DNA of 64,000 nucleotides from an uncultured Gammaproteobacteria bacterium. Lineage in GTDB: Bacteria > Pseudomonadota > Gammaproteobacteria > JACCXJ01. Of this stretch, positions 1-64,000 are shown in pieces. Where the stretch lies: positions 256,001 through 320,000 of the forward strand of contig CAVXTM010000012.1 in the NCBI GenBank assembly GCA_963764725.1, given 5' to 3'. Position numbers and translations under genes: made by a program. Within the stretch, counting starts at the first letter, position 1. Each line of letters opens with the position of its first letter. The notes under the pieces are model-generated. The model was not told the DNA's origin and ran no database searches. It worked only from the letters and a program-made list of their open reading frames with translations.

Positions 1-223
1 TGCGGTGGCGGAAAGCTTCTTCTCGAACCTAAAGAATGAATTGATCCACCACTGCGACTTCAAGACACGGGATGAACCGAGAGCGGCAATCTTCGATTAC
101 ATCGAATTGTTCTACAACCGCAAACGCATTCACCAGTCGCTCGGCTATCGCACCCCGAGCAAGTTGAGAGAGAATGGATGCGGGGTGCTTAACTAAACTG
201 TGCGCGAATCCCGGGATAGGTCA
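1..223 (+). mobile_element. 3' end of an IS3-family insertion sequence (integrase-core C-terminus 5..196 and right inverted repeat)
   Basis: ORF reads AESFFSNLKNE...YIELFYNRKRIHQSLGYRTP, the typical IS3 OrfB tail. It is followed by ctgtgcgcgaatcccgggataggtca, which ends in CA at 222-223 like an IS3 IRR. The element runs off the window start. Confidence 0.85.
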
Positions 224-574
224 GCGCTCATAATGCAACGCGAGTCAAACGGTTTTTTCATTCCTTTTCCACAGGCGCAACGCCCAACTTCGGCCTCCGC
301 AGCACTTGCCGCCGCGCGTCTCGAAAAACTCGATGCGGTCGACGCGGCGCTGGAGCCGGAGCTCTTCGGCGAACGTGCCCTGGTGCTCACCGATGCAGAG
401 GTGAAAGTGCCGTGACCCAGGTCTACCGTGAGGTAACCGTCGAGCAGGGAGACCTTCCGGTCAAGACCAAAAGCAGGCCCTTATCCATGGTGGCCTCGGC
501 GATACGAGCGTCGATGACCCCCTCTTGCGCCGCATGCGTTCCCGGTGGCGGTTCTCGCGTGTGGCGTCCACCGC

Positions 575-1165
575 TCAGCCCGCCCTCTGGTGGCGTGTAC
601 GAATGAAGTTGCTGCCGGCCAATGTAAATACGAAATGCGCTACGATGGCGATCCCCATCCACAAGGCCAGGCTCTCCAGAGAGGGCGGAAAATACTTCGC
701 CAGCCGCAAGCCGAGCTCGGCGAGGCTCGTTTCCGCAAACCGTCCGGAGAAGAAATAGAAACCGCCGCTCGAGATGATCTCGCACACCGCCGCGCCAATG
801 ACCACGCTGCCCGCCAACGGGATCAACGTGGAAAGTGCGAAACGGTGGCGGCCCGCGTACCAACGGCCGGCGAGCCAGAGCGCGCCGTAGGCAGGCAGCA
901 AAAGGCCGTAGGCGGGACTCACGCAGAAATCGCTGACGCCGAACCCGGCGATGGCGACATAATCAGTCACACCGGCTAAGGTGATCAGCACCGGAAACAT
1001 CCATACCGGACGCAGATAAAATCCGACGAGGAAGAACACCGCCCACGAGGCGTCGGGCAGGTGGAGCGCCGTGGCGAAATGATGACTACGGGTGGCGACC
1101 ATGCAGAGAGCCAGGGCGAGGGCGATGAAAGCGGTGTGGAGGTCGGTCTTTTCGCTCATGAGCAT
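575..1165 (-). CDS. btuM: BtuM-type cobalamin membrane transporter (solitary S-component fold)
   Basis: Hydrophobic 196-aa protein with ATRSHHFA..LPDASWAVFFL.G and FCVSPAY motifs; lies downstream of a B12-riboswitch-controlled TonB receptor. Confidence 0.8.
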   Translation of the reverse strand: MLMSEKTDLHTAFIALALALCMVATRSHHFATALHLPDASWAVFFLVGFYLRPVWMFPVLITLAGVTDYVAIAGFGVSDFCVSPAYGLLLPAYGALWLAGRWYAGRHRFALSTLIPLAGSVVIGAAVCEIISSGGFYFFSGRFAETSLAELGLRLAKYFPPSLESLALWMGIAIVAHFVFTLAGSNFIRTRHQRAG

Positions 1166-1335
1166 TTCCTCATGCGATGGAGTTTATCATCCCCGTTGTT
1201 GGCATCATAGTGTATCCAGAAAGCGGTCAAGTCTCCCATCTCCCACTTTCTCTTCCATCATCGCTTTTATGACAGATCCCGAAGCGGAAGCGTCATCACG
1301 GCGCCACTCGCAGGCGTCGAACCCGATTCTCATGC

Positions 1336-3304
1336 TCAGAGCTCGGCACGAAAGCCGATTAGAAAGTTCGCCCCCGCGGTTGAGAAGCCGAACACCTCCT
1401 CGTAGTCGTCGTCGAAGACGTTCTGCCCCTTGGCCGTAATCGAAAGCGATTCCATGCCGAACTGCTTCTCGATCAAACGGTAGGCGACCGCGATGTCGGC
1501 CTTGGCGAAACCGTCCAGATTGACGCGGCGACCGCCTGGATCGGCGTTGAAATCGAGGTCGATCGAGTCCCCCTTGACGGTGAGGTTGAAGCTGGCGGTC
1601 CAGCGCTCCGCGGTGTAGTCCACGGTGAAGGCCCCGGAATGCCGGGGGCGGCGCAGGAGCGGCTCGCCCTCGACGAAAAGGGTACCCCCCAATGGACCGG
1701 CATCGAGCACCTCGGTATCGAGGTAGGTATAGCTGCCGCCGAAGCCGATGCCGATCGGTGTCTCGATCCGCAATCCGACCTCGACGCCCTGGCTCTCCGC
1801 CTCTTGGATGTTGAAAAAGGCGATCGCGTTGGGATCGATCTGCGGGATGAAGCTGATGAGGTCCTCGAAATCCGAGGAGAAGTACGTCGCGGACACCTCG
1901 GCCCGGTAATCGCCGAAGGCCAGCGGCTGGTCGAAGCCGACCTCCCAGCTCTCCGATTGCTCGGGCCCGAGATCTTCGTCACCCCTCCCGATCTCCGTTC
2001 TACCGAAGTTCTCAAAGAAGGTCGGGTTCTTTATGCCGGTCCCGTAGCTCGTGCGGAGCTTAGTCTCGGTCCCCGGGAGGCGGTACGAAAGCCCGACGCG
2101 CGGGTTCACCTCGGTACCGTAGGTCGAGGCCTGGTCGAGCCGGAAGCCGGCGATCAAGGTCACCCGCTCTTGCCAATCGAGGATCACCTGCGAATAGAAG
2201 GCCCCGGCGTCGCGGGTCTCGTCAGCGCGGTCCGAGGACGTGAAACCCGGAAACTCGAAGCGGGAGTCCTGCTCGAACGACTCCGACTCGCCATAGCCCC
2301 CGAGCGTCACGGTGGGCGTGATGCCGGCCAGGGACGGCAGGAAGAAGCTCGAGTTGTAGTCGGCCGACAGGCGCTCCTGGGTCGTGTCGGTTTGGGAGGA
2401 TCCGAAATCGACGCCGGCATCCAAGGGGTCGTCGAAAGCGAAATCCTCATGGTAGTACCCGAGCTGGAGCGCGTGGCGCCACCAGGGAAAGGGATCCCAC
2501 ACCGCGCGCGGCCCGACGACCAGCCGCTCCCGTTCCGAGAACTGGTTCGGGTCGAGCGGCGGAAAGCGATCGCCCGCGAACTCGCTCGGTGTCTCGAAGC
2601 GCGAGTCGATGTAGCGAACCGTGGTCGTGAGGTCCAGCGTCTCGATCGGGCTCACGTCGAATCGCGAGGCGACGGTCGTGTTCCCGTAGCGGTTGTTGAT
2701 ATCGAGGATACCGTCGGTATCGATGCGACCGACATCGATAGCGTAACCGTAGCGCTCGGTGCCGCCCGAGATCCCGCCATGCTCCTCGAAGGTCTCGAAG
2801 CTGCCGCCGGCGAACCCCAGGCGCGCGGCGAGCGGCCCGTCCCCGCGGCGGGTGAAGAGCTGCACCACGGAGGTGACCGCGTCCGATCCGTAGAGCGCGC
2901 TCTGCGGTCCGCGCACCATCTCGATGCGGTCCAGCCCATCGGTCGTGAGGTCCGAGAAGTCGAAGGCGCCGCCGGCGCTCGTTCACTTTGACGCCGTCGA
3001 TCAAGACTTGATTGAAGTCCGACTCGCCGCCTCGAACGAAGAGCGAGGTCGCGCTCCCGCGGCTCCCGGTCTGTACGATGGTGACGCCCGGGATGTCGCG
3101 CAGGGCCTCGAGCGTGTCCGTGATCTGCCCGCGCTCGATGTCCTCGCTTTCCACCACGGACACCGAAGCGGGGATCTGATCGAACGGCGTCTCGAGCCGC
3201 GTGGCGGTGACGATGATCGGGTCTAGCTCCGTGGGTTGGTCCGACGCGTAAAGGGGACCACAACAAAGCGGCAGAATGACTGCCGCAACTCGGTGTAATA
3301 CCAT
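1336..3304 (-). pseudogene. btuB: TonB-dependent cobalamin receptor (BtuB-like), split by a 1-nt frameshift near 2980
   Basis: Signal peptide, TonB box region and plug (DPIIVTATR...RGGESD...VLIDGVKVN) are in one frame. AGGAFDFSDLTTDGLDRIEMVRGPQSALYGSDA and the beta-barrel continue in another (ORF 1336..2919). Could be a sequencing error. Confidence 0.8.
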
Positions 3305-3435
3305 CGTTTTCTCCTCCGCGCACACCCGCGCAATAACGCTACATAGCGCAAGGCCCGCGGAGAAAGGCGGCAGGGCGGGAAAAGCGATAACGGCCCGGGC
3401 GCCGCGGCATCACCCTCCGCAATGCCATTGCAACA

Positions 3436-3646
3436 CCTTCAGGCCGGTCTCCGGGCTCGCAAGCGGGTTCAAAAACCCCGGGAGCAGCGCCTTCCCATGC
3501 TTGATGCACAGTGACGTGATGCTGATTCCCTTACTTGCTTACCGTTGCGGGGGCAGCGCCGGGATTGCGCTCGGGCCGAAACTCGAGCGCGCACCGGCTT
3601 CCCGTTTCATCCCCTCGATCGAACGTTCTCAGGGACACCTGAAGCG
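3436..3646 (-). promoter_or_regulatory. Cobalamin riboswitch upstream of btuB-btuM
   Basis: Minus strand contains aggtg...aaacgggaagccggtg...aatcccggcgctgcccccgcaacggtaa...cactg...tgggaagg...agcccggagaccggcctgaag (B12 box). Confidence 0.93.
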
Positions 3647-3671
3647 TGCACAATATCGTCTAGGGATTGAG

Positions 3672-3684
3672 CTATTGTCAATAG
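3672..3684. promoter_or_regulatory. Palindrome CTATTG-T-CAATAG containing a minus-strand TTGACA (-35 candidate for the btuB leader)
   Basis: Perfect 6-1-6 inverted repeat about 30 nt upstream of the riboswitch 5' end; matching -10 is weak. Confidence 0.35.
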
Positions 3685-4014
3685 TGCATCTCCTCTGGTA
3701 AAGGCCCTTGTGGCCCTTTCCACAGTGTGAACGATGCCACTACGAAGCGAGAACCAGAAGAGGCTCCGTGATGCGGTTTAGTTCAACAGGCGTTTATACG
3801 ATACTGAATCCGTCGTAGCCGTTTGCTGCGTTAAGCGGTAGAGAGGAGTCCGCGTGACTTGAGCTGCTCCAGCGAGCAAAGTCGCGTTTCGTTCATGTCG
3901 ATCACAATGGCTGCCATGCCCACGTTCGGACTCATACCCATATTGGAAGACACTAAGGTTTTACACAAGCGCAGTAAAACGGTTACACTTTTTAATCTTG
4001 GATTTTCATCCATG

Positions 4015-4180
4015 GGATAAGGTTTTCGCGTAACGCGAAGTAACAGGGAATCGTGTGCAAATCACGAGCTGTCGCGCAACTGTAAGTAACGCATAAGCTT
4101 TTGCCGGAGATGCCCACTGTTCCAACAACGGAATGGGAAGGGCGGCAAAAGAGTTACAAGCCAGGAGACCTACCTTATCC
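4015..4180 (+). promoter_or_regulatory. Cobalamin riboswitch upstream of metE
   Basis: P1 GGATAAGGT/ACCTTATCC; acagggaatcgtgtgcaaatcacgagctgtcgcgcaactgtaa...ccactg...tgggaagg...agccaggagacctacc. Confidence 0.93.
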
Positions 4181-4323
4181 GCAACGGCGATGCTTCCGCG
4201 GTCCGAGGCTCAGTCAGGTGGAACCCCATTGTGCCCGTACGGGCGAGGTGTGTCTGCCTTCCTCTTTCCGCGGTGACATCGCGAAGTTATCGGTAGCGTT
4301 AACCTAGGAAAGGAAAGGTGCAC

Positions 4324-6630
4324 ATGCTCACACATAACCTCGGCTATCCGCGTATTGGCAGCCATAGAGAACTCAAGAAAGCCTGCGAGAGTTACTGGTC
4401 TTCCCAGATCGGCCTCAAAGAGCTCCTAGACGCTGGCCGGGCCATCCGCCGGCACAACTGGCAGCGCCAGCATGAGGCTGGCATCGATCTGATCCCCTGC
4501 AACGATTTCTCGTTTTACGACCATGTGCTGGATCTCTCGCTCATGGTCGGCGCGATCCCCGCGCGCTACCGGCCGCTGCTCGATAAGCCTGATAGTTCTG
4601 AGTTGGATTTGTACTTTGCCATGGCGCGGGGCTATCAGAAAGGCGGTCTCGATCTCATTGCCATGGAGATGACCAAGTGGTTCGACACCAATTACCATTA
4701 CCTGGTCCCCGAGTTCACGAAGGATCAGACCTTTAGCTTGACCTCACGGAAGGTTCTGGATGAGTTTCAGGAGGCAAGAGCGCTCGGCATCAACGCCAAG
4801 CCCGTCATGGTCGGGCCGGTGAGTTACTTGCTCCTGGGTAAGGAGAAAGTACCGGGCTTTAATCGGCTCGACCTGCTCGACCGGCTTATGCCGGTTTACT
4901 TGCAGGTCCTGGGCGAACTTCAAGGTCTCGGCGCACAATATGTCCAAATCGACGAACCCTTCCTCGCGCTGGACTTGCAGGACGAAACGAAGCGCGCCTA
5001 TGAATCGGCCTATGCCGCAATCACCCGGGCCTGTCCCGAACTCAAGTTCATCCTCGCGACTTACTTTGCCGGACTAGAGGACAACGCGGAGTTAGCTGCG
5101 AGTCTTCCCGTAACTTATTTGCACTTGGATCTCGTCCGCGCGCCCGCGCAACTGGGCCAGGTGCTGTCCCTGATCCCGCCTCAGCTTGGCCTCTCGCTGG
5201 GGGTCGTGGACGGCCGCAACGTGTGGAAGAATGATCTCGAGCGCTCCTTGGAGTTGGTCAGCAAGGCCGTAGAGAAACTGGGGAGTGAGCGCGTGGCGTT
5301 GGCGCCTTCCTGCTCACTGCTGCACGCGCCTTGTGACCTGGTGCTTGAACACGACGAGGCAGCGTTGCCTAGCGAGATCAAGGGCTGGCTGGCTTTTGCC
5401 CGGCAAAAGCTTGATGAGATCGTCACGCTGAGGGGACTGGCGCAGCCCGAAACTCACCGACAATATGCCGACAAGCTCAAGGAAAATATGCTCGACATGG
5501 AGAGCCGTCGCCAGTCGGCTTTGATCCACCGACCGGCGGTGCAACAGCGCTTTGCCGCCGTCTGTCCCGACGACCTCAAACGCCAAAGCCCCTTTGGCGT
5601 GCGTCAGGAAAAGCAATGCGCGGACCTCAATCTGCCTTTATTTCCCACGACCACCATCGGGTCTTTCCCGCAAACCGATGAAGTGAGAAGGCTCCGGCTT
5701 CGTCTCAAAAAAACCGAACTCACGCCGGAACAGTACGAGGCGGTGATCCGTACGGAAACCGAAAAGGCCATCCGCTGGCAGGAAGACGTGGGTCTGGATG
5801 TGCTGGTGCACGGTGAGTTCGAACGCAACGACATGGTGGAATACTTCGGTGAACTCTTGGATGGCTTCGCGTTCACCAGTAACGGATGGGTGCAGAGCTA
5901 CGGCTCGCGCTGCGTCAAACCGCCCATCATCTACGGTGATGTGGAACGCCAAGCGCCGATGACGGTGAAATGGTCGAAATACGCGCAGTCGTTGACCGCG
6001 AAACCCATCAAAGGAATGCTCACGGGGCCGGTCACGATCCTGCAGTGGTCATTTGTGCGCGATGATCAGCCGCGTTCCAGCACGGCGAAACAAATCGCCT
6101 TGGCGATCCGCGATGAAGTGTGCGATCTCGAAAAAGCCGGGATCCGTATCATCCAGATCGATGAACCGGCCATCCGTGAGGGACTGCCTCTGCGTCAGGC
6201 CGATTGGAAAGACTATCTCAATTGGGCGGTCGAAGCGTTTCGACTGGCCTCCTCCCGAGTGGTCGACGAGACTCAAATCCATACCCATATGTGCTACTCG
6301 GAGTTCAACGACATCATTGAGTCCGTCGCCGAGATGGATGCCGACGTCATCACCATCGAAACGTCCAGGTCGCAGATGGAGTTGCTCGACGCCTTCGTAA
6401 GCTTCCGTTATCCCAATGAGATCGGCCCAGGCGTATACGACATCCACTCGCCCCGCGTTCCGACCGAGCAGGAGATGACTGCCCTCCTGCATAAAGCGCT
6501 GGCTGTACTGCCAGCCCGCAACCTCTGGGTCAACCCCGACTGCGGCTTGAAAACCCGCAAGTGGCCCGAGACCAGGGCAGCGCTCATCAATATGGTTGCC
6601 GCTGCAAAAGCGTTGCGACAGCAAGTATAG
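4324..6630 (+). CDS. metE: Cobalamin-independent methionine synthase
   Basis: LGYPRIG..RELKKA, KWFDTNYHY, TTTIGSFPQT, HGEFERNDMVEYF, HTHMCYSEF, WVNPDCGLKTR. Start is GTG 4318 or ATG 4324. Confidence 0.97.
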   Translation: MLTHNLGYPRIGSHRELKKACESYWSSQIGLKELLDAGRAIRRHNWQRQHEAGIDLIPCNDFSFYDHVLDLSLMVGAIPARYRPLLDKPDSSELDLYFAMARGYQKGGLDLIAMEMTKWFDTNYHYLVPEFTKDQTFSLTSRKVLDEFQEARALGINAKPVMVGPVSYLLLGKEKVPGFNRLDLLDRLMPVYLQVLGELQGLGAQYVQIDEPFLALDLQDETKRAYESAYAAITRACPELKFILATYFAGLEDNAELAASLPVTYLHLDLVRAPAQLGQVLSLIPPQLGLSLGVVDGRNVWKNDLERSLELVSKAVEKLGSERVALAPSCSLLHAPCDLVLEHDEAALPSEIKGWLAFARQKLDEIVTLRGLAQPETHRQYADKLKENMLDMESRRQSALIHRPAVQQRFAAVCPDDLKRQSPFGVRQEKQCADLNLPLFPTTTIGSFPQTDEVRRLRLRLKKTELTPEQYEAVIRTETEKAIRWQEDVGLDVLVHGEFERNDMVEYFGELLDGFAFTSNGWVQSYGSRCVKPPIIYGDVERQAPMTVKWSKYAQSLTAKPIKGMLTGPVTILQWSFVRDDQPRSSTAKQIALAIRDEVCDLEKAGIRIIQIDEPAIREGLPLRQADWKDYLNWAVEAFRLASSRVVDETQIHTHMCYSEFNDIIESVAEMDADVITIETSRSQMELLDAFVSFRYPNEIGPGVYDIHSPRVPTEQEMTALLHKALAVLPARNLWVNPDCGLKTRKWPETRAALINMVAAAKALRQQV

Positions 6631-6639
6631 AGGGGACCA

Positions 6640-7641
6640 TCATCGTGCAGCGAGCGCCGAGCGCGCCATCTCAAAGGCGGCATCAAGGGCCGCCAGCAGG
6701 CTGCTCGGGTCGGCCTGGCCGGTCCCGGCGAGCATGAGCGCCGTGCCGTGATCGACCGATGTTCGAATGATGGGCAAGCCGAGCGTTACGTTCACGGCGC
6801 GGCCGAAGCCTTGGTGCTTCAGGACCGGGAGCCCTTGGTCATGGTACATCGCAAGCACCGCGTCGGCGCGATTCACCGGTTCGGCGACGAAAGCGGTATC
6901 TGCGGGCAAGGGGCCCTCGACGCGGAGGCCCTCCGCACGCACGGTCTCGATCGCCGGAATGATATGATCGATCTCCTCCGTGCCGAGGTATCCGCCCTCC
7001 CCCGCATGGGGGTTTAGGCCGCAAACGGCGATCCGGGGCTGGCTCACGCCGAAACGGGCGCGGAGATCGCGAGCCAGGATCCGTAAGACGCGTACGATGC
7101 GATCCTCGGTGATGAGATCGCTGACAGCGCGAAGCGGCACGTGGGTGGTGGCGAGGGCGACGCGCAGCTCCGGCGTACACAACATCATCACCGGAAAATG
7201 GCCGCCGGTCACCGCGGCCAAATACTCCGTATGACCGGTGAAGGGGATCCCGGCATCGTTGAGGATCCCCTTGTGCACGGGCGCCGTCACCATGGCGTCG
7301 AAAGTCCCGTCCATGCACCCGCGGCAAGCCTGCGCGAGGGTCTCGACCACAGAGGGGGCGTTGCACTTATCCAATTGGCCGCTGACCGCCGGGCGGGCGA
7401 GCCGTACCGGGATAAGCTTGATCACGCCGCGCCGTGCGAGCGTGCGATCTTCGGGCGAGAACGGCTCGATATGCAACCGGAGGTTGAGCTGCGCGGCGCG
7501 TGCAGTCAGCAATTCCGGATCGGCGATGACGGTGATCGCCCCCGGATGCTCGCGTTGGGCGATGCGGACAATTAAATCCGGTCCGATCCCAGCGGGCTCG
7601 CCGGCGGTGATGACAATCCGGGGGCAAGGACGCGCGATCAT
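6640..7641 (-). CDS. pdxA: 4-hydroxythreonine-4-phosphate dehydrogenase
   Basis: [43 protein letters not shown]; follows surA. Confidence 0.96.
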
Positions 7642-7671
7642 TACAGCTAAATCGCCGTACTATCGATCGCT

Positions 7672-7736
7672 CAAGGCTTGTGAAGAAATCGTCGCGAGCA
7701 AGCCCTGGTCGCGAGACGCGCAGTAGATTTCAGCTC
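7672..7736 (+). repeat. Internally deleted, degenerate copy of the dispersed MITE-like repeat
   Basis: Shares gtcgcgagcaagcc, gtcgcgagac and gcgcagtag blocks with the copies at 14688, 49566 and 58581. Confidence 0.5.
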
Positions 7737-9065
7737 TCACTCGCGGAAACGATACTCGACATACGCCTCGTCACGCAGGCGGCGTAACCAGGCTTGGCCG
7801 GTTTCTTCGATCTTCCGCCGCCGGATCGCATCGCGGGCCTTACCTCGCAGCGCCTCGCGCGTATTGTCGTGGTCGCGGCGTTTCAAGACCTGAACGATGT
7901 GCCACCCGAGCTCGGTCTCGAAGGGATCGCTGATCTCGTTCAAACTTAGCAGGCCCATGACTTCGTCGAACTTCGGCGCCAGATCGCCCGGACTGACCCA
8001 CCCCAAGTCGCCGCCCTTGGCCGCCGTCGCTTTGTCTTCCGAATGCGATCGGGCTAGATCATCGAAATCGTCTCCGGCTTCGATCCGTTTCTTTAGCATA
8101 TGGAGGCGTTCCCGCACATCGTCGCTCGACATCAGCTCGCTAGGTTTGATCAGTATGTGCCGGGCGCGCGTTTGTTTGACGGTGAGATCTTCCCCGGCGC
8201 TCCGGACCCCCAGGAGCTTGATGATATGGTAGCCGCTGGGGCTGCCGATCACGTCGCTGACTTCGCCCTCGCGCAGCGAGGTGACGGCTTCCGAAAACGC
8301 CGTAGGCACTTCCCTGGCTTTGCGCCAACCGAGGTCGCCGCTATCGAAGGCCTGCGGGTCGCCGGAATTCTCCGCTGCCATGCGCAGGAAATCTTCGCCC
8401 GCGCGCACGCGCCGCAGGAGCTTCTCCGCCTGTTTGCGTGCCTTCTCCGCGTCCTCCGCGGACGCAGCCTTCGGTGTGGCAACCAAAATATGCGCGAGAC
8501 GATATTCCATCTCGATCGTATCTTGTTGCACTTGTGTAGCGAGATAGTTGTCTATTTCGCGGTCCGAGACATTTACCAGGTTCGACACCTCGCGCTGGCG
8601 CAAGCGGCTGATGATGATCTCATCTCGGACGTCCTCCCGAAATTGCGCAAAGTCATAACCGCCGTGCTCCACCGCTTCGCGAAAGCGCGCCAGCGGCATG
8701 CCGTTTTCCGAAGCGATATTGCTCACGGCACGGTTCAGGGTATCGTCGTCCACCTTTAAGCCGGTTTGCGCGGCAAGCTGCAACTGAATCTTCATGACGA
8801 TGAGACGCTCCAGCACCTGACGGCGCAGGGCGGCGTCGGGCGGCGGATCGCCGCGTTGTTGTTGCAATTCTGCTTTCACGCGTTCGAACATACGGTTGAT
8901 CTCGCTCGCCATGACAACGTCGTCATTGACCACGGCGATGATCGCATCGAGCGGTTCGGCGGTGGCTGCCGCGCAACTGCTGCAAGCCAGGAGAAGGGCG
9001 GCGAAGCAGCCCTGTCTTAAGCGTTGCAGGAGCGGGTTTAAGTTTTCGCTCGTGGTATTGTACAT
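7737..9065 (-). CDS. surA: Periplasmic chaperone / PPIase SurA
   Basis: IIAVVNDDVV N-domain, two parvulin domains (LAHILV, RARHILIK, GGDLGW), RRLRDEAYVE tail; lptD-surA-pdxA synteny. Confidence 0.95.
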   Translation of the reverse strand: MYNTTSENLNPLLQRLRQGCFAALLLACSSCAAATAEPLDAIIAVVNDDVVMASEINRMFERVKAELQQQRGDPPPDAALRRQVLERLIVMKIQLQLAAQTGLKVDDDTLNRAVSNIASENGMPLARFREAVEHGGYDFAQFREDVRDEIIISRLRQREVSNLVNVSDREIDNYLATQVQQDTIEMEYRLAHILVATPKAASAEDAEKARKQAEKLLRRVRAGEDFLRMAAENSGDPQAFDSGDLGWRKAREVPTAFSEAVTSLREGEVSDVIGSPSGYHIIKLLGVRSAGEDLTVKQTRARHILIKPSELMSSDDVRERLHMLKKRIEAGDDFDDLARSHSEDKATAAKGGDLGWVSPGDLAPKFDEVMGLLSLNEISDPFETELGWHIVQVLKRRDHDNTREALRGKARDAIRRRKIEETGQAWLRRLRDEAYVEYRFRE

Positions 9066-9105
9066 GGGTGTCTATAATACTATTCAATAACCCCGGCGCG
9101 CGGCG

Positions 9106-11385
9106 CTAAAATTCGTTCTCGTACCCGGGAATGCTCCGTTTTAGATAACTGGTGGTGCTGCGCCCAAAGCCGGCCAGCCCCTTGAGCTCGATCTGAACGA
9201 AAAACGCGTTGTCGAACTCCCCCGTGTCGCTGCTCAGGAACCGCCGCGCCACCGTACGGACACCCCAGCAGCAACTGTTGTACTCAAACCCTGCGGCGAC
9301 CTCGAGGGTCTCCTCGGTATCCAAGGAATAGGTCCACTTACCGATGACGCTCCAATTCGGGTCCAACGGCCAACGAAACGCCAGATCGGTCTGCTCGATG
9401 AGGGTATCGCCGAGACCGCGTATATCGCGGTTGATGCGATAATCGGCGTTCACGATGGTGTCCGGATCGGGGTCATAGCGCAACCCGATGGAACCTGTTT
9501 CGACAGTCGCGTCGCTGGGGTTGAAGAACAGATCCCCCCGCGCACTGAGACCATTGGGCAGCCGGGTCGTGAGCTCCGCGAGGAAATTCGAAAACGCAAC
9601 GGTGTCCGCCCCCTCGGTGGGCAAGGTGACACGGCGATCCTCGAAATAAAAGATCTGACCCATGCTCGCGCGCAGATGTTCCCAGCCGGTATCGCGATTT
9701 ATGATCCTGGAAGTGACCGCGACCGCCGTCTGGTTTGCGTCGCCGAGACGGTCGGGGCCGCTGAACCGGTTCTCGCGAAACAGTTGCCCAAAGGAAATGT
9801 CGTATTGTCCGGTATCAAAAACAGGCAGATCATCCTGATCCTGCTCGGGGACGTAAAGATAGAAGATCCGCGGTTCAAAGGTTTGCACGGCCGGCAGCCC
9901 CGCGAAATCGAGGTCGCGTTCGAATACGAGCCCGCCGTCCAGGCTCACGATCGGCAGGGTCCGGCTCGGGCGATTATCCGCCTCGGCGCTGTTTCCGAGG
10001 TAATACTGGGTATGCTCGAGGCTCACTCGAGGCACGAAAAATCCCCCCGCGCCGTGCACCGGGTAGCTGATGACCGGTTTGAGGTCGATACGGCCGCCGA
10101 TGATCCCTTCGTCTTTGTCAAAATAGGTGGCTTCCCCGAAAAATTCGAGGTTGATTTCCCGGTCGCCCGCGGGCAGGCGGGTGAAAAAGCGAATCTGCGG
10201 CAGCCGGTCGTAAGGCCGGTTCTCGACCGGAATGGTAGTATCGACGGTTTGAAACCCCTGCAAACGGCCGAGTATATGGAAGTAATCGCCGTGGTAACTG
10301 ATGTCGGCGCGCTGTGGAAGATAGCGCGTGCTGCTGAGCGCAAGATTGCTTCCGAAGTCTTCGAAGTATTCCGAATCGGACACCCGGTTGTAGGTCAGAA
10401 AGGCGTGACCGCGCCGGCGCGCAAAATCTTGCTCATGGGTTAATGCAACCAGCGACCGGCTCTCGTCCTCGAACTCCGCGTCCGAGGGTAAATATTCGGC
10501 ATCAAGCTCTCCCCCGCCGCTTTGCAGGAGGTAACGGTATTGGCCCCCGAGCATCACGCCGCGGTTGGAAAGTATCCGCGGTTGGAAGGTTGCATCGCGT
10601 TGGGGCGCGATGTTCCAATAGTAGGGAGTGGTTAGGTCGAACCCGCTTTCCGAAGTGCTTCCCACCGTCGGCGGTAAGAAACCCGTTTTGCGCTTGTCGC
10701 TGATCGGGAAGGTGATATACGGCAGATAGAATACCGGTGTCTCCCGCACCCGCAGCACCACGTGCTCAGCCTCGCCCCATTCCTCGTTATGATCCAGTTT
10801 CATGCGCTTAGCCGCGAGCTGCCAGTCCGGTGTCTTGCCGCCACAGGTGGTGTAATCGACGTCCTTAAGCTCTGTGACATTCTCCCGCGTGTCGAGGTCG
10901 GCGACGCGCGCGCCTCCGCGCCCGCGCCGTTGCAGCAATCGATACTGGCCATATTCAAGATGGGCGCGGTCGTTGGCGAGATCGAGGCGGCCGTATTTCC
11001 CCGACCAAAACAAAGCCGGATCCCACAGGAGCAGACGACCTTCGGCCTCAATGACGGCCTGACCGCGCTCGTAAGTGAGGAGATCCGCAACCACCGCTTG
11101 TTGCTCGCGGACCAAGGAGACACCGCCCACGAATGTCAACACATTCTCCTCCAGAACCTCCACCCGGTCAGCCATCACCTCAATCGACCCCAATTTATAT
11201 GCCGCCGGATTATGGGGAGGACGGTCCGGAATCTTCGGATCGGCCTTGCAAAGCGCATAGCGTGGATCTTCAAGCTCCGCCGCGCCGACCGCCACCGGCG
11301 ATGCAGCAGCGCATACTACGATCAAGACAGCCAGTAGCGCTGACCTTTTGAGCGCAGGTATTCGAGCGAGCGCGTGCAAACCCAT
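9106..11385 (-). CDS. lptD: LPS-assembly outer-membrane protein LptD
   Basis: YTTC, PVFYLPY..FP...RKTGFLPP, PYYWNIAPQRD, FRENRFSGPDRLGDANQ, YNSCCW, QIELKGL. Start uncertain (11385 or up to 11517). Confidence 0.95.
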   Translation of the reverse strand: MGLHALARIPALKRSALLAVLIVVCAAASPVAVGAAELEDPRYALCKADPKIPDRPPHNPAAYKLGSIEVMADRVEVLEENVLTFVGGVSLVREQQAVVADLLTYERGQAVIEAEGRLLLWDPALFWSGKYGRLDLANDRAHLEYGQYRLLQRRGRGGARVADLDTRENVTELKDVDYTTCGGKTPDWQLAAKRMKLDHNEEWGEAEHVVLRVRETPVFYLPYITFPISDKRKTGFLPPTVGSTSESGFDLTTPYYWNIAPQRDATFQPRILSNRGVMLGGQYRYLLQSGGGELDAEYLPSDAEFEDESRSLVALTHEQDFARRRGHAFLTYNRVSDSEYFEDFGSNLALSSTRYLPQRADISYHGDYFHILGRLQGFQTVDTTIPVENRPYDRLPQIRFFTRLPAGDREINLEFFGEATYFDKDEGIIGGRIDLKPVISYPVHGAGGFFVPRVSLEHTQYYLGNSAEADNRPSRTLPIVSLDGGLVFERDLDFAGLPAVQTFEPRIFYLYVPEQDQDDLPVFDTGQYDISFGQLFRENRFSGPDRLGDANQTAVAVTSRIINRDTGWEHLRASMGQIFYFEDRRVTLPTEGADTVAFSNFLAELTTRLPNGLSARGDLFFNPSDATVETGSIGLRYDPDPDTIVNADYRINRDIRGLGDTLIEQTDLAFRWPLDPNWSVIGKWTYSLDTEETLEVAAGFEYNSCCWGVRTVARRFLSSDTGEFDNAFFVQIELKGLAGFGRSTTSYLKRSIPGYENEF

Positions 11386-11614
11386 CTTAGGACAACCGAC
11401 GGCGTGTGGTGGTACGATAACTACAAAAGCGGGGCGGATCGCGGTGCCAGCCCGCGAATATTCGGCGTTATACGGGTGGGCGCGGAAGGCCACACAGGGG
11501 TCGCGGGCGGTAGACATCGGGAGTTCATGGTAAAGAGCGAGGAGGTGTTATGGCAAGTGATCCCACGGCGAAGTGGATCCTCGATCACGCGCTGGATGCG
11601 CTCTTGGTGCGCCT

Positions 11615-12481
11615 ATGAAGTTGGTGACCTTTACCCACATGGGGGAGACGCGCATCGGCGTCGCCTCCGGCAACTACGTCTATGCAATCGGGTCGATCCC
11701 CGGCTATCCGCGCGAGATGACGGAGTTGCTCGCGGCTGGGCAAGCGTTATTGGGCGATCTCGCCAGCCGCATCGAGCGTCATTGCGAACGCATCGCGCTC
11801 GCGGACATCCATCTCGAAGCGCCACTGCTCCGGCCCCCCAAGTTTCTGGCGATCGGCTTGAATTATGCTGACCACATCGCCGAAAAGGGCGGGTCGCGGC
11901 CAGCGTTTCCGACCATTTTCAATAAACAGTCGACCTGCGCGAACGGCCCCTACGACCCAATCCATAAACCCGGGGTCTCGGAGCAAGTGGACTACGAAGG
12001 CGAGCTAGGATTCGTGATCAAGTGCCGTTGCCGGCACGTGCCCGCGGCCCGGGCGCCGGAAGTGATTGCCGGTTATCTGATCGTGAACGATGTGTCGGTG
12101 CGCGATTGGCAAGCGCGCTCGCCGACGCTGACGCTCGGGAAGTCGTTCGACACGCATGGGCCCATCGGTCCGTGGATCGTGACCCCCGATGAGATCGGCG
12201 ATCCTCACGCGCTTGATGTCCGCACTTATGTCAACGGGGAACCGCGGCAAGCGTTCAACACGCGCGACATGATCTGGAACTGCTACCGCTTGGTCGAGCT
12301 GCTATCGACGGTTTTCACCTTGGAGCCCGGCGATGTCATATCCACGGGCACCGGGCGCGGCGTGGGGATGCGTCGCGACCCGCCCTCGTTCCTGCGGCCG
12401 GGCGATGTCGTACGCATCGAGATCGACGCCATCGGCGCTATCGAGAACCGCGTGATCGAAGAGCCCGCGGCGCCGCCTTGA
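11615..12481 (+). CDS. Fumarylacetoacetate hydrolase family protein
   Basis: IGLNYADH, VDYEGELG, NDVSVRDWQ, GKSFDT, LEPGDVISTGT. Confidence 0.92.
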   Translation: MKLVTFTHMGETRIGVASGNYVYAIGSIPGYPREMTELLAAGQALLGDLASRIERHCERIALADIHLEAPLLRPPKFLAIGLNYADHIAEKGGSRPAFPTIFNKQSTCANGPYDPIHKPGVSEQVDYEGELGFVIKCRCRHVPAARAPEVIAGYLIVNDVSVRDWQARSPTLTLGKSFDTHGPIGPWIVTPDEIGDPHALDVRTYVNGEPRQAFNTRDMIWNCYRLVELLSTVFTLEPGDVISTGTGRGVGMRRDPPSFLRPGDVVRIEIDAIGAIENRVIEEPAAPP

Positions 12482-12523
12482 ACGGCGTGCGAGGGATCCA
12501 TGCCCGCGGACGAAACTATGTGA

Positions 12524-13894
12524 CTATGGGTGGTTGCCGCCCGCCAAGGCTTGCAAAAGCTTTTGGTGAAGCCCGCCGAAGCCGCCATTGCTCATTATAA
12601 GCACCTGATCGGTCGGTTGGGCAAGCGCAAGGATCCTGGCCACGATGGCGTCGAGATCCTGGAGAAGAATGCGTTTACTCCCGAGGCTACGCGTCTGCCC
12701 GGCTAGATCCCAGCCGAGGTTGGGTGGACAATAAAAAAGCGCGAAATCCGCCTCGCTGAACGCATCTGCGAGGGACGCAGCATGGGCACCCAGACGCATG
12801 GAATTGGAACGCGGCTCAAACACCGCAATGATCCGCGACGATCCGACGCGCTGGCGCAAGGCCGAAACAGTGGCGCGGATCTCCGTGGGATGATGCGCGA
12901 AATCGTCGTACACCGACACACCGTGGAGGACCGCAAGCTGTTCCAGCCGGCGTTTGACACCGGCAAAGCTCGACAAGGCGCGGATAGCCACATCGGGCGC
13001 CACGCCCGCATGCCGCGCGGCGGCCAAAGCGGCGAGCGCGTTGAGCGCATTATGCTGTCCGAGCAGCCCCCAGATGACCCGCCCGAACGGATGGCCTTCG
13101 ATCATGACATCGAATGCGCTGAAATCCGCGGCCACGTCTCGAAAACCCCATTGCGGTACCCCATCCCCTCCGAAGGTCTCTACGGGCGTCCAGCACCCCA
13201 TTGTCAGCACCTCGTCGACCACCGTGTCCGGGGCCGGCCGGATGAGCAACCCTTGACCGGGTATGATGCGGATCAGGTGGTGAAACTGGCGCTTGATTGC
13301 GTCCAGATCGGGGAAGATATCTGCATGGTCAAATTCGATATTGGTGATCACCAAGGTGCGCGGACGGTAGTGGATGAACTTGGACCGCTTATCAAAAAAC
13401 GCCGTGTCGTATTCATCCGCCTCCACCACGAAGCAGCGGCCGCTGCCGAGCCGGGCGGTCACATTGAAATTCAAGGGGACCCCACCGATGAGAAACCCCG
13501 GCGCATGACCCGCGTCCTCCAAGATCCAGGTCAGCATGCTGGCGGTCGTGGTTTTGCCGTGGGTGCCGGACACAGCGAGCACCCAGCGATCCTGCAGCAC
13601 CTGCTCGGCTAGCCATTGCGGCCCCGATCGATAAGCCAAGCCTTCATTAAGCAGGTATTCGATGCAAGCATTACCGCGGGAGAGTGCGTTGCCGACGACC
13701 ACCAGATCGGGCGCGGGATCCAGGCTCGAGGCACGATATCCGTCCGTTAGCTTGACACCGCTTTGCTCAAGCTGAGTGCTCATTGGCGGGTAAACGCCCT
13801 GATCCGAGCCTGCGACTTCGTGCCCGAGCTCGCGCGCAATGCGGGCGATCCCGCCCATGAAGGTGCCGCACGCGCCGAGAATATGAATTTTCAC
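12524..13894 (-). CDS. mpl: Murein peptide ligase
   Basis: MKIHILGACGTFMGGIA, GTHGKTTT, EADEYDTAFFDKRSKF, DDFAHHPT, MSNGGFGG. Confidence 0.96.
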   Translation of the reverse strand: MKIHILGACGTFMGGIARIARELGHEVAGSDQGVYPPMSTQLEQSGVKLTDGYRASSLDPAPDLVVVGNALSRGNACIEYLLNEGLAYRSGPQWLAEQVLQDRWVLAVSGTHGKTTTASMLTWILEDAGHAPGFLIGGVPLNFNVTARLGSGRCFVVEADEYDTAFFDKRSKFIHYRPRTLVITNIEFDHADIFPDLDAIKRQFHHLIRIIPGQGLLIRPAPDTVVDEVLTMGCWTPVETFGGDGVPQWGFRDVAADFSAFDVMIEGHPFGRVIWGLLGQHNALNALAALAAARHAGVAPDVAIRALSSFAGVKRRLEQLAVLHGVSVYDDFAHHPTEIRATVSALRQRVGSSRIIAVFEPRSNSMRLGAHAASLADAFSEADFALFYCPPNLGWDLAGQTRSLGSKRILLQDLDAIVARILALAQPTDQVLIMSNGGFGGLHQKLLQALAGGNHP

Positions 13895-14174
13895 GCAGTG
13901 GACGCCCGAAAGTATCGCCGGCCGCTCCGGGATGAGTACCTGGACATCCTAAAAAGCGTGATAACGACGCGAGACATCGGCACGTGTGGGCCTGAGGGGT
14001 ATTTTAGTTGCAGCGTCTATCATAAACTGCACGGTGCGCGCAGGCTATGTCAGCACCGGGTGTGACAGAGGGTGGATAAAGCCGCGTCGAAGAGAACTAT
14101 AACTCCGCGGTTTTCGCGGGCGCTTTTCAGGTGGCCTCGCGATTTACGCTACGATATGACGAGGAGGACAACAC

Positions 14175-14687
14175 ATGTATAACACAACTCCGCTAAGAAT
14201 TGCCGTCTTTACCTTCGCGTTGACACTCGCAATTTCAGGCTGCGAGTCAGAGAAACCCGCCGTGACGGAAGCGCCGAAGCCTGCCGTCGCGCCCTCCGCG
14301 CCCGTGCCAGCCGCATCCCGGCCGCTGTTCGAGCGCTTGGGCGGGCAAGAGGGGCTCACGGCCATCGTCAACGGACTCATGTCTAATATAGGCGCGGACC
14401 CGCGGACCAGGCTTTACTTCACGAACATCGATCTTCGCCGCTTCCAGACCAAGATGGTGGAATACCTGTGCGAGCAGACCGGGGGCCCCTGCAAGTATAC
14501 CGGCGGGGAGATGAAGGCCAGGCATGCCCCGCACCAGATCGGCGATGCCGAATTCGACGCCTTCATGGAAGACCTGACAAAGAGTCTCGATAATAAACAG
14601 GTCGCGCCGTCCGATAAGGATGAGCTCTTGGGGATCCTCGGCAAGCTGAGACCGGATGTGGTGGCCACGTACGGCGGCGGGCGCTAA
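14175..14687 (+). CDS. Group I truncated hemoglobin with lipoprotein signal and Pro/Ala linker
   Basis: Lipobox LAISG-C; LFERLGG, GGPCKYTG.EM...H (proximal His), I...EFDAF; RBS gaggagga. Confidence 0.85.
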   Translation: MYNTTPLRIAVFTFALTLAISGCESEKPAVTEAPKPAVAPSAPVPAASRPLFERLGGQEGLTAIVNGLMSNIGADPRTRLYFTNIDLRRFQTKMVEYLCEQTGGPCKYTGGEMKARHAPHQIGDAEFDAFMEDLTKSLDNKQVAPSDKDELLGILGKLRPDVVATYGGGR

Positions 14688-14810
14688 GGACGCTCTGCAG
14701 AAGTGTCGCGAGCAAGCCGAGATGCGCGGAGCGAGTCGCGAGACATATCAAGTAGATAGGCGAGCAACGCGCCGAGTACGCGACAAAACAGATGGGCTGC
14801 GCGGTAACAA
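14688..14810 (+). mobile_element. MITE-like repeat copy, right end eroded
   Basis: Begins GGACGCTCTGCAGAAGT right after the globin stop codon (cTAA); core gcgagacatatcaagtagataggcgagc shared with the other copies. Confidence 0.7.
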
Positions 14811-15860
14811 TCACAACGCTTGGCGCTCATCCTCGGTAAAGAGCCGCAGGCGGTAAAGACGCCAGGGGCCGGCATCCGCCCGCCGGCACATCCCGAAACG
14901 GAAGGGAGGGAGCATCCCTGGCAGCGTGTAACGCAGATCGGTGAACCATACGCAGCACGCCGCCCCGCCGCGGTCAACACGGTACACTGCGGGAAAACGC
15001 GCGAACTCGCGAAAACCGGCGAAGCCGTCCTGCAACCAGACCTCGCGCGCGAGCGGCGCCGTGCGGGGATCGGCGCCGAAGCGCGGGTAGCGCGTCCAGC
15101 GCGCGGCATCAGGCGCTACATAGGCGGCCGCCGTGGATGGAAATAGCCACGCGCCGGGGGACGCGAGCCCGTCCGGCCCGGCGAGCCGAAGATGGGTTTC
15201 GTAAACATCGAGCTCTCGTGAGACGATGATTTTCCAGTTGAACGGCGAGAACGGCTGCGCGATGGCGTGAACCCCGGCCTCGCCGAGCGCCCGGCCGCGG
15301 ACATAGGCGTGTCCGATGGCGAGCGCTTGTGTGTGGAGGAAATACTGCAAACCGAGATAACTCCCGAGCACGCCTAACGCCAAGATCGCCGCGCGCCGGG
15401 CGTTCCATTTGAAAGAGACCACTAGCCCGATCAGGAGCATCCCGGAAAAAACGGGATCGATGACATAGGTGATCGGCAGGGTCACTCGGTTTTGCGAAAA
15501 CGGCGCCCAGATCTGCGTGCCGTAGGCCGTAATCAAATCGCCCCCGATATGCGCGCTGATCCCGAGCACGCATAGCGGATAAAAAGCTTGCCATCCGTGC
15601 GCGCCGCCTAGCAGATACGGGCACGCCGCGGCCACCAGACCCGCCCACAGGGGCATCAGCACCAGAGAATGCGTCAGCCCTTGGTGTAGATTGAGATAGA
15701 CCAGCGGAGCGGCCCAAAAAACCAGATAATCGATGTCGGGAAACGCCGCCGCGATAAAACCCGCCGACACCCGTTGGCGCACGGGCACGCTGACAAATCG
15801 TGCCGCGCCGATGGCCTGGACCAGCAGAGCACCGCTCAGGCCATGGGTGAAGGTATCCAA
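14811..15860 (-). CDS. Metal-dependent membrane hydrolase (YdjM/YbcI-like)
   Basis: MDTFTHGLSG, FPDID, HQGLTHSL, HIGGDLITAYGTQ. Confidence 0.85.
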   Translation of the reverse strand: MDTFTHGLSGALLVQAIGAARFVSVPVRQRVSAGFIAAAFPDIDYLVFWAAPLVYLNLHQGLTHSLVLMPLWAGLVAAACPYLLGGAHGWQAFYPLCVLGISAHIGGDLITAYGTQIWAPFSQNRVTLPITYVIDPVFSGMLLIGLVVSFKWNARRAAILALGVLGSYLGLQYFLHTQALAIGHAYVRGRALGEAGVHAIAQPFSPFNWKIIVSRELDVYETHLRLAGPDGLASPGAWLFPSTAAAYVAPDAARWTRYPRFGADPRTAPLAREVWLQDGFAGFREFARFPAVYRVDRGGAACCVWFTDLRYTLPGMLPPFRFGMCRRADAGPWRLYRLRLFTEDERQAL

Positions 15861-15869
15861 CCAAGAGAT

Positions 15870-16493
15870 CTAGTTCGGCGGTTCGAGGCCACTACCGGGC
15901 ACTGCCGCGCTTGGCCCCACCGTCGCGTGGGCGAAGCGTTCCGCGATGCCGAGCAAGCGCTCGAGAAACGCCTCCGTCGCGCCCGATCCCGGTGAATCGT
16001 CCCACATCCAGTAGCAGAACGTCGTGAGGTAAATGCCGGTCGTCGCCACCTCCTCGAACGCTCGTTGCACATAGGCGGCGTCACGATGCGCCGCCTCGCG
16101 GAACCACTGCACGGTGCGGCTCACGCGCATGATCCCCGGGATTTGAATATGCAAGTGGCCCGGTTCGAACTTGCCGGAGATCATCTGCCGGGTTATGCGC
16201 CGGTGCGGCGCCAAGGCGTTGAGCCAGGTCATAATGACCTGCCGAAAACGCTGCCGGGTCGTCAGGCTTAAAAAGCCGGGCGCCGTGGCGGCGTGCAGCA
16301 TCGCGGCGTCCGCACGGTCGAACCAGGCCTCGACGATATCCTCCTTTTCGCGGAAATAAACGCGCAGCTCATCGAGCGTGATCCCCGCGGCCTCGGCCAC
16401 CTCATGCAGGCGCACCACTTCCCACGAGCGCGGCTCGGCTAAAGCAAGGGCGGCATCAACGATCCGCTGTCTAAGATCCTGTTCGTGCTCCAA
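15870..16493 (-). CDS. TetR-fold / COQ9-like protein
   Basis: N-terminal HTH-like RIVDAALALAE..SW...RL.EVAEAAG; C-terminal W..DDS.G...T..FL.R.L resembles COQ9. Confidence 0.7.
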   Translation of the reverse strand: MEHEQDLRQRIVDAALALAEPRSWEVVRLHEVAEAAGITLDELRVYFREKEDIVEAWFDRADAAMLHAATAPGFLSLTTRQRFRQVIMTWLNALAPHRRITRQMISGKFEPGHLHIQIPGIMRVSRTVQWFREAAHRDAAYVQRAFEEVATTGIYLTTFCYWMWDDSPGSGATEAFLERLLGIAERFAHATVGPSAAVPGSGLEPPN

Positions 16494-16738
16494 CTGCGTG
16501 CGTTAAGGGTGACGATGGTACCTATGCTCAAGTATAGCGTTTAATTCTGAATACCCGCCGTTTACGGCGGGCACGCTCTTTAGTCGACTGCCCGTGGCGG
16601 CGGAACGTAAAGCGCTTGCCGGCACTACCGCGAAGGCGGAAACTATGAACAACTGCTGTAGTTCCAACATCGTTCTGCGCTTCAAATGCTTAGTTCGGCC
16701 CTAACAAGAAAACGCGCCTGAGGGCGGAGGGGAAAAAA

Positions 16739-17503
16739 ATGGGCGAACGGAAAATCGTCACCATCCACTCTTATCGCGGCGGGACGGGGAAATCCAACAT
16801 GACCGCTAACATCGCCGTTTGTGCGCAGGCAGCGGGCAAACGGGTCGCGGTGCTCGATACGGATCTGCAATCGCCCGGGATCCACATCCTCTTCAACTTC
16901 GATCAAGAGCGGATCAAACTGACCTTATACGACTTCTTGCGGGGCAAGTGCACCATTGCCCAAGTCGCTTACGACGTCTCCGAGCGTGGCAGTCCCGAAA
17001 CCCCAGGGAAATGCTGGTTGGTACCGGCATCGTTGAATGCTCAGGCCATTACACAGCTCCTCGATGAAGGCTACGATATCAACCGGCTGAGCGACAACTT
17101 TGATGAATTGCTGGACGCATTCGACCTCGATTACTTGTTCATCGACACCCACCCGGGGCTGAATAAGGAAAGCATGCTCGCCGCCACGCTTTCGGACGTC
17201 CTGATCATCCTGATCCGGCCCGATCAGCAAGACTACTACGGCACGGCCGTGTTGACCGAAATCGCGGCCAAGCTCGAGGTCCCAAAGGTTTACCTCATTG
17301 CCAATAAGGTGTACGCACGACTCGATCCGGCCGAGCTACGGGCGCGCCTGCAAGAGGTCTTTGGCTGTGAGGTCCTGGGGTTGATCCCTTTGAGCGAAGA
17401 CTTTGCTGAGCTAGCGAGCGAAGGCCTGTTCGTCCATCGCTATCCCGGGCGCCCAATCAGCCTCAGCATCCAGGACATTACCCAGCGCATACTGAACACA
17501 TGA
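16739..17503 (+). CDS. MinD/ParA-family ATPase lacking a C-terminal membrane-targeting helix
   Basis: Deviant Walker A HSYRGGTGKSN, VLDTDLQSPG, FIDTHPGL, RPDQQDY.GT, IANKV. Confidence 0.9.
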   Translation: MGERKIVTIHSYRGGTGKSNMTANIAVCAQAAGKRVAVLDTDLQSPGIHILFNFDQERIKLTLYDFLRGKCTIAQVAYDVSERGSPETPGKCWLVPASLNAQAITQLLDEGYDINRLSDNFDELLDAFDLDYLFIDTHPGLNKESMLAATLSDVLIILIRPDQQDYYGTAVLTEIAAKLEVPKVYLIANKVYARLDPAELRARLQEVFGCEVLGLIPLSEDFAELASEGLFVHRYPGRPISLSIQDITQRILNT

Positions 17504-17552
17504 ATCCCGGCCGCCCGATGTCAACCGAGGCGTCATTCCCCGGTCGCTGATA

Positions 17553-18548
17553 ATGGCCACCGATCAAGACCATGTCGCGCAGCTCATGGCGCAGCGCGAA
17601 GAGATCGAGGCGCCCTGCAATCCTTCACACTACCGTGTTCTAAAGCGCATTGCATCCAACCCGGACAACCATCTGGCGATCGGCTTTGGTGCCGGAAGTG
17701 CACCTGGTCTGGCCGGCAACCTCGCCCTCGCGGGTCTGCTGACTGAGCTCGGGCTGCGACCGTTTATCAAGGAGATCTGGGGCGTCTCGGTGGGTGCCAT
17801 CGTTGGTGGAGGCTGGAGCACCGGGCTATCCGTCGACCATATGCTGTCGCTCGTCGACGAGCTCGATCGCAAGGGTGCCGTGGATTTTGCTCGTTGGGAA
17901 GTCCTGGGGGCGGGACTGGCGCGTTTGCTTCGTTTCAAGCAATTACCCGACGGTCTGGTGCGCGGGCACCGCTTTCGCCAGGCGATAGAACGCGGGCTTC
18001 CGGTCCAGCGCTTCGAAGAGTGTGAAATACCCTTTCGTGCGATCGCCTGCACCGATGATGGGCACGCTCAAAAGATCATCTTCCGCCAGGGGCTGTTATT
18101 GAATGCCATCACGGCATCGATATGTATCCCGGGCATTGTGTTGCCGATCCTTGACTGGAACGGTCGAGCGTACGGTTATTTCGATGGTGCCGTGGTCGAA
18201 AAGACGCCCCTGGCTTCGATCATCGAAGAGCACCATCGCGAGGGGCGCAAGAGCCAACTGGTGGTGATCTGCACCCATTTCAGCGACTCGGGCCGCATCA
18301 AGAAACCGGTGGGGTTTATTCAGCGCATGTTAAACGCCATGCACCACTTACAAGATGAGGCTTGGGAATACCAGGCGCTGAAGGCGCGCGAGGCGCCCAA
18401 TTGCAAGTTTCTGGTCCTGAACCCGCACATGAAAGAAGGTACGGCCTTCGATTTTTCTGTGGTACGCTTCAATTATCTTTGGGCGAGAAAGATGTTCAAA
18501 GAACAATTATCCAACGCCAAGCTCGCCGTCCGTTTCGAGGCGCGGTAA
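17553..18548 (+). CDS. Patatin-like phospholipase/esterase
   Basis: Gly-rich GFGAGSAPG, nucleophile elbow GVSVG, ASICIPG, catalytic Asp in FDGA. Confidence 0.82.
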   Translation: MATDQDHVAQLMAQREEIEAPCNPSHYRVLKRIASNPDNHLAIGFGAGSAPGLAGNLALAGLLTELGLRPFIKEIWGVSVGAIVGGGWSTGLSVDHMLSLVDELDRKGAVDFARWEVLGAGLARLLRFKQLPDGLVRGHRFRQAIERGLPVQRFEECEIPFRAIACTDDGHAQKIIFRQGLLLNAITASICIPGIVLPILDWNGRAYGYFDGAVVEKTPLASIIEEHHREGRKSQLVVICTHFSDSGRIKKPVGFIQRMLNAMHHLQDEAWEYQALKAREAPNCKFLVLNPHMKEGTAFDFSVVRFNYLWARKMFKEQLSNAKLAVRFEAR

Positions 18549-21295
18549 TGCGCTGGTTGCTCGACAGCAGCAGAGATGTCATGGGCGCCCTGCCCAGTGC
18601 GTACGATCCGATTCTCGTCATCGCCTCGGTGGCAATCGCTTGTCTGGCGGGCTATGCCGCTTTGAGCATTGCGGGTCGTATGGTTGCCACCGAACGGACG
18701 AGTGCAAAGATCTGGTGGCTCATCGGTGGAGTATGCACGATGGCCGCCGGGGGTTGGACCATGCATTTCGTCGGCATGCTCGCTTTTAAACTCCCGATCC
18801 CGGTCCAATATGATTCCCTGTTCACTGTCTTGTCCATGGCCCCCGTCATCCTGTTTGGCAGCGGCATCATGTCGTTTGTCAGTCGGCCATTTTTTGCCAA
18901 AGGACCACTGATTTTCAGTGCTATGCTCATGGGTGCCGGGATGGGCGGGACGCACGTCATCGGCATGGCGGCGATGCGGATGAAAGCCATCATGCTTTTC
19001 GATCCGGTCATCCTGACCCTTTCCATCATAGTCGGCGTGGTATTGTCCATCGCCGCGCTCTATGCGAATCTTCTGGCGCGGACCAAAGGCGCCGCGTCCT
19101 TATTTAACTGGCCTAAGCTCAGCGCGGCGTTGCTCATGGGTTTTGCCATTTCCGGTATGCATTATACCGGCATGGCGGCGACGTATTTTTTTCCCGGAAA
19201 TGGGGTTGATGCCGTCGGCACGGTGTTGGATCCGGTATCGTTGGGCTGGTGGGCCGGGATGATTTCGGTCTTTATCACAGGACTGGCAATCCTCATGACC
19301 CTGGTCGACAGCCGCCTAGAGGAGGCCGCCCGTTCGGAACGTCTGAGCCGCTCGCGACTCCTCGAAGCCATCGAGAGCATGTCCGATGGCTTCGCGCTGT
19401 ACGATACCGATGACCGGTTGGTCGTGTGTAACAGCCCGTTTCGTCAACGCATGTTTCCGGCGAGGCGCGAGGTGCGCAGTCTGCAAGGTATGTCGTTCGC
19501 CGACATCACCCGTGGCGCCGCCACGGCGGGTTTGATTCGCGAGGCAACAGGCCGGATAGATGATTGGGTGGCAGAACGATTGGCTCAACATCGTGACCCG
19601 CAGGGGCCACAAGTGCAGCAGTGGACCGACGGCCGCTGGATACAGTTCAATGAACGCCGCAACGAGGGCCTCGGTACCGTAACGGTATATACGGATATCA
19701 GCGAACTAAAGCAGAAAGAGATGGAACTGGAACGTGCCGCGGTAGAAGCCGAGCAAGCGCGTGGCGCGGCCGAGGAGGCCAATCGCACCAAGAGCGCGTT
19801 CTTGGCGAACATGTCCCATGAGCTGCGCACTCCACTCAACGCCATCATCGGCTACAGCGAGATGCTCCAGGAGGAGGCCCAAGACCTCGGCCAGGATAAT
19901 TTCGTGCCCGATCTCAACAAGATCCAGGGTGCCGGCAAGCACCTCTTGACCCTGATCAACGATATTTTGGACCTCTCGAAGATCGAGGCCGGGAAGATGG
20001 AGTTGCACTTCGAGAACGTGGATCTCGCGACCATAGTGCAGGAGGTCGTGAGCATGATCACGCCGCTCATCGAGAAGAACGACAACGTGTTGGCAGTTCG
20101 CTGCGAGGGTGATCTCGGCAGCATGCGGGCGGACCTGACCAAACTGCGCCAGGTCTTGTTCAACCTACTGAGCAACGCCAGTAAGTTCACCACCCACGGC
20201 ACCGTGACGCTCGGAGCCAACCGCGAGCAGGTCGATGGGGCCGATTGGATACGGTTTTTGGTCACGGATACCGGCATCGGGATGACGCCCGAGCAGATGG
20301 GGAGACTCTTCCAGGCCTTCTCGCAAGCCGATGCTTCCACCTCGCAGAAGTATGGTGGGACGGGGCTTGGGCTCCTCATCAGTCGCCGGTTCTGCCAGAT
20401 GATGGGGGGCGATGTGACGGTCGACAGCGCGCGGGGCGTTGGGTCCACCTTCACGGTCCGACTGCCGATCGATGGCGTGGCGCCGAAAATCGCACCGATG
20501 CCTCAGGCGGAACGGGGGTGGGCCGGTGGTTTGGCTCACCCCAAGAGGCGGCCGAGCGTATTGGTCATCGATGACGACGCTGTGGCGCAGGAACTAATGC
20601 GCCGCTTTCTGGACAAGCAGGGGCTTCCTATGGTGGGGGCGCAGAGTGGGGAGGAAGGAATACGGCTCGCCAAGGAGTTGCGGCCGGCGGTGATCATGCT
20701 CGATGTCTTGATGCCGGGAATGGATGGTTGGGCGGTATTGGCGGCATTGAAGGCGGACCCCGAGCTGGCCTCCATCCCGGTGATCATGGCGACAATCCTC
20801 GACGAGCAAAATATGGGTTTTGCCTTGGGGGCGACGGACTTCGTGACCAAGCCGATCGACCGGGCGTATCTCGCCCAGTTACTACAGAAGTACCGCTGCG
20901 CCCGTCTACCCTGTCCGGTGCTGGTGGTCGAGGACCATGCGGATCTGCGGGCGCTGATGCGGCGTATGCTGGAGCAAGAGGGCTGGGTGGTCGCGGAGGC
21001 CAAAAACGGGCGCGTGGCGCTTGATCGGATTGCCGAGAACCGACCCGAGCTCATCGTGCTCGATCTCATGATGCCGGAGATGGATGGCTTCAACTTTCTC
21101 GAGGCTCTGCGCCAGCATGAGGACTGGCGCGCGATCCCGATCGTGGTCGTCACGGCCAAGGATCTCACCGCGGAGGATCATCAGCGGCTCAATGGCTATG
21201 TACAATGCTTCATCCATAAAGGGGCGTATGGGCGCGAAGAGCTGCTGCAAGAACTTGGCGATCGGATCGCGGCGTGCTTGGGCAAGGTCGCATAG
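18548..21295 (+). CDS. Hybrid sensor kinase MHYT-PAS-HisKA-HATPase-REC-REC
   Basis: MHFVGM / THVIGM / MHYTGM repeats, PAS-like segment, H-box ANMSHELRTPLN, NLLSNASKFT, DTGIGM, GGTGLGL, two receivers. Start overlaps the patatin stop (TAATG). Confidence 0.93.
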   Translation: MRWLLDSSRDVMGALPSAYDPILVIASVAIACLAGYAALSIAGRMVATERTSAKIWWLIGGVCTMAAGGWTMHFVGMLAFKLPIPVQYDSLFTVLSMAPVILFGSGIMSFVSRPFFAKGPLIFSAMLMGAGMGGTHVIGMAAMRMKAIMLFDPVILTLSIIVGVVLSIAALYANLLARTKGAASLFNWPKLSAALLMGFAISGMHYTGMAATYFFPGNGVDAVGTVLDPVSLGWWAGMISVFITGLAILMTLVDSRLEEAARSERLSRSRLLEAIESMSDGFALYDTDDRLVVCNSPFRQRMFPARREVRSLQGMSFADITRGAATAGLIREATGRIDDWVAERLAQHRDPQGPQVQQWTDGRWIQFNERRNEGLGTVTVYTDISELKQKEMELERAAVEAEQARGAAEEANRTKSAFLANMSHELRTPLNAIIGYSEMLQEEAQDLGQDNFVPDLNKIQGAGKHLLTLINDILDLSKIEAGKMELHFENVDLATIVQEVVSMITPLIEKNDNVLAVRCEGDLGSMRADLTKLRQVLFNLLSNASKFTTHGTVTLGANREQVDGADWIRFLVTDTGIGMTPEQMGRLFQAFSQADASTSQKYGGTGLGLLISRRFCQMMGGDVTVDSARGVGSTFTVRLPIDGVAPKIAPMPQAERGWAGGLAHPKRRPSVLVIDDDAVAQELMRRFLDKQGLPMVGAQSGEEGIRLAKELRPAVIMLDVLMPGMDGWAVLAALKADPELASIPVIMATILDEQNMGFALGATDFVTKPIDRAYLAQLLQKYRCARLPCPVLVVEDHADLRALMRRMLEQEGWVVAEAKNGRVALDRIAENRPELIVLDLMMPEMDGFNFLEALRQHEDWRAIPIVVVTAKDLTAEDHQRLNGYVQCFIHKGAYGREELLQELGDRIAACLGKVA

Positions 21296-21305
21296 GAGAA
21301 ATGCA

Positions 21306-21698
21306 ATGGCGAAGATCTTATTGGTGGAAGACAGCGAGATGAACCGAGACATGCTCGGGCGCCGCTTGCTGCGCCGGGGTTATGAGGTGCTCATCGCGGT
21401 CGATGGGGCCGAGGGCGTGGCGAAGGCCCAGGCCGATCCCCCTGATCTGATCTTGATGGACATGAGCCTGCCGGTCATGGACGGCTGGGAGGCCACCCGG
21501 CGCCTGAAGGCAGCGCCCGAGACCCAAGCGATCCCCATCATCGCCTTAACTGCCCATGCGATGGCGGGGGACCGCGAGCAGGCGATCGAGGCAGGCTCCG
21601 ATGACTACGACACGAAACCGATCGAGCTCGATAGGCTGCTCGGGAAAATTGAAGCTCTGTTGAACCAGGGCGCAGGGGGGTCCCATGACGGTCAATGA
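21306..21698 (+). CDS. Single-domain response regulator (CheY/DivK-like)
   Basis: ILLVEDS, LILMDMSLPVMDG, ALTAHAM, YDTKP; RBS aggag. Confidence 0.93.
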   Translation: MAKILLVEDSEMNRDMLGRRLLRRGYEVLIAVDGAEGVAKAQADPPDLILMDMSLPVMDGWEATRRLKAAPETQAIPIIALTAHAMAGDREQAIEAGSDDYDTKPIELDRLLGKIEALLNQGAGGSHDGQ

Positions 21699-22755
21699 CA
21701 TGCCCGAGCCGGAGAGCGCGGCAAAGGCGGGTCGAGAGGCTGGCGCTGCGATCCCGGAGCCACAGGCTGCTTCTCATCTGCGCCATGAGTTGCGCACCCC
21801 CATCAACCACATCATCGGCTACAGTGAATTGCTGTTGGAGGAGGCCCGAGACAGTGCGTTACAACCCTTCTCCGGCGACTTTCAAAAGATCCACACAGCG
21901 GCGAAGACCCTACTCGGGATCCTAAACACCCTCGTCGATTCCCCAACGCCAACCACCGGCTCTCCTGTAACGGCCCCACAGCCGGCAGGCGATCCAACCC
22001 AGCTTCGTGAGGAAGACTCCGGCACTACCGTGACAGCCGAGCGTGAAGCAAGCGCGCCCTTATCCGGCCACCTCCTGGTCGTGGACGACAACGAGACCAA
22101 CCGCGACATGCTGTCCAAGCGCTTGCGGCATCAAGGTTATCGGGTAAGCATGGCAGAGGATGGCCGGCGAGCGTTGCTAGCGGTCCGGGACCAGTTGGTC
22201 GATCTGGTGCTGCTCGATGTGCTCATGCCGGAGATGGATGGCTACGAGACCCTGAAACAGATTAAGGCCGACCCGCGCCTGCGCGACATCCCCGTCATCA
22301 TGATCTCGGCGATCAATGAGATCCAGAGCGTCGTGCGCTGCATCGAGCACGGCGCGGAAGATTACCTCCCCAAGCCCTTCAATCCGGTACTGCTGCGTGC
22401 CCGCATCGGGGCCTGTCTCGAGAAGAAACGGCTGCGTGATCAGGAAGTGCTCTATCTCCAGGACGTGTCCCGCGTCACCGCCGCCGCAGCCGCCGTCGAG
22501 TCGGGTCAGTTCATGGCCGACACGATAGCCGAGGTGGGCAAGCGCCCAGACGAGCTCGGGAAACTCGCCCGCGTCTTCCAACGGATGGCGCAGGAAGTCG
22601 CGGCCCGTGAGCAACGCTTCAAGCAACAGATCGAGACCCTCCGCATCGAGATCGATGAGACCAAGAAGGCGCGCCAAGTCGCGGATCTCACCGAGACCGA
22701 TTTCTTCCAGAAGTTGCAGGCGCAGGCCCGAAACCGCCTGCGTTCAAAAAAATAA
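21685..22755 (+). CDS. DHp(HisKA)-REC-HAMP-like-coiled-coil protein without a kinase catalytic domain
   Basis: LRHELRTPINHIIGYSE H-box, linker, REC (LVVDD, LLDVLMP, YLPKP), RPDELGKLARVFQRM, tail EIDETKKARQVADLTETDFFQKLQ. Confidence 0.85.
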   Translation: MTVNDMPEPESAAKAGREAGAAIPEPQAASHLRHELRTPINHIIGYSELLLEEARDSALQPFSGDFQKIHTAAKTLLGILNTLVDSPTPTTGSPVTAPQPAGDPTQLREEDSGTTVTAEREASAPLSGHLLVVDDNETNRDMLSKRLRHQGYRVSMAEDGRRALLAVRDQLVDLVLLDVLMPEMDGYETLKQIKADPRLRDIPVIMISAINEIQSVVRCIEHGAEDYLPKPFNPVLLRARIGACLEKKRLRDQEVLYLQDVSRVTAAAAAVESGQFMADTIAEVGKRPDELGKLARVFQRMAQEVAAREQRFKQQIETLRIEIDETKKARQVADLTETDFFQKLQAQARNRLRSKK

Positions 22756-22836
22756 CCTTCGTTCGCTAAACGGGAGGTGACGGAAGCTTGCTTACCGGCT
22801 GGCAACCGCGCCGAGGCGCGACTACACTGCTTGCAT

Positions 22837-23793
22837 ATGAGCACGGGATTCATCTACGAACCGGCCTACCTTGAGCACGACACCGGTCACGGACATCCCG
22901 AGTGCCGCCGGCGGCTCGAGGTGAGCCTGGCGCATCTGGCCGCGCAGCCGTGGTTCGAACGCACCAAACGCATCGCGGCGCGGCCGGCCGACATCGCGTG
23001 CATCGAAGCCATCCACGACCACGGCTATATTGAACGCGCACGGGAAGCCTGCGCGGGCGGGGAGCGGTACTTGGATTCCCCCGATGTTGCGATCTCGTCG
23101 CGGTCTTTCGATGCGGCTCTGCTCGCGGCGGGCGCGGGACTTGAAATGGCCGATCGGCTCCTCGGCGGGGAGATTGATAACGGTTTCGCCATGCTCCGGC
23201 CGCCGGGTCACCACGCCGAGCACGCTATGGCGCTCGGGTTCTGTCTCTTCAACAACGTTGCAATCCTGGCGCGTTATCTCCAGAAGCGCTACGGGATCGA
23301 TAAGGTGTTGATTCTCGATTGGGATGTGCACCACGGCAACGGCACCCAGCACAGCTTTTACTCGGATCCTTCTGTGCTCTACGTGAGCCTGCATCAATAC
23401 CCGTTCTATCCGGGCACCGGAGCCTGGGCAGAGACCGGGAGCGGTGCGGGCGCCGGGATGACTTTAAACTGTCCGATGGCGGCCGGCGCCACCGATGGCG
23501 ACTACCACGCGGCGTTCAGGGAACACATTCTGCCCAAGATCAACGCCTTTAAACCGGAATTTATCTTGATCTCGGCCGGCTTCGATGCGCACCGCGACGA
23601 CCCGCTCGCGGAGGTTTGCCTCACCACGGAGTGCTTCCGCTGGATGAGTCAACGCATGCTGGAAGCCGCTGACCAACATGCCGGGGGCCGGCTCATTGCG
23701 CTGCTCGAAGGCGGATACAACCTGCGGGCGCTGCCGCTCTGCATCGCCGAACATCTCAAGGTCCTCGCCGGTGTCCAGCCATCTCCGGCCTAA
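22837..23793 (+). CDS. Histone deacetylase-family (class II-like) amidohydrolase
   Basis: HPEC..R, RPPGHHA, GFCLFNN, DWDVHHGNGTQ, SAGFDAH..DPL, LEGGY. Confidence 0.93.
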   Translation: MSTGFIYEPAYLEHDTGHGHPECRRRLEVSLAHLAAQPWFERTKRIAARPADIACIEAIHDHGYIERAREACAGGERYLDSPDVAISSRSFDAALLAAGAGLEMADRLLGGEIDNGFAMLRPPGHHAEHAMALGFCLFNNVAILARYLQKRYGIDKVLILDWDVHHGNGTQHSFYSDPSVLYVSLHQYPFYPGTGAWAETGSGAGAGMTLNCPMAAGATDGDYHAAFREHILPKINAFKPEFILISAGFDAHRDDPLAEVCLTTECFRWMSQRMLEAADQHAGGRLIALLEGGYNLRALPLCIAEHLKVLAGVQPSPA

Positions 23794-23808
23794 GTGCGGA
23801 GGCTATCA

Positions 23809-24156
23809 ATGAACGAGCTTACTCGACGGCGCTGCAAACCCTGCGAAGGCGGTCTGCCAGCCTTGACCGCCTCCGAGGCCCGGGATCTCATAAACTATGT
23901 GCCGGGATGGGATCTTGCTAAAGATGCCAAGTCGATTTCGAAAACCTATCGATTCAAGGATTACCACGAAACGATGGCCTTCGCCAATGCCGTCGCCGCG
24001 ATCGCCCATGAGGAGGATCACCATCCGCTGATGGAGATCGGTTACCGAACCTGCGCGGTTCGCTATACGACGCACGCGATCGATGGCCTTTCGGAGAACG
24101 ATTTTATCTGCGCCGCCAAGGCCGATGCCCTCCTGACGCCGACGGATACCGCTTGA
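23809..24156 (+). CDS. phhB: Pterin-4-alpha-carbinolamine dehydratase
   Basis: CKPCEGG, EDHHP, YTTHAIDGLSENDFICAAK. Confidence 0.9.
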   Translation: MNELTRRRCKPCEGGLPALTASEARDLINYVPGWDLAKDAKSISKTYRFKDYHETMAFANAVAAIAHEEDHHPLMEIGYRTCAVRYTTHAIDGLSENDFICAAKADALLTPTDTA

Positions 24157-24241
24157 CACCGGATCGCCTGTGAGAGCTTGTGAATAAATCGACGGCGCCG
24201 CGTATGCGCGGGGATTTGCCTCGACGACGGCCTGCACCGGC

Positions 24242-24820
24242 TTAAACTTCTTCGCCCTTTCGCCTGAAAAACCAAAAAGCCGCACCGGCAATTAGCACAA
24301 AGACTGCGCTAATAGTCGCCCAAATGCCTAGCCCGGACCAGTCGCTTGCAGCCCCACCCGCCACCTGAAACGGAAACCGCAACACGTGCTTCTTGCCGCC
24401 CGGTGCCTCGATGCTCACGACTTCCACGAAGTATCCCGGTGCTTTAAACGTGTGGTCGATTTCGACGATCCCCGAGGAATAGGCCTTTGAGGGTAAACGT
24501 TGTAGAACCAGCGCCGTGCCGTCGCTGGAACCGTCGAGCGCCGCCGGCCACGACTCGACCTCGAGCAGCCGGGCCTCGGTTGGCATCGCGCGTAACTCTG
24601 CGTCGACATAATCGATCGTCAGAACGGTTGGTGCGGCGAGGGGAATATCCTCGCAGAACCTAATACTACCGGTCGCGGCTTGGTAAGCGTTGAAGTTGAC
24701 ATCGTATTCGCCGATTTTGCGCATGCATTTCTCGCTCGTCTCACTCTGCGCAACCGCAGTATGACTGACCACTAGGAACACCGCCACAACCGCTATCCGC
24801 CCACACATATGCGCCTTCAT
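24242..24820 (-). CDS. PmoD/AmoD-like periplasmic protein with C-terminal membrane anchor
   Basis: Signal peptide; C..KIG.Y...F..YQ, FCEDIP, DYVD.ELR.MP.E.R, H.F..PG.F; C-terminal TM helix and basic tail. Confidence 0.7.
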   Translation of the reverse strand: MKAHMCGRIAVVAVFLVVSHTAVAQSETSEKCMRKIGEYDVNFNAYQAATGSIRFCEDIPLAAPTVLTIDYVDAELRAMPTEARLLEVESWPAALDGSSDGTALVLQRLPSKAYSSGIVEIDHTFKAPGYFVEVVSIEAPGGKKHVLRFPFQVAGGAASDWSGLGIWATISAVFVLIAGAAFWFFRRKGEEV

Positions 24821-24976
24821 AACTTGCCTCCTGTTATAGTTGTAAAGATTTGCCCTGTCGTCCCGTCACTAAGGCTAGACTACGCGAGGTCAACACTCAA
24901 TCCCGGGGACTCGCGTTGCGCGCATTCTATCCAACGATGATTTGTGATCATGCCGTGACTTGACGTACAAAGCATC

Positions 24977-26215
24977 ATGACCGAGAAATGCTATCAGATT
25001 TTGTTCCTGTGCAGCGGAAATTCCGCCCGCAGCATCCTCGCCGAGGCAATTTTAAACCGGATCGGCCGCGGCCGGTTCCGGGCCTTCAGCGCCGGCAGTC
25101 ATCCCAAGGGCTACGTCCACCCGCTCGCCCTCGATCTGCTGCAGGGTTTGAATTTTCCAACCGCGAGACTGCGCAGCAAGTCCTGGGACGAGTTTAGCGG
25201 TCCTGGCGCGCCGTCCTTCGACCTGGTCCTGACCGTCTGTGATAACGCGGCCGCCGAGACCTGCCCAATCTGGCCCGGCCAGCCCATGAGCGTTCACTGG
25301 AGCCTTCCGGACCCGGCCGCGGTCGACGGCGATCGGATGGCAGCCTTCCGAAGGGCTTTTGACACGCTGGAAAATCGCATCGCCATGCTCGTGAATCTGC
25401 CCATGGCCACCCTGGACCGCTTAGAGATCAACGCGCGGCTCGCAAAGATTGGCCGCGCGCAACACCCCTGGCTCTCCCGTAAACCGATTCCGCCCGCGGA
25501 ACGCCTAATCGCCGCGCTCGACGTTCCGGGCGCATCCGAAGCCAAGGCGTTGGTGGAATCGCTGGGGGACGCCGTGGTGTTTTACAAGCTCGGTCTGGAG
25601 CTATGCATGTCCGGATCTTACTTCGATCTCATCGAATGGCTCTTTAGCCGGCAAAAAAAGGTCTTCGCCGATCTCAAATTCTTCGATGTCCCGGAGACAG
25701 TGGGCCGCGCGGTGAGACGCCTTAAAGATCGCGGTGTGCACTTCGCCTCCGTCCATGGCAATGACCTTATGCTGGAGGCCGCAGTGCGAGAGAAGGGCGA
25801 ACTCAAGATCCTCGCGGTCACGGTGCTCACGAGCCTGGACCAGCGCGATCTTGAGGATCTGGGGTTTCAATGCGACGTCGAACGATTGGTTTTATCGCGA
25901 GCAAAACGCGCCTTGGCCATCGGTTGCGATGGCGTGATCTCATCGGGTCTGGAGGCGCCCAAGCTACGCGCCGAACTCGGCGAGCGGCTGCTTGTCGTCA
26001 CGCCGGGGATCCGGCCGGTGGAAAACCGGCCGAGCGACGACCAAAAGCGCGTGGTGGACGTGAACGAAGCCTTCCTTAACGGCGCGGATCATATCGTGGT
26101 CGGGCGCCCGATCCGCGATGCAAAAGATCCGCGCGCAACGGCCGAGGAGATGCAAGCAACCATCAGAGCGTTGTTCATAAATATATCCCCCGGGGTCTTG
26201 CCGCGGGGACCTTAG
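24977..26215 (+). CDS. pyrF: Fusion: LMW-PTP-type arsenate reductase (ArsC) + orotidine-5'-phosphate decarboxylase
   Basis: N-terminal ILFLCSGNSARS...TVCDNAAAETCP.WPG...HWSLPDP; C-terminal ERLIAALDV, ADLKFFDVPETV, VTVLTS, VTPGIRP, IVVGRPI. No stop between the two. Confidence 0.9.
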   Translation: MTEKCYQILFLCSGNSARSILAEAILNRIGRGRFRAFSAGSHPKGYVHPLALDLLQGLNFPTARLRSKSWDEFSGPGAPSFDLVLTVCDNAAAETCPIWPGQPMSVHWSLPDPAAVDGDRMAAFRRAFDTLENRIAMLVNLPMATLDRLEINARLAKIGRAQHPWLSRKPIPPAERLIAALDVPGASEAKALVESLGDAVVFYKLGLELCMSGSYFDLIEWLFSRQKKVFADLKFFDVPETVGRAVRRLKDRGVHFASVHGNDLMLEAAVREKGELKILAVTVLTSLDQRDLEDLGFQCDVERLVLSRAKRALAIGCDGVISSGLEAPKLRAELGERLLVVTPGIRPVENRPSDDQKRVVDVNEAFLNGADHIVVGRPIRDAKDPRATAEEMQATIRALFINISPGVLPRGP

Positions 26216-26226
26216 CGATGGGGTTT

Positions 26227-26285
26227 CCAAAGGGGAGAGGCGCAGCTCTCCCCTTTGGTCGCCCCACGGGGTTGCATACCCCGTG
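26227..26285. repeat. Twin hairpins between convergent genes (terminator- or REP-like)
   Basis: 13-bp stem CCAAAGGGGAGAG/CTCTCCCCTTTGG with loop GCGCAG, then 8-bp stem CACGGGGT/ACCCCGTG. Confidence 0.6.
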
Positions 26286-26295
26286 ATGGCGAAAT

Positions 26296-27858
26296 CTAAA
26301 TTGACTCACGTCGCACGCCTGATCGGCTCCATTCGTAGTAGTTCTTCAGAAGACGTTTCATCGTCGCGGTCAGCCGGGTTTTCCGCCACAGGTTAGCGGC
26401 TTTTTTTACGGCCTCCGCCTGGGTGGGATACGGGTGGATGCTCGCGAGCAAGGTTTTCAGGCCCCGGCCCGCTCGCATCAGTACCGTGATCTCACTGATG
26501 ATCTCGCCTGCATGCTCGGCGACGACGGTCGCCCCGAGGATGCGATCCGTTCCCTTCTTGATATGCAGCCGCGCAAAGCCCTCCTCTTCACCATCGAGGA
26601 TCGCGCGATCGACCTCGGCCAGATCGTAAGTATAGGTTTCGGTTTCCATGTCCTGCTCGGCGGCAGCCGCATCCATCCCCACATGGGCAATCTCGGGCGT
26701 GGTGTAGGTGCACCAGGGGACGAGGAGTGAGCGCGTGGTGGCGGAGCCCAGCCCAAAGGGATGAGGAAAGAGCGCGTTTTGGATCACGATTTGCGCCAGG
26801 GCATCGGCCATGTGAGTAAATTTGTACGCGGAGCAGACGTCACCGGCGGCGTAAATCGAAGGATTCGTGGTCCGCAAATGATCATCCACCCGCACGCCGG
26901 CCTCGGGATCGAAATCGACCCCGGCCGCTTCCAAGCCCAGGCCTTCGACGTTCGGGGCTCGCCCTACGCCCACGAGGACTTCATCGACACACAGTTCCTG
27001 CCGCCGGCCTTGTGTTTCATAGCCTACAATCTTTCCGCGCTCGGCGCGGCTCACCTGACTTATGCCGGCGTTCAATGCGAATGTTACGCCCTCGCTTTCC
27101 ATCCGCTGCTGCACGACGCGGGCCGCATCCGGGTCGTCCCGCACGAGGATACGCTCGGCGCGTTCTAGCACCCAGACCTCGCTCCCGAAGCGAGCGAAGG
27201 TCTGCGCCAGTTCGCAGCCGATCGGCCCGGCCCCGATGACCGCTAACCGACGCGGTAGCGCGCTCAGATCGAAGACCGTCTCGTTGGTGAGATAGCCGGC
27301 TTCCTTGAGACCGGGGATCGGCGGCGCCATCGCGCGCGTACCCGTGCAAACCGCGGCTTTTCTGAAGATCAGCGTCTGGTCCTCAACCGCGATCCGGTCC
27401 CCTCCGGTGAAACGCCCTTCGCCCAAGTAAACATCGACCCCGAGACGGGTGTAACGTTCAACGGAATCGTTGTTGCTGATGCGTGCGCGCAGCCGCCGCA
27501 TGCGCGCCATGGCGGCAGTGAAGTCGTAGCCGACCTCGCCCGCGATCCGCAATCCGAACTCCTCCGCGTTGCGCAGCCCGGACCATGCGCGTGCGGCGCG
27601 AATCAAGGCCTTGGAAGGCACACAACCCGCATTAAGGCAATCACCGCCCATTAGCGCTTTTTCGACCAGCGCCACCTTCGCACCCAGTCCCGCCGCCACC
27701 ACCGCTGTCACGAGCCCGGCCGTTCCCGCCCCGATGACGGCCAGGTTGTACACCCCGGATGGCCGTGGATTAATCCAGTTGCTCGGCCGAACGTTCGCGG
27801 TCAGCTCGCGGTTGTACGCGTCATCGGGAAGGAGCCCGTCGCGGCGCGCGTTATTCAC
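26296..27858 (-). CDS. MerA/dihydrolipoamide-dehydrogenase-like FAD disulfide oxidoreductase
   Basis: GAGTAG, GGDCLNAGCVPSK, GAGPIG.E, AAGD, IHPYPTQAE. Lacks the C-terminal Cys-Cys of true MerA. Confidence 0.88.
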   Translation of the reverse strand: MNNARRDGLLPDDAYNRELTANVRPSNWINPRPSGVYNLAVIGAGTAGLVTAVVAAGLGAKVALVEKALMGGDCLNAGCVPSKALIRAARAWSGLRNAEEFGLRIAGEVGYDFTAAMARMRRLRARISNNDSVERYTRLGVDVYLGEGRFTGGDRIAVEDQTLIFRKAAVCTGTRAMAPPIPGLKEAGYLTNETVFDLSALPRRLAVIGAGPIGCELAQTFARFGSEVWVLERAERILVRDDPDAARVVQQRMESEGVTFALNAGISQVSRAERGKIVGYETQGRRQELCVDEVLVGVGRAPNVEGLGLEAAGVDFDPEAGVRVDDHLRTTNPSIYAAGDVCSAYKFTHMADALAQIVIQNALFPHPFGLGSATTRSLLVPWCTYTTPEIAHVGMDAAAAEQDMETETYTYDLAEVDRAILDGEEEGFARLHIKKGTDRILGATVVAEHAGEIISEITVLMRAGRGLKTLLASIHPYPTQAEAVKKAANLWRKTRLTATMKRLLKNYYEWSRSGVRRESI

Positions 27859-28098
27859 GCTTGATGCTCTCGAATCGCAGCCGGTGGTAGGGCACCGGCA
27901 CCAGCGGCAGCGGGAGCCACCGCTGGATGCACTTGCCCACTAGCAGAGACCGCGATGGGTCCACGGCACGCTCCTCGTTTTACGTCATGCCTATCGACAT
28001 TCTCCGGGACAAAGTCTAACACGGAGCCGAGCACGCGCGCTCGATATTCCCCGGCGGTAAGGCGCCGCTTACGTGTGCCGAAGAGCAACACATCGGAT

Positions 28099-28132
28099 GT
28101 AGGGAGGGTTAGGGCGCAGCCTGTAACCCGCC
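28099..28132 (+). repeat. GTAG-type REP-like palindrome
   Basis: GTAG followed by imperfect hairpin GGAGGGTTA-GGGCGCAGCCTG-TAACCCGCC. Confidence 0.55.
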
Positions 28133-28140
28133 GCCTCCAA

Positions 28141-28232
28141 GTTTCAATGAGCGGGCGATACGAAGTACTCCACGGAGAATAGTAGCCCGTCTTCGGTTTC
28201 AATCCGCGCCCGCTCAAATGAGCGGGCGATAC
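28141..28232 (-). CRISPR. Minimal type I-C array: one intact 37-nt repeat, one 34-nt spacer, one internally deleted repeat
   Basis: 28196-28232 reads GTATCGCCCGCTCATTTGAGCGGGCGCGGATTGAAAC on the minus strand; spacer 28162-28195; 28141-28161 is the same repeat missing 16 nt; adjacent to leader and cas2. Confidence 0.85.
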
Positions 28233-28410
28233 TGCCCGCGCGCAACCTCTGATGTATGAACCGTAATTCCGACAGTGCGCGCGAACCTGTCGGCTAGTCT
28301 GAACATCCTTTGCCTCTGACCGATACACAAGTTCTATTTTACCATTCCCAATCACTCGCTTGCGCTCGCCGCGAATCTCCCAGCTAAACAGCCGCCACTT
28401 GAGGTTCGCG
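28233..28410 (-). promoter_or_regulatory. CRISPR leader
   Basis: Non-coding stretch between the cas2 stop and the first repeat, with GCGAAC/GTTCGC motifs typical of I-C leaders. Confidence 0.7.
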
Positions 28411-28701
28411 CTAAACCATCAGCGGCCCGTCGAAATCCACGGCTTTGAAGTGCCCGAACTCCTTGACGTGTTCTTGCAAGGGTTCATTGAGACGATAAAA
28501 ACGGAGATTGTCCTCCGTTAAACTAATTTCATCGAGAAGCCGCTGTTCCATAACCGCGTAGTTGGTCGCATCTACCTTGCATTCAAAAACGGATTTCTGA
28601 ACGCGCTGCCCGTAGTCCTGACATACTCTGGCTACACGGCGCAGCCGCCGCCGTCCTTCCGCCGTTTCCGTGGACACATCATAGGCCACTAATATCAGCA
28701 C
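28411..28701 (-). CDS. cas2: CRISPR-associated Cas2
   Basis: [43 protein letters not shown]; 96 aa from GTG. Confidence 0.95.
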
Positions 28702-28711
28702 GACGGCACGC

Positions 28712-29170
28712 TCAACGGTGAAGATAAGGCACGTAGGCAGGCGCGTCGCGCCGTAGATAACGCGCGAGCATACGTGCCTGCACGTGCGCCAAGAGACCGA
28801 TCGGCACCTGCTGCCCGAGCACGGGGTGGGCGAGGGTCTCCTGCTTGCGTTTCTGGTAAGCGCCGATGACAAGCTTACGGCCCTCGTCGTTCAGAAGGAC
28901 GGCGCCCCCCGGGCGCTTATCGAAATGCTTGGCCTGGATCTGGGCCCGGTTGATCAATGTCAACGCCAGCCGATCGGCGATCACCGAACGGAACTCCTCC
29001 AAGATATCCAAGGCAAGCGCCATGCGTCCCGGCCGCACGGCATGCAGAAACCCGAGCTGCGGATCAAGTCCTACGCTCTCCACGGCGCTGCGGCAATCGT
29101 TGAGGAGGACCGCGTAGAGGAACGACAGCAGCGCATTCATGGGGTCGAGCGGCGGCCGGCGCGTGCGTAC
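28712..29170 (-). pseudogene. cas1: 3' half of type I-C cas1 (5' part deleted)
   Basis: [50 protein letters not shown]...Y.PY. Sequence upstream of ~29170 is unrelated to Cas1. Confidence 0.9.
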
Positions 29171-29250
29171 GTCAGGCATCAGGAATTTCCACCGTGAGCT
29201 GGCGACTCGTGGGGGTAATCGTTTGTGACCACATAAGTAAACTCCTTCGT

Positions 29251-29489
29251 TTACGTCTTGGCTAAGGTACTCCGATTGGCATTCCAAACCCAGAGTTCGA
29301 CACCTCTTGGGATCGCTCAGCATAAACCGCTACGGTGTAATCCTCGAACTTGCGGGGCGCAGTAACGCCGGTCTTTTTGTCGATGTCGATCACTTTGCCG
29401 TCATCGGCCTTTTGCTCTATATCCAGCAGTCGGTGCGCCGGCGCACAGCCAAGCATTGCCTGACGCTTGCGCCGTTCGGGGTCGTCCAT
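29251..29489 (-). pseudogene. cas7: 3' fragment of type I-C cas7 (csd2) with a frameshift near 29312
   Basis: RQAMLGCAPAHRLLD...PRKFEDYTV, continuing in another frame as PRGVELWVWNANRSTLAKT-stop. Confidence 0.75.
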
Positions 29490-29496
29490 GAAGTCT

Positions 29497-29859
29497 TCAC
29501 TTCAAGGGTTTAGCCGCCATTCGCTTGCGCGTGCGCGATACTCGGTCAACGCCGATGCCGGTATTCTCCAAAGCCACAATGCCAAGAATCGGGTCGCAAT
29601 CCTCGGGACCAAAGATAATCTGCGCTACGGTTTCACTGCCCATGAAGCTGATGCGCACAAAACCGAAGGGATATTCCACGACTTCGCCGTTGGCAAGCTC
29701 GTAAACATCCCGCCCCTCAATCTCGATGCCGGCCGCTTTCAAGGATGAAGCGGGCGCAAGACAATCGATGGCGCCAGTATCCACCAGAAAGTCGGCTTCG
29801 TAAGAAGGTTGATCTTTGCGTAGATTGGCTACGCTGACCGTGACATGCGTGATTCCCAT
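29497..29859 (-). CDS. Clan AA (retropepsin-like) aspartic protease
   Basis: FLVDTGA catalytic motif, ELANG, PILGIVALE; RBS aggag. Confidence 0.85.
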   Translation of the reverse strand: MGITHVTVSVANLRKDQPSYEADFLVDTGAIDCLAPASSLKAAGIEIEGRDVYELANGEVVEYPFGFVRISFMGSETVAQIIFGPEDCDPILGIVALENTGIGVDRVSRTRKRMAAKPLK

Positions 29860-30003
29860 GGCGTTTTCTCCTGGAGCTTAAATGTCGTGTCTCTCGTGCT
29901 CGTGCGTGCCGCGCAGCGTGTGCCCTGGAACTCGCCCTCAGCGTGGATGAGATAGCAGCGGCGCGGGTGGCGCCGCTTCATGCTTTTTGCGAACAAAGAA
30001 TAC

Positions 30004-33000
30004 TTAGTAGATGCCCCAGTCATGCTCTTCGTCGGCTCGCGATTCCTGTTGGATGTGACGTGTGACAAAAGCCAAGCTTTGAGCCACCCACGCGCGAACA
30101 GCAGGATTCGCGTGGTTCTCAAGTGATAGCAGTGCCTCTTCCTGCCGCCGGTAGTAAGGAACTAAGGACCCCGACCAAGAGAACGTGCCCATATTGGCCG
30201 ACAGTGCTTGAAGTACCTTCTCATTGTCGCCGAACTGGTCAACCAGCGCTCTTGCCAAGGGATGCAAGGCCCAACGACCGTCAACATTAACCGTGACGGG
30301 AATAACTCTAGCCAAGAACGTTGGAGCGAATTCGGAATTGCTCCGACACCATTCGAGGAGAAGCTCATCTGGGAGTTCCTGTAGGATACTAATTTCCTGC
30401 TCAGGCCGGTTAGTTGCTGAAAGCATATGCTCCAGGTGAAAACGCCCAGACGCGTCGGCAGCCGAGATCGCTGCACTAAATAGGGGCCACGCCCGTTTAG
30501 GGTACGACCGCAGCAAAACGCGTAACACCGGCTTAACGTTGTGCTCCAAATTAGCATATGGAAGCTTGTCAGAGACTGTAGCTAGGATCTTCTTAATTAT
30601 TAATTCAGCAAATTCTCCATCTTCGTCTTCCAAAATTTTTGTGACCGCTCTCTCCCAATGGTGAAAGTCCATCATTCCACGCCCAGAATCTCCCGAGAGG
30701 CGAATCTCCGTTAGCACAGATTTGAATGTATCAACACTAGCCTTCCATTTCGCCTCGTCATCATGGCAATACATAGATAGGATATCTAGCGCGACCCAAG
30801 GACCTTCTGGTTGAAAACAAAGCAGATCCGTAACCCAGACGGAAATCTCATCAGGTGATAGATGGGCGATAACACGGTTATAGGTAAATGCGCGACATAC
30901 CTCGACTCCAAGCTTCGCATCTCTGATGAGCCTAAGTAGAACCTTTAAATGCCGTAGCTCAGGGTGGCTCAATCGAATTAAGTTCGCGTAATGCCGGCGT
31001 AAGGTCTTCGAGGTGGCCGCATGGTCAACGAGTTCATCCCAAGCTTTCCTGTCTCGGTCTCTCAATACCTCCAACATTCCTGCCAGCACAATAGGGTTTG
31101 CGTCTTGCACATCCTCCAGCACTCTCATGGCATTTCTTGCTAATTCCGCTGGGTCAGGAACCCTCTCAACAATAGTGCGTCCGAAAATATATCCCTGCCT
31201 CTGTTCCCCAACGAGCAGCACATCTAGGTTCTTGACGAGTTCATCAACAGTGCTAGCACATTCTTGCGCGAGTTGCTTTGCCTTTTCTGCAGCAAGATCT
31301 ACGTAGTGTCCATTTTCATCCTTCTCGCGCTCATAAGGAGGTGTACTGACAAAGAGTCTTAAGCGCTCACGTAACACCTTAGGCTGGAGAAGTCGAATCC
31401 ATTCTTCGAGCTTCTTCCGGCCTTCTGGCGGCACCCGATTGCTGTCGTAGTGAAGTGAGACTTGAACGCTATCCAAAGCCTCCGCCCAGAGTGGGCCATC
31501 GTGTTCCACTATGCGATGCAAGGCTTGGTCGAGTGCATTGACTCTTCCATAGAGCATGAGTCCTCGTATGCTTGAGGCAATCGCCGACTTTGCAATTACT
31601 TTGAGTTCGCCTTCGCGGAGCACGAGCGCAGTTAAGCGCTCCAGCGCGGCCTCCCAATATTCGAACGCTTCCCCCCAAGTCTTTGGCCGCCAGTCCTGCA
31701 GTGGGATACCACTTCCTTGTTGCTCGGCGCCACCCGTACGGCTGAAATGGTGTGTCCGTAATGCTCGGCTTAACGCCTTGACACCGAGTGCCTGCTGATC
31801 TGGATCATTGGATCCAAGCGCTTCGTCCGCAATATCTAAGCGCATTTCAGGAGGCGCTTCTGTTCCGGACAGATAAGTGCTGAAGAGCTGCTCGAACTGG
31901 TCGGTTGCGTTGTTAGACCACCGCTCATTTTCGGCTGCTGCCAGCCGCAATAGCAGTCGGGCGGCAACCGGAAACGTCTCTCGACGAAAGCACAGCTTTT
32001 CGAGCGACCAGACAAGGTTTTGCCGAATGTCGCCGTCAAGTCGGAGCAGGTCCTCCTTACTCAGGATACCTAGCACACGCCGTAACGCTTCGGCAGTGGC
32101 TTGGGGATTCACTTCGACAAACGCGCGAAAGAGGAGTGAACCCCGGTCAGAAAGGATCACTTCCGCGCGGCCAAAAGGGCCTTGGACTCCGCAGACATCT
32201 TGTGTAAGTTTCCTAACGTCTGGCAGGAAATCTAAGGTGCTGACGCGCGAACAGAAGCTATGTAAGAGACGTCCAGGCATGGGCTTGCCGATGAGATCGG
32301 CCGCCTTTTCTGGCCTGATTCGCCTCCACCAGTCGGCCGCTAGCCTTACGGCTAGCGGTTTTGGGATTACCTGACCGTAGCGGCCCCGGATGTCAATAAT
32401 GCCACGGTGTTTGAAGGCCATAACGTGCCTATGAAACTCGTTCACAGCCAGTGTCGAAACGTTTTCAGCAATAAACTCGCATTCCGCCCCAGCGTCGTCC
32501 GACAAACCAAATGTCTCAAATAACGCGCAACCGCAAATTGCCTGGAGCGCCGCCTCATTCTGTAGTCCCGCACCCCATAGCATCTTTTTCAGGAGGTCAT
32601 CGTCAGTAAGGCTGCCCATCTCCGGGTGCTCATTGAGCCGCGCGTCTGCTAGGAGCACTGCCATCTGTGGAAATCCTTGCGCGAACGACACGATTCGGTC
32701 GAGATCTGGGATGGTGTCCTTGTAGTTCGGCTCAAGCATTTGCTTGATATGGCGATCGTCAAGCCGTTTGAGATCAATGGTGCGAGTAGCGGTGTCCCGT
32801 TCCGGGTTATAGTCCAAGGTTAAAAGGCTGAGCTGGCTATCTGTTCTCTGAAATTGGGCTGCTAACCTCTTGTGGAGCCCGAGCTCGCAATTATCGACAA
32901 CGACGATACCCTCGCGCTTAGAACGCACCCAGTCGCTAACGTGATTAACGAGGCTCGTCCCTCCATCGGAGGCATCTATATATACAACCTGCTGCGAGAG

Positions 33001-33759
33001 ACTGTCTTGCTCATCTGTTGGACGGAACAGCTCCAGAGCCAATCTCGTTTTTCCAAGTCCCGAGAGCCCGATAATGCGCGCCACACTTCTTGGCGACGCC
33101 ATCTCTCGCCTGAGTTGCTCTATGGCTTCAACTCTTGACCCATCTGCAACAAAGGCGAACTGAGCGTATTCTTGCCCCCTGCTCCACTCCGGCCATGCTC
33201 GCATTCCTGCTACAAGGGGACGATTCACCCAGTTCGCAACAGCGGCGACGGCAGGTAGGTACGTGTTTACCCAATCTTGGATTCTGTTAGCGTCATAAAC
33301 GTCGATGATGGCGGTTTCAGTGTACGGCTTTTTTAAATCGCTTGACTTTTTGCGTATCGCGGCAATTCTGGCACTTTTCTGTTGCTTGTTGAGTGGGCAG
33401 TTGGTGAAAAGCACATACGACCCCCCAGCGGCAAGCGCACCCTCAACCATTGGTTTCAGCTTCCCTCGATTATCAACAAGCTCGTTTGCGCATACCCTCG
33501 GCCCCATTCTTGTTGCCTTGACCTGAAACTGGACGAGCCGATGCGGTAAATAATTGGTGCTATCAGGGCCCCCTTTCCATTCAATGCGGCCATCCTCACC
33601 TCCATCGGAAACGTCGATGTTCAGTGAGACCTCTACGGCGCGCTGTGCAATTCCTGCGGAACGCGCCTCAAGGTTAAGCAACCGCTTCAATACATCCGTG
33701 AGCTGAACGTCATTCAGGAGTTCAATCGAGCTTACTGCAACTTCTAGCAATCCCGCCAT
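30004..33759 (-). CDS. Large nuclease-STAND NTPase-helical repeat protein (Avs/NLR-like defence candidate)
   Basis: N-terminal DGGEDG...FQVK (Mrr-like PD-(D/E/Q)xK), Walker A GLSGLGKT, Walker B IVVVDNC, GFP motif, long alpha-helical C-terminus; visibly AT-richer than flanks. Likely ATG 33759 (ORF open to 33990). Confidence 0.75.
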   Translation of the reverse strand: MAGLLEVAVSSIELLNDVQLTDVLKRLLNLEARSAGIAQRAVEVSLNIDVSDGGEDGRIEWKGGPDSTNYLPHRLVQFQVKATRMGPRVCANELVDNRGKLKPMVEGALAAGGSYVLFTNCPLNKQQKSARIAAIRKKSSDLKKPYTETAIIDVYDANRIQDWVNTYLPAVAAVANWVNRPLVAGMRAWPEWSRGQEYAQFAFVADGSRVEAIEQLRREMASPRSVARIIGLSGLGKTRLALELFRPTDEQDSLSQQVVYIDASDGGTSLVNHVSDWVRSKREGIVVVDNCELGLHKRLAAQFQRTDSQLSLLTLDYNPERDTATRTIDLKRLDDRHIKQMLEPNYKDTIPDLDRIVSFAQGFPQMAVLLADARLNEHPEMGSLTDDDLLKKMLWGAGLQNEAALQAICGCALFETFGLSDDAGAECEFIAENVSTLAVNEFHRHVMAFKHRGIIDIRGRYGQVIPKPLAVRLAADWWRRIRPEKAADLIGKPMPGRLLHSFCSRVSTLDFLPDVRKLTQDVCGVQGPFGRAEVILSDRGSLLFRAFVEVNPQATAEALRRVLGILSKEDLLRLDGDIRQNLVWSLEKLCFRRETFPVAARLLLRLAAAENERWSNNATDQFEQLFSTYLSGTEAPPEMRLDIADEALGSNDPDQQALGVKALSRALRTHHFSRTGGAEQQGSGIPLQDWRPKTWGEAFEYWEAALERLTALVLREGELKVIAKSAIASSIRGLMLYGRVNALDQALHRIVEHDGPLWAEALDSVQVSLHYDSNRVPPEGRKKLEEWIRLLQPKVLRERLRLFVSTPPYEREKDENGHYVDLAAEKAKQLAQECASTVDELVKNLDVLLVGEQRQGYIFGRTIVERVPDPAELARNAMRVLEDVQDANPIVLAGMLEVLRDRDRKAWDELVDHAATSKTLRRHYANLIRLSHPELRHLKVLLRLIRDAKLGVEVCRAFTYNRVIAHLSPDEISVWVTDLLCFQPEGPWVALDILSMYCHDDEAKWKASVDTFKSVLTEIRLSGDSGRGMMDFHHWERAVTKILEDEDGEFAELIIKKILATVSDKLPYANLEHNVKPVLRVLLRSYPKRAWPLFSAAISAADASGRFHLEHMLSATNRPEQEISILQELPDELLLEWCRSNSEFAPTFLARVIPVTVNVDGRWALHPLARALVDQFGDNEKVLQALSANMGTFSWSGSLVPYYRRQEEALLSLENHANPAVRAWVAQSLAFVTRHIQQESRADEEHDWGIY

Positions 33760-34045
33760 CTCAACACCTTCTGCGCTTGACTCGTCTTCTAGGGTTAGAT
33801 CATTGATATTTCCAGCAAAACTCAGGGCCCCTCTGGCTCGGTTTTCCGCGAGAGATAACAGATCACCAAATGCCAGACTGCGATTATCTTCCGCGTGATC
33901 AGCCAGACCAAGCCCTTGGCAATGATTATCATTGAATGACGCGCTAAGAAGCCGGCGTGGCCCTGGTACTGATAAGCGAATCATTGGCAAGCTAGCGAAC
34001 CGGCGCTATGCTGCGCTTGATCGCTCTAGTTGGAGCTAGAAACCC

Positions 34046-34615
34046 GTGACCACCGGCGCCCAAACTCTTTATCAACGTCATCGTCTCACGGTGGCCGAAT
34101 ACCACCGCATGGGGCAAACGGGCGTCTTTTCCGAGAATGACCGGGTGGAATTGATCGAAGGGGATATCGTCGATATGGCGCCGATTGGGAGCTCGCACGC
34201 TGGAACAGTTAAGTATTTAATCAAAATTTTGAATGTCGCTGTTGGAGAGCATGCGATTGTTTCAGCACAAGATCCCCTCGTGTTGGACCGCCATTCCGAA
34301 CCGCAACCCGACATCGCCCTCCTCAAACCGCGTACGGATTTCTATCGTACGGCGCACCCGCGCCCCGAGGATGTGCTGCTCCTCGTCGAGGTCGCGGACA
34401 CCACACTGCGCTACGACCGCGAGGTCAAGCTGCCTCTCTATGCCCGTCACCGTATCCCTGAGGTCTGGATCGTGGACCTGGAGAACCACGGCTTGTGCGT
34501 ATATCGCGACCCTGCTGAGGCAGGCTATCGGGAGGCGCAAACGATCGAGCGACCAGGGATAGTCGTTCCCGTCACACTGCCGGACATTTCTATCGACTTG
34601 AGCGGGTTGTTTTAG
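34046..34615 (+). CDS. Uma2-family endonuclease
   Basis: RVELIEG....API...H, SEPQPDIALL, LLVEVADTT..YDR..K..LYA...IPEVWIVD. Confidence 0.92.
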   Translation: MTTGAQTLYQRHRLTVAEYHRMGQTGVFSENDRVELIEGDIVDMAPIGSSHAGTVKYLIKILNVAVGEHAIVSAQDPLVLDRHSEPQPDIALLKPRTDFYRTAHPRPEDVLLLVEVADTTLRYDREVKLPLYARHRIPEVWIVDLENHGLCVYRDPAEAGYREAQTIERPGIVVPVTLPDISIDLSGLF

Positions 34616-34817
34616 CCGGCCAACGCCACGATTTTCCGCGCTTCTTCCGTTATTGCGCTTGCGCGCGATGCCGGCCGGAGCACCTTGACAGCGCTCCCGA
34701 AGCTGAGTAGCCACCCGAGGATCCGGGGTATCCGCGAAGTTTAGGGTCATCGTGAGCATCCGCACGGTGTGGGTCTCTCTTTTTAATCACAACCTAACAC
34801 CCTGTATCATCGCCGTT

Positions 34818-36992
34818 ATGCTCAAGGACAATTCCGCGGACCACGAGCGCTTGTCGGGGACCATCGAGCGAGTGACCTTCCATAGCCCCGAGAGCGGCTT
34901 CTGCGTTCTGCGCGTGACTGTCCGGGGGCAGCGGGATCTGGTGACGGTCGTGGGCAGCGCCGCGGCGGTCCATCCGGGGGAGTTCCTCGAAAGCACGGGT
35001 CATTGGATCAACGACGCCACCTACGGCCGGCAGTTTCGCGCCGCGGAGTTGCGCATCGTTCCTCCGAGCACGCTCGAAGGTATCGAGAAATACCTCGCTT
35101 CGGGCATGATCCGGGGCATCGGCCCGCACTTCGCCAAGGTGCTCATCGAAGCGCTCGGTGAGCGGGTGTTCGATGTGTTCGAGTGCGAGCCCGAGCGGCT
35201 AAGGAAATTGCCCGGCATTGGTCCCAAGCGGCAAGAGCGGATCCTCGGCGCGTGGGCCGAGCAGAAGGCGGTGCGCGAAATCATGGTGTTCTTGCGATCC
35301 TATGGGATCGGCACCAGCCGCGCCGTACGGATTTACAGGACCTACGGGGAGGCCGCCGTCGAGCGCGTGCGCGAGAATCCCTATCGACTGGCACTCGACA
35401 TCCACGGCATCGGCTTCAAGAGCGCCGATACCTTAGCGCAAAAGATCGGGATCCCCTCCGACTCGCAAATGCGGGCTCAGGCCGGTGTCCGCCATGTCCT
35501 TCAGGAACAAGCGGGCGCGGGGCATTGCGCCATGTCGCGCGAAACCTTGGCGGATGCCGCGGTCACGCTGCTCGAGATCCCGCGACCCGTCATAGAAGCT
35601 GCGGTGGATGACGAGATCCGGGAAGGGAATCTCATTGCGGAACCGATCGACACCGTGGACGCGGTTTATCTGGGCGCGTTGCATGATGCGGAAACGGGCG
35701 TTGCCGCTCATCTGCGGCGCTTGCTCCACGGGCCGCCGGCCTGGGGGATCATCGATGCGGAGAAAGCCCTTCCCTGGGTTGAAGAGCGCTCGCGCATCAC
35801 CTTCTCGGCGTCCCAGCGCGCGGCGTTCGCGACCATAATGAATAGCAAAGTCTCCGTGCTCACCGGCGGCCCCGGTTGCGGCAAAACGACCCTGGTCAAA
35901 AGCGTGTTGCTCGCGCTGCGTGCCAAAAGCGCGCGCTTCCTGCTCTGCGCTCCGACCGGCCGGGCGGCGCAGCGGCTGGCGGAATCCACCGGTTATGACG
36001 CCCGTACGATCCATCGGTTGCTGGAGTTCGATCCGAAGTTCCGCGGCTTCAAGCGCAACGCCGAGCACCGGCTCGATGCGGACCTCCTGGTGGTGGATGA
36101 GGTCTCGATGGTGGATGTGGTCTTGATGCATCAGCTTCTGAAAGCGGCGCCTCACGCATGCGCGCTGCTCTTGGTCGGCGACGTCCACCAACTCCCTTCG
36201 GTCGGTCCCGGCGCTGTGCTGGCCGATATCATCGCATCACGGCGCGTTGCGACCGTGGAGCTTACCGAGATCTTCCGTCAAGCCGCGCAATCGCGGATCA
36301 TCGTCAACGCCCACCGCATCCACCAAGGTCAGTTGCCCGAATACCCCCCCGCGGGCGAGCCGAGCGATTTCTATTTTCTCCCCGCGTCATCGACCGAGGC
36401 GATCCACGACAAGCTCATCGAGTCGGTGGCCGAACGCATTCCCAAGCGCTTCGGCTTGGATCCGGTTCGCGATCTCCAAGTCCTTACTCCCATGAACCGT
36501 GGCACGCTCGGCACCCGCGCGTTGAACGCCGCGCTCCAGGCCCGGCTCAATGCCACAGGCGCGCCCGCCGTCGAACGCTTCGGCTCACGCTTCACGCCGG
36601 GGGATAAGATCATTCAAATGGTGAACAACTACGATAAGGACGTTTTCAATGGCGATATCGGACGCATCACCCATATCGATCTCGACGAGGGCGTGCTCAG
36701 CGCCGGTTTCAATGGTAGAGAGGTTGAGTACGACTTCGGGGAGCTCGACGAGATCGTTCTTGCCTATGCGTGCTCGATCCACAAGAGCCAAGGCTCGGAG
36801 TTTCCGGCGGTGGTCGTACCCCTGGCTACCCAGCACTACCCGATGCTCGAACGCAATCTCTTGTATACCGCGGTCACGCGCGGTAAGCGCTTGGTTGTGG
36901 TCATCGGCCAACCGCAGGCTCTCGCCATTGCCGTAAATACCGTCAAGGCGGCCCGGCGGCTCACCGGCCTCGCGCAACGCTTGTCCCGTTGA
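34818..36992 (+). CDS. recD2: RecD2-type ATP-dependent DNA helicase
   Basis: N-terminal OB/HhH region (YLASGMIRGIGP, ENPYRLA.DI.GIGF..AD), TGGPGCGKTT, APTGRAA, VDEVSM, IHKSQGSEF, LLYTAVTR. Confidence 0.93.
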   Translation: MLKDNSADHERLSGTIERVTFHSPESGFCVLRVTVRGQRDLVTVVGSAAAVHPGEFLESTGHWINDATYGRQFRAAELRIVPPSTLEGIEKYLASGMIRGIGPHFAKVLIEALGERVFDVFECEPERLRKLPGIGPKRQERILGAWAEQKAVREIMVFLRSYGIGTSRAVRIYRTYGEAAVERVRENPYRLALDIHGIGFKSADTLAQKIGIPSDSQMRAQAGVRHVLQEQAGAGHCAMSRETLADAAVTLLEIPRPVIEAAVDDEIREGNLIAEPIDTVDAVYLGALHDAETGVAAHLRRLLHGPPAWGIIDAEKALPWVEERSRITFSASQRAAFATIMNSKVSVLTGGPGCGKTTLVKSVLLALRAKSARFLLCAPTGRAAQRLAESTGYDARTIHRLLEFDPKFRGFKRNAEHRLDADLLVVDEVSMVDVVLMHQLLKAAPHACALLLVGDVHQLPSVGPGAVLADIIASRRVATVELTEIFRQAAQSRIIVNAHRIHQGQLPEYPPAGEPSDFYFLPASSTEAIHDKLIESVAERIPKRFGLDPVRDLQVLTPMNRGTLGTRALNAALQARLNATGAPAVERFGSRFTPGDKIIQMVNNYDKDVFNGDIGRITHIDLDEGVLSAGFNGREVEYDFGELDEIVLAYACSIHKSQGSEFPAVVVPLATQHYPMLERNLLYTAVTRGKRLVVVIGQPQALAIAVNTVKAARRLTGLAQRLSR

Positions 36993-37143
36993 GGCGTTTT
37001 CAGTATGTTGATGAAGCGACTCGTTTCGATCTTGGCTTATGCCCTACTGGCGAATGCATCGGGCAGGCGCGATACTAACGTACCGTGAGAGGTACCCGTT
37101 GAGCTTATTTTTGGCAAGATCGTTCTGACAGGGAAACACTTCC

Positions 37144-38106
37144 ATGCATGCCACGTTGCAATTGCTTGAAAGAATGGATTTTCCTCCCATTCGCCGCAAG
37201 CGGCTCGATACCCTACAGGTCAACCTCGGCTATCGATGCAACCAGACATGTGTCCATTGTCATGTCAACGCCGGTCCGAATCGTATCGAGGAAATGAGCC
37301 GCGAGACCATCGATGAGGTGATCGCTTTCTTAGAGGTGTCGAATATCAAGACCCTGGATGTCACCGGTGGTGCGCCGGAGTTAAATCCGCATTTCCGCGA
37401 CCTGGTATGCACTGCTCGCCGGCTAGGCGTACAGGTCATCGATCGTTGTAACCTGACTATTCTGGAGCAACCCGCACAGGAGGATCTGGCCGACTTTCTC
37501 GCGGCCCAGGGTGTCGAAATCACCGCCTCGCTCCCTTGTTACCTTGCGGATAATGTGGATCGGCAGCGCGGTGCCGGGGTATTCGACGCCAGCATACGCG
37601 CCTTGCTAAAGCTCAATGCCCTCGGCTATGGCGTGCCCGACACCAATCTCCTACTGAATCTGGTCTATAACCCGCAGGGTCCCAGCCTGCCGCCCCCACA
37701 AGCGATGTTGGAGGAGTCTTACCGCAAGCATCTCGACGAGCGATTCGGGATCGTCTTCAACCGGATCTATACCCTCACCAATATGCCGATCCAGCGTTTT
37801 GGCAGCCTGCTCATCTCCAAGGGCCAGTTCAACCCTTATATGCAGTTGCTGCGTCACGCGCACCAGGAGGCGAATCTGGAGGCGGTAATGTGCCGGTCGC
37901 TCATCAGCGTGGACTGGCAGGGCTATGTCTACGATTGCGACTTCAATCAGATGTTGGGCCTACCGCTGCGTGTGGCGGACAAACGGCGCCACCGCCTGTA
38001 TGAGCTAATTGAGATCGATCTCGAAGGGAATCCCATCCGGGTGGCCGGCCATTGTTATGGATGTACCGCGGGAGCCGGCAGTAGTTGCGGCGGAGCCTTG
38101 AGTTAA
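37144..38106 (+). CDS. arsS: Radical SAM protein of the ArsS (arsenosugar biosynthesis / DUF3641) family
   Basis: LQVNLGYRCNQTCVHCHV (CxxxCxxC), TGGAPELNP, YDCDFNQML, C-terminal HCYGCTAGAGSSCGG. Confidence 0.88.
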   Translation: MHATLQLLERMDFPPIRRKRLDTLQVNLGYRCNQTCVHCHVNAGPNRIEEMSRETIDEVIAFLEVSNIKTLDVTGGAPELNPHFRDLVCTARRLGVQVIDRCNLTILEQPAQEDLADFLAAQGVEITASLPCYLADNVDRQRGAGVFDASIRALLKLNALGYGVPDTNLLLNLVYNPQGPSLPPPQAMLEESYRKHLDERFGIVFNRIYTLTNMPIQRFGSLLISKGQFNPYMQLLRHAHQEANLEAVMCRSLISVDWQGYVYDCDFNQMLGLPLRVADKRRHRLYELIEIDLEGNPIRVAGHCYGCTAGAGSSCGGALS

Positions 38107-38353
38107 GATAAGACCTGGGGGCGTGCTAGCAGCATGGCCCAGAGATAGCCAGCAAGGGGACGTGGGGCGGCAAGCGCATCGCGCCCTTCGGTCGCCGTCG
38201 GGAGAGACGCGTCATGGACAGGTCCCGCCATCGGGAGCCCAGCGCGGACGGTCGCTGCGGCACGGATGCCTGTGGTAGTATTAACGACGCTGGGGATGCA
38301 AGCCTCTGCGCACGCTTGTCACCGCTATTTTCAATAATTCAGGAGAGACAAAA

Positions 38354-38842
38354 ATGTTCAAGAAAAACGCTATATTTTCTTTAGTGTCCGCCACGGCCAT
38401 GTTGCTTCTGCCCCTCACTCAGGCGGAAGCAGGCACCGAACTCGGGATCCTGACCTGCAAAAAGATCCCAGGCTCGGAAAAAAACCTCTTGATCCACTCG
38501 AGTGCGGGATTTAACTGCGTGTATAAGACCCCGGCTGGTTTCCAAGAAAAGTACAAAGGCGAGGCTGGCATTGCCCTCGGCCTGGACCTGAGCTGGACGA
38601 AGGAAGACACCATTGCCTATACGGTGATGGGAGTGGCTGAGGGCACCAAATTGCCGCCCGGTGCGTTCGTCGGCACTTACACGGGGGGAACCGCCTCGGC
38701 GGCATTTGGCCTCGGTGTAGGCGCCAAGGTGCTGGTGGGTGGCGGAAATTCCAATGTTGCCCTCAGTCCCCTGGCCTTGGAGGCAAGCAAGGGATTCGGA
38801 GCCTCCGCAGGGATCGGCTATCTCACGTTGGTGAAAGAATAA
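38354..38842 (+). CDS. Exported DUF992-like protein
   Basis: Signal peptide; G.LTC, SS....C.Y, G.Y.G..ASA..G.G.G..VLVGG.....L.P. Confidence 0.7.
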   Translation: MFKKNAIFSLVSATAMLLLPLTQAEAGTELGILTCKKIPGSEKNLLIHSSAGFNCVYKTPAGFQEKYKGEAGIALGLDLSWTKEDTIAYTVMGVAEGTKLPPGAFVGTYTGGTASAAFGLGVGAKVLVGGGNSNVALSPLALEASKGFGASAGIGYLTLVKE

Positions 38843-39042
38843 GTTTTTCCGTAAACCCGCGTATAGATGGACCCCAGCCGGTTTGCAAGGCGAGAAACGC
38901 CGATAGCCGATTCACGGAAAGACTGCACGCATATATCCGGCCTTTTAATGAGCACGGTGTCGGGCTCTGAACCTGCGGGCGAAACGTGACACAGCGCTAT
39001 TTGTTGTTTCAAACTTGGCGTGATCTGCGCAAACGACCCGCC

Positions 39043-39801
39043 TCACCCGCACTTCGGCTCCCGGCCCCGGGCCCGCGCCTGCTCGTACAGGGGCACTGCC
39101 TGCGGCAAGCGGCTCTCTAGGTCGCGAATACGGGTATCGCTGGAAGGGTGCGTTGACAGGATCTCCGGTGGTGTGGCACTGCCTTGCCTGGACATGTTGA
39201 CCCAGAGCTTCGGCGCTTCGCGCGGATCGAAGCCGGCCTGCGCCATGTACTGCAAGCCGAGGACGTCGGCCTCGCTCTCGTCGCCGCGCGAGTACGGCAA
39301 GAGAACCAAGAGATTGGCACCGACGCCGATCAATTGCGGGTCGATACCAGTGGCGCTCCCGAGCACGGAGGCGCCGAGCTGTGCCGCAAGGTCGTTCGAC
39401 ACACGTGCGGCGGAGTGGCCGGCGATGACGTGTGCCACCTCGTGGCCGATCACGGCCGCGAGTTGATCCGGGTTTTCGGTCACCTTAAGAAGACCCGTGT
39501 AGACGCCGATCTTGCCGCCCGGCAGCGCGAAGGCGTTGACCTCTTTGCTTTCGAATACCAGGACTTCCCACCGCTGACCAGGTGCCACCGCGCGCGTAAT
39601 GGCATCGGCCACGCAACCCACGTAGCGCGAGACTTTCGCATCCGAGGCCTGCGGCGTCTTCTGTTGGAGCGCCGCGAAAGCGGTGGTGCCCATCTGCGCC
39701 ATCTGCGCGTCGGACACCAACCGCAACTGCGAGCGGCCGGTAGGCGAGGTGGCGCACGCCACGGCTATCAGGGCAAAAACGGTGACGATGATCCAGCGCA
39801 T
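39043..39801 (-). CDS. M48-family zinc metallopeptidase lipoprotein
   Basis: Lipobox AVAC-ATSPTGRSQL, NAFALPGG, HEVAH, ESEAD..G, LSTHPS. Confidence 0.9.
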   Translation of the reverse strand: MRWIIVTVFALIAVACATSPTGRSQLRLVSDAQMAQMGTTAFAALQQKTPQASDAKVSRYVGCVADAITRAVAPGQRWEVLVFESKEVNAFALPGGKIGVYTGLLKVTENPDQLAAVIGHEVAHVIAGHSAARVSNDLAAQLGASVLGSATGIDPQLIGVGANLLVLLPYSRGDESEADVLGLQYMAQAGFDPREAPKLWVNMSRQGSATPPEILSTHPSSDTRIRDLESRLPQAVPLYEQARARGREPKCG

Positions 39802-39961
39802 GGGGCCTCTATTCAATAGGCAACTATGTCCATCATAGTTTACCGCTACGCGAAACGCGATCGACCTCGCCGCTTCGTGCTGGCGGCTATGCTCCGTTTC
39901 TCGATGGTGGTGTTCTTGATTGCTATCGCACTTTATACTAAGGTTTCTGCCGGAGGATCCG

Positions 39962-41143
39962 TTGGATACTGTCCTGTCTAACCCCCACCGGGAGTTCGCT
40001 TCTATGCTCGCGGGCACGGTGCTACGCGGTCAGGGACGGTTGCGGCCCGACCTCGATCGCCCTGAAAGGGTCCGCACGGTGAACGAAAGCGGCGATGCCG
40101 TCTCGCTCAACCTCGTGCCCTTCCGCGCTCCGCTCTCGAAAGCGACCGCGGCCGCGTTTTTCACCGGAGTGCGATCGCTAGAGCAACTGTTCAGCGCTTA
40201 CCGGGAGGCCGCCAAGGCGCTGCCGTTCGAGACCGATCTTGCGGAGGCGCGCGAGCGCTTGCATCCCTTCGCCGATGCCTTCATGCAAACGCTGTTTGAG
40301 GAGGCGAAGCGGTCGTTACAGGACAGCGACGCGGTGCGGATCGCGCAGTGGGTGCGCCACTTCGATATTTACGTGGCGGTGAAAGTGGTCGAGTCGCTGC
40401 TCAACAGTAAAGCCGATCTGGCCTTGCTGGAAGTGGCCGAGGAACGCGGCTGGTTCGTGCACTTCGATCACCTCGCCATCCGCTGCGGCTCGTCCGAAAC
40501 CCGCGCCGCCGCGCGCGTCGCCGAGATCCTCCAGCGCGCGCACGGCTATGTTGCTTCACAAGTCGACGAGGAGGTCTTCTATCAATTTGCCGATGGCTGG
40601 AGCGCCTATCTCCTGTATAAGATGCTGGATAACGGCCAGGTGCTGCGACTGTTCATCGATCAGTCCGATGCCGGCCATCCGGCCCAGATCATTCAGCACT
40701 GGAACCATGTATACGGTTACACCGCGCACCATCTGGCGATGCGAGCGACGCGCCTGGAGGCAGGCAGGCGCGTCGCCGTGACGCTCGATGAGATGATCGA
40801 GGCACTCTCGAACCGAGGCATCGGCATCATGGAAGCGACCGGTCATTACACGGAAGGCTTGCTGCTCCAGGTGTTCACACGGCCGGAACGGGCGGCACGC
40901 ATTCCCGAGACGATCAAAGAACTTCTCGCGGCCTATGGCGCGGGGCTCGAAACGAAGATCGAAAATGCGAAGCTTTTGGAACTGGTGTCGCGCAAGGAGA
41001 TGCCTTTGGACCTTGCACAACGTTTGTACGGCCTGTATGGACTCGACTATGAGATTAATAACCCACTGCATTCGGCGCCCGTCTACCCGTATTTCCTACC
41101 CGAGCAGGCCGCCCACGTGATTCGCACCTCGCTCCTCACCTAG
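39962..41143 (+). CDS. Hypothetical protein with an HPPD-like VOC metal-binding domain
   Basis: FDHLAIR, AHHLAMR, GLLLQVFTRP and LLELVSR mirror the His/His/Glu motifs of the HPPD C-domain. Start uncertain (TTG 39962 after ggagga, or ATG 40004). Confidence 0.55.
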   Translation: MDTVLSNPHREFASMLAGTVLRGQGRLRPDLDRPERVRTVNESGDAVSLNLVPFRAPLSKATAAAFFTGVRSLEQLFSAYREAAKALPFETDLAEARERLHPFADAFMQTLFEEAKRSLQDSDAVRIAQWVRHFDIYVAVKVVESLLNSKADLALLEVAEERGWFVHFDHLAIRCGSSETRAAARVAEILQRAHGYVASQVDEEVFYQFADGWSAYLLYKMLDNGQVLRLFIDQSDAGHPAQIIQHWNHVYGYTAHHLAMRATRLEAGRRVAVTLDEMIEALSNRGIGIMEATGHYTEGLLLQVFTRPERAARIPETIKELLAAYGAGLETKIENAKLLELVSRKEMPLDLAQRLYGLYGLDYEINNPLHSAPVYPYFLPEQAAHVIRTSLLT

Positions 41144-41213
41144 TCCAATACACACGGATCGAGCGGGTCGAGCAGCGTCCGCGCGAGGATCTTTTTTTGT
41201 ACGGAGGCCGACC

Positions 41214-41831
41214 ATGTTTGATAAGCGCACACACACCGAAGTCGCGATCGCCGATCTAATCGCGCGGCGTTGGAGCGGCCGGGCCTTTGATCCCGCCCGG
41301 CCGGTGCCTCGCAGCCAGCTCATTGCCTTGCTGGAGGCCGCGCGCTGGGCGCCGTCTTGTTTTGGTGAGCAGCCTTGGCGCTACATCGTGTGGGATCGGT
41401 TTGCCGATCCCCATCTATGGGACCGGGCTATTGCAACGCTGTCGGACGGTAATCAAGCCTGGGCCAAGGCGGCGCCGGTGCTGATGCTGGCGCTGGCCGC
41501 CGAGGCCTTTCAGCGTGACTCAAAGCCGAACCGCTGGGGGCAGTATGACACCGGGGCGGCGACGATGAACCTGTGCTTGCAAGCCACGGCGCTGGGGTTA
41601 ATGGTTAACCAGATGGGCGGGTTCGATCCGAGGAAGGCTCAAGAAAATTTCAGCCTCCCTGCTGGATTCACGCCGATGGCGATGATCGCGATCGGTTACC
41701 AGTTGCCGCAAGAAGCGATACCCGAAGCACTTAAAGAGCGCGAGCACGCGCCCCGCATGCGGCGCCCGCTCGGCGAGACTTTCTTCTACGGACGCTGGGG
41801 GGAGGCGATCATTGATCCGGCTTGCGAGTGA
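41214..41831 (+). CDS. Nitroreductase-family protein
   Basis: RRWSGRAF, AARWAPSCFGEQPWRY, YDTGAA, QMGGFD. Confidence 0.9.
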   Translation: MFDKRTHTEVAIADLIARRWSGRAFDPARPVPRSQLIALLEAARWAPSCFGEQPWRYIVWDRFADPHLWDRAIATLSDGNQAWAKAAPVLMLALAAEAFQRDSKPNRWGQYDTGAATMNLCLQATALGLMVNQMGGFDPRKAQENFSLPAGFTPMAMIAIGYQLPQEAIPEALKEREHAPRMRRPLGETFFYGRWGEAIIDPACE

Positions 41832-42209
41832 AGCGAATGATGCGGCGCCGGTCGCGTTTGCTGGGGCGCCCCGGCAACCGGGGTTGGGTCAGGGCTTGAG
41901 CCCGTAACTCAAGCGCTAAGGCTTCGCGGCGGATCACGCTTTCCGCTGACTCCCGGAATAAGCGGGCGGCTGCAGTTGCCGGTCCGCGCTGGGCCGAGAC
42001 GCCTAGGACGGAATGACGTAATGGGTAAAGGGTCCGCGTTGGATGCGTAGCTCATCGTGGATGTGAACTGATCGCGCCGGTTTTGGCTTGTGGCCATTGA
42101 CTTCGATCTTGCCGCCCTTGATCGCCTCGGTGGCCAAGGCGCGGGTTTTGAACAAACGGGCAGCCCAAAGCCATTTGTCGAGCCGGATCTCTGGGTGTTC
42201 TTCTGGCAC
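41809..42209 (-). pseudogene. hslR: Ribosome-associated heat-shock protein Hsp15, frameshifted near 42011
   Basis: S4 domain RLDKWLWAARLFKTR...KPARSV; after the shift the frame continues VLGVSAQRGPA...GRPSKRDRRRIIRF to a stop at 41809. Confidence 0.85.
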
Positions 42210-42284
42210 TGGCGTCGCGTCTATCGGCGGGCAACAAGCTATAATAACGGTAAACGCGCCTCTAGCGCGCAAGCAGAGGCAAGC

Positions 42285-42824
42285 ATGCCGGAACCTATGA
42301 GACGGGACGATTCTCGGGGCTTTCTAGCGCTCGACATCGCGATCTTGACGGTCTCCGATACCCGCACGCCGGAAACCGACAAATCGGGGCGCTTATTGGT
42401 GGAACGCCTGCAGACGGCCGGTCACCGGCTGCACGCGAAGCGCATCGTGCCCGATGACATTTACAAGATCCGGACGCTGATCGCGGGTTGGTGTGCGGAT
42501 GACGGGGTGCCGGTCGTCATCACGACAGGTGGTACGGGGATCACCGGACGGGACGGGACGCCGGAGGCCGTCAGACCCCTCTTCGACCGGGAGCTCGACG
42601 GCTTCGGGGAACTCTTCAGGCTTATCTCCTACGAGGAGATTGGGAGCTCCACTATTCAATCGCGCGCGCTTGCGGGTGTCTCGAACCGCACGCTGATTTT
42701 TTGCCTTCCGGGCTCCCCGGGCGCCTGCGCCACCGCATGGGATGCGATCATTCAAAATCAGCTCGACTACCGCACTCGGCCATGTAACCTCGCGGAGCTG
42801 ATCCCGAGACTGGCGGAAAAATAG
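42285..42824 (+). CDS. moaB: Molybdenum cofactor biosynthesis protein B
   Basis: IAILTVSDTR...DKSG, TTGGTG..GRDGTPEA, GFGELFR, QSRA, LPGSPGAC, RPCN. Confidence 0.93.
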   Translation: MPEPMRRDDSRGFLALDIAILTVSDTRTPETDKSGRLLVERLQTAGHRLHAKRIVPDDIYKIRTLIAGWCADDGVPVVITTGGTGITGRDGTPEAVRPLFDRELDGFGELFRLISYEEIGSSTIQSRALAGVSNRTLIFCLPGSPGACATAWDAIIQNQLDYRTRPCNLAELIPRLAEK

Positions 42825-42849
42825 CGGGCTCGTCGCAAACTGCGCTTGA

Positions 42850-43041
42850 GCGTTTGCCTGGGGACGGCGTGGAGCGGCTGTCCTATGCCTAGGGATCGTG
42901 TTATTTTGCGGGAGCCTGTATATTAAGGCAATCGTCGGCTATGCGCCGGCAGGCAAGTTCGCCCCGATTGGCGGGCTGGCGTTGATTGCCGGGTGGGTGC
43001 TTATAGCCATCGGAATGCTGAAATCTAGGCATCCGTTTTGA
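42850..43041 (+). pseudogene. C-terminal remnant of a DUF423 (YgdD/TMEM256) membrane protein
   Basis: Frame not in the ORF track reads LGIVLFCGSLY...FAPIGGLALIAGW..., stop at 43039-43041; N-terminal half absent. Confidence 0.7.
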
Positions 43042-43119
43042 ATGAGATCTCGCGATCGTAATGACTACGCGAGGCTACGCTAATGAAATGCAACCATAGG
43101 GTCAGCAATTTCCAGTATT

Positions 43120-44055
43120 TTGTCATGGGCCGGCCTGCTGTTGGCGGCGAATTGCTTGTTCGTCCCTCCGGTGTTAGCTGACACGTACCGGCTTCCACAA
43201 GGGTTGGATAACGTCGTCGGGGCACTGGGCGTAACCTCGACCGAATACCAGGATACGCTCGTCGATATCGCCCGCGCCTACGATCAAGGTTACGACGAGA
43301 TGAAACTCGCGAATCCGAAGGTAGACCCGTGGCTCCCGGGCGCGGATACCGAGGTGCTCATCCCAAGTCAATTCATACTGCCGGACGCCCCGCGGGAAGG
43401 GATTGTTATCAACGTCCCCGAAATGCGCCTCTATTTTTTTCCGCGGCCACAGGCAGGCGAGCCGCGCGTCGTGGTGACCTATCCGATCAGCGTCGGGCGG
43501 CAGGATTGGAAAACGCCGCTCGGGCTCACCCAGGTGGTCGCGAAAACCGTCAATCCCGCCTGGTATCCACCGGAGTCGATCCGGCGCGAGCACGCGGCGG
43601 ACGGCGATCCGCTGCCGAAAGTGGTTCCGCCGGGTCCGGACAATCCCCTCGGGCAATACGCATTGCGTTTAGGGCGCGAAGGCTATCTTATCCATGGAAC
43701 CGATAAACCCTACGGTATCGGTATGCGTGTGACTCATGGGTGCATGCGCCTCTATCCGAGGGATATCGAGCGCTTGTTCTCCGAAGTCCGCGTGGGAACA
43801 AAGGTACGGATCGTCAATCAGCCATTTAAGCTCGGCTGGCTTAATGGCGCGTTATACGTTGAAACCCACCCGCCGCTCGATGAAGATGCCCAAGCCGCCG
43901 AACACGGTTTCACGCACCTTGTGGGCAGGGTGAGTAATGCCGCAAACGGTCAGCAGGTCGATATGGATCAATTGGAAAAGGCGGCTTCGGACCGCCACGG
44001 AATCCCGGTCCCGATAAATCTTACCTCGAGCGCGGCCACGATTTCAGAGATGTAG
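43120..44055 (+). CDS. L,D-transpeptidase (ErfK/YcfS-like)
   Basis: ANPKVDPWLP, GIVINVPEMRLY, VPPGPDNPLG, YLIHGT..P.GIGMRVTHGCMRL. True start may be ATG 43083 if there is a 1-nt indel. Confidence 0.92.
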   Translation: MSWAGLLLAANCLFVPPVLADTYRLPQGLDNVVGALGVTSTEYQDTLVDIARAYDQGYDEMKLANPKVDPWLPGADTEVLIPSQFILPDAPREGIVINVPEMRLYFFPRPQAGEPRVVVTYPISVGRQDWKTPLGLTQVVAKTVNPAWYPPESIRREHAADGDPLPKVVPPGPDNPLGQYALRLGREGYLIHGTDKPYGIGMRVTHGCMRLYPRDIERLFSEVRVGTKVRIVNQPFKLGWLNGALYVETHPPLDEDAQAAEHGFTHLVGRVSNAANGQQVDMDQLEKAASDRHGIPVPINLTSSAATISEM

Positions 44056-44081
44056 GCGACTCGCCTGGCCAGGAAAGCGCG

Positions 44082-44114
44082 AAAAACCCCTGTAACGGCT
44101 GCGCCGTTACAGGG
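44082..44114 (-). terminator. Intrinsic terminator for the lipoprotein gene
   Basis: 12-bp stem CCCTGTAACGGC/GCCGTTACAGGG; A-run 44082-44086 gives a U-tract on the minus strand. Confidence 0.7.
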
Positions 44115-44140
44115 TATCAACATTCAGTGATTGCCTGCCG

Positions 44141-44431
44141 TTACTTCTGCATTGACCTTTGGAACATGCGGTCAATCTTGTCAGAGGTCTCGGTGCAGCA
44201 CAATTGAGCCGCGTCCGCGGCAGCCTTCGCTTCTGTCGAAACGGAGGCGGCGTTATCGGCAGCCGCTTGTGCGGCGCCGGCCGTTTGTTGGGCGGCTTGG
44301 GCAGTGCTCAGGGCGTTGTTGGCGGTGGCTTCTACACGCTCCAAATCCCCGGTGGTAGCACATCCCGCTGTAAGACCCACTGAAACAGCTAGGACGGTAG
44401 TGCGTGCTGCGTTTATCAAGGTGCTTTGCAT
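44141..44431 (-). CDS. Lpp/OprI-like alanine-zipper lipoprotein
   Basis: Lipobox LTAG-C, Ala-rich coiled coil, KIDRMFQRSMQK with terminal Lys; RBS aaggag. Confidence 0.85.
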   Translation of the reverse strand: MQSTLINAARTTVLAVSVGLTAGCATTGDLERVEATANNALSTAQAAQQTAGAAQAAADNAASVSTEAKAAADAAQLCCTETSDKIDRMFQRSMQK

Positions 44432-44729
44432 AATTGCTCTCCTTCTTCGTTTATTGGTGGCCCCCATGAATACTTAGATTCATGCCTCATCCATAATGAA
44501 CTATTTTATCGCGATGCGCAATTCTCTTGATCTAGCTTCGTAACACTGGTGGGCCGAATCGCCTCGCACAGGCCTAGCAAAATCAACGCCGTGGCGCCTC
44601 GTCTCTCCTGATGCTCATAAATGCGGAGGTCGGGAGCTTCGATTCCTACCGCAATAGCCCACAGTGTTACATGCGATTCGCGGGATCCATGAGATAATCC
44701 AAGGGCACGTCGAGACAACCGCTTAATGC

Positions 44730-45923
44730 CTAGTGACCCCCGACGATTGCCTGAATCCCTGTCACCAGACGCGCGGCGCCTTCTCGGGCGGTATCGGGGT
44801 CAAGTGCTCCAAAGGACACGCGCAGGTAGCATCCGCATTCCATTCCGAACGTGGTGCCGGGTATGACCGCTACCCGGTACTGCATGATGAGCTTCTGCAC
44901 GACTTGCATCGGGTGTAGGTGCGTGCGTAATTTAATGAATACGTAGAGCGCACCTTCGGTTTGCGGCGTGATGCAGATCTCATCGATCTGCCCTAAAGCA
45001 TCGAGCACGATGGCGCGCGTCCCGCGGATGGTGGCGAGCTTCTCACTGCAATACCGTGAACCCTCCTCGAGCGCGCCGATAGCGGCGTACTGGGAAATCA
45101 ACGGCGCACAGATTAGATTCGTATCCTGGGCTTTAAGCACGGAGTTATAGAGGTGTTCGGGGAGCACCATGTAACCGATACGCCAACTCGCGAACCCATA
45201 AGCCTTGGAGAGCGAATACAGAGAGATCGTATGCGCCTCGGAACCAGGGAGCGAACTTGGAGAGAGGTGGCGGGCCTCACCATAGGTAAAGTTTTCGTAG
45301 GCCTCGTCACTGAGGTGGTAAAGCCCGTGATCCCGACACAGGGAATTGACCTCTCGCAGTGTCGCCGCAGGATAGACGGCGCCACTCGGGTTGTTAGGAG
45401 AAATCGTCACAATCGCGCGCGTCTTTGGGGTGATCGCCTGGCGAATGAGATCCGATTTCAGTTGATAGCGCTCATCGGTCGGAACCGCGATCGGTATGCA
45501 GTTCAGCATTCTGATCGCCATTTCCTGATTAAAATAGTAAGGCAACGGCAGCACGATTTCGTCGCCCGGATCGGCGATGGCCATCAGGGCATGAAGAAAC
45601 CCCATGTTGGCGCCCGCGGTGACGACGATGCGGCGTTTTTCATCACACAATACGGCGTTTTCGGTATGCAGCTTTTGAACGATCAATTCAATGAGACGCG
45701 GCGTTCCTTGGACAGGCGCATATTTGTGGTTTTCAGGATCCGACAGGAAATCGCCTATCCGCTGCGCGGCGCGCGCGGGCGGGCCATAAAACACGACCCC
45801 TTGGCCTAATGAAATCGTACCGCGATGAATCCTGATAAGCTCGGCAACCGCGGGAATGATCGGTGCCCGAACCTGCAGCATCCTCTGACTTGCGGCGGTT
45901 GTCTTCCGGGCCGAAGTAGTCAC
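44730..45923 (-). CDS. Class I/II PLP-dependent aminotransferase
   Basis: ISLGQG, SPNNPSG, SDEAY, SLSKAYGFASWRIGY, YLRVSF. Confidence 0.92.
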   Translation of the reverse strand: MTTSARKTTAASQRMLQVRAPIIPAVAELIRIHRGTISLGQGVVFYGPPARAAQRIGDFLSDPENHKYAPVQGTPRLIELIVQKLHTENAVLCDEKRRIVVTAGANMGFLHALMAIADPGDEIVLPLPYYFNQEMAIRMLNCIPIAVPTDERYQLKSDLIRQAITPKTRAIVTISPNNPSGAVYPAATLREVNSLCRDHGLYHLSDEAYENFTYGEARHLSPSSLPGSEAHTISLYSLSKAYGFASWRIGYMVLPEHLYNSVLKAQDTNLICAPLISQYAAIGALEEGSRYCSEKLATIRGTRAIVLDALGQIDEICITPQTEGALYVFIKLRTHLHPMQVVQKLIMQYRVAVIPGTTFGMECGCYLRVSFGALDPDTAREGAARLVTGIQAIVGGH

Positions 45924-46107
45924 CTGGCGGTCAAAACGTTACGCCGCCGGATACACAGTGTCCCCGGTTCTTTTCCCGAGCAGCGAGCGAGGGGGGACTG
46001 CCAGCTAATCAAGGCCTGACTCGCGCAGACCTCATCTTCGCCGACGATAGAGAACTCATGGGTACCCACCATCATGGGCTAGGCGGCGGGTGGCTGCGCG
46101 TAGAGAG

Positions 46108-46683
46108 TCAGTGTCTCAGGCTTAACAGGCGATGCTGGGTATTGAATTGCGTCTTTAGGAACTGCATCTGATCCGCCAGGATACGCCGATTCGAGAGCGC
46201 GAGGAACTCGGCCCAATTGGGCACGTAGGGAACGGCCAATAGGGCTACTCCGGCTTCCTCGGGCCTGCGGTTGCCCTTGTGCGTATTGCACCCCTTGCAC
46301 GCGGCCACGACGTTCGACCAACGATCGTATCCCCCGCGCGATAGGGGGATGACATGGTCGCGGGTGAGCTGCGATGCGGCATACTCCTCGCCGCAATACA
46401 TGCACAGGTGTCCATCGCGTAAGAACAGCTCGCGATTATTCAAGGGGGGGATGCCACGCTGACCGTGTTTGATCCCGCGCGCACGCTTAACGGCAATGAT
46501 GGAATTGACCGTGATCGACGAACGCTGACCGGTTAGGCTGGACGTACCACCGAAAAAGGTGAATACCCGTTCGCCCGCGGTCCATGCGATTCTGTTCTTG
46601 CTATAAAGACAGACCGCATCGTGCCACGGTATCCATCGGAGCGGCGACCCGGTAACATCCAATCGCAAAATGAGCGGTGCCAT
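46108..46683 (-). CDS. HNH endonuclease
   Basis: LFLRD..LCMYCG, TRDHVIPLSRGG...W.NVVAACKGCN..K. Confidence 0.9.
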   Translation of the reverse strand: MAPLILRLDVTGSPLRWIPWHDAVCLYSKNRIAWTAGERVFTFFGGTSSLTGQRSSITVNSIIAVKRARGIKHGQRGIPPLNNRELFLRDGHLCMYCGEEYAASQLTRDHVIPLSRGGYDRWSNVVAACKGCNTHKGNRRPEEAGVALLAVPYVPNWAEFLALSNRRILADQMQFLKTQFNTQHRLLSLRH

Positions 46684-46797
46684 AACTCAGCGTCCGAGGT
46701 ACGGAATATCAATCGTGCGCGCGTTCACAGTGCCCTTACGCATAAGTGCTCCTTTGTATGCGAAAAAGAACAGGAGATCAAGTCACGGCGAGGGCTT

Positions 46798-47601
46798 ATG
46801 GGAAATATAGAATCGCTTATCGAGATCATGGCCAGGCTCCGCGATCCCGAACGCGGTTGTCCTTGGGATCGCGAGCAGACCTTCGCGTCACTCGCACCGC
46901 ACACGCTCGAGGAAACCTACGAAGTCATCGATGCGATCGAAGGCGGCCGGATCGAGGATTTGCGCGAAGAGCTGGGAGACCTGTTGTTCCAGGTGGTGTT
47001 TTACTCACAATTGGCAAGCGAGCAGGGAGTGTTCGGCTTGGATGAAGTGGCCGCTACCCTGATCGATAAGCTCATCCGCCGGCATCCGCATGTGTTCGCG
47101 AACGCGGTCGTGATCGGTACCGATCAGCAGTCCGCGGCGTGGGAAGCGCACAAAACCAAGGAACGCGCGGCTAAAGACGCTAACGCAACCAGCATCCTCG
47201 ACGGTATCGCCTCGGCGCTTCCGGCGCTCCTACGGGCCGTAAAGCTCCAGCGGCGCGCGGCCGCCGTAGGCTTCGATTGGGCTGAGATCGGCGCCGTTCT
47301 TGACGCCGTAATGGGTGAGCTTAACGAGGTCCGCGCAGCGCTCGGCGGTGGGGACGCGACGCACATCGCCGAGGAAATCGGTGATTTGTTGTTTGCGTGT
47401 GTCAATTTGGCGCGGTTCGCGTGCGTCGATCCTGAGTCGGCGTTGCGGTCGGCCAATCAAAAATTCGAGCGCCGGTTTCGCTACATAGAACAGCGGTTAC
47501 AGGCGCAAGGCCAGTCCGTGAACGACGCCACGCTTGCGGAGATGGATGCTCTGTGGGAAGAGGCCAAGCGGGACGTCCCGAAAAAAAAGAGGGCGCCATA
47601 G
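46798..47601 (+). CDS. mazG: Nucleoside triphosphate pyrophosphohydrolase
   Basis: LRDPERGCPWDREQT, EELGDLLFQVVF, RRHPHVF, EEIGDLLF, KFERRF. Confidence 0.96.
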   Translation: MGNIESLIEIMARLRDPERGCPWDREQTFASLAPHTLEETYEVIDAIEGGRIEDLREELGDLLFQVVFYSQLASEQGVFGLDEVAATLIDKLIRRHPHVFANAVVIGTDQQSAAWEAHKTKERAAKDANATSILDGIASALPALLRAVKLQRRAAAVGFDWAEIGAVLDAVMGELNEVRAALGGGDATHIAEEIGDLLFACVNLARFACVDPESALRSANQKFERRFRYIEQRLQAQGQSVNDATLAEMDALWEEAKRDVPKKKRAP

Positions 47602-47650
47602 GCGCCCTCGAAGACCAAAAGGAGGAGGCACAGTCGAACAGACTTGTGCT
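47581..47650 (-). ncRNA. Candidate ~70-nt trans-acting sRNA with anti-SD seed (MmgR/suhB-like architecture)
   Basis: Predicted RNA AGCACAAGUCUGUUCGACUGUGC-CUCCUCCUUUUGGUCUUC-GAGGGCGCCUAUGGCGCCCUC-U8: 5' hairpin, unpaired CUCCUCC, strong terminator. Starts 12 nt after a sigma54-type -12 GC. Confidence 0.7.
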
Positions 47651-47661
47651 GCGCTAAAAAG

Positions 47662-47676
47662 GCACAATAAATGCCA
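47662..47676 (-). promoter_or_regulatory. Sigma54-type -24/-12 promoter for the candidate sRNA
   Basis: Minus strand TGGCATTTATTGTGC (GG-N10-GC); IHF-like ATTCAAGAGGTTA at ~47696-47708 just upstream. Confidence 0.6.
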
Positions 47677-47870
47677 TTCCAAACAATGGTGATATATTCA
47701 AGAGGTTAGTATTATGTATTTACCGCGCTACACGGTCGACGAGAACCTAAAACGCCAAGCGCTTGACACAGTGCCTCATGCTCCCGGCAACGTGTGCCGG
47801 GGGAGCGGACTGAACACGGCGGCAGCCAGATCTCGATGCGCTGGTTCGAAGACCTCTGGGAGATTCTCGA

Positions 47871-49565
47871 ATGGAAGATAACGCGTTCCGCACCGGCCTT
47901 CGTCAAGGCTTGGATCCCTTTGGCATCATGACCTCGTGTTTAGAGGTTCAGCAGGCATGGCTGCGGCAGCCGGGTGAGCTGGCCAAGCAATTATTCAAAC
48001 TTGGCGAGCAGTGCTCAAACCTGCAGGTGCTGGGTTACCTGCGATTATGCGGCCAGGAGGTGGAGGACACGGTCCGTCCCGTGGCTTACGACGAGCGCTT
48101 CGCCGAGCCTATCTGGACCGAGCGCCCCTATTACGATCTGATGAAAGAATCCTACCTTGCCTACACTCGTTGGCTTGAGGACGCGATCGAGAATACGCCC
48201 GATGTTGCTCCGCGCATAAAACAGAAAGCCGGATTCTGGGTCCGGCAGATGCTCAACGCCGCCTCGCCATCGAACTACTTTTGGACCAACCCGCACGCGG
48301 TTCACAAGTCGATCGCAAGTTTTGGTATGAGCACGGTTGATGGTTTAAGAAATGCCGTGAACGATGCGTTGCGGGGCGACGTGAGCATGGTGGACGATGA
48401 GACCTTCAAGGTCGGTCTCAATCTCGCCACGACGCCCGGCCAGGTCGTTTTCCGTAACCACTTGTTGGAAGTCATTCAATACGCGCCGGCCACCCAGAAC
48501 GTTCACAGCCTGCCAGTGGTCATCGTCGCCCCGTGGATCAATAAATATTACATTCTAGACTTGAGCGCGCAGAAGAGCCTGGTCCGCTATTTGGTGTCGC
48601 GCGGATTCTCGGTGTTCATCACCAGTTGGAATAATCCGCGCTCGGAGAGCCGCAACGTCGGCTTCGAGGACTACATGCTGCAAGGCGCGTTGCAAGCGGT
48701 CGACGTGGCCAGGGAGGTCACGGGCGCCGCGCAGGTGCATGCGGCCGGGTATTGCATCGGTGGCACCATCCTCGCGGCATTGATGGCTTGGCTCAACACG
48801 GGGTTGAAGCGCAACCAGCCGCCCCCCATAGCACATTTTACGCTGCTTACGGCACTGGTCGATTTCACCGCCCCGGGCGACATCGGCGTGTTCATTGATG
48901 AGAACAGCATCGCGTTTCTGGAGAAGCTGATGGCAGACCGGGGTTATCTCGATGGGGCCGCGATGGCTTGGTCGTTTCGGATGCTGAGATCCAATAGCCT
49001 GATTTGGCATTACCTGGTCCACAATTACCTCTACGGTGAAGGGCCGCCGCCGCTCGATGTTCTGTATTGGAACACGGATACGACGCGGCTGCCCGCGGCG
49101 ATGCACTCGTATTACCTTCGGGAATGTTACCTCAATAACAAGCTCGTGCAGCCCGGCGGGCTGACCTTGGGCGGAAAGCCCATCGATCTGCGATCCATAA
49201 AGCAACCCCTGTACGCGGTCGGCACCGAACAAGACCACATCGCGCCTTGGAAAGAAACGTTCAAGATCTGTGCGCTTGTCCAGGCGCCGGTGCGTTATGT
49301 GCTAGCGACCTCCGGACATATCATGGGCGTCGTTAACCCGCCGGTGGAGCCGCCGAAACGGCGTTACTGGGTCGGAGCGGTAAGCGATCATGCCGATCCG
49401 GAAACCTGGCGCAACGGTATCGAAAAGACGCCTGGTTCCTGGTGGGAAGACTGGGCTCAATGGCTCAGCAAACAGTGCGGCCCCTTGGTTGCGGCCCCGC
49501 CGATCGGGAGCCAATCCTATCCGGCACTGTGCCCGGCGCCGGGGACCTATGTGCTGGAGCGTTAG
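47871..49565 (+). CDS. phaC: Class I/II polyhydroxyalkanoate synthase
   Basis: SPSNY..TNP, NLATTPG.VV, PWINKYYILDL, lipase box GYCIGG, LYWN.D, DHIAPW, SGHIMGVVNPP, APGTYVLER. Confidence 0.93.
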   Translation: MEDNAFRTGLRQGLDPFGIMTSCLEVQQAWLRQPGELAKQLFKLGEQCSNLQVLGYLRLCGQEVEDTVRPVAYDERFAEPIWTERPYYDLMKESYLAYTRWLEDAIENTPDVAPRIKQKAGFWVRQMLNAASPSNYFWTNPHAVHKSIASFGMSTVDGLRNAVNDALRGDVSMVDDETFKVGLNLATTPGQVVFRNHLLEVIQYAPATQNVHSLPVVIVAPWINKYYILDLSAQKSLVRYLVSRGFSVFITSWNNPRSESRNVGFEDYMLQGALQAVDVAREVTGAAQVHAAGYCIGGTILAALMAWLNTGLKRNQPPPIAHFTLLTALVDFTAPGDIGVFIDENSIAFLEKLMADRGYLDGAAMAWSFRMLRSNSLIWHYLVHNYLYGEGPPPLDVLYWNTDTTRLPAAMHSYYLRECYLNNKLVQPGGLTLGGKPIDLRSIKQPLYAVGTEQDHIAPWKETFKICALVQAPVRYVLATSGHIMGVVNPPVEPPKRRYWVGAVSDHADPETWRNGIEKTPGSWWEDWAQWLSKQCGPLVAAPPIGSQSYPALCPAPGTYVLER

Positions 49566-49708
49566 GGAAGCTCAGCAAAAGTTACTGCGCAGCCCATCCG
49601 CTTTGTCGTGTGCTCGTTCGTCGCTCGCCTATCTACCTGATATGTCTCGTGACTCGCTCCGCGACTTCGCGCATCTGGGCTTGCTCGCGACACTTTTGCA
49701 GAGCTTCC
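49566..49708 (-). mobile_element. Complete 143-bp MITE with IS5-like ends
   Basis: TIRs GGAAGCTCAGCAAAAGT / ACTTTTGCAGAGCTTCC (1 mismatch); TTAG direct repeat on both sides, the left one containing the phaC stop codon. Confidence 0.82.
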
Positions 49709-49725
49709 TTAGTTGGTGAGCACGA

Positions 49726-50577
49726 TCACGCAAGCCGCAGGCTCGAAGTGGCGGGCTGCTTGGCGTCGCGGTCCTTATCTCGTTGGACCATGGCGTAGGC
49801 CGAGTGATTGTGTATCGACTCAAAGTTCTCTGATTCTATCGTGTAAGCGGCGATGCGCTCGTCGCTATTCATCTTGAGGGCCACGTCGCGGACGATATCT
49901 TCCACGAATTTCGGGTTGTCGTACGCCTTCTCGGTGACGTATTTCTCGTCCGGCCGTTTGAGCAGCCCATAGAGCTCACACGATGCCACCTCCTCGACGA
50001 CATCGATGAACTCCTCGATCCAAACGAAATCGCGTATCCTCGCCAATAACGTGACATGCGAGCGTTGATTGTGCGCGCCGTAATCCGATATATTCTTGGA
50101 ACACGGACATAGGGTGGTAATGGGAACTACCACCTTCACCTCGATGCTGGGAAGTCCGTCCTGAATCTGCCCGACAAAGCTGACTTCGTAATCGAGTAAG
50201 CTCCTTACTTTTGAAATAGGCGCTACCTTAGTCACGAAATAGGGAAACTTCATTTCGATGTGACCGACGCGCGCATCAAGCAGTTCCGTCATTTCCACCA
50301 CCATGCGCTTGAATGATTGAACGGTGATCTCATATTCCTGGGAATTGAGGATTTCAACGAACCGCGACATGTGCGTCCCTTTGAATCGATGGGGCAGGCC
50401 GACGTACATATTGAACGTGGCGACGGTGTGCTGCTCGCGCCCGGAACGGTCTCTTACCACGACCGGGTGGCGAATATCCTTAATCCCGACACGATCGATA
50501 TCGATCCGCCGGCAGTCCTCACTGCTTTGAATATCGGGGATACCGTCGGCAATGTGTGCAGGGTCGTTCATGGTCAC
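49726..50577 (-). CDS. folE2: GTP cyclohydrolase IB
   Basis: [46 protein letters not shown]. Confidence 0.95.
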
Positions 50578-50798
50578 CTCGTTTGAATCCTTATGCAGGT
50601 TTAGGTTGCACCACGCTCGCTGCCGGCCTTGATGCGGGATATCCCTGGGGTTGATACCCTAGCATATTCTTCGGGTTTTTGTCGCGGTCATGACGGATGC
50701 TCCGCCGGCATTAGCGGTGTGCGTGCGATAAGTTAGTGAATTATTGGTTTTTCTCCTTGGGTCTTAACGGTGACGCGGCACAAGCCGCGGCAAGCTCC

Positions 50799-51476
50799 TC
50801 AAGGCAGCGCGTAATGCGTGCGCAGGATCTCTTCAGTAAACGAGGCGCGCAGATAGAATCCGCGCGGAAGGGTTGGCACCCCGCGACCGGATTCCCCGAT
50901 GCCCCGGGTGCGGACGCGGCCATGCGCAGCCTTTGGCCGGATCTGCAGATAAGTCCCGTAGCGGGCCGAGATCCGGCTGAGATGACCCATGCACACCATT
51001 TCCATGATTTCGTCGAAATCGGCGCGCAATATTGCCTCTTGATCATGGGTCGGCCTCCACAACAGCGGTGATCCGATGCGCCGATCGGCAAGCGCGATCG
51101 CCGCGGCCGCTTCCACGGGCACCCAAAGCACCCGCGCCAGCTTCTTGCGCACCAATGATTCGTCCCAGGTAAGGCCGACGTTATCGACGAGCGGCACGGT
51201 GGTGACATAGGTCGACTCGCGCGGCCGGCCCGCGCGGTCCACCGGGATGGTCTTAAGCTCAATGCCGAACCGCGGAAAATCGGGTTCCGGCAGTGAGGAT
51301 GCCGGAGCCCCGAGCGCGCGTTCGATAAGCTCGCCGATCCATCCTTTTGCGCGCTTCAAATCGCTCGGCAACCGCGTTTTGAGGTCCAATGCGATTTCGC
51401 CGAATGTCCGGCCGGCCAAGCGCTCCGCGCGCTCGAGGAGTTCTCGCTCGCTCTCGGGAGATGTGCGCGGGATCAT
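50799..51476 (-). CDS. mutH: DNA mismatch repair endonuclease MutH
   Basis: P.SE.ELL.RA..LAG, KGW.G.LIE..LGA...S.PEPDF...GIELKTIP, LQIRPKAA, LPRGFYLR..FT. Confidence 0.92.
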   Translation of the reverse strand: MIPRTSPESERELLERAERLAGRTFGEIALDLKTRLPSDLKRAKGWIGELIERALGAPASSLPEPDFPRFGIELKTIPVDRAGRPRESTYVTTVPLVDNVGLTWDESLVRKKLARVLWVPVEAAAAIALADRRIGSPLLWRPTHDQEAILRADFDEIMEMVCMGHLSRISARYGTYLQIRPKAAHGRVRTRGIGESGRGVPTLPRGFYLRASFTEEILRTHYALP

Positions 51477-51533
51477 CGTCTTTGCTGGTTGCGAGCCGGG
51501 CCGTTCATAGCTTGTGGCGTATACTATGTCCCG

Positions 51534-51950
51534 ATGGCGATCATAAAGCTTCCTGAATCGATGAGGAACCGCATCGCTGCGGCGGTCACGGCGGGATATC
51601 CGCACGAGACCTGCGGTCTACTCATTGGCAGGCAGAGCCCCGGTGCCGTTGAGGTTCTCGATAGCGTGGAGGCTGCAAATCTCAATCAGGAACGGCCGGG
51701 CGATCGCTACGAGCTGGACCCGAAAGCGATGCTGGCGGCGGATCGCGATGCGCGCTCGCGCGGTTTGGCGATCGTCGGGGTTTGGCACTCTCACCCCGAC
51801 CACCCAGCGGAACCCTCGGAAACCGATCGGGCGGCGGCCTGGGAAGATTGGTCTTACCTCATCGTTTCGGTTGCGCGCAACGGTATCAACGCCATCCGCT
51901 CTTGGCGACTCGACGGAGGGCAATTCTACGAGGAGGACATGGTGTTATGA
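51534..51950 (+). CDS. JAB/MPN+ (Mec-like) metallopeptidase
   Basis: YPHETCGLL and HSHPDHPAEPSETD (E...HxHx7SxxD); ATGA overlap with the next gene. Confidence 0.92.
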   Translation: MAIIKLPESMRNRIAAAVTAGYPHETCGLLIGRQSPGAVEVLDSVEAANLNQERPGDRYELDPKAMLAADRDARSRGLAIVGVWHSHPDHPAEPSETDRAAAWEDWSYLIVSVARNGINAIRSWRLDGGQFYEEDMVL

Positions 51951-53401
51951 GCAGGGTGATCGTGCGCATACCGATGCCTTTGCGGAGCTTGACGGCGGGC
52001 GCCGAGGAGCTTGCCGTCGAAGGCGCCACGGTCGGGCAAGCGCTCGCATGCTTGGGCGCGGCCCACCCAGGCGTGCTGGCGAGGATTCTAACCCCCGAAG
52101 GCCAGATCCGGCGTTTCGTGAACATCTATTTGGGTGAGGAGAATGTGCACGCGCTCGCGGGCTTGGACACCGCGCTGCCCGAGGGGAGTGTGCTGTCGAT
52201 CATACCGGCGGTCGCCGGGGGAAGTGAGCCGAAAGCGAAGGAACGGCGGCTGATGGACTTGCGCGGCCGCATCAAAGAGATCACCCCCGCCGAGGCGTTC
52301 GTATTACAACAGCGCAGGGCAGCCCTCATCGACGTGCGCGAGCAAGACGAGATCGCGCAAGGCAGCCCGCCCGGCGCTCACCGGCTTGGACGCGGGTTCT
52401 TGGAGCTACGCATCGAGGAAGCGGCGCCTGATCTCGAACACACACTGCTCGTGATGTGCAACGGGGGCGTGCGCTCGCTCTTCGCCGCCGAGGATCTGAT
52501 CCGCCTCGGTTATCGTGACGTGCGTTCGGTCAGCGGCGGGTTTACGCGCTGGAAGAACGAAGGGCTGCCGGTCGAGGCGCCCCAAAGCTTGGACCGCGAA
52601 GCCCGGGAACGCTATTCGCGTCATCTCATGATGCCGGAGGTGGGCGAAGCGGGTCAGCTCAAGCTCCTAAGCTCCAAAGTGCTGCTCATCGGGGCCGGTG
52701 GTTTGGGTTCCCCCGCCGCGCTGTATTTGGCCGCGGCCGGAATAGGCACGCTCGGCATCGTCGATCACGATGTCGTCGATCGCAGCAATCTGCAACGCCA
52801 GATCCTGCACACCGACGCACGGGTCGGCACGCTCAAGGTCGACTCGGCGCGCGCGGCGCTCACGGCCCTCAACCCGGCGGTGACGGTCCAGCCGCATGCA
52901 CGGCGGCTCGATCGTCACAACGTCGAGGAGGTACTAAATGGCCATAACGTCGTCGTGGATGGTTCGGATAACTTCGCCACCCGTTACCTCATTAACGATG
53001 CCTGCGTAAAGCTCGGTTTACCCAATGTTCACGGCGCGGTGTTCCGTTTCGAGGGCCAGGTCTCGGTCTTCTGGCCAGCTTACGCGCGCTTCCGAGGTCC
53101 CTGCTACCGTTGTGTCTATCCCGAGCCGCCTCCTCCAGAGCTGGCCCCTTCCTGCGCCGAGGCGGGGGTCTTAGGCGTACTGCCCGGTGTAGTCGGGTTG
53201 CTGCAGGCGGTTGAGACCGTCAAGCTGCTACTCGGGATCGGCGCGCCTTTGATAGGACGCATGCTCTATTACGAAGCGCTCGCCGCGCGCTTTTCGGAGC
53301 TCAAGCTTGCCCGCAATCGGAATTGCCGTTATTGCGGCGAGGGCGCCGAGTTTCCCGGTTATGCGGATTACGAGGAGTTCTGTCACGCGGCGAGCGCTTG
53401 A
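51947..53401 (+). CDS. Polyprotein: MoaD/CysO-like sulfur carrier + rhodanese + MoeB/ThiF E1-like adenylyltransferase
   Basis: VRIP..LR...RRFVNIY...IIPAVAGG (GG ends at 52222), then DVRE...CNGGVRS rhodanese, then RYSRH, GAGGLG, SNLQRQ, CYRC, SCAEAG, CRYC. Confidence 0.9.
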   Translation: MSRVIVRIPMPLRSLTAGAEELAVEGATVGQALACLGAAHPGVLARILTPEGQIRRFVNIYLGEENVHALAGLDTALPEGSVLSIIPAVAGGSEPKAKERRLMDLRGRIKEITPAEAFVLQQRRAALIDVREQDEIAQGSPPGAHRLGRGFLELRIEEAAPDLEHTLLVMCNGGVRSLFAAEDLIRLGYRDVRSVSGGFTRWKNEGLPVEAPQSLDREARERYSRHLMMPEVGEAGQLKLLSSKVLLIGAGGLGSPAALYLAAAGIGTLGIVDHDVVDRSNLQRQILHTDARVGTLKVDSARAALTALNPAVTVQPHARRLDRHNVEEVLNGHNVVVDGSDNFATRYLINDACVKLGLPNVHGAVFRFEGQVSVFWPAYARFRGPCYRCVYPEPPPPELAPSCAEAGVLGVLPGVVGLLQAVETVKLLLGIGAPLIGRMLYYEALAARFSELKLARNRNCRYCGEGAEFPGYADYEEFCHAASA

Positions 53402-53406
53402 GGCCC

Positions 53407-54348
53407 ATGAGCCGAGCCGAAGATTTTAGAGAATCGGCGGGTATGCTGGCCGCGATCGGGCACACACCCTTGATCGAGCTTGATCTGGCGCCCGATCGAC
53501 CGCGCGCAGTCCGGATCTTCTCCAAGCTCGAAGCGGTCAATCCGGGGGGGTCCGTCAAGGACCGTCCGGTGGCGCGGATGCTCGGCGAGGCGTCGCGCGC
53601 GGGTCGCTTCACGGACGGCCGGCGCTTACTCGATTCCTCCTCGGGGAATGCCGGGATCTCTTACGCGATGTTGGGTGCCGCGCTCGGCATACCTGTCACA
53701 ATCGTGGTCCCGGGAAACGCCAGCCACGAGCGCTTGGATCGCATCGTTGCACACGGGGCGGAGCTCATCCTCACCGATCCCATCAAAGGCTACGATTTTG
53801 CCCTGGAGGAAGCACATCGGCTCGCCGCCGAGCACCCCCATCGTTACTGGTATTGCGACCAGTACAGTAATCCTGGCAATTGGCGCGCCCACTACGATGG
53901 GACCGGCGCCGAGATCCTCGATCAATTAATTGCCCAAGCGCAGGTCGTGCCGGATGCGTTCGTCGCCGGTGTCGGCACCGGAGGCACCCTCACCGGAGCC
54001 GGTAAACGGTTGCGGGAGGTCAATCCGAATCTGCATATCGTGGCGGTGATCCCGGAGCGATTTCCCGGAATCGAGGGGCTCAAACCGCTGGGCGAGCCGG
54101 ATGACATCGTACCCAAGATCCTCGATGAAGCGCTCATCGACGAGCGCGTCCGCGTGAGCAGCGAGCAAGCGGCGGCGATGTGCGTGCGGCTAGCGCGCCA
54201 AGGTCTATACGTGGGTCCGTCTTCGGGGGCTTTCGTGCACGGCGCCCTCGCACTCGCCTCATCCCGCCGTTACCGGACCATCGTAACGGTGCTATCCGAT
54301 ACTGGGGAACGTTATGGGTCTACGGGAATGTGGCGGCGTGCGTCATGA
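53407..54348 (+). CDS. cysM: PLP-dependent cysteine synthase (CysM-like)
   Basis: IGHTPL, KLEAVNPGGSVKDR, SSSGNAG, QYSNP.N, GVGTGGT, IEGLK, GPSSG, DTGERY. Confidence 0.85.
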   Translation: MSRAEDFRESAGMLAAIGHTPLIELDLAPDRPRAVRIFSKLEAVNPGGSVKDRPVARMLGEASRAGRFTDGRRLLDSSSGNAGISYAMLGAALGIPVTIVVPGNASHERLDRIVAHGAELILTDPIKGYDFALEEAHRLAAEHPHRYWYCDQYSNPGNWRAHYDGTGAEILDQLIAQAQVVPDAFVAGVGTGGTLTGAGKRLREVNPNLHIVAVIPERFPGIEGLKPLGEPDDIVPKILDEALIDERVRVSSEQAAAMCVRLARQGLYVGPSSGAFVHGALALASSRRYRTIVTVLSDTGERYGSTGMWRRAS

Positions 54349-54818
54349 GCTTCTCGAGCTGGCTTCAAGCCCTGTTTAAACCCCCGGCGCCCGTCGGCCC
54401 ACCGGAGACGATCCGCGTCTTCACCACAGCCGACCCGACAATAACCGCCGATGGCATTGCCGTTGAGGAGGATGGCTGGATCATCGACGCCCAGCAGTCC
54501 CGGACCGTGCGTCTCTTCGAGGTGCCGCCCCCCGGCGCCGAGCAATGCCTGATCACCTACCGAGCTAAGATGAAATCGCAGGACATAACGGGCCGGGCCT
54601 TCCTCGAGATGTGGTGCCGATTCGGCTGGCGCGGCGAGTTCTTCTCCAAGGGCTTCCGGCAGTCCCTTCAAGGCACCACCTGCTGGGCTAGTTACGAGAT
54701 ACCGTTCTATCTCAAGAAAGGCCAGCGGCCCGATCTCATCAAGCTCAACCTGGTCGTGGAGGGTGCGGGGAAGATCTGGGTTAAAGAAATCGAACTTTTA
54801 AAGACGCCGTTGGGTTAG
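54345..54818 (+). CDS. Conserved-looking hypothetical beta-rich protein
   Basis: ATGA overlap with the cysM stop; aromatic/beta pattern (YRAKMK, FLEMWC, GEFFSKG, IKLNLVVEG.GKIW). Confidence 0.65.
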   Translation: MSFSSWLQALFKPPAPVGPPETIRVFTTADPTITADGIAVEEDGWIIDAQQSRTVRLFEVPPPGAEQCLITYRAKMKSQDITGRAFLEMWCRFGWRGEFFSKGFRQSLQGTTCWASYEIPFYLKKGQRPDLIKLNLVVEGAGKIWVKEIELLKTPLG

Positions 54819-54834
54819 GCGTGCGTCCTTGCCG

Positions 54835-54856
54835 ATGTAGCACCTAAGTGCTACAT
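54835..54856. promoter_or_regulatory. Operator palindrome upstream of the TA pair
   Basis: Perfect inverted repeat ATGTAGCAC-ctaa-GTGCTACAT, 25 nt before the antitoxin ATG. Confidence 0.7.
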
Positions 54857-54881
54857 TGCAATTTTGCATTGGAGTCCGAAC

Positions 54882-55166
54882 ATGCCCACGACGACGATCC
54901 GGCTGCCGGACGATCTAAAGGCTCGCGTTGCCGCTGCCGCTGAGCGTGCCGGAACTACGGCACATAGCTTTATTCTAGAGGCGATCGCCGAGAAAGCGGA
55001 TCAGGCGGAGCGCCGCGCAGACTTTCATGACGTTGCCGAGAAGCGCTACGCCGATCTCGTCGCTTCCGGTAAGACGATCCCCTGGGAAAAAATGCGCAGC
55101 TATCTTGAAGATCGCATCGCGGGGAAACCCGTAGCTCGCCCGCTGGCTAAGAAAATGGCTCGCTGA
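54882..55166 (+). CDS. Ribbon-helix-helix (CopG/ParD-like) antitoxin
   Basis: TTTIRLPDDLKARVAAAA...T.HSFILEAI; precedes a ParE-like start. Confidence 0.85.
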   Translation: MPTTTIRLPDDLKARVAAAAERAGTTAHSFILEAIAEKADQAERRADFHDVAEKRYADLVASGKTIPWEKMRSYLEDRIAGKPVARPLAKKMAR

Positions 55167-55168
55167 AG

Positions 55169-55351
55169 ATGGCCCGGATCGAGTTGGCCCCTGAGATTCG
55201 GGGTGACTTCGATCGCATCCTCGATCATCTCACGGAGCGCGCTGTTGAAGATGCGCCTGGCCGTATCAGAGAAATTGTCCAGGCAGTTGACGAAGCGGAC
55301 TGCTGCTCGTCAAGCTACGCTTCGGCGTTACTGCTGTCTAGGGCGGTTTAA
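55169..55351 (+). pseudogene. Truncated ParE/RelE-family toxin
   Basis: MARIELAPEIRGDFDRILDHL...RIREIVQAVD matches the ParE N-terminus; similarity is lost after ~55290. Confidence 0.7.
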
Positions 55352-55611
55352 GGGCGCTGGTCTTCACAAAATGCTGGAGGGCGGCGTCCGGCATGAATGG
55401 CCGCTGATGGCTACCGGCTGCCACCTGGCCCTCGCGGCGAATATCCGCTGTTTGGCTGATAGGAAGGCGGCGAGCCAGGACTCGGTGAGGCAGCTGTGGG
55501 TCGCCTACCGCCTGTTCCCTTGTCGGCCAGAAGCGGACAGCGCTCCGGCTCCGCTCAACGACTGGCGTTTGCGTTCTCACACGCTCAGTAGTCAACATTT
55601 CGGACATGACG

Positions 55612-55735
55612 TCAGCCCCGCCGCGCCGCTTCGATCGTGGAGATGTCGATCTTTTTCATCGTCATCATCGCTTCAAACGCACGCTTGGCCGCTGCGCGAT
55701 CGGGGTCGGAGAGCGCGGCGATGAGGGCGCGCGAT
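55612..55735 (-). pseudogene. C-terminal fragment of a PhnB-like (3-demethylubiquinone methyltransferase-annotated) VOC protein
   Basis: RALIAALSDPDRAAAKRAFEAMMTMKKIDISTIEAARRG. Confidence 0.7.
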
Positions 55736-56307
55736 TGGTGCTCTACACAAGGCGGATGCCTTCGAGGAAACGGATAAAATTGGAGCTTAGAGACATTTGC
55801 AGTCCTAGTCTGTGGCGGCCCCCACCCAGCGGAGGCGAGATCTGCACACGCACTGTAGCGCGCTCGATCTGGTACTAAGCTTAACCTATGCCCCACGAAG
55901 AAAAGCTCGAACCTCTCTCCCAAGCGATCCGCCTGATGGAAGTATGCGGGCTATTCGGCTTCTTGCCTCATCTGGCTGGAGCGAGCGCGTCTTGCAGCCG
56001 GACATCAAAAAACTGCTCGCTGAGCACGAGAAATCGCTCTTCATGCTGTTTGAGCGTGCGGCCAATGCATGTGCTTTGTTTGGAGATCTGAGTCCGCTCG
56101 CTTTTCTGGCCGCATGTTCGCCAGAAGAGAAAGCGCGTGTCGCATTGGGTGAGATCTCGGATGTGGAGGTGCAAGCAGTGGGGATATTTGCCCGGCTCGT
56201 GGTTGAGCATCGAGCTGTTGTGCATTGATCTATTATTCGCCAAACACTTCGTAAAAGAGATCCTTCATCGCTGCCCACGATGGCTTATCTGCCTATAGGC
56301 GAGTACT

Positions 56308-56626
56308 ATGAACATTCCCATGTATCAAGCATCGATTACCTTCTGCATCAAGTCGATGAGCAACCTCGCCCGCGTGGATCCCAGCGTTCTCATTAATGCG
56401 TCGCGCCAGGTCCAGATTGCCACCGACGTCGCCAAAGGGTGTGGCCTCGCGGTTAGCGGGGTTGGAACCGCCGAAATTTGAAGACAATGAGCAGATCTTC
56501 AACGAACTCAAGAGATGCGTTGGCAAAACCGTTGCCCACTTAGAGACGTTCTCACCGGCAAAAATCGACGGCAGTGAAGATAGGACAATATCGTTCACCG
56601 TCAGCGGCAGCCCAGGCGGCGCCTAA
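56308..56626 (+). pseudogene. Degraded DUF1993-family gene
   Basis: MYQAS...SNL...RQVQIATDVAKG, then shifted frame ASRLAGLEPPKFEDNE...IDGSEDRTI; internal deletions and no C-terminus. Confidence 0.75.
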
Positions 56627-56672
56627 TCCAATTCGCTCGGCCATGGAGTTTTATCTTTGAGGATCTTGAATC

Positions 56673-57377
56673 GTGAAGTTCACCAGTGACCCTTGGGATG
56701 CGCTCTTCAAAATGCTCTCGATCGTCCTTGTCCCACTGACCGTGGCCGGGATGGGCTGGTACTGGACGCAATGGCAGCAGAACGTCAACGATTTGAAGGC
56801 CATGATCGATCTCGTCACGGACAAGTCACCAGAAAAGCAAAAATATGGCATCGCCATGTTCGAGTACCTGGCCAAGAAAGGCAAAGTGCCGGTCGAGTTC
56901 CTGGCAGCTCAGATCGATTACGCGACGACAGCACAGAACCCCGAGCTGCTGCCCATGCTCGAGGTCGCGATCCAGAGCGCGGCCAAAGAGAACCCCGACG
57001 TCGAGGAGGCCTACCGCATCGCGCTGCTCAGGCGGCCGTCGCGCGTGTTCATCCATGTTCCGAATAATCAGGTCTACGATTGCTTGGTGAAGCTGCGCGA
57101 AAGTTTCAAGGACGCGGACAGGGCCTCGATCTTTTTCCCGGCGGTTCGCACGTATCCGGGCTATGCCGAGTCGAACCAGGAGCTCCGCTTCTTCCATATC
57201 TCCGACATGGCGCGCGCCGAGCAGATCGCTGGGCTGTTCGGCACGCTGGGCTTGGAGCTCGAGGTCAAGGATCTTTCTCAGACAGTGTGGGCCGCCAAAA
57301 CTTCTCCCAACAGTTACGAGCTATGGTTCAGCGGCAAACAGCTGCCACCGCTCTGCCACCTGCAGACTAGCGATTGA
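56673..57377 (+). CDS. Hypothetical membrane-anchored protein
   Basis: N-terminal TM helix; C-terminal RVFIH...ELRFFH..D...A...YELWF pattern; host-like codon usage. Confidence 0.65.
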   Translation: MKFTSDPWDALFKMLSIVLVPLTVAGMGWYWTQWQQNVNDLKAMIDLVTDKSPEKQKYGIAMFEYLAKKGKVPVEFLAAQIDYATTAQNPELLPMLEVAIQSAAKENPDVEEAYRIALLRRPSRVFIHVPNNQVYDCLVKLRESFKDADRASIFFPAVRTYPGYAESNQELRFFHISDMARAEQIAGLFGTLGLELEVKDLSQTVWAAKTSPNSYELWFSGKQLPPLCHLQTSD

Positions 57378-57703
57378 TCTACGCGGTAGGTCTTCAGAAC
57401 ACCGGTAACAATGTCCAGCTCACTACCAACTTACCTTGCCTGCAGGCCAATAAACGCTGTTTCCAAGGGCCCGGGGCGGACGTGCCCGCAGAGTCGTTCA
57501 GTGGCATTCGGCTTAGGTGCGCTGCGATCGAACGCGTGATGCATAAAGTGCAACTTCGGTTACCTCGGCAGCGCCGCTGACGAGGAGCGTTCAGCGACCG
57601 CTTTGAGGTAAATCACGATGTCGGTGTGAATGACCGCTCCGGGTCGGCAAGCCGAAATTCAAACTGAGGCACTACCAATGTTGTGCGTCGCTGGAGTTCT
57701 CCT

Positions 57704-58447
57704 CTACAACTGCGCCAAGATCTCTTCGCTCATCTCGGCGTTCGAATAGACGTTCTGAACGTCATCGAGGTCCTCCAGCGCTTCGATCAAACGCGTCATT
57801 TTCTGGGCGTTCTCCAAGTCGAGGGTCGCACTGGTCGAGGCACGCATCGTGATTCCGGCGTCCTCCGGACTTAGGCCTCGGGCAAGCATCGCGTCCTTGA
57901 CCTTCCCGAAGTCCTCTGGGACCGTGATGACGTCCATCGAACCATCGTCGTTTACCACGACGTCGTCGGCGCCGGCATCCAGCGCAATCTCCATGATTTG
58001 GTCTTCGTCGCTGCCCTTGGGGTAGGACAGCACCCCTTGTTTTTTAAACAGATACGCGACGGAGCCGTCGGTGCCCATGCTGCCGCCGGCCTTGGAAAAG
58101 GCATGGCGGACTTCCGCGACCGTGCGGTTGCGGTTATTGGTCATACAGTCCACCAGGATCGCAATCCCGCCCGGGCCGTAGCCTTCATAGCGGATTTCTT
58201 CGAACTGCTCGCCTTCGACACCTCCCGTTCCGCGCTTGATCGCCCGCTCGACGGTGTCCTTGGACATGTTATTGGAGAGACCAGCATCCATGGCGGCGCG
58301 CAGGCGTGGGTTGCTTCCGGCGTCACCGCCACCCATGCGGGCGGCGACCGTGATCTCGCGGATAAGTTTCGTGAACAACTTACCGCGCTTTGCGTCCTGC
58401 GCGCCCTTGCGATGCTGGATATTCGCCCATTTACTGTGTCCCGCCAT
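57704..58447 (-). CDS. yebC: YebC/PmpR-family protein
   Basis: [40 protein letters not shown]. Confidence 0.96.
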
Positions 58448-58580
58448 GATGATCAATTTCCAGTGTTTCCGAATCAAGAAAGTCTACCGCAAATCCAGGC
58501 TCGGGGGATCAGGATTTGCCACGCGAGCGGCCGTGCCAGGGTGGCATCGTGGCTACCACACCACAGCGTGGAACGCTTGG

Positions 58581-58716
58581 GGAGACTCTGAATAAGTGTT
58601 ATGAGCACGCCCAGCTGCGCGAAGCCGCGCAGCGAGACGCGAGACATATCATGTAGATAGGCGAGCGAGCACGCGACAAAGCAGATGGGCGGCGCAGTAG
58701 CTTATTCAGAGTTTCC
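58581..58716 (+). mobile_element. 136-bp MITE copy with IS5-like ends
   Basis: TIRs GGAGACTCTGAATAAG / CTTATTCAGAGTTTCC; flanked by TTGG/TTAG, the right flank being the stop of the adjacent minus-strand gene; shared core gcgagacatatcatgtagataggcgagc. Confidence 0.8.
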
Positions 58717-59088
58717 TTAGCGCTTGCGTTCACGTTCGGCCAAGTACCGTTCCGCTTTTTGCTTGTTAATAGCCCTGAGCTTGGTATAACCGTCCTCGAG
58801 GGTGGGTGAAGAAGTATCCACGGCGGGGGCGGCATCCGGCCGCCGTTTGCGGGCGCGCAGCGCCGCTCTAATCGCACTCACAGTGCCTAAAAGCGCTCCG
58901 GCACCGGCGCCCATCGCAGCATAGAGCGGTAACCCCATAACATCGATCATCATGGTTTTGATCGGGACCGATACGACCGAATACCCGGACGACGTGATGA
59001 TGCAGTAGCGGTAAAGGGCAATGATCACGGCGCTCGTAAGCGCGCCGATGACCGACCACCGCAAAACCGTGAGCACTAGCTTCATCAC
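58717..59088 (-). CDS. Small hypothetical membrane protein
   Basis: Two hydrophobic segments, basic tail; co-oriented between nadA and yebC. Confidence 0.55.
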   Translation of the reverse strand: MMKLVLTVLRWSVIGALTSAVIIALYRYCIITSSGYSVVSVPIKTMMIDVMGLPLYAAMGAGAGALLGTVSAIRAALRARKRRPDAAPAVDTSSPTLEDGYTKLRAINKQKAERYLAERERKR

Positions 59089-59181
59089 TCTCGGTCCCTT
59101 AGACGACTACGCCAGACCCGATGTCGCCGGCCACACTCGGCTGCATGTCGATTATCCCGCAAGCGGAAGCGCTCACGCGAA

Positions 59182-60264
59182 CTACGCGTCGTTCGTACCG
59201 AAAACGGCCTGACCGCGCGCCTTGGTAAAGTCGAGCAGACGCATGATCGGCACGCGTGCCCGGGCGGCGATCTGGGGATCCAGCAGGATTTCATTGTCCC
59301 CGTTTTCAAGGCAGGCCGCGAGGTTTCCAAGCCCATTCATCGCCATCCAGGGGCAGTGTCCACAGCTCTTGCAGGTGGCGCTGCGGCCGGCCGTGGGCGC
59401 CTCGATGAGCTGTTTGCCCGGAGCGGCCTGCTGCATCTTGTAAAAGATGCCTTTGTCAGTGGCTACAATGAATTTGGAAGCATCGAGCTCGCGCGCCGCT
59501 TTGATGAGCGCGCTCGTCGAGCCGACCGCGTCCGCCTGCGCCACGACCGACGCGGGGGATTCCGGATGCACCAAGACCTTGGCATCGGGATGCTGCCTGC
59601 GGAGCGCTTCGAGCTCGAGTCCTTTAAATTCCTCATGCACCACACAGGCCGCGTTCCAAAGGACCATATCGGCGCCCGTCTGCTCACGGATGTAGCCGCC
59701 CAAATACTTATCCGGCGCCCAGAGGATTTTCTCCCCGCGCGCCGCGAGATGCGCGACGATCTCGACCGCGCTGCTCGAGGTGACGACCCAGTCGGCGCGC
59801 GCCTTGACCCTGGCGCTGGTGTTGGCATAGACGACCACGGTGCGATCGGGATGGGCATCGCAAAAGACCGAAAACTCCTCGGCCGGGCAGCCGAGATCGA
59901 GCGAGCAAGTCGCCTCCAGATCCGGCATCAGCACGCGCTTCTCGGGGTTCAGGATCTTGGCGGTCTCGCCCATGAAGCGCACGCCGGCAACGACCAAGGT
60001 CGATGCTGGGTGCTCATAACCGAAACGGGCCATATCGAGGGAGTCGGAAACATGACCTCCGGTCTCGTCGGCGAGCTGCTGCAGTGCCGCGTCTGTGTAA
60101 TAATGCGCAACGATCACCGCTTTTCTTTTCCTCAGCAGGCGCTTAATCTTGCCCACGAGACGCACGCGTTCCTCAGGTTCGAGTTGCTCGGTCACCGTTT
60201 CCGGTACCTCGTACGAACGTGTTTTTACCGGGTGACGTTCTCGAATCGGACTAAAACTGATCAT
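59182..60264 (-). CDS. nadA: Quinolinate synthase
   Basis: [52 protein letters not shown]. Confidence 0.96.
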
Positions 60265-60462
60265 ATCTCTGAGGTTCTAGTGGAAACTCAAATATATTCC
60301 GTGCCGGCGCACGCCGCTGTGCCATTTGACATGGCAAACTCCGTGATAATTTCCGCTACCTCACGGCGAATGAGTAGCAATCGCAGTTGTGATCCTGGAT
60401 GATGAACGGCACGACGTCGGTAGAGACCGAGGGATGAGGATAGTCGTAGGGTGCATACCAGG

Positions 60463-62241
<1,779 letters not shown>

Positions 62242-62362
62242 CGTACCCCCGACGCTCGCTTTGCAACGAAAATGGCAATGGTACGGGCTGCTTCAGACGG
62301 GCGCAATGCGAGCAGATCAATCCCTTGAGGGCCGTCAAAGCCAAACGAGTGTGCGGTCGCTA

Positions 62363-62674
62363 TTAATCGGCCGTTGTGGTTGGCGATTTCGACTCGGCCG
62401 AGGCACTCGTGCCGGATCCGCTTCCGGTCTCTTCCTTTGGGGCAGCGGCTTTTTCGCTCTTATCCTCTCCTTTGTCGCCGGTTTGCGTGCCCTTGTTCTT
62501 GAAGTCCGTGGCATACCAGCCCGAGCCCTTGAGTCGGAAACCGGCCGCGGAAACTAATCTTCTTAAGCTTTGAGCTTCGCAGGCGGGACATTGCGACAGC
62601 GGTTCATCGCCGATCTGCTGTAAGATCTCAACACGCTGCCCGCAATCGGCGCATTCATACTCGTAGAAAGGCAT
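62363..62674 (-). CDS. FmdB-family zinc-ribbon protein
   Basis: MPFYEYEC..CG, CP.C, F.LKGSGWY.TDF; usual neighbour of aspS. Confidence 0.92.
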   Translation of the reverse strand: MPFYEYECADCGQRVEILQQIGDEPLSQCPACEAQSLRRLVSAAGFRLKGSGWYATDFKNKGTQTGDKGEDKSEKAAAPKEETGSGSGTSASAESKSPTTTAD

Positions 62675-62840
62675 AAGAAACTACTCGTCTTGTGGATCCG
62701 TTATACCAACATAACGGCTACCGCTGAAAAATCAAGAGCGTCCGGCGCGCTGGCGCCGCCCTCGCTGCACGGATCCTTGAACCGGATATTCGCTTTTTTC
62801 TCCGTTGCGTATTCGGTATCATGTCCTCCCCTCGATACCG

Positions 62841-62916
62841 GGGCCGTTAGCTCAGTCGGTAGAGCAGCGGACTTTTAATCCGTTGGTCGCAGGTTCGACT
62901 CCTGCACGGCCCACCA
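62841..62916 (+). tRNA. tRNA-Lys (UUU)
   Basis: Acceptor GGGCCGT/ACGGCCC-A-CCA, D-arm AGCTCAGTCGGTAGAGC, anticodon loop CTTTTAA, T-loop GGTTCGACTCC. Confidence 0.97.
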
Positions 62917-63523
62917 AACACGAACAGACCATTGGAAGGCCGAAATGTACAATCAACGCGCTGTCATGGTCGAAATTCACGCAAATCGGCGCGTCCGATT
63001 GCGCCACATCCTCGATCGGTTCGACAATAATCAGTTGACGTTGGCGCGGGCCGTCGAGATAACCCATCATTCTTCGGTAGCGTCTTAAGTGGTCAAGAGA
63101 ATTTAGGCGAGGGCGGCGCACGGCAAATCGAAGCCGCGATCGAGCTGCCTGATGGCTGGATGGATCGCGGGAGCTAAAAAAAGAGCGTAAGTCCAAGCGA
63201 CCACAACGCGTCGCGGCCTGAGGTGGCGGGACATGCATCACAGGCAACCGTGGCGAATACCGCTTCGAGTCTTTGCAGCAAGGTTGGGTTTAATCCTTGC
63301 GCCCTTAGCGGAATTCCCCGCGCAGTACCCCATCGGGATCGGGCGCGGAGCGTGGCGCCCAACGCGGTACGCCATCGGGATACCCTCGCCATGATAGTTG
63401 TGCTATTTACGTGTCATAATACTAGTCGGTACGCTCCAGGCGCTGCGCGATCCGATCTATTCTTCTGCTCTGCTGGTAATATGATCCCAATATAAAGCAG
63501 ATGCGTTCATTTACAATCCCGAT

Positions 63524-64000
63524 TTATGGTCCAATGGCTAGGGTCCACTTCTCAGTGCGTTTGTTGATCTCATTGTATGCAATACCCAAAAAGAGAAAAA
63601 TTGATAAAAATGCGAAATTTGGCTTGGATAAAATCATCGTGACAAAGATCACAATCAGTGAAGCTTTGATTCCAACCTCCCTCTGGGTACGGCCCAGCTT
63701 AACTGCCGGATATATAAAGATACAGGTGATCAAGAGAAAGCCTATGATGCCAAGATTAACAAGCGACGTTGACAATAAATCGTTGGATCGAATGTAGCCG
63801 TATCCTACACCGAACAATTGATTGGCGAGGGGCAAGTCAAGATAGTACTCCCAAGAAGTCAAAAAGGCCGCGAATCTCCCAGCCCCAGATGGATTTTCCG
63901 CAGTTACTTTGTCCTCGATTAATTGTGTATAAGCACTCAAAATATGCTCATTACCGAATAATCCCATCGCCAACAAAACGATTAAAATACCACCTATGAC
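63524..64000 (-). CDS. C-terminal part of an AT-rich O-antigen polymerase/ligase-like membrane protein (runs off the window)
   Basis: SGAGRF...W......LFGVGYG...SND....L.NLGIIG followed by TM helices. Confidence 0.6.
   Translation of the reverse strand, partial: VIGGILIVLLAMGLFGNEHILSAYTQLIEDKVTAENPSGAGRFAAFLTSWEYYLDLPLANQLFGVGYGYIRSNDLLSTSLVNLGIIGFLLITCIFIYPAVKLGRTQREVGIKASLIVIFVTMILSKPNFAFLSIFLFLGIAYNEINKRTEKWTLAIGP

Follow-up and report, generated by a model that had tools for sequence, protein, structure and literature searches.

Architecture of the locus

The window, a 64,000-nt stretch of gammaproteobacterial DNA, contains a unit of about 70 nt on the minus strand (47650-47581), located between mazG and phaC. 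A first-pass annotation had described a small-RNA gene here with a sigma-54-type promoter, an IHF-like site, a 5' hairpin, a CU-rich unpaired seed and a unidirectional terminator, in a gammaproteobacterial host. We find every one of these elements at the locus, and the assignment of the host is correct. The features of the region are:

46621-47601, plus strand: mazG, convergent with the RNA (Pfam MazG, 6.6e-39)
47581-47650, minus strand: predicted 70-nt small RNA, its start placed from promoter spacing and its 3' end at the U-tract
47581-47609, minus strand: intrinsic terminator (stem, loop UAU and U8) from a terminator scan
47581-47588, minus strand: U8 tail following the terminator stem, from sequence reading
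47589-47609, minus strand: terminator stem GAGGGCGCC-UAU-GGCGCCCUC, nine pairs, eight of them G-C
47610-47627, minus strand: unpaired CU-rich seed CUCCUCCUUUUGGUCUUC, anti-Shine-Dalgarno-like, mostly single-stranded in the centroid fold
47628-47649, minus strand: 5' hairpin GCAC-A-AGUC / loop UGUUC / GACU-GUGC, from sequence reading
47661-47676, minus strand: sigma-54-type -24/-12 promoter TGGCATTTATTGTGCC of the form GG-N10-GC (GG at 47675-47674, GC at 47663-47662)
47696-47708, minus strand: IHF-like site TAACCTCTTGAAT, whose complement ATTCAAGAGGTTA fits eight of the nine specified positions of the IHF consensus WATCAANNNNTTR
47753-47768, minus strand: 16-bp near-palindrome TGTCAAGCGCTTGGCG spanning -118 to -103 relative to the predicted start, a candidate upstream activator site (UAS) where a sigma-54 activator would bind
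47871-49565, plus strand: phaC, divergent from the RNA (Pfam PhaC_N, 7e-57)
49726-50577, minus strand: folE2 (Pfam GCHY-1, 1e-95)

The phaC reading frame starts 221 nt from 47650 on the opposite strand, in agreement with the earlier estimate of about 220 nt, and the 3' end of mazG extends over the final 21 nt of the RNA. The terminator is listed by the scan for the minus strand alone; read in the plus direction, the stem runs into GAAGACC instead of a T run. As had been remarked before, the terminator has no minus-strand gene to serve, there being none downstream on that strand in the window. The folding energy of the 70-nt RNA is -29.5 kcal/mol, compared with -14.9 +/- 2.7 kcal/mol in 200 shuffled sequences (z = -5.5), none of which is as stable. 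Reading the unit as a gene for a small protein was rejected: its sole ATG falls within the loop of the terminator and lacks a ribosome-binding site.

Conservation and distribution

A covariance model built de novo on relatives (R1), a check proposed together with the original prediction, detects 18 copies in all 15 genomes of the window's order, which are USC-gamma-type metagenome-assembled genomes (MAGs). These are the window's own genome and the eight others of its genus (g1), five genomes of a second genus (g2) and the one genome of a third (g3); three of the 15 carry a second copy. The window RNA, the single copy in its genome, scores 103.7 bits with an E-value of 3.9e-19, which, like all E-values of the model, is rough owing to a short calibration. 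By blastn, the intergenic unit is found in 8/8 other genomes of the genus and in one genome of the second genus, and second copies in two genomes match over the promoter and RNA only. The expectation that promoter, seed and terminator would be conserved in relatives is confirmed, with all parts retained and sequence conservation of roughly 85-95% across the genus.

When 185,579 species genomes were scanned with a strict pattern, 12 stretches matched, all in MAGs labelled as Chromatiales or Gammaproteobacteria, including 'USCg_Taylor'. Outside the order, R1 was searched against a sample of 150 gammaproteobacterial families. Matches occur in six of nine genomes of family f16, five of them convincing, homologues in two of three genomes of family f141, and one candidate homologue in family f108; distant matches were judged convincing by their seed and promoter, which makes this selection partly circular. 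One further distant match (L063) has the seed and lacks the -24/-12 motif. Six others (L064, L069, L070, L072, L074 and L075) were rejected as homologues, each being a bare terminator that follows a gene.

Both helices are supported by the alignment. In 12 sequences, 100% of the cells of the 5' hairpin are paired. One of its pairs changes from A:U to U:A in g2, and the terminator shows a compensatory C:G to U:A change in g2 and g3. In an alignment that was itself fitted to the model, the share of paired cells is 97.0%, compared with 89.8% after shuffling, and two-sided changes occur at eight pairs, a number reached by none of 500 shuffles. RNAalifold independently recovers both helices. The hexamer UCCUCC is present in 10 of the 12 sequences of alignment A1, the other two being second copies with UCCACC; YUCCUCC recurs in g2, g3, f16 and f141, followed in most copies by a U-rich stretch that contains GG(U). 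The unit at 47650-47581 is very probably a genuine small-RNA gene.

In RNA libraries, related sequence from four runs consists of strandless contigs only. In metatranscriptome X19, a 762-nt contig from a relative spans 47592-47771 and then 47893-48466, and another strandless contig spans 47385-47602; the strandless contigs of metatranscriptome X20 give no cover in 47610-47710.

Promoter and upstream elements

Sigma-54 promoters are characterized by GG and GC ten bases apart, about 24 and 12 bases before the start, and the GG of the -24 box is normally invariant. In the window, 11 bases separate the promoter motif from A47650, the +1 predicted from this spacing. TGGCAY-N5-KTGC occurs 36 times on the two strands of the 4.21-Mb genome, where about 41 occurrences are expected from composition; this amounts to about one per 234 kb of strand, so that a match with the correct spacing to the hairpin would be unlikely to arise by chance. 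The genome encodes one rpoN (a Sigma54_DBD gene) and 12 strong Sigma54_activat genes (E below 1e-40).

GG-N10-GC is present in 20 of 25 tabulated copies. It lies 10-16 nt from the model start in all nine main and both second copies of g1, the single g3 copy, all five f16 copies, the f108 copy and one f141 copy; the second f141 copy, read by eye, carries TGGCATGCTCTATGCC at the promoter. The boxes of the homologues outside the order (TGGCAY-N5-MTGCA, the form in f16, TGGYAT-N5-ATGC or TGGCAC-N5-CTGC) are near canonical and keep the same distance from the 5' hairpin, with the predicted start at the hairpin foot.

A real small RNA transcribed by another sigma factor, with the -24/-12 likeness incidental or marking the site of a dimeric regulator, is the alternative that survives best, and we consider it unlikely. 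A dimeric-regulator site is conceivable because GGCA..TGCC is partly palindromic. AG replaces GG in five of six g2 copies, which are the five exceptions among the tabulated copies, and the window motif fits only 8 of the 12 specified positions of the sigma-54 consensus. On the plus strand, the same bases score as the -35 element of a sigma-70-like site directed towards phaC (ATGCCA-16-TATATT, 47671-47698). Against this, the spacing of GG-N10-GC to the hairpin is maintained while the 5-base spacer within it is free to vary (TTATT, CCATT, CTATT, CAATT, ACCGA), the f16, f141 and f108 copies come close to the canonical motif, and copies not adjacent to phaC retain GG-N10-GC. Nor does the minus strand show a convincing -10/-35 pair ahead of 47650. 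Sigma-54 dependence of the RNA gene is likely.

Further upstream, the IHF-like pattern TAAC-N3-TT[GC] occurs at -58 to -63 in 9/9 g1 main, 5/5 g2 main and 4/5 f16 copies, and is absent from this position in second copies, g3, f141 and f108. A UAS-like pattern defined post hoc from g1, g2 and f16, YGTCAR-N5-YGRCR, lies between -118 and -120 in 9/9 main copies of g1, doubled (at about -150 and -107) in 5/5 g2 main copies, inverted between -109 and -111 in 4/5 f16 copies, and at -50 in the one f141 copy scanned. It was not found in the three second copies, g3, f108 or locus L062. The inversion in f16 is what an enhancer would be expected to tolerate. Candidate UAS and IHF-like motifs recur across three lineages, at positions typical of such sites, as post hoc patterns that second copies do not share. 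Near the 95 other sigma-54-like sites of the genome, the UAS-like element gave three loose matches, none convincing.

The sigma-54-dependent small RNAs Qrr, GlmY, CrcZ/CrcY, NrsZ and Pxr likewise have -24/-12 boxes and an upstream activator site, between which an IHF-like site lies here. They differ from the window RNA in size, fold and seed, and none of them matches at Rfam thresholds.

Relation to known RNA families

Neither the whole window nor eight homologue loci contain an Rfam match at gathering level. With E-values up to 10 allowed, the hits in 47400-47900 are all sub-threshold (suhB 19.1 bits, BjrC1505 17.9, ncS54 11.9 and others). The first-pass annotation had linked the RNA to MmgR, the suhB family of Rfam (RF00519), and suggested an Infernal search against it. 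That search places suhB on 47576-47644 with an E-value of 0.16, far below its gathering score of 41 bits, and the proposed kinship is not supported.

MmgR (alpha-r8) of Sinorhizobium meliloti nevertheless resembles the window RNA in size (77 nt against about 70), in its 5' hairpin and strong terminator, in an unpaired UCCUCC and in belonging to a PHA-making genome. It is alphaproteobacterial and is described as having a sigma-70-type -35/-10 promoter, in which a conserved dyad separates the two boxes, and as being under the control of NtrC and AniA (PMC8401924). The window RNA, in contrast, is gammaproteobacterial and lies in folE2/mazG synteny; its promoter is of the -24/-12 type, with GG-N10-GC 11 nt from the predicted start.

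Anti-Shine-Dalgarno motifs of the CCUCCUCCC type are described for the Cuckoo, alpha-r14 (NfeR1) and CcsR small RNAs, which are expected to occlude ribosome-binding sites (PMC4615179, PMC10746234). The window RNA shares with them a CCUCCUCC-type motif as presumed seed. Cuckoo and alpha-r14 RNAs are reported to consist of two to four adjacent hairpins with CCUCCUCCC in each loop (PMC4615179), whereas the window RNA has one CU-rich motif, located in the linker between hairpin and terminator and not in a loop, which sets it apart from that group. None of the three families gave an Rfam match at E-values up to 10. A literature search covering sources other than subscription journals found no description of the RNA.

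Genomic context and the link to phaC

The conserved gene order is folE2-sRNA-mazG. In g3, f16 and f141 folE2 is immediately followed by the RNA and the locus lacks phaC; phaC stands between folE2 and the RNA in two genera only, which makes a link to PHA weak. Of the physical linkage to phaC proposed earlier, the divergent arrangement holds in these two genera; it does not extend to g3, f16 and f141, or to second copies, which sit in unrelated gene contexts. The position of the RNA beside phaC looks secondary when these gene orders are compared. In six of nine g1 genomes no more than some tens of bases separate the UAS-like element from the start of phaC, so the RNA and phaC could share control. 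Antisense control of mazG was rejected as a conserved function, since the 21-nt overlap is a feature of g1, whereas mazG of g2 stops about 25 nt short of the 3' end of the RNA.

Possible targets and mode of action

Trans-acting small RNAs of the Hfq type have an intrinsic terminator, a long U tail and a preceding U-rich stretch, in a genome with hfq. The window RNA combines its 9-bp stem and U8 with the U-rich UUUUGGUCUU ahead of the terminator, and the genome has one hfq gene; binding itself is predicted. Targets were sought in the same genome by 9-mer seeding and by computing duplex energies for 3,705 crude start regions. This produced no outlier, and the energies form a smooth distribution (mean -14.8, sd 3.8, best -30.3 kcal/mol). 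Most Shine-Dalgarno sites can pair with a CCUCC seed. As leads only, we note a POT transporter (C16:36833) with a GAAGACCAA..GGAGG site in six of nine g1 genomes and a PQQ dehydrogenase (C11:149341) with AGGAGGAGG common to g1, g2 and g3.

Could the RNA be an analogue of MmgR, nitrogen-regulated and limiting PHA granules by repressing phasin or pha mRNAs? Its divergence from phaC in two genera, the proximity of the UAS-like element to phaC and the standing of suhB as best sub-threshold Rfam match, with UCCUCC, CUU and the terminator in common, would fit, as would the reported lowering of PhaP1/PhaP2 by an NtrC- and AniA-controlled MmgR (PMC8401924). Against such a role stand the loci that lack phaC and the duplexes with the start regions of five Phasin_2 genes (-5 to -18 kcal/mol), which fall within the genome-wide spread; inspection by eye recognised no NtrC-type site. 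We regard an MmgR-like function as improbable, and specific control of PHA storage as unlikely, if slightly less so.

Least probable, and in our view very unlikely, is that the unit acts in cis, as the terminator or 3' end of the folE2 transcript or as a leader or attenuator of a small secreted-protein gene, and survives as a relic in the window. In favour of this, g3, f16 and f141 have the unit a short way behind folE2, in the same orientation, and the terminator is followed in g3 and f16 by a conserved ORF of about 100 aa whose start resembles a signal peptide (at a distance of about 100 nt in f16). In the window, however, the opposite-strand phaC cuts the unit off from folE2 and nothing but antisense mazG is found downstream, and yet promoter, seed and terminator are conserved across the genus as given above. 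Second copies stand in unrelated contexts, and the fold of the 70-nt RNA shows no alternative antiterminator pairing.

We favour, with reasonable confidence and on the strength of sequence comparison, an independently transcribed, trans-acting small-RNA gene of about 70 nt that depends on sigma-54 and an enhancer, bears an anti-Shine-Dalgarno seed and is new to Rfam 15. Sigma-54 RNA polymerase would bind the -24/-12 boxes at 47676-47661. An enhancer-binding protein at the 16-bp element (47768-47753) would activate it via DNA looping, assisted by IHF at 47708-47696, and the strong terminator would end transcription. The unpaired CUCCUCCUUUUGGUCUUC may then pair with purine-rich ribosome-binding sites, probably with Hfq, and repress translation; action by anti-Shine-Dalgarno pairing is somewhat less secure than this overall assignment, though we still lean towards it.

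Implications

On present evidence the RNA family reveals no new mechanism. Sigma-54-dependent small RNAs are few, and to our knowledge every known one stands atop a major physiological switch. One far-reaching and improbable reading is that USC-gamma bacteria hold an ancient sigma-54/enhancer-controlled anti-Shine-Dalgarno RNA back to back with phaC, with one short control region serving both. Within that region would lie the sites for activator and IHF, together with -24/-12 and -35 boxes that overlap. If so, a starvation or nitrogen signal would switch the RNA on while modulating transcription of PHA synthase, coupling carbon storage to translation control in trace-gas organisms.

The USC-gamma / wb1-P19 lineage of the order comprises uncultured consumers of atmospheric methane, according to a preprint (bioRxiv 10.1101/2024.08.23.608578). 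The RNA family is present in all 15 genomes of the order that were searched and in at least two other gammaproteobacterial families, and its covariance model could join RNA family libraries. Its promoter, candidate enhancer site and seed offer handles on a regulatory signal and a regulon in USC-gamma-type bacteria.

Anatomy of the RNA gene

The small RNA that the first-pass annotation had proposed between mazG and phaC is confirmed in its layout, with all of its listed parts found on the minus strand where they had been placed.

Features of the RNA gene and its surroundings in the window
47768-47753 (-), UAS-like element (16-bp candidate enhancer), TGTCAAGCGCTTGGCG
47676-47661 (-), sigma-54-type promoter motif TGGCATTTATTGTGCC, GG-N10-GC (sequence reading)
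47650 (-), predicted start A47650, with 11 bases between it and the motif's GC
47649-47628 (-), 5' hairpin GCAC-A-AGUC / UGUUC / GACU-GUGC (sequence reading)
47627-47610 (-), unpaired CU-rich stretch (seed) CUCCUCCUUUUGGUCUUC (sequence reading)
47609-47589 (-), terminator with 9-bp stem, 8 G-C pairs and 3-base loop (sequence reading and terminator scan)
47588-47581 (-), eight U after the terminator stem (sequence reading)
46621-47601 (+), mazG ORF
47871-49565 (+), phaC ORF
49726-50577 (-), folE2

The terminator scan called the terminator for the minus strand alone; read in the plus direction, this stem runs into GAAGACC, with no T run. The 70-nt RNA folds at -29.5 kcal/mol, compared with -14.9 +/- 2.7 in shuffled sequences (n=200), none of which was as stable. 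It is antisense to the final 21 nt of the mazG ORF and lies 221 nt away from the listed phaC start. The mazG ORF as listed encodes 326 aa from a GTG start, with the MazG domain at residues 86-159; since the domain occupies residues 36-109 in orthologues from g2, another genus of the order, translation probably begins about 50 codons downstream of 46621.

Conservation within the order

With 47560-47880 as query, blastn matched 10 of 41 genomes: the window's own (G000), 8/8 others of its genus (g1) and one genome of g3, a further genus of the order. None of the five g2 genomes and none of 26 genomes of other families matched. The g1 matches mostly begin near 47777, and the g3 match is limited to the RNA alone (47649-47582). 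A second place in G001 and G006 matches just the promoter and the RNA (47701/47687-47584). R1, a covariance model of the transcript alone built on 12 sequences, finds 18 copies in 15/15 genomes of the order (G000, 8/8 other g1, 5/5 g2 and 1/1 g3), with one copy in G000 and two each in G001, G006 and G009. The strict hairpin and seed pattern occurs in 12 stretches among 185,579 species (one genome per species), all of them in Chromatiales or Gammaproteobacteria bacterium MAGs, including 'USCg_Taylor' and cave MAGs. On the basis of these MAG titles and of bioRxiv 10.1101/2024.08.23.608578, we assign the window to the USC-gamma / wb1-P19 group ('Candidatus Methyloligotrophales').

Genomes flagged as unpublished carry all g3 evidence (G010), five of the eight other g1 genomes (G001, G002, G005, G007, G008), three of the five g2 genomes (G009, G012, G014), two of three second copies (G001, G009) and both copies from f141, a family outside the order (G154, G173). 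The core findings hold also on G000, G003, G004, G006, G011, G013, the genomes of f16 (another outside family) and the public strict-pattern contigs.

Pairing holds in 99% of cells across 12 close sequences, where a single terminator pair switches from C:G to U:A. The linker UCCUCC is kept in ten of them, the two g1 second copies having UCCACC. A wider alignment fitted to the model (20 sequences, 18 distinct, doubtful row L063 included) pairs in 97.0% of cells versus 89.8% in shuffles and has two-sided changes at eight pairs; none of 500 shuffles attains any of five measures, and pairing falls to 36-57% in all slid registers. RNAalifold (13 sequences) recovers both helices, with compensatory changes at three pairs. 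On sequence grounds, we regard the small-RNA gene as real and conserved, and its family as still uncatalogued.

Distant homologues

An R1 survey of the class (~150 families, one genome per family) gave three borderline matches outside the window's family, at E 0.003-0.009, values that are rough for R1 and R2 alike. In L062 (f16), TGGCACGGCATCTGCA is accompanied by a 5' hairpin, CUCCUCCCUUGGGUCUUG and a terminator. L063 (G093:C1:650147-650215 (-)) comes from another family and is an RNA candidate ending in a terminator; it carries two CUCC stretches (CUCCUCCAUCCUCCUUUGAGGCUUCGG) and lacks a -24/-12 motif upstream. It may be distantly related or only resemble the RNA. L064, a bare terminator, was rejected.

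R2, a broader model whose training set included one genome of the f16 order, matched six of nine genomes of that order, five of them convincingly; the sixth, L069, is not convincing. Six more borderline matches came from the class sample: L071 (f141) and L073 (f108, a third outside family) have promoter, hairpin and seed, and the other four are terminators behind genes. The RNA is present in two of three genomes of the f141 order, with compensatory 5'-hairpin changes between the two; the f108 order consists of one genome only. Because distant matches were sorted by seed and promoter, the presence of the promoter in distant homologues is a partly circular finding; synteny serves as the independent check.

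Promoter and upstream elements

TGGCAY-N5-KTGC occurs 36 times versus ~41 expected from composition (4.21-Mb genome, both strands) and is thus not enriched genome-wide; it is rare enough that its placement beside the RNA is unlikely to be due to chance. The window motif fits just 8 of the 12 specified positions of the sigma-54 consensus.

Promoter motif in 25 copies of the RNA (main copies are at the locus of the window, second copies elsewhere in the same genome)
g1 main copies: GG-N10-GC kept in 9/9; C 11-13 nt ahead of model start
g1 second copies: kept in 2/2; spacing as in g1 main copies
g3: kept in 1/1; TGGTAC-N5-ATGC
f16: kept in 5/5; TGGCAY-N5-MTGCA, 16 nt ahead of model start
f141: kept in 1/1; TGGTAT-N5-ATGC
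f108: kept in 1/1; TGGCAC-N5-CTGC
g2: kept in 1/6; remaining five AGCAC-N5-GTGC

A further f141 copy outside this table reads, by eye, TGGCAT-N5-ATGC. If the start is set 12 nt past the GC, it comes out no more than a few bases from the 5' hairpin foot in every lineage; the hairpin of the f16 copies is longer on its 5' side. The five-base spacer between the boxes varies freely while GG and GC persist, as sigma-54 predicts, and it is mainly for this reason that we accept a sigma-54 promoter. The chief evidence against it comes from g2, where five of six copies have AG for GG; we consider it improbable that the motif is no sigma-54 promoter and that another sigma factor transcribes the RNA. Transcription of the gene, whose RNA has an anti-SD seed, most likely depends on sigma-54 and an enhancer.

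At -58 to -63, 9/9 g1 main, 5/5 g2 main and 4/5 f16 copies have an IHF-like TAAC-N3-TT[GC]; the remaining copies do not have it there. The UAS-like element, of the form YGTCAR-N5-YGRCR, lies at -118 to -120 in 9/9 g1 main copies, is present twice in 5/5 g2 main copies, occurs in reversed orientation at -109 to -111 in 4/5 f16 copies and lies at -50 in the sole f141 copy scanned. Most g2 and f16 elements have CGTCAAGATCCCGG in common, within flanking DNA that is unalignable between them. The pattern was set post hoc from g1, g2 and f16, leaving the f141 match alone as independent (chance ~0.004 per locus by our own arithmetic). Pattern scans did not find the element in the three second copies, g3, f108 or L062, and found nothing convincing near 95 other sigma-54-like sites of the genome, which encodes one rpoN, 12 strong Sigma54_activat proteins and one hfq.

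On the plus strand, a sigma-70-like site (ATGCCA-16-TATATT with TG extension, 47671-47698) is directed at phaC. The -35 of this site and the RNA promoter's -24 box use common bases, and the promoters could therefore compete. A stretch of ~121 nt between the UAS-like element and phaC (47772-47892) is present in G000, G003 and G004 and absent in six of nine g1 genomes; contigs of three runs also lack it, joining 47771 to 47893 via six other letters. In this short form, phaC probably starts at an in-frame ATG at ~47928, tens of bases from the UAS-like element.

Comparison with known RNAs

No Rfam 15 family matched the RNA at its gathering score, in the window or at eight homologue loci. The best sub-threshold match, suhB/MmgR (E 0.16), is carried by UCCUCC, CUU and the terminator. 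According to the accessible text of PMC8401924, MmgR is a 77-nt, Hfq-dependent alphaproteobacterial RNA with a promoter dyad between the -35 and -10 boxes; NtrC activates and AniA represses it, and it lowers PhaP1 and PhaP2. The layouts are similar, but our RNA fails on score (19.1 bits vs 41), taxon and promoter, and kinship with MmgR is not supported. The cuckoo and alpha-r14 RNAs have the CCUCCUCC-type anti-SD motif in common with our RNA; in the sections available of PMC4615179 and PMC10746234 it sits in the loops of two to four hairpins, in contrast to the unpaired stretch here. We found no description of this RNA in the literature; the searchable text of a USC-gamma MAG paper mentions PHB metabolism, and a term search there returned no sRNA or sigma factor (PMC13333085).

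Elsewhere in the window, two full-length cobalamin riboswitches lie back to back at 3425-3657 (-) and 4003-4191 (+) (113 and 104 bits). A single CRISPR-DR9 repeat match at 28196-28232 (-) scores 51 bits vs a gathering score of 45, with no repeat array in 26500-30500.

Putative targets

The seed complements strong ribosome-binding sites, so the most economical mechanism would be base pairing with such sites that represses translation. A scan of 3,705 crude start regions genome-wide gave a mean of -14.8 (sd 3.8, best -30.3), and the strongest pairings were not set apart from the rest; pairing with five Phasin_2 genes reached -5 to -18 kcal/mol. The leads are a POT-family transporter, whose two-part site GAAGACCAA..GGAGG is kept in six of nine g1 genomes, and a PQQ dehydrogenase, whose site AGGAGGAGG is kept in g1, g2 and g3. 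Both leads could be explained by how closely the genomes are related and how strong ribosome-binding sites of this kind generally are. The start region of a 361-aa DDE_3 transposase gene, present in several identical or near-identical copies (G000 C12:124766, C13:64339, C9:131259, C9:5772), pairs with the seed at -26 to -29 kcal/mol, probably incidentally. Related sequence in RNA libraries takes the form of strandless contigs.

Genomic neighbourhood

The gene order in g2 is mazG, RNA, phaC, as in the window. In g3, the RNA immediately follows folE2 and shares its strand. The f16 loci run polyprenyl synthase, folE2, RNA, a ~100-aa ORF and convergent mazG, and f141 has polyprenyl synthase, folE2, RNA and an HNH gene. 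The f108 candidate has other neighbours (aroE, a Cache-domain gene). Of the second copies, those of two genomes follow a radical-SAM/DUF3641 gene, and the third is next to a TonB-dependent receptor gene.

The ~100-aa ORF follows the RNA in g3 and f16 (L022:1115-1489 (-); L062:1622-1981 (+); L066:1087-1440 (-); L067:1090-1455 (-); L068:1616-1984 (+)). It has a signal-peptide-like start and the common core LxxGMxEAEVLYRLGPYD. Pfam gives no match to it, and the window's genome encodes no clear homologue.

From the gene orders across lineages, we infer that folE2-RNA-mazG is the conserved neighbourhood and that only in g1 and g2 has phaC come to separate folE2 from the RNA. The physical link to phaC claimed by the first-pass annotation thus holds in these two genera, where phaC adjoins the RNA, but not in g3, f16 or f141, where no phaC lies between folE2 and the RNA. 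A link of the RNA to PHA is possible but weak, and its conserved place between folE2 and mazG is the main departure from the earlier interpretation.
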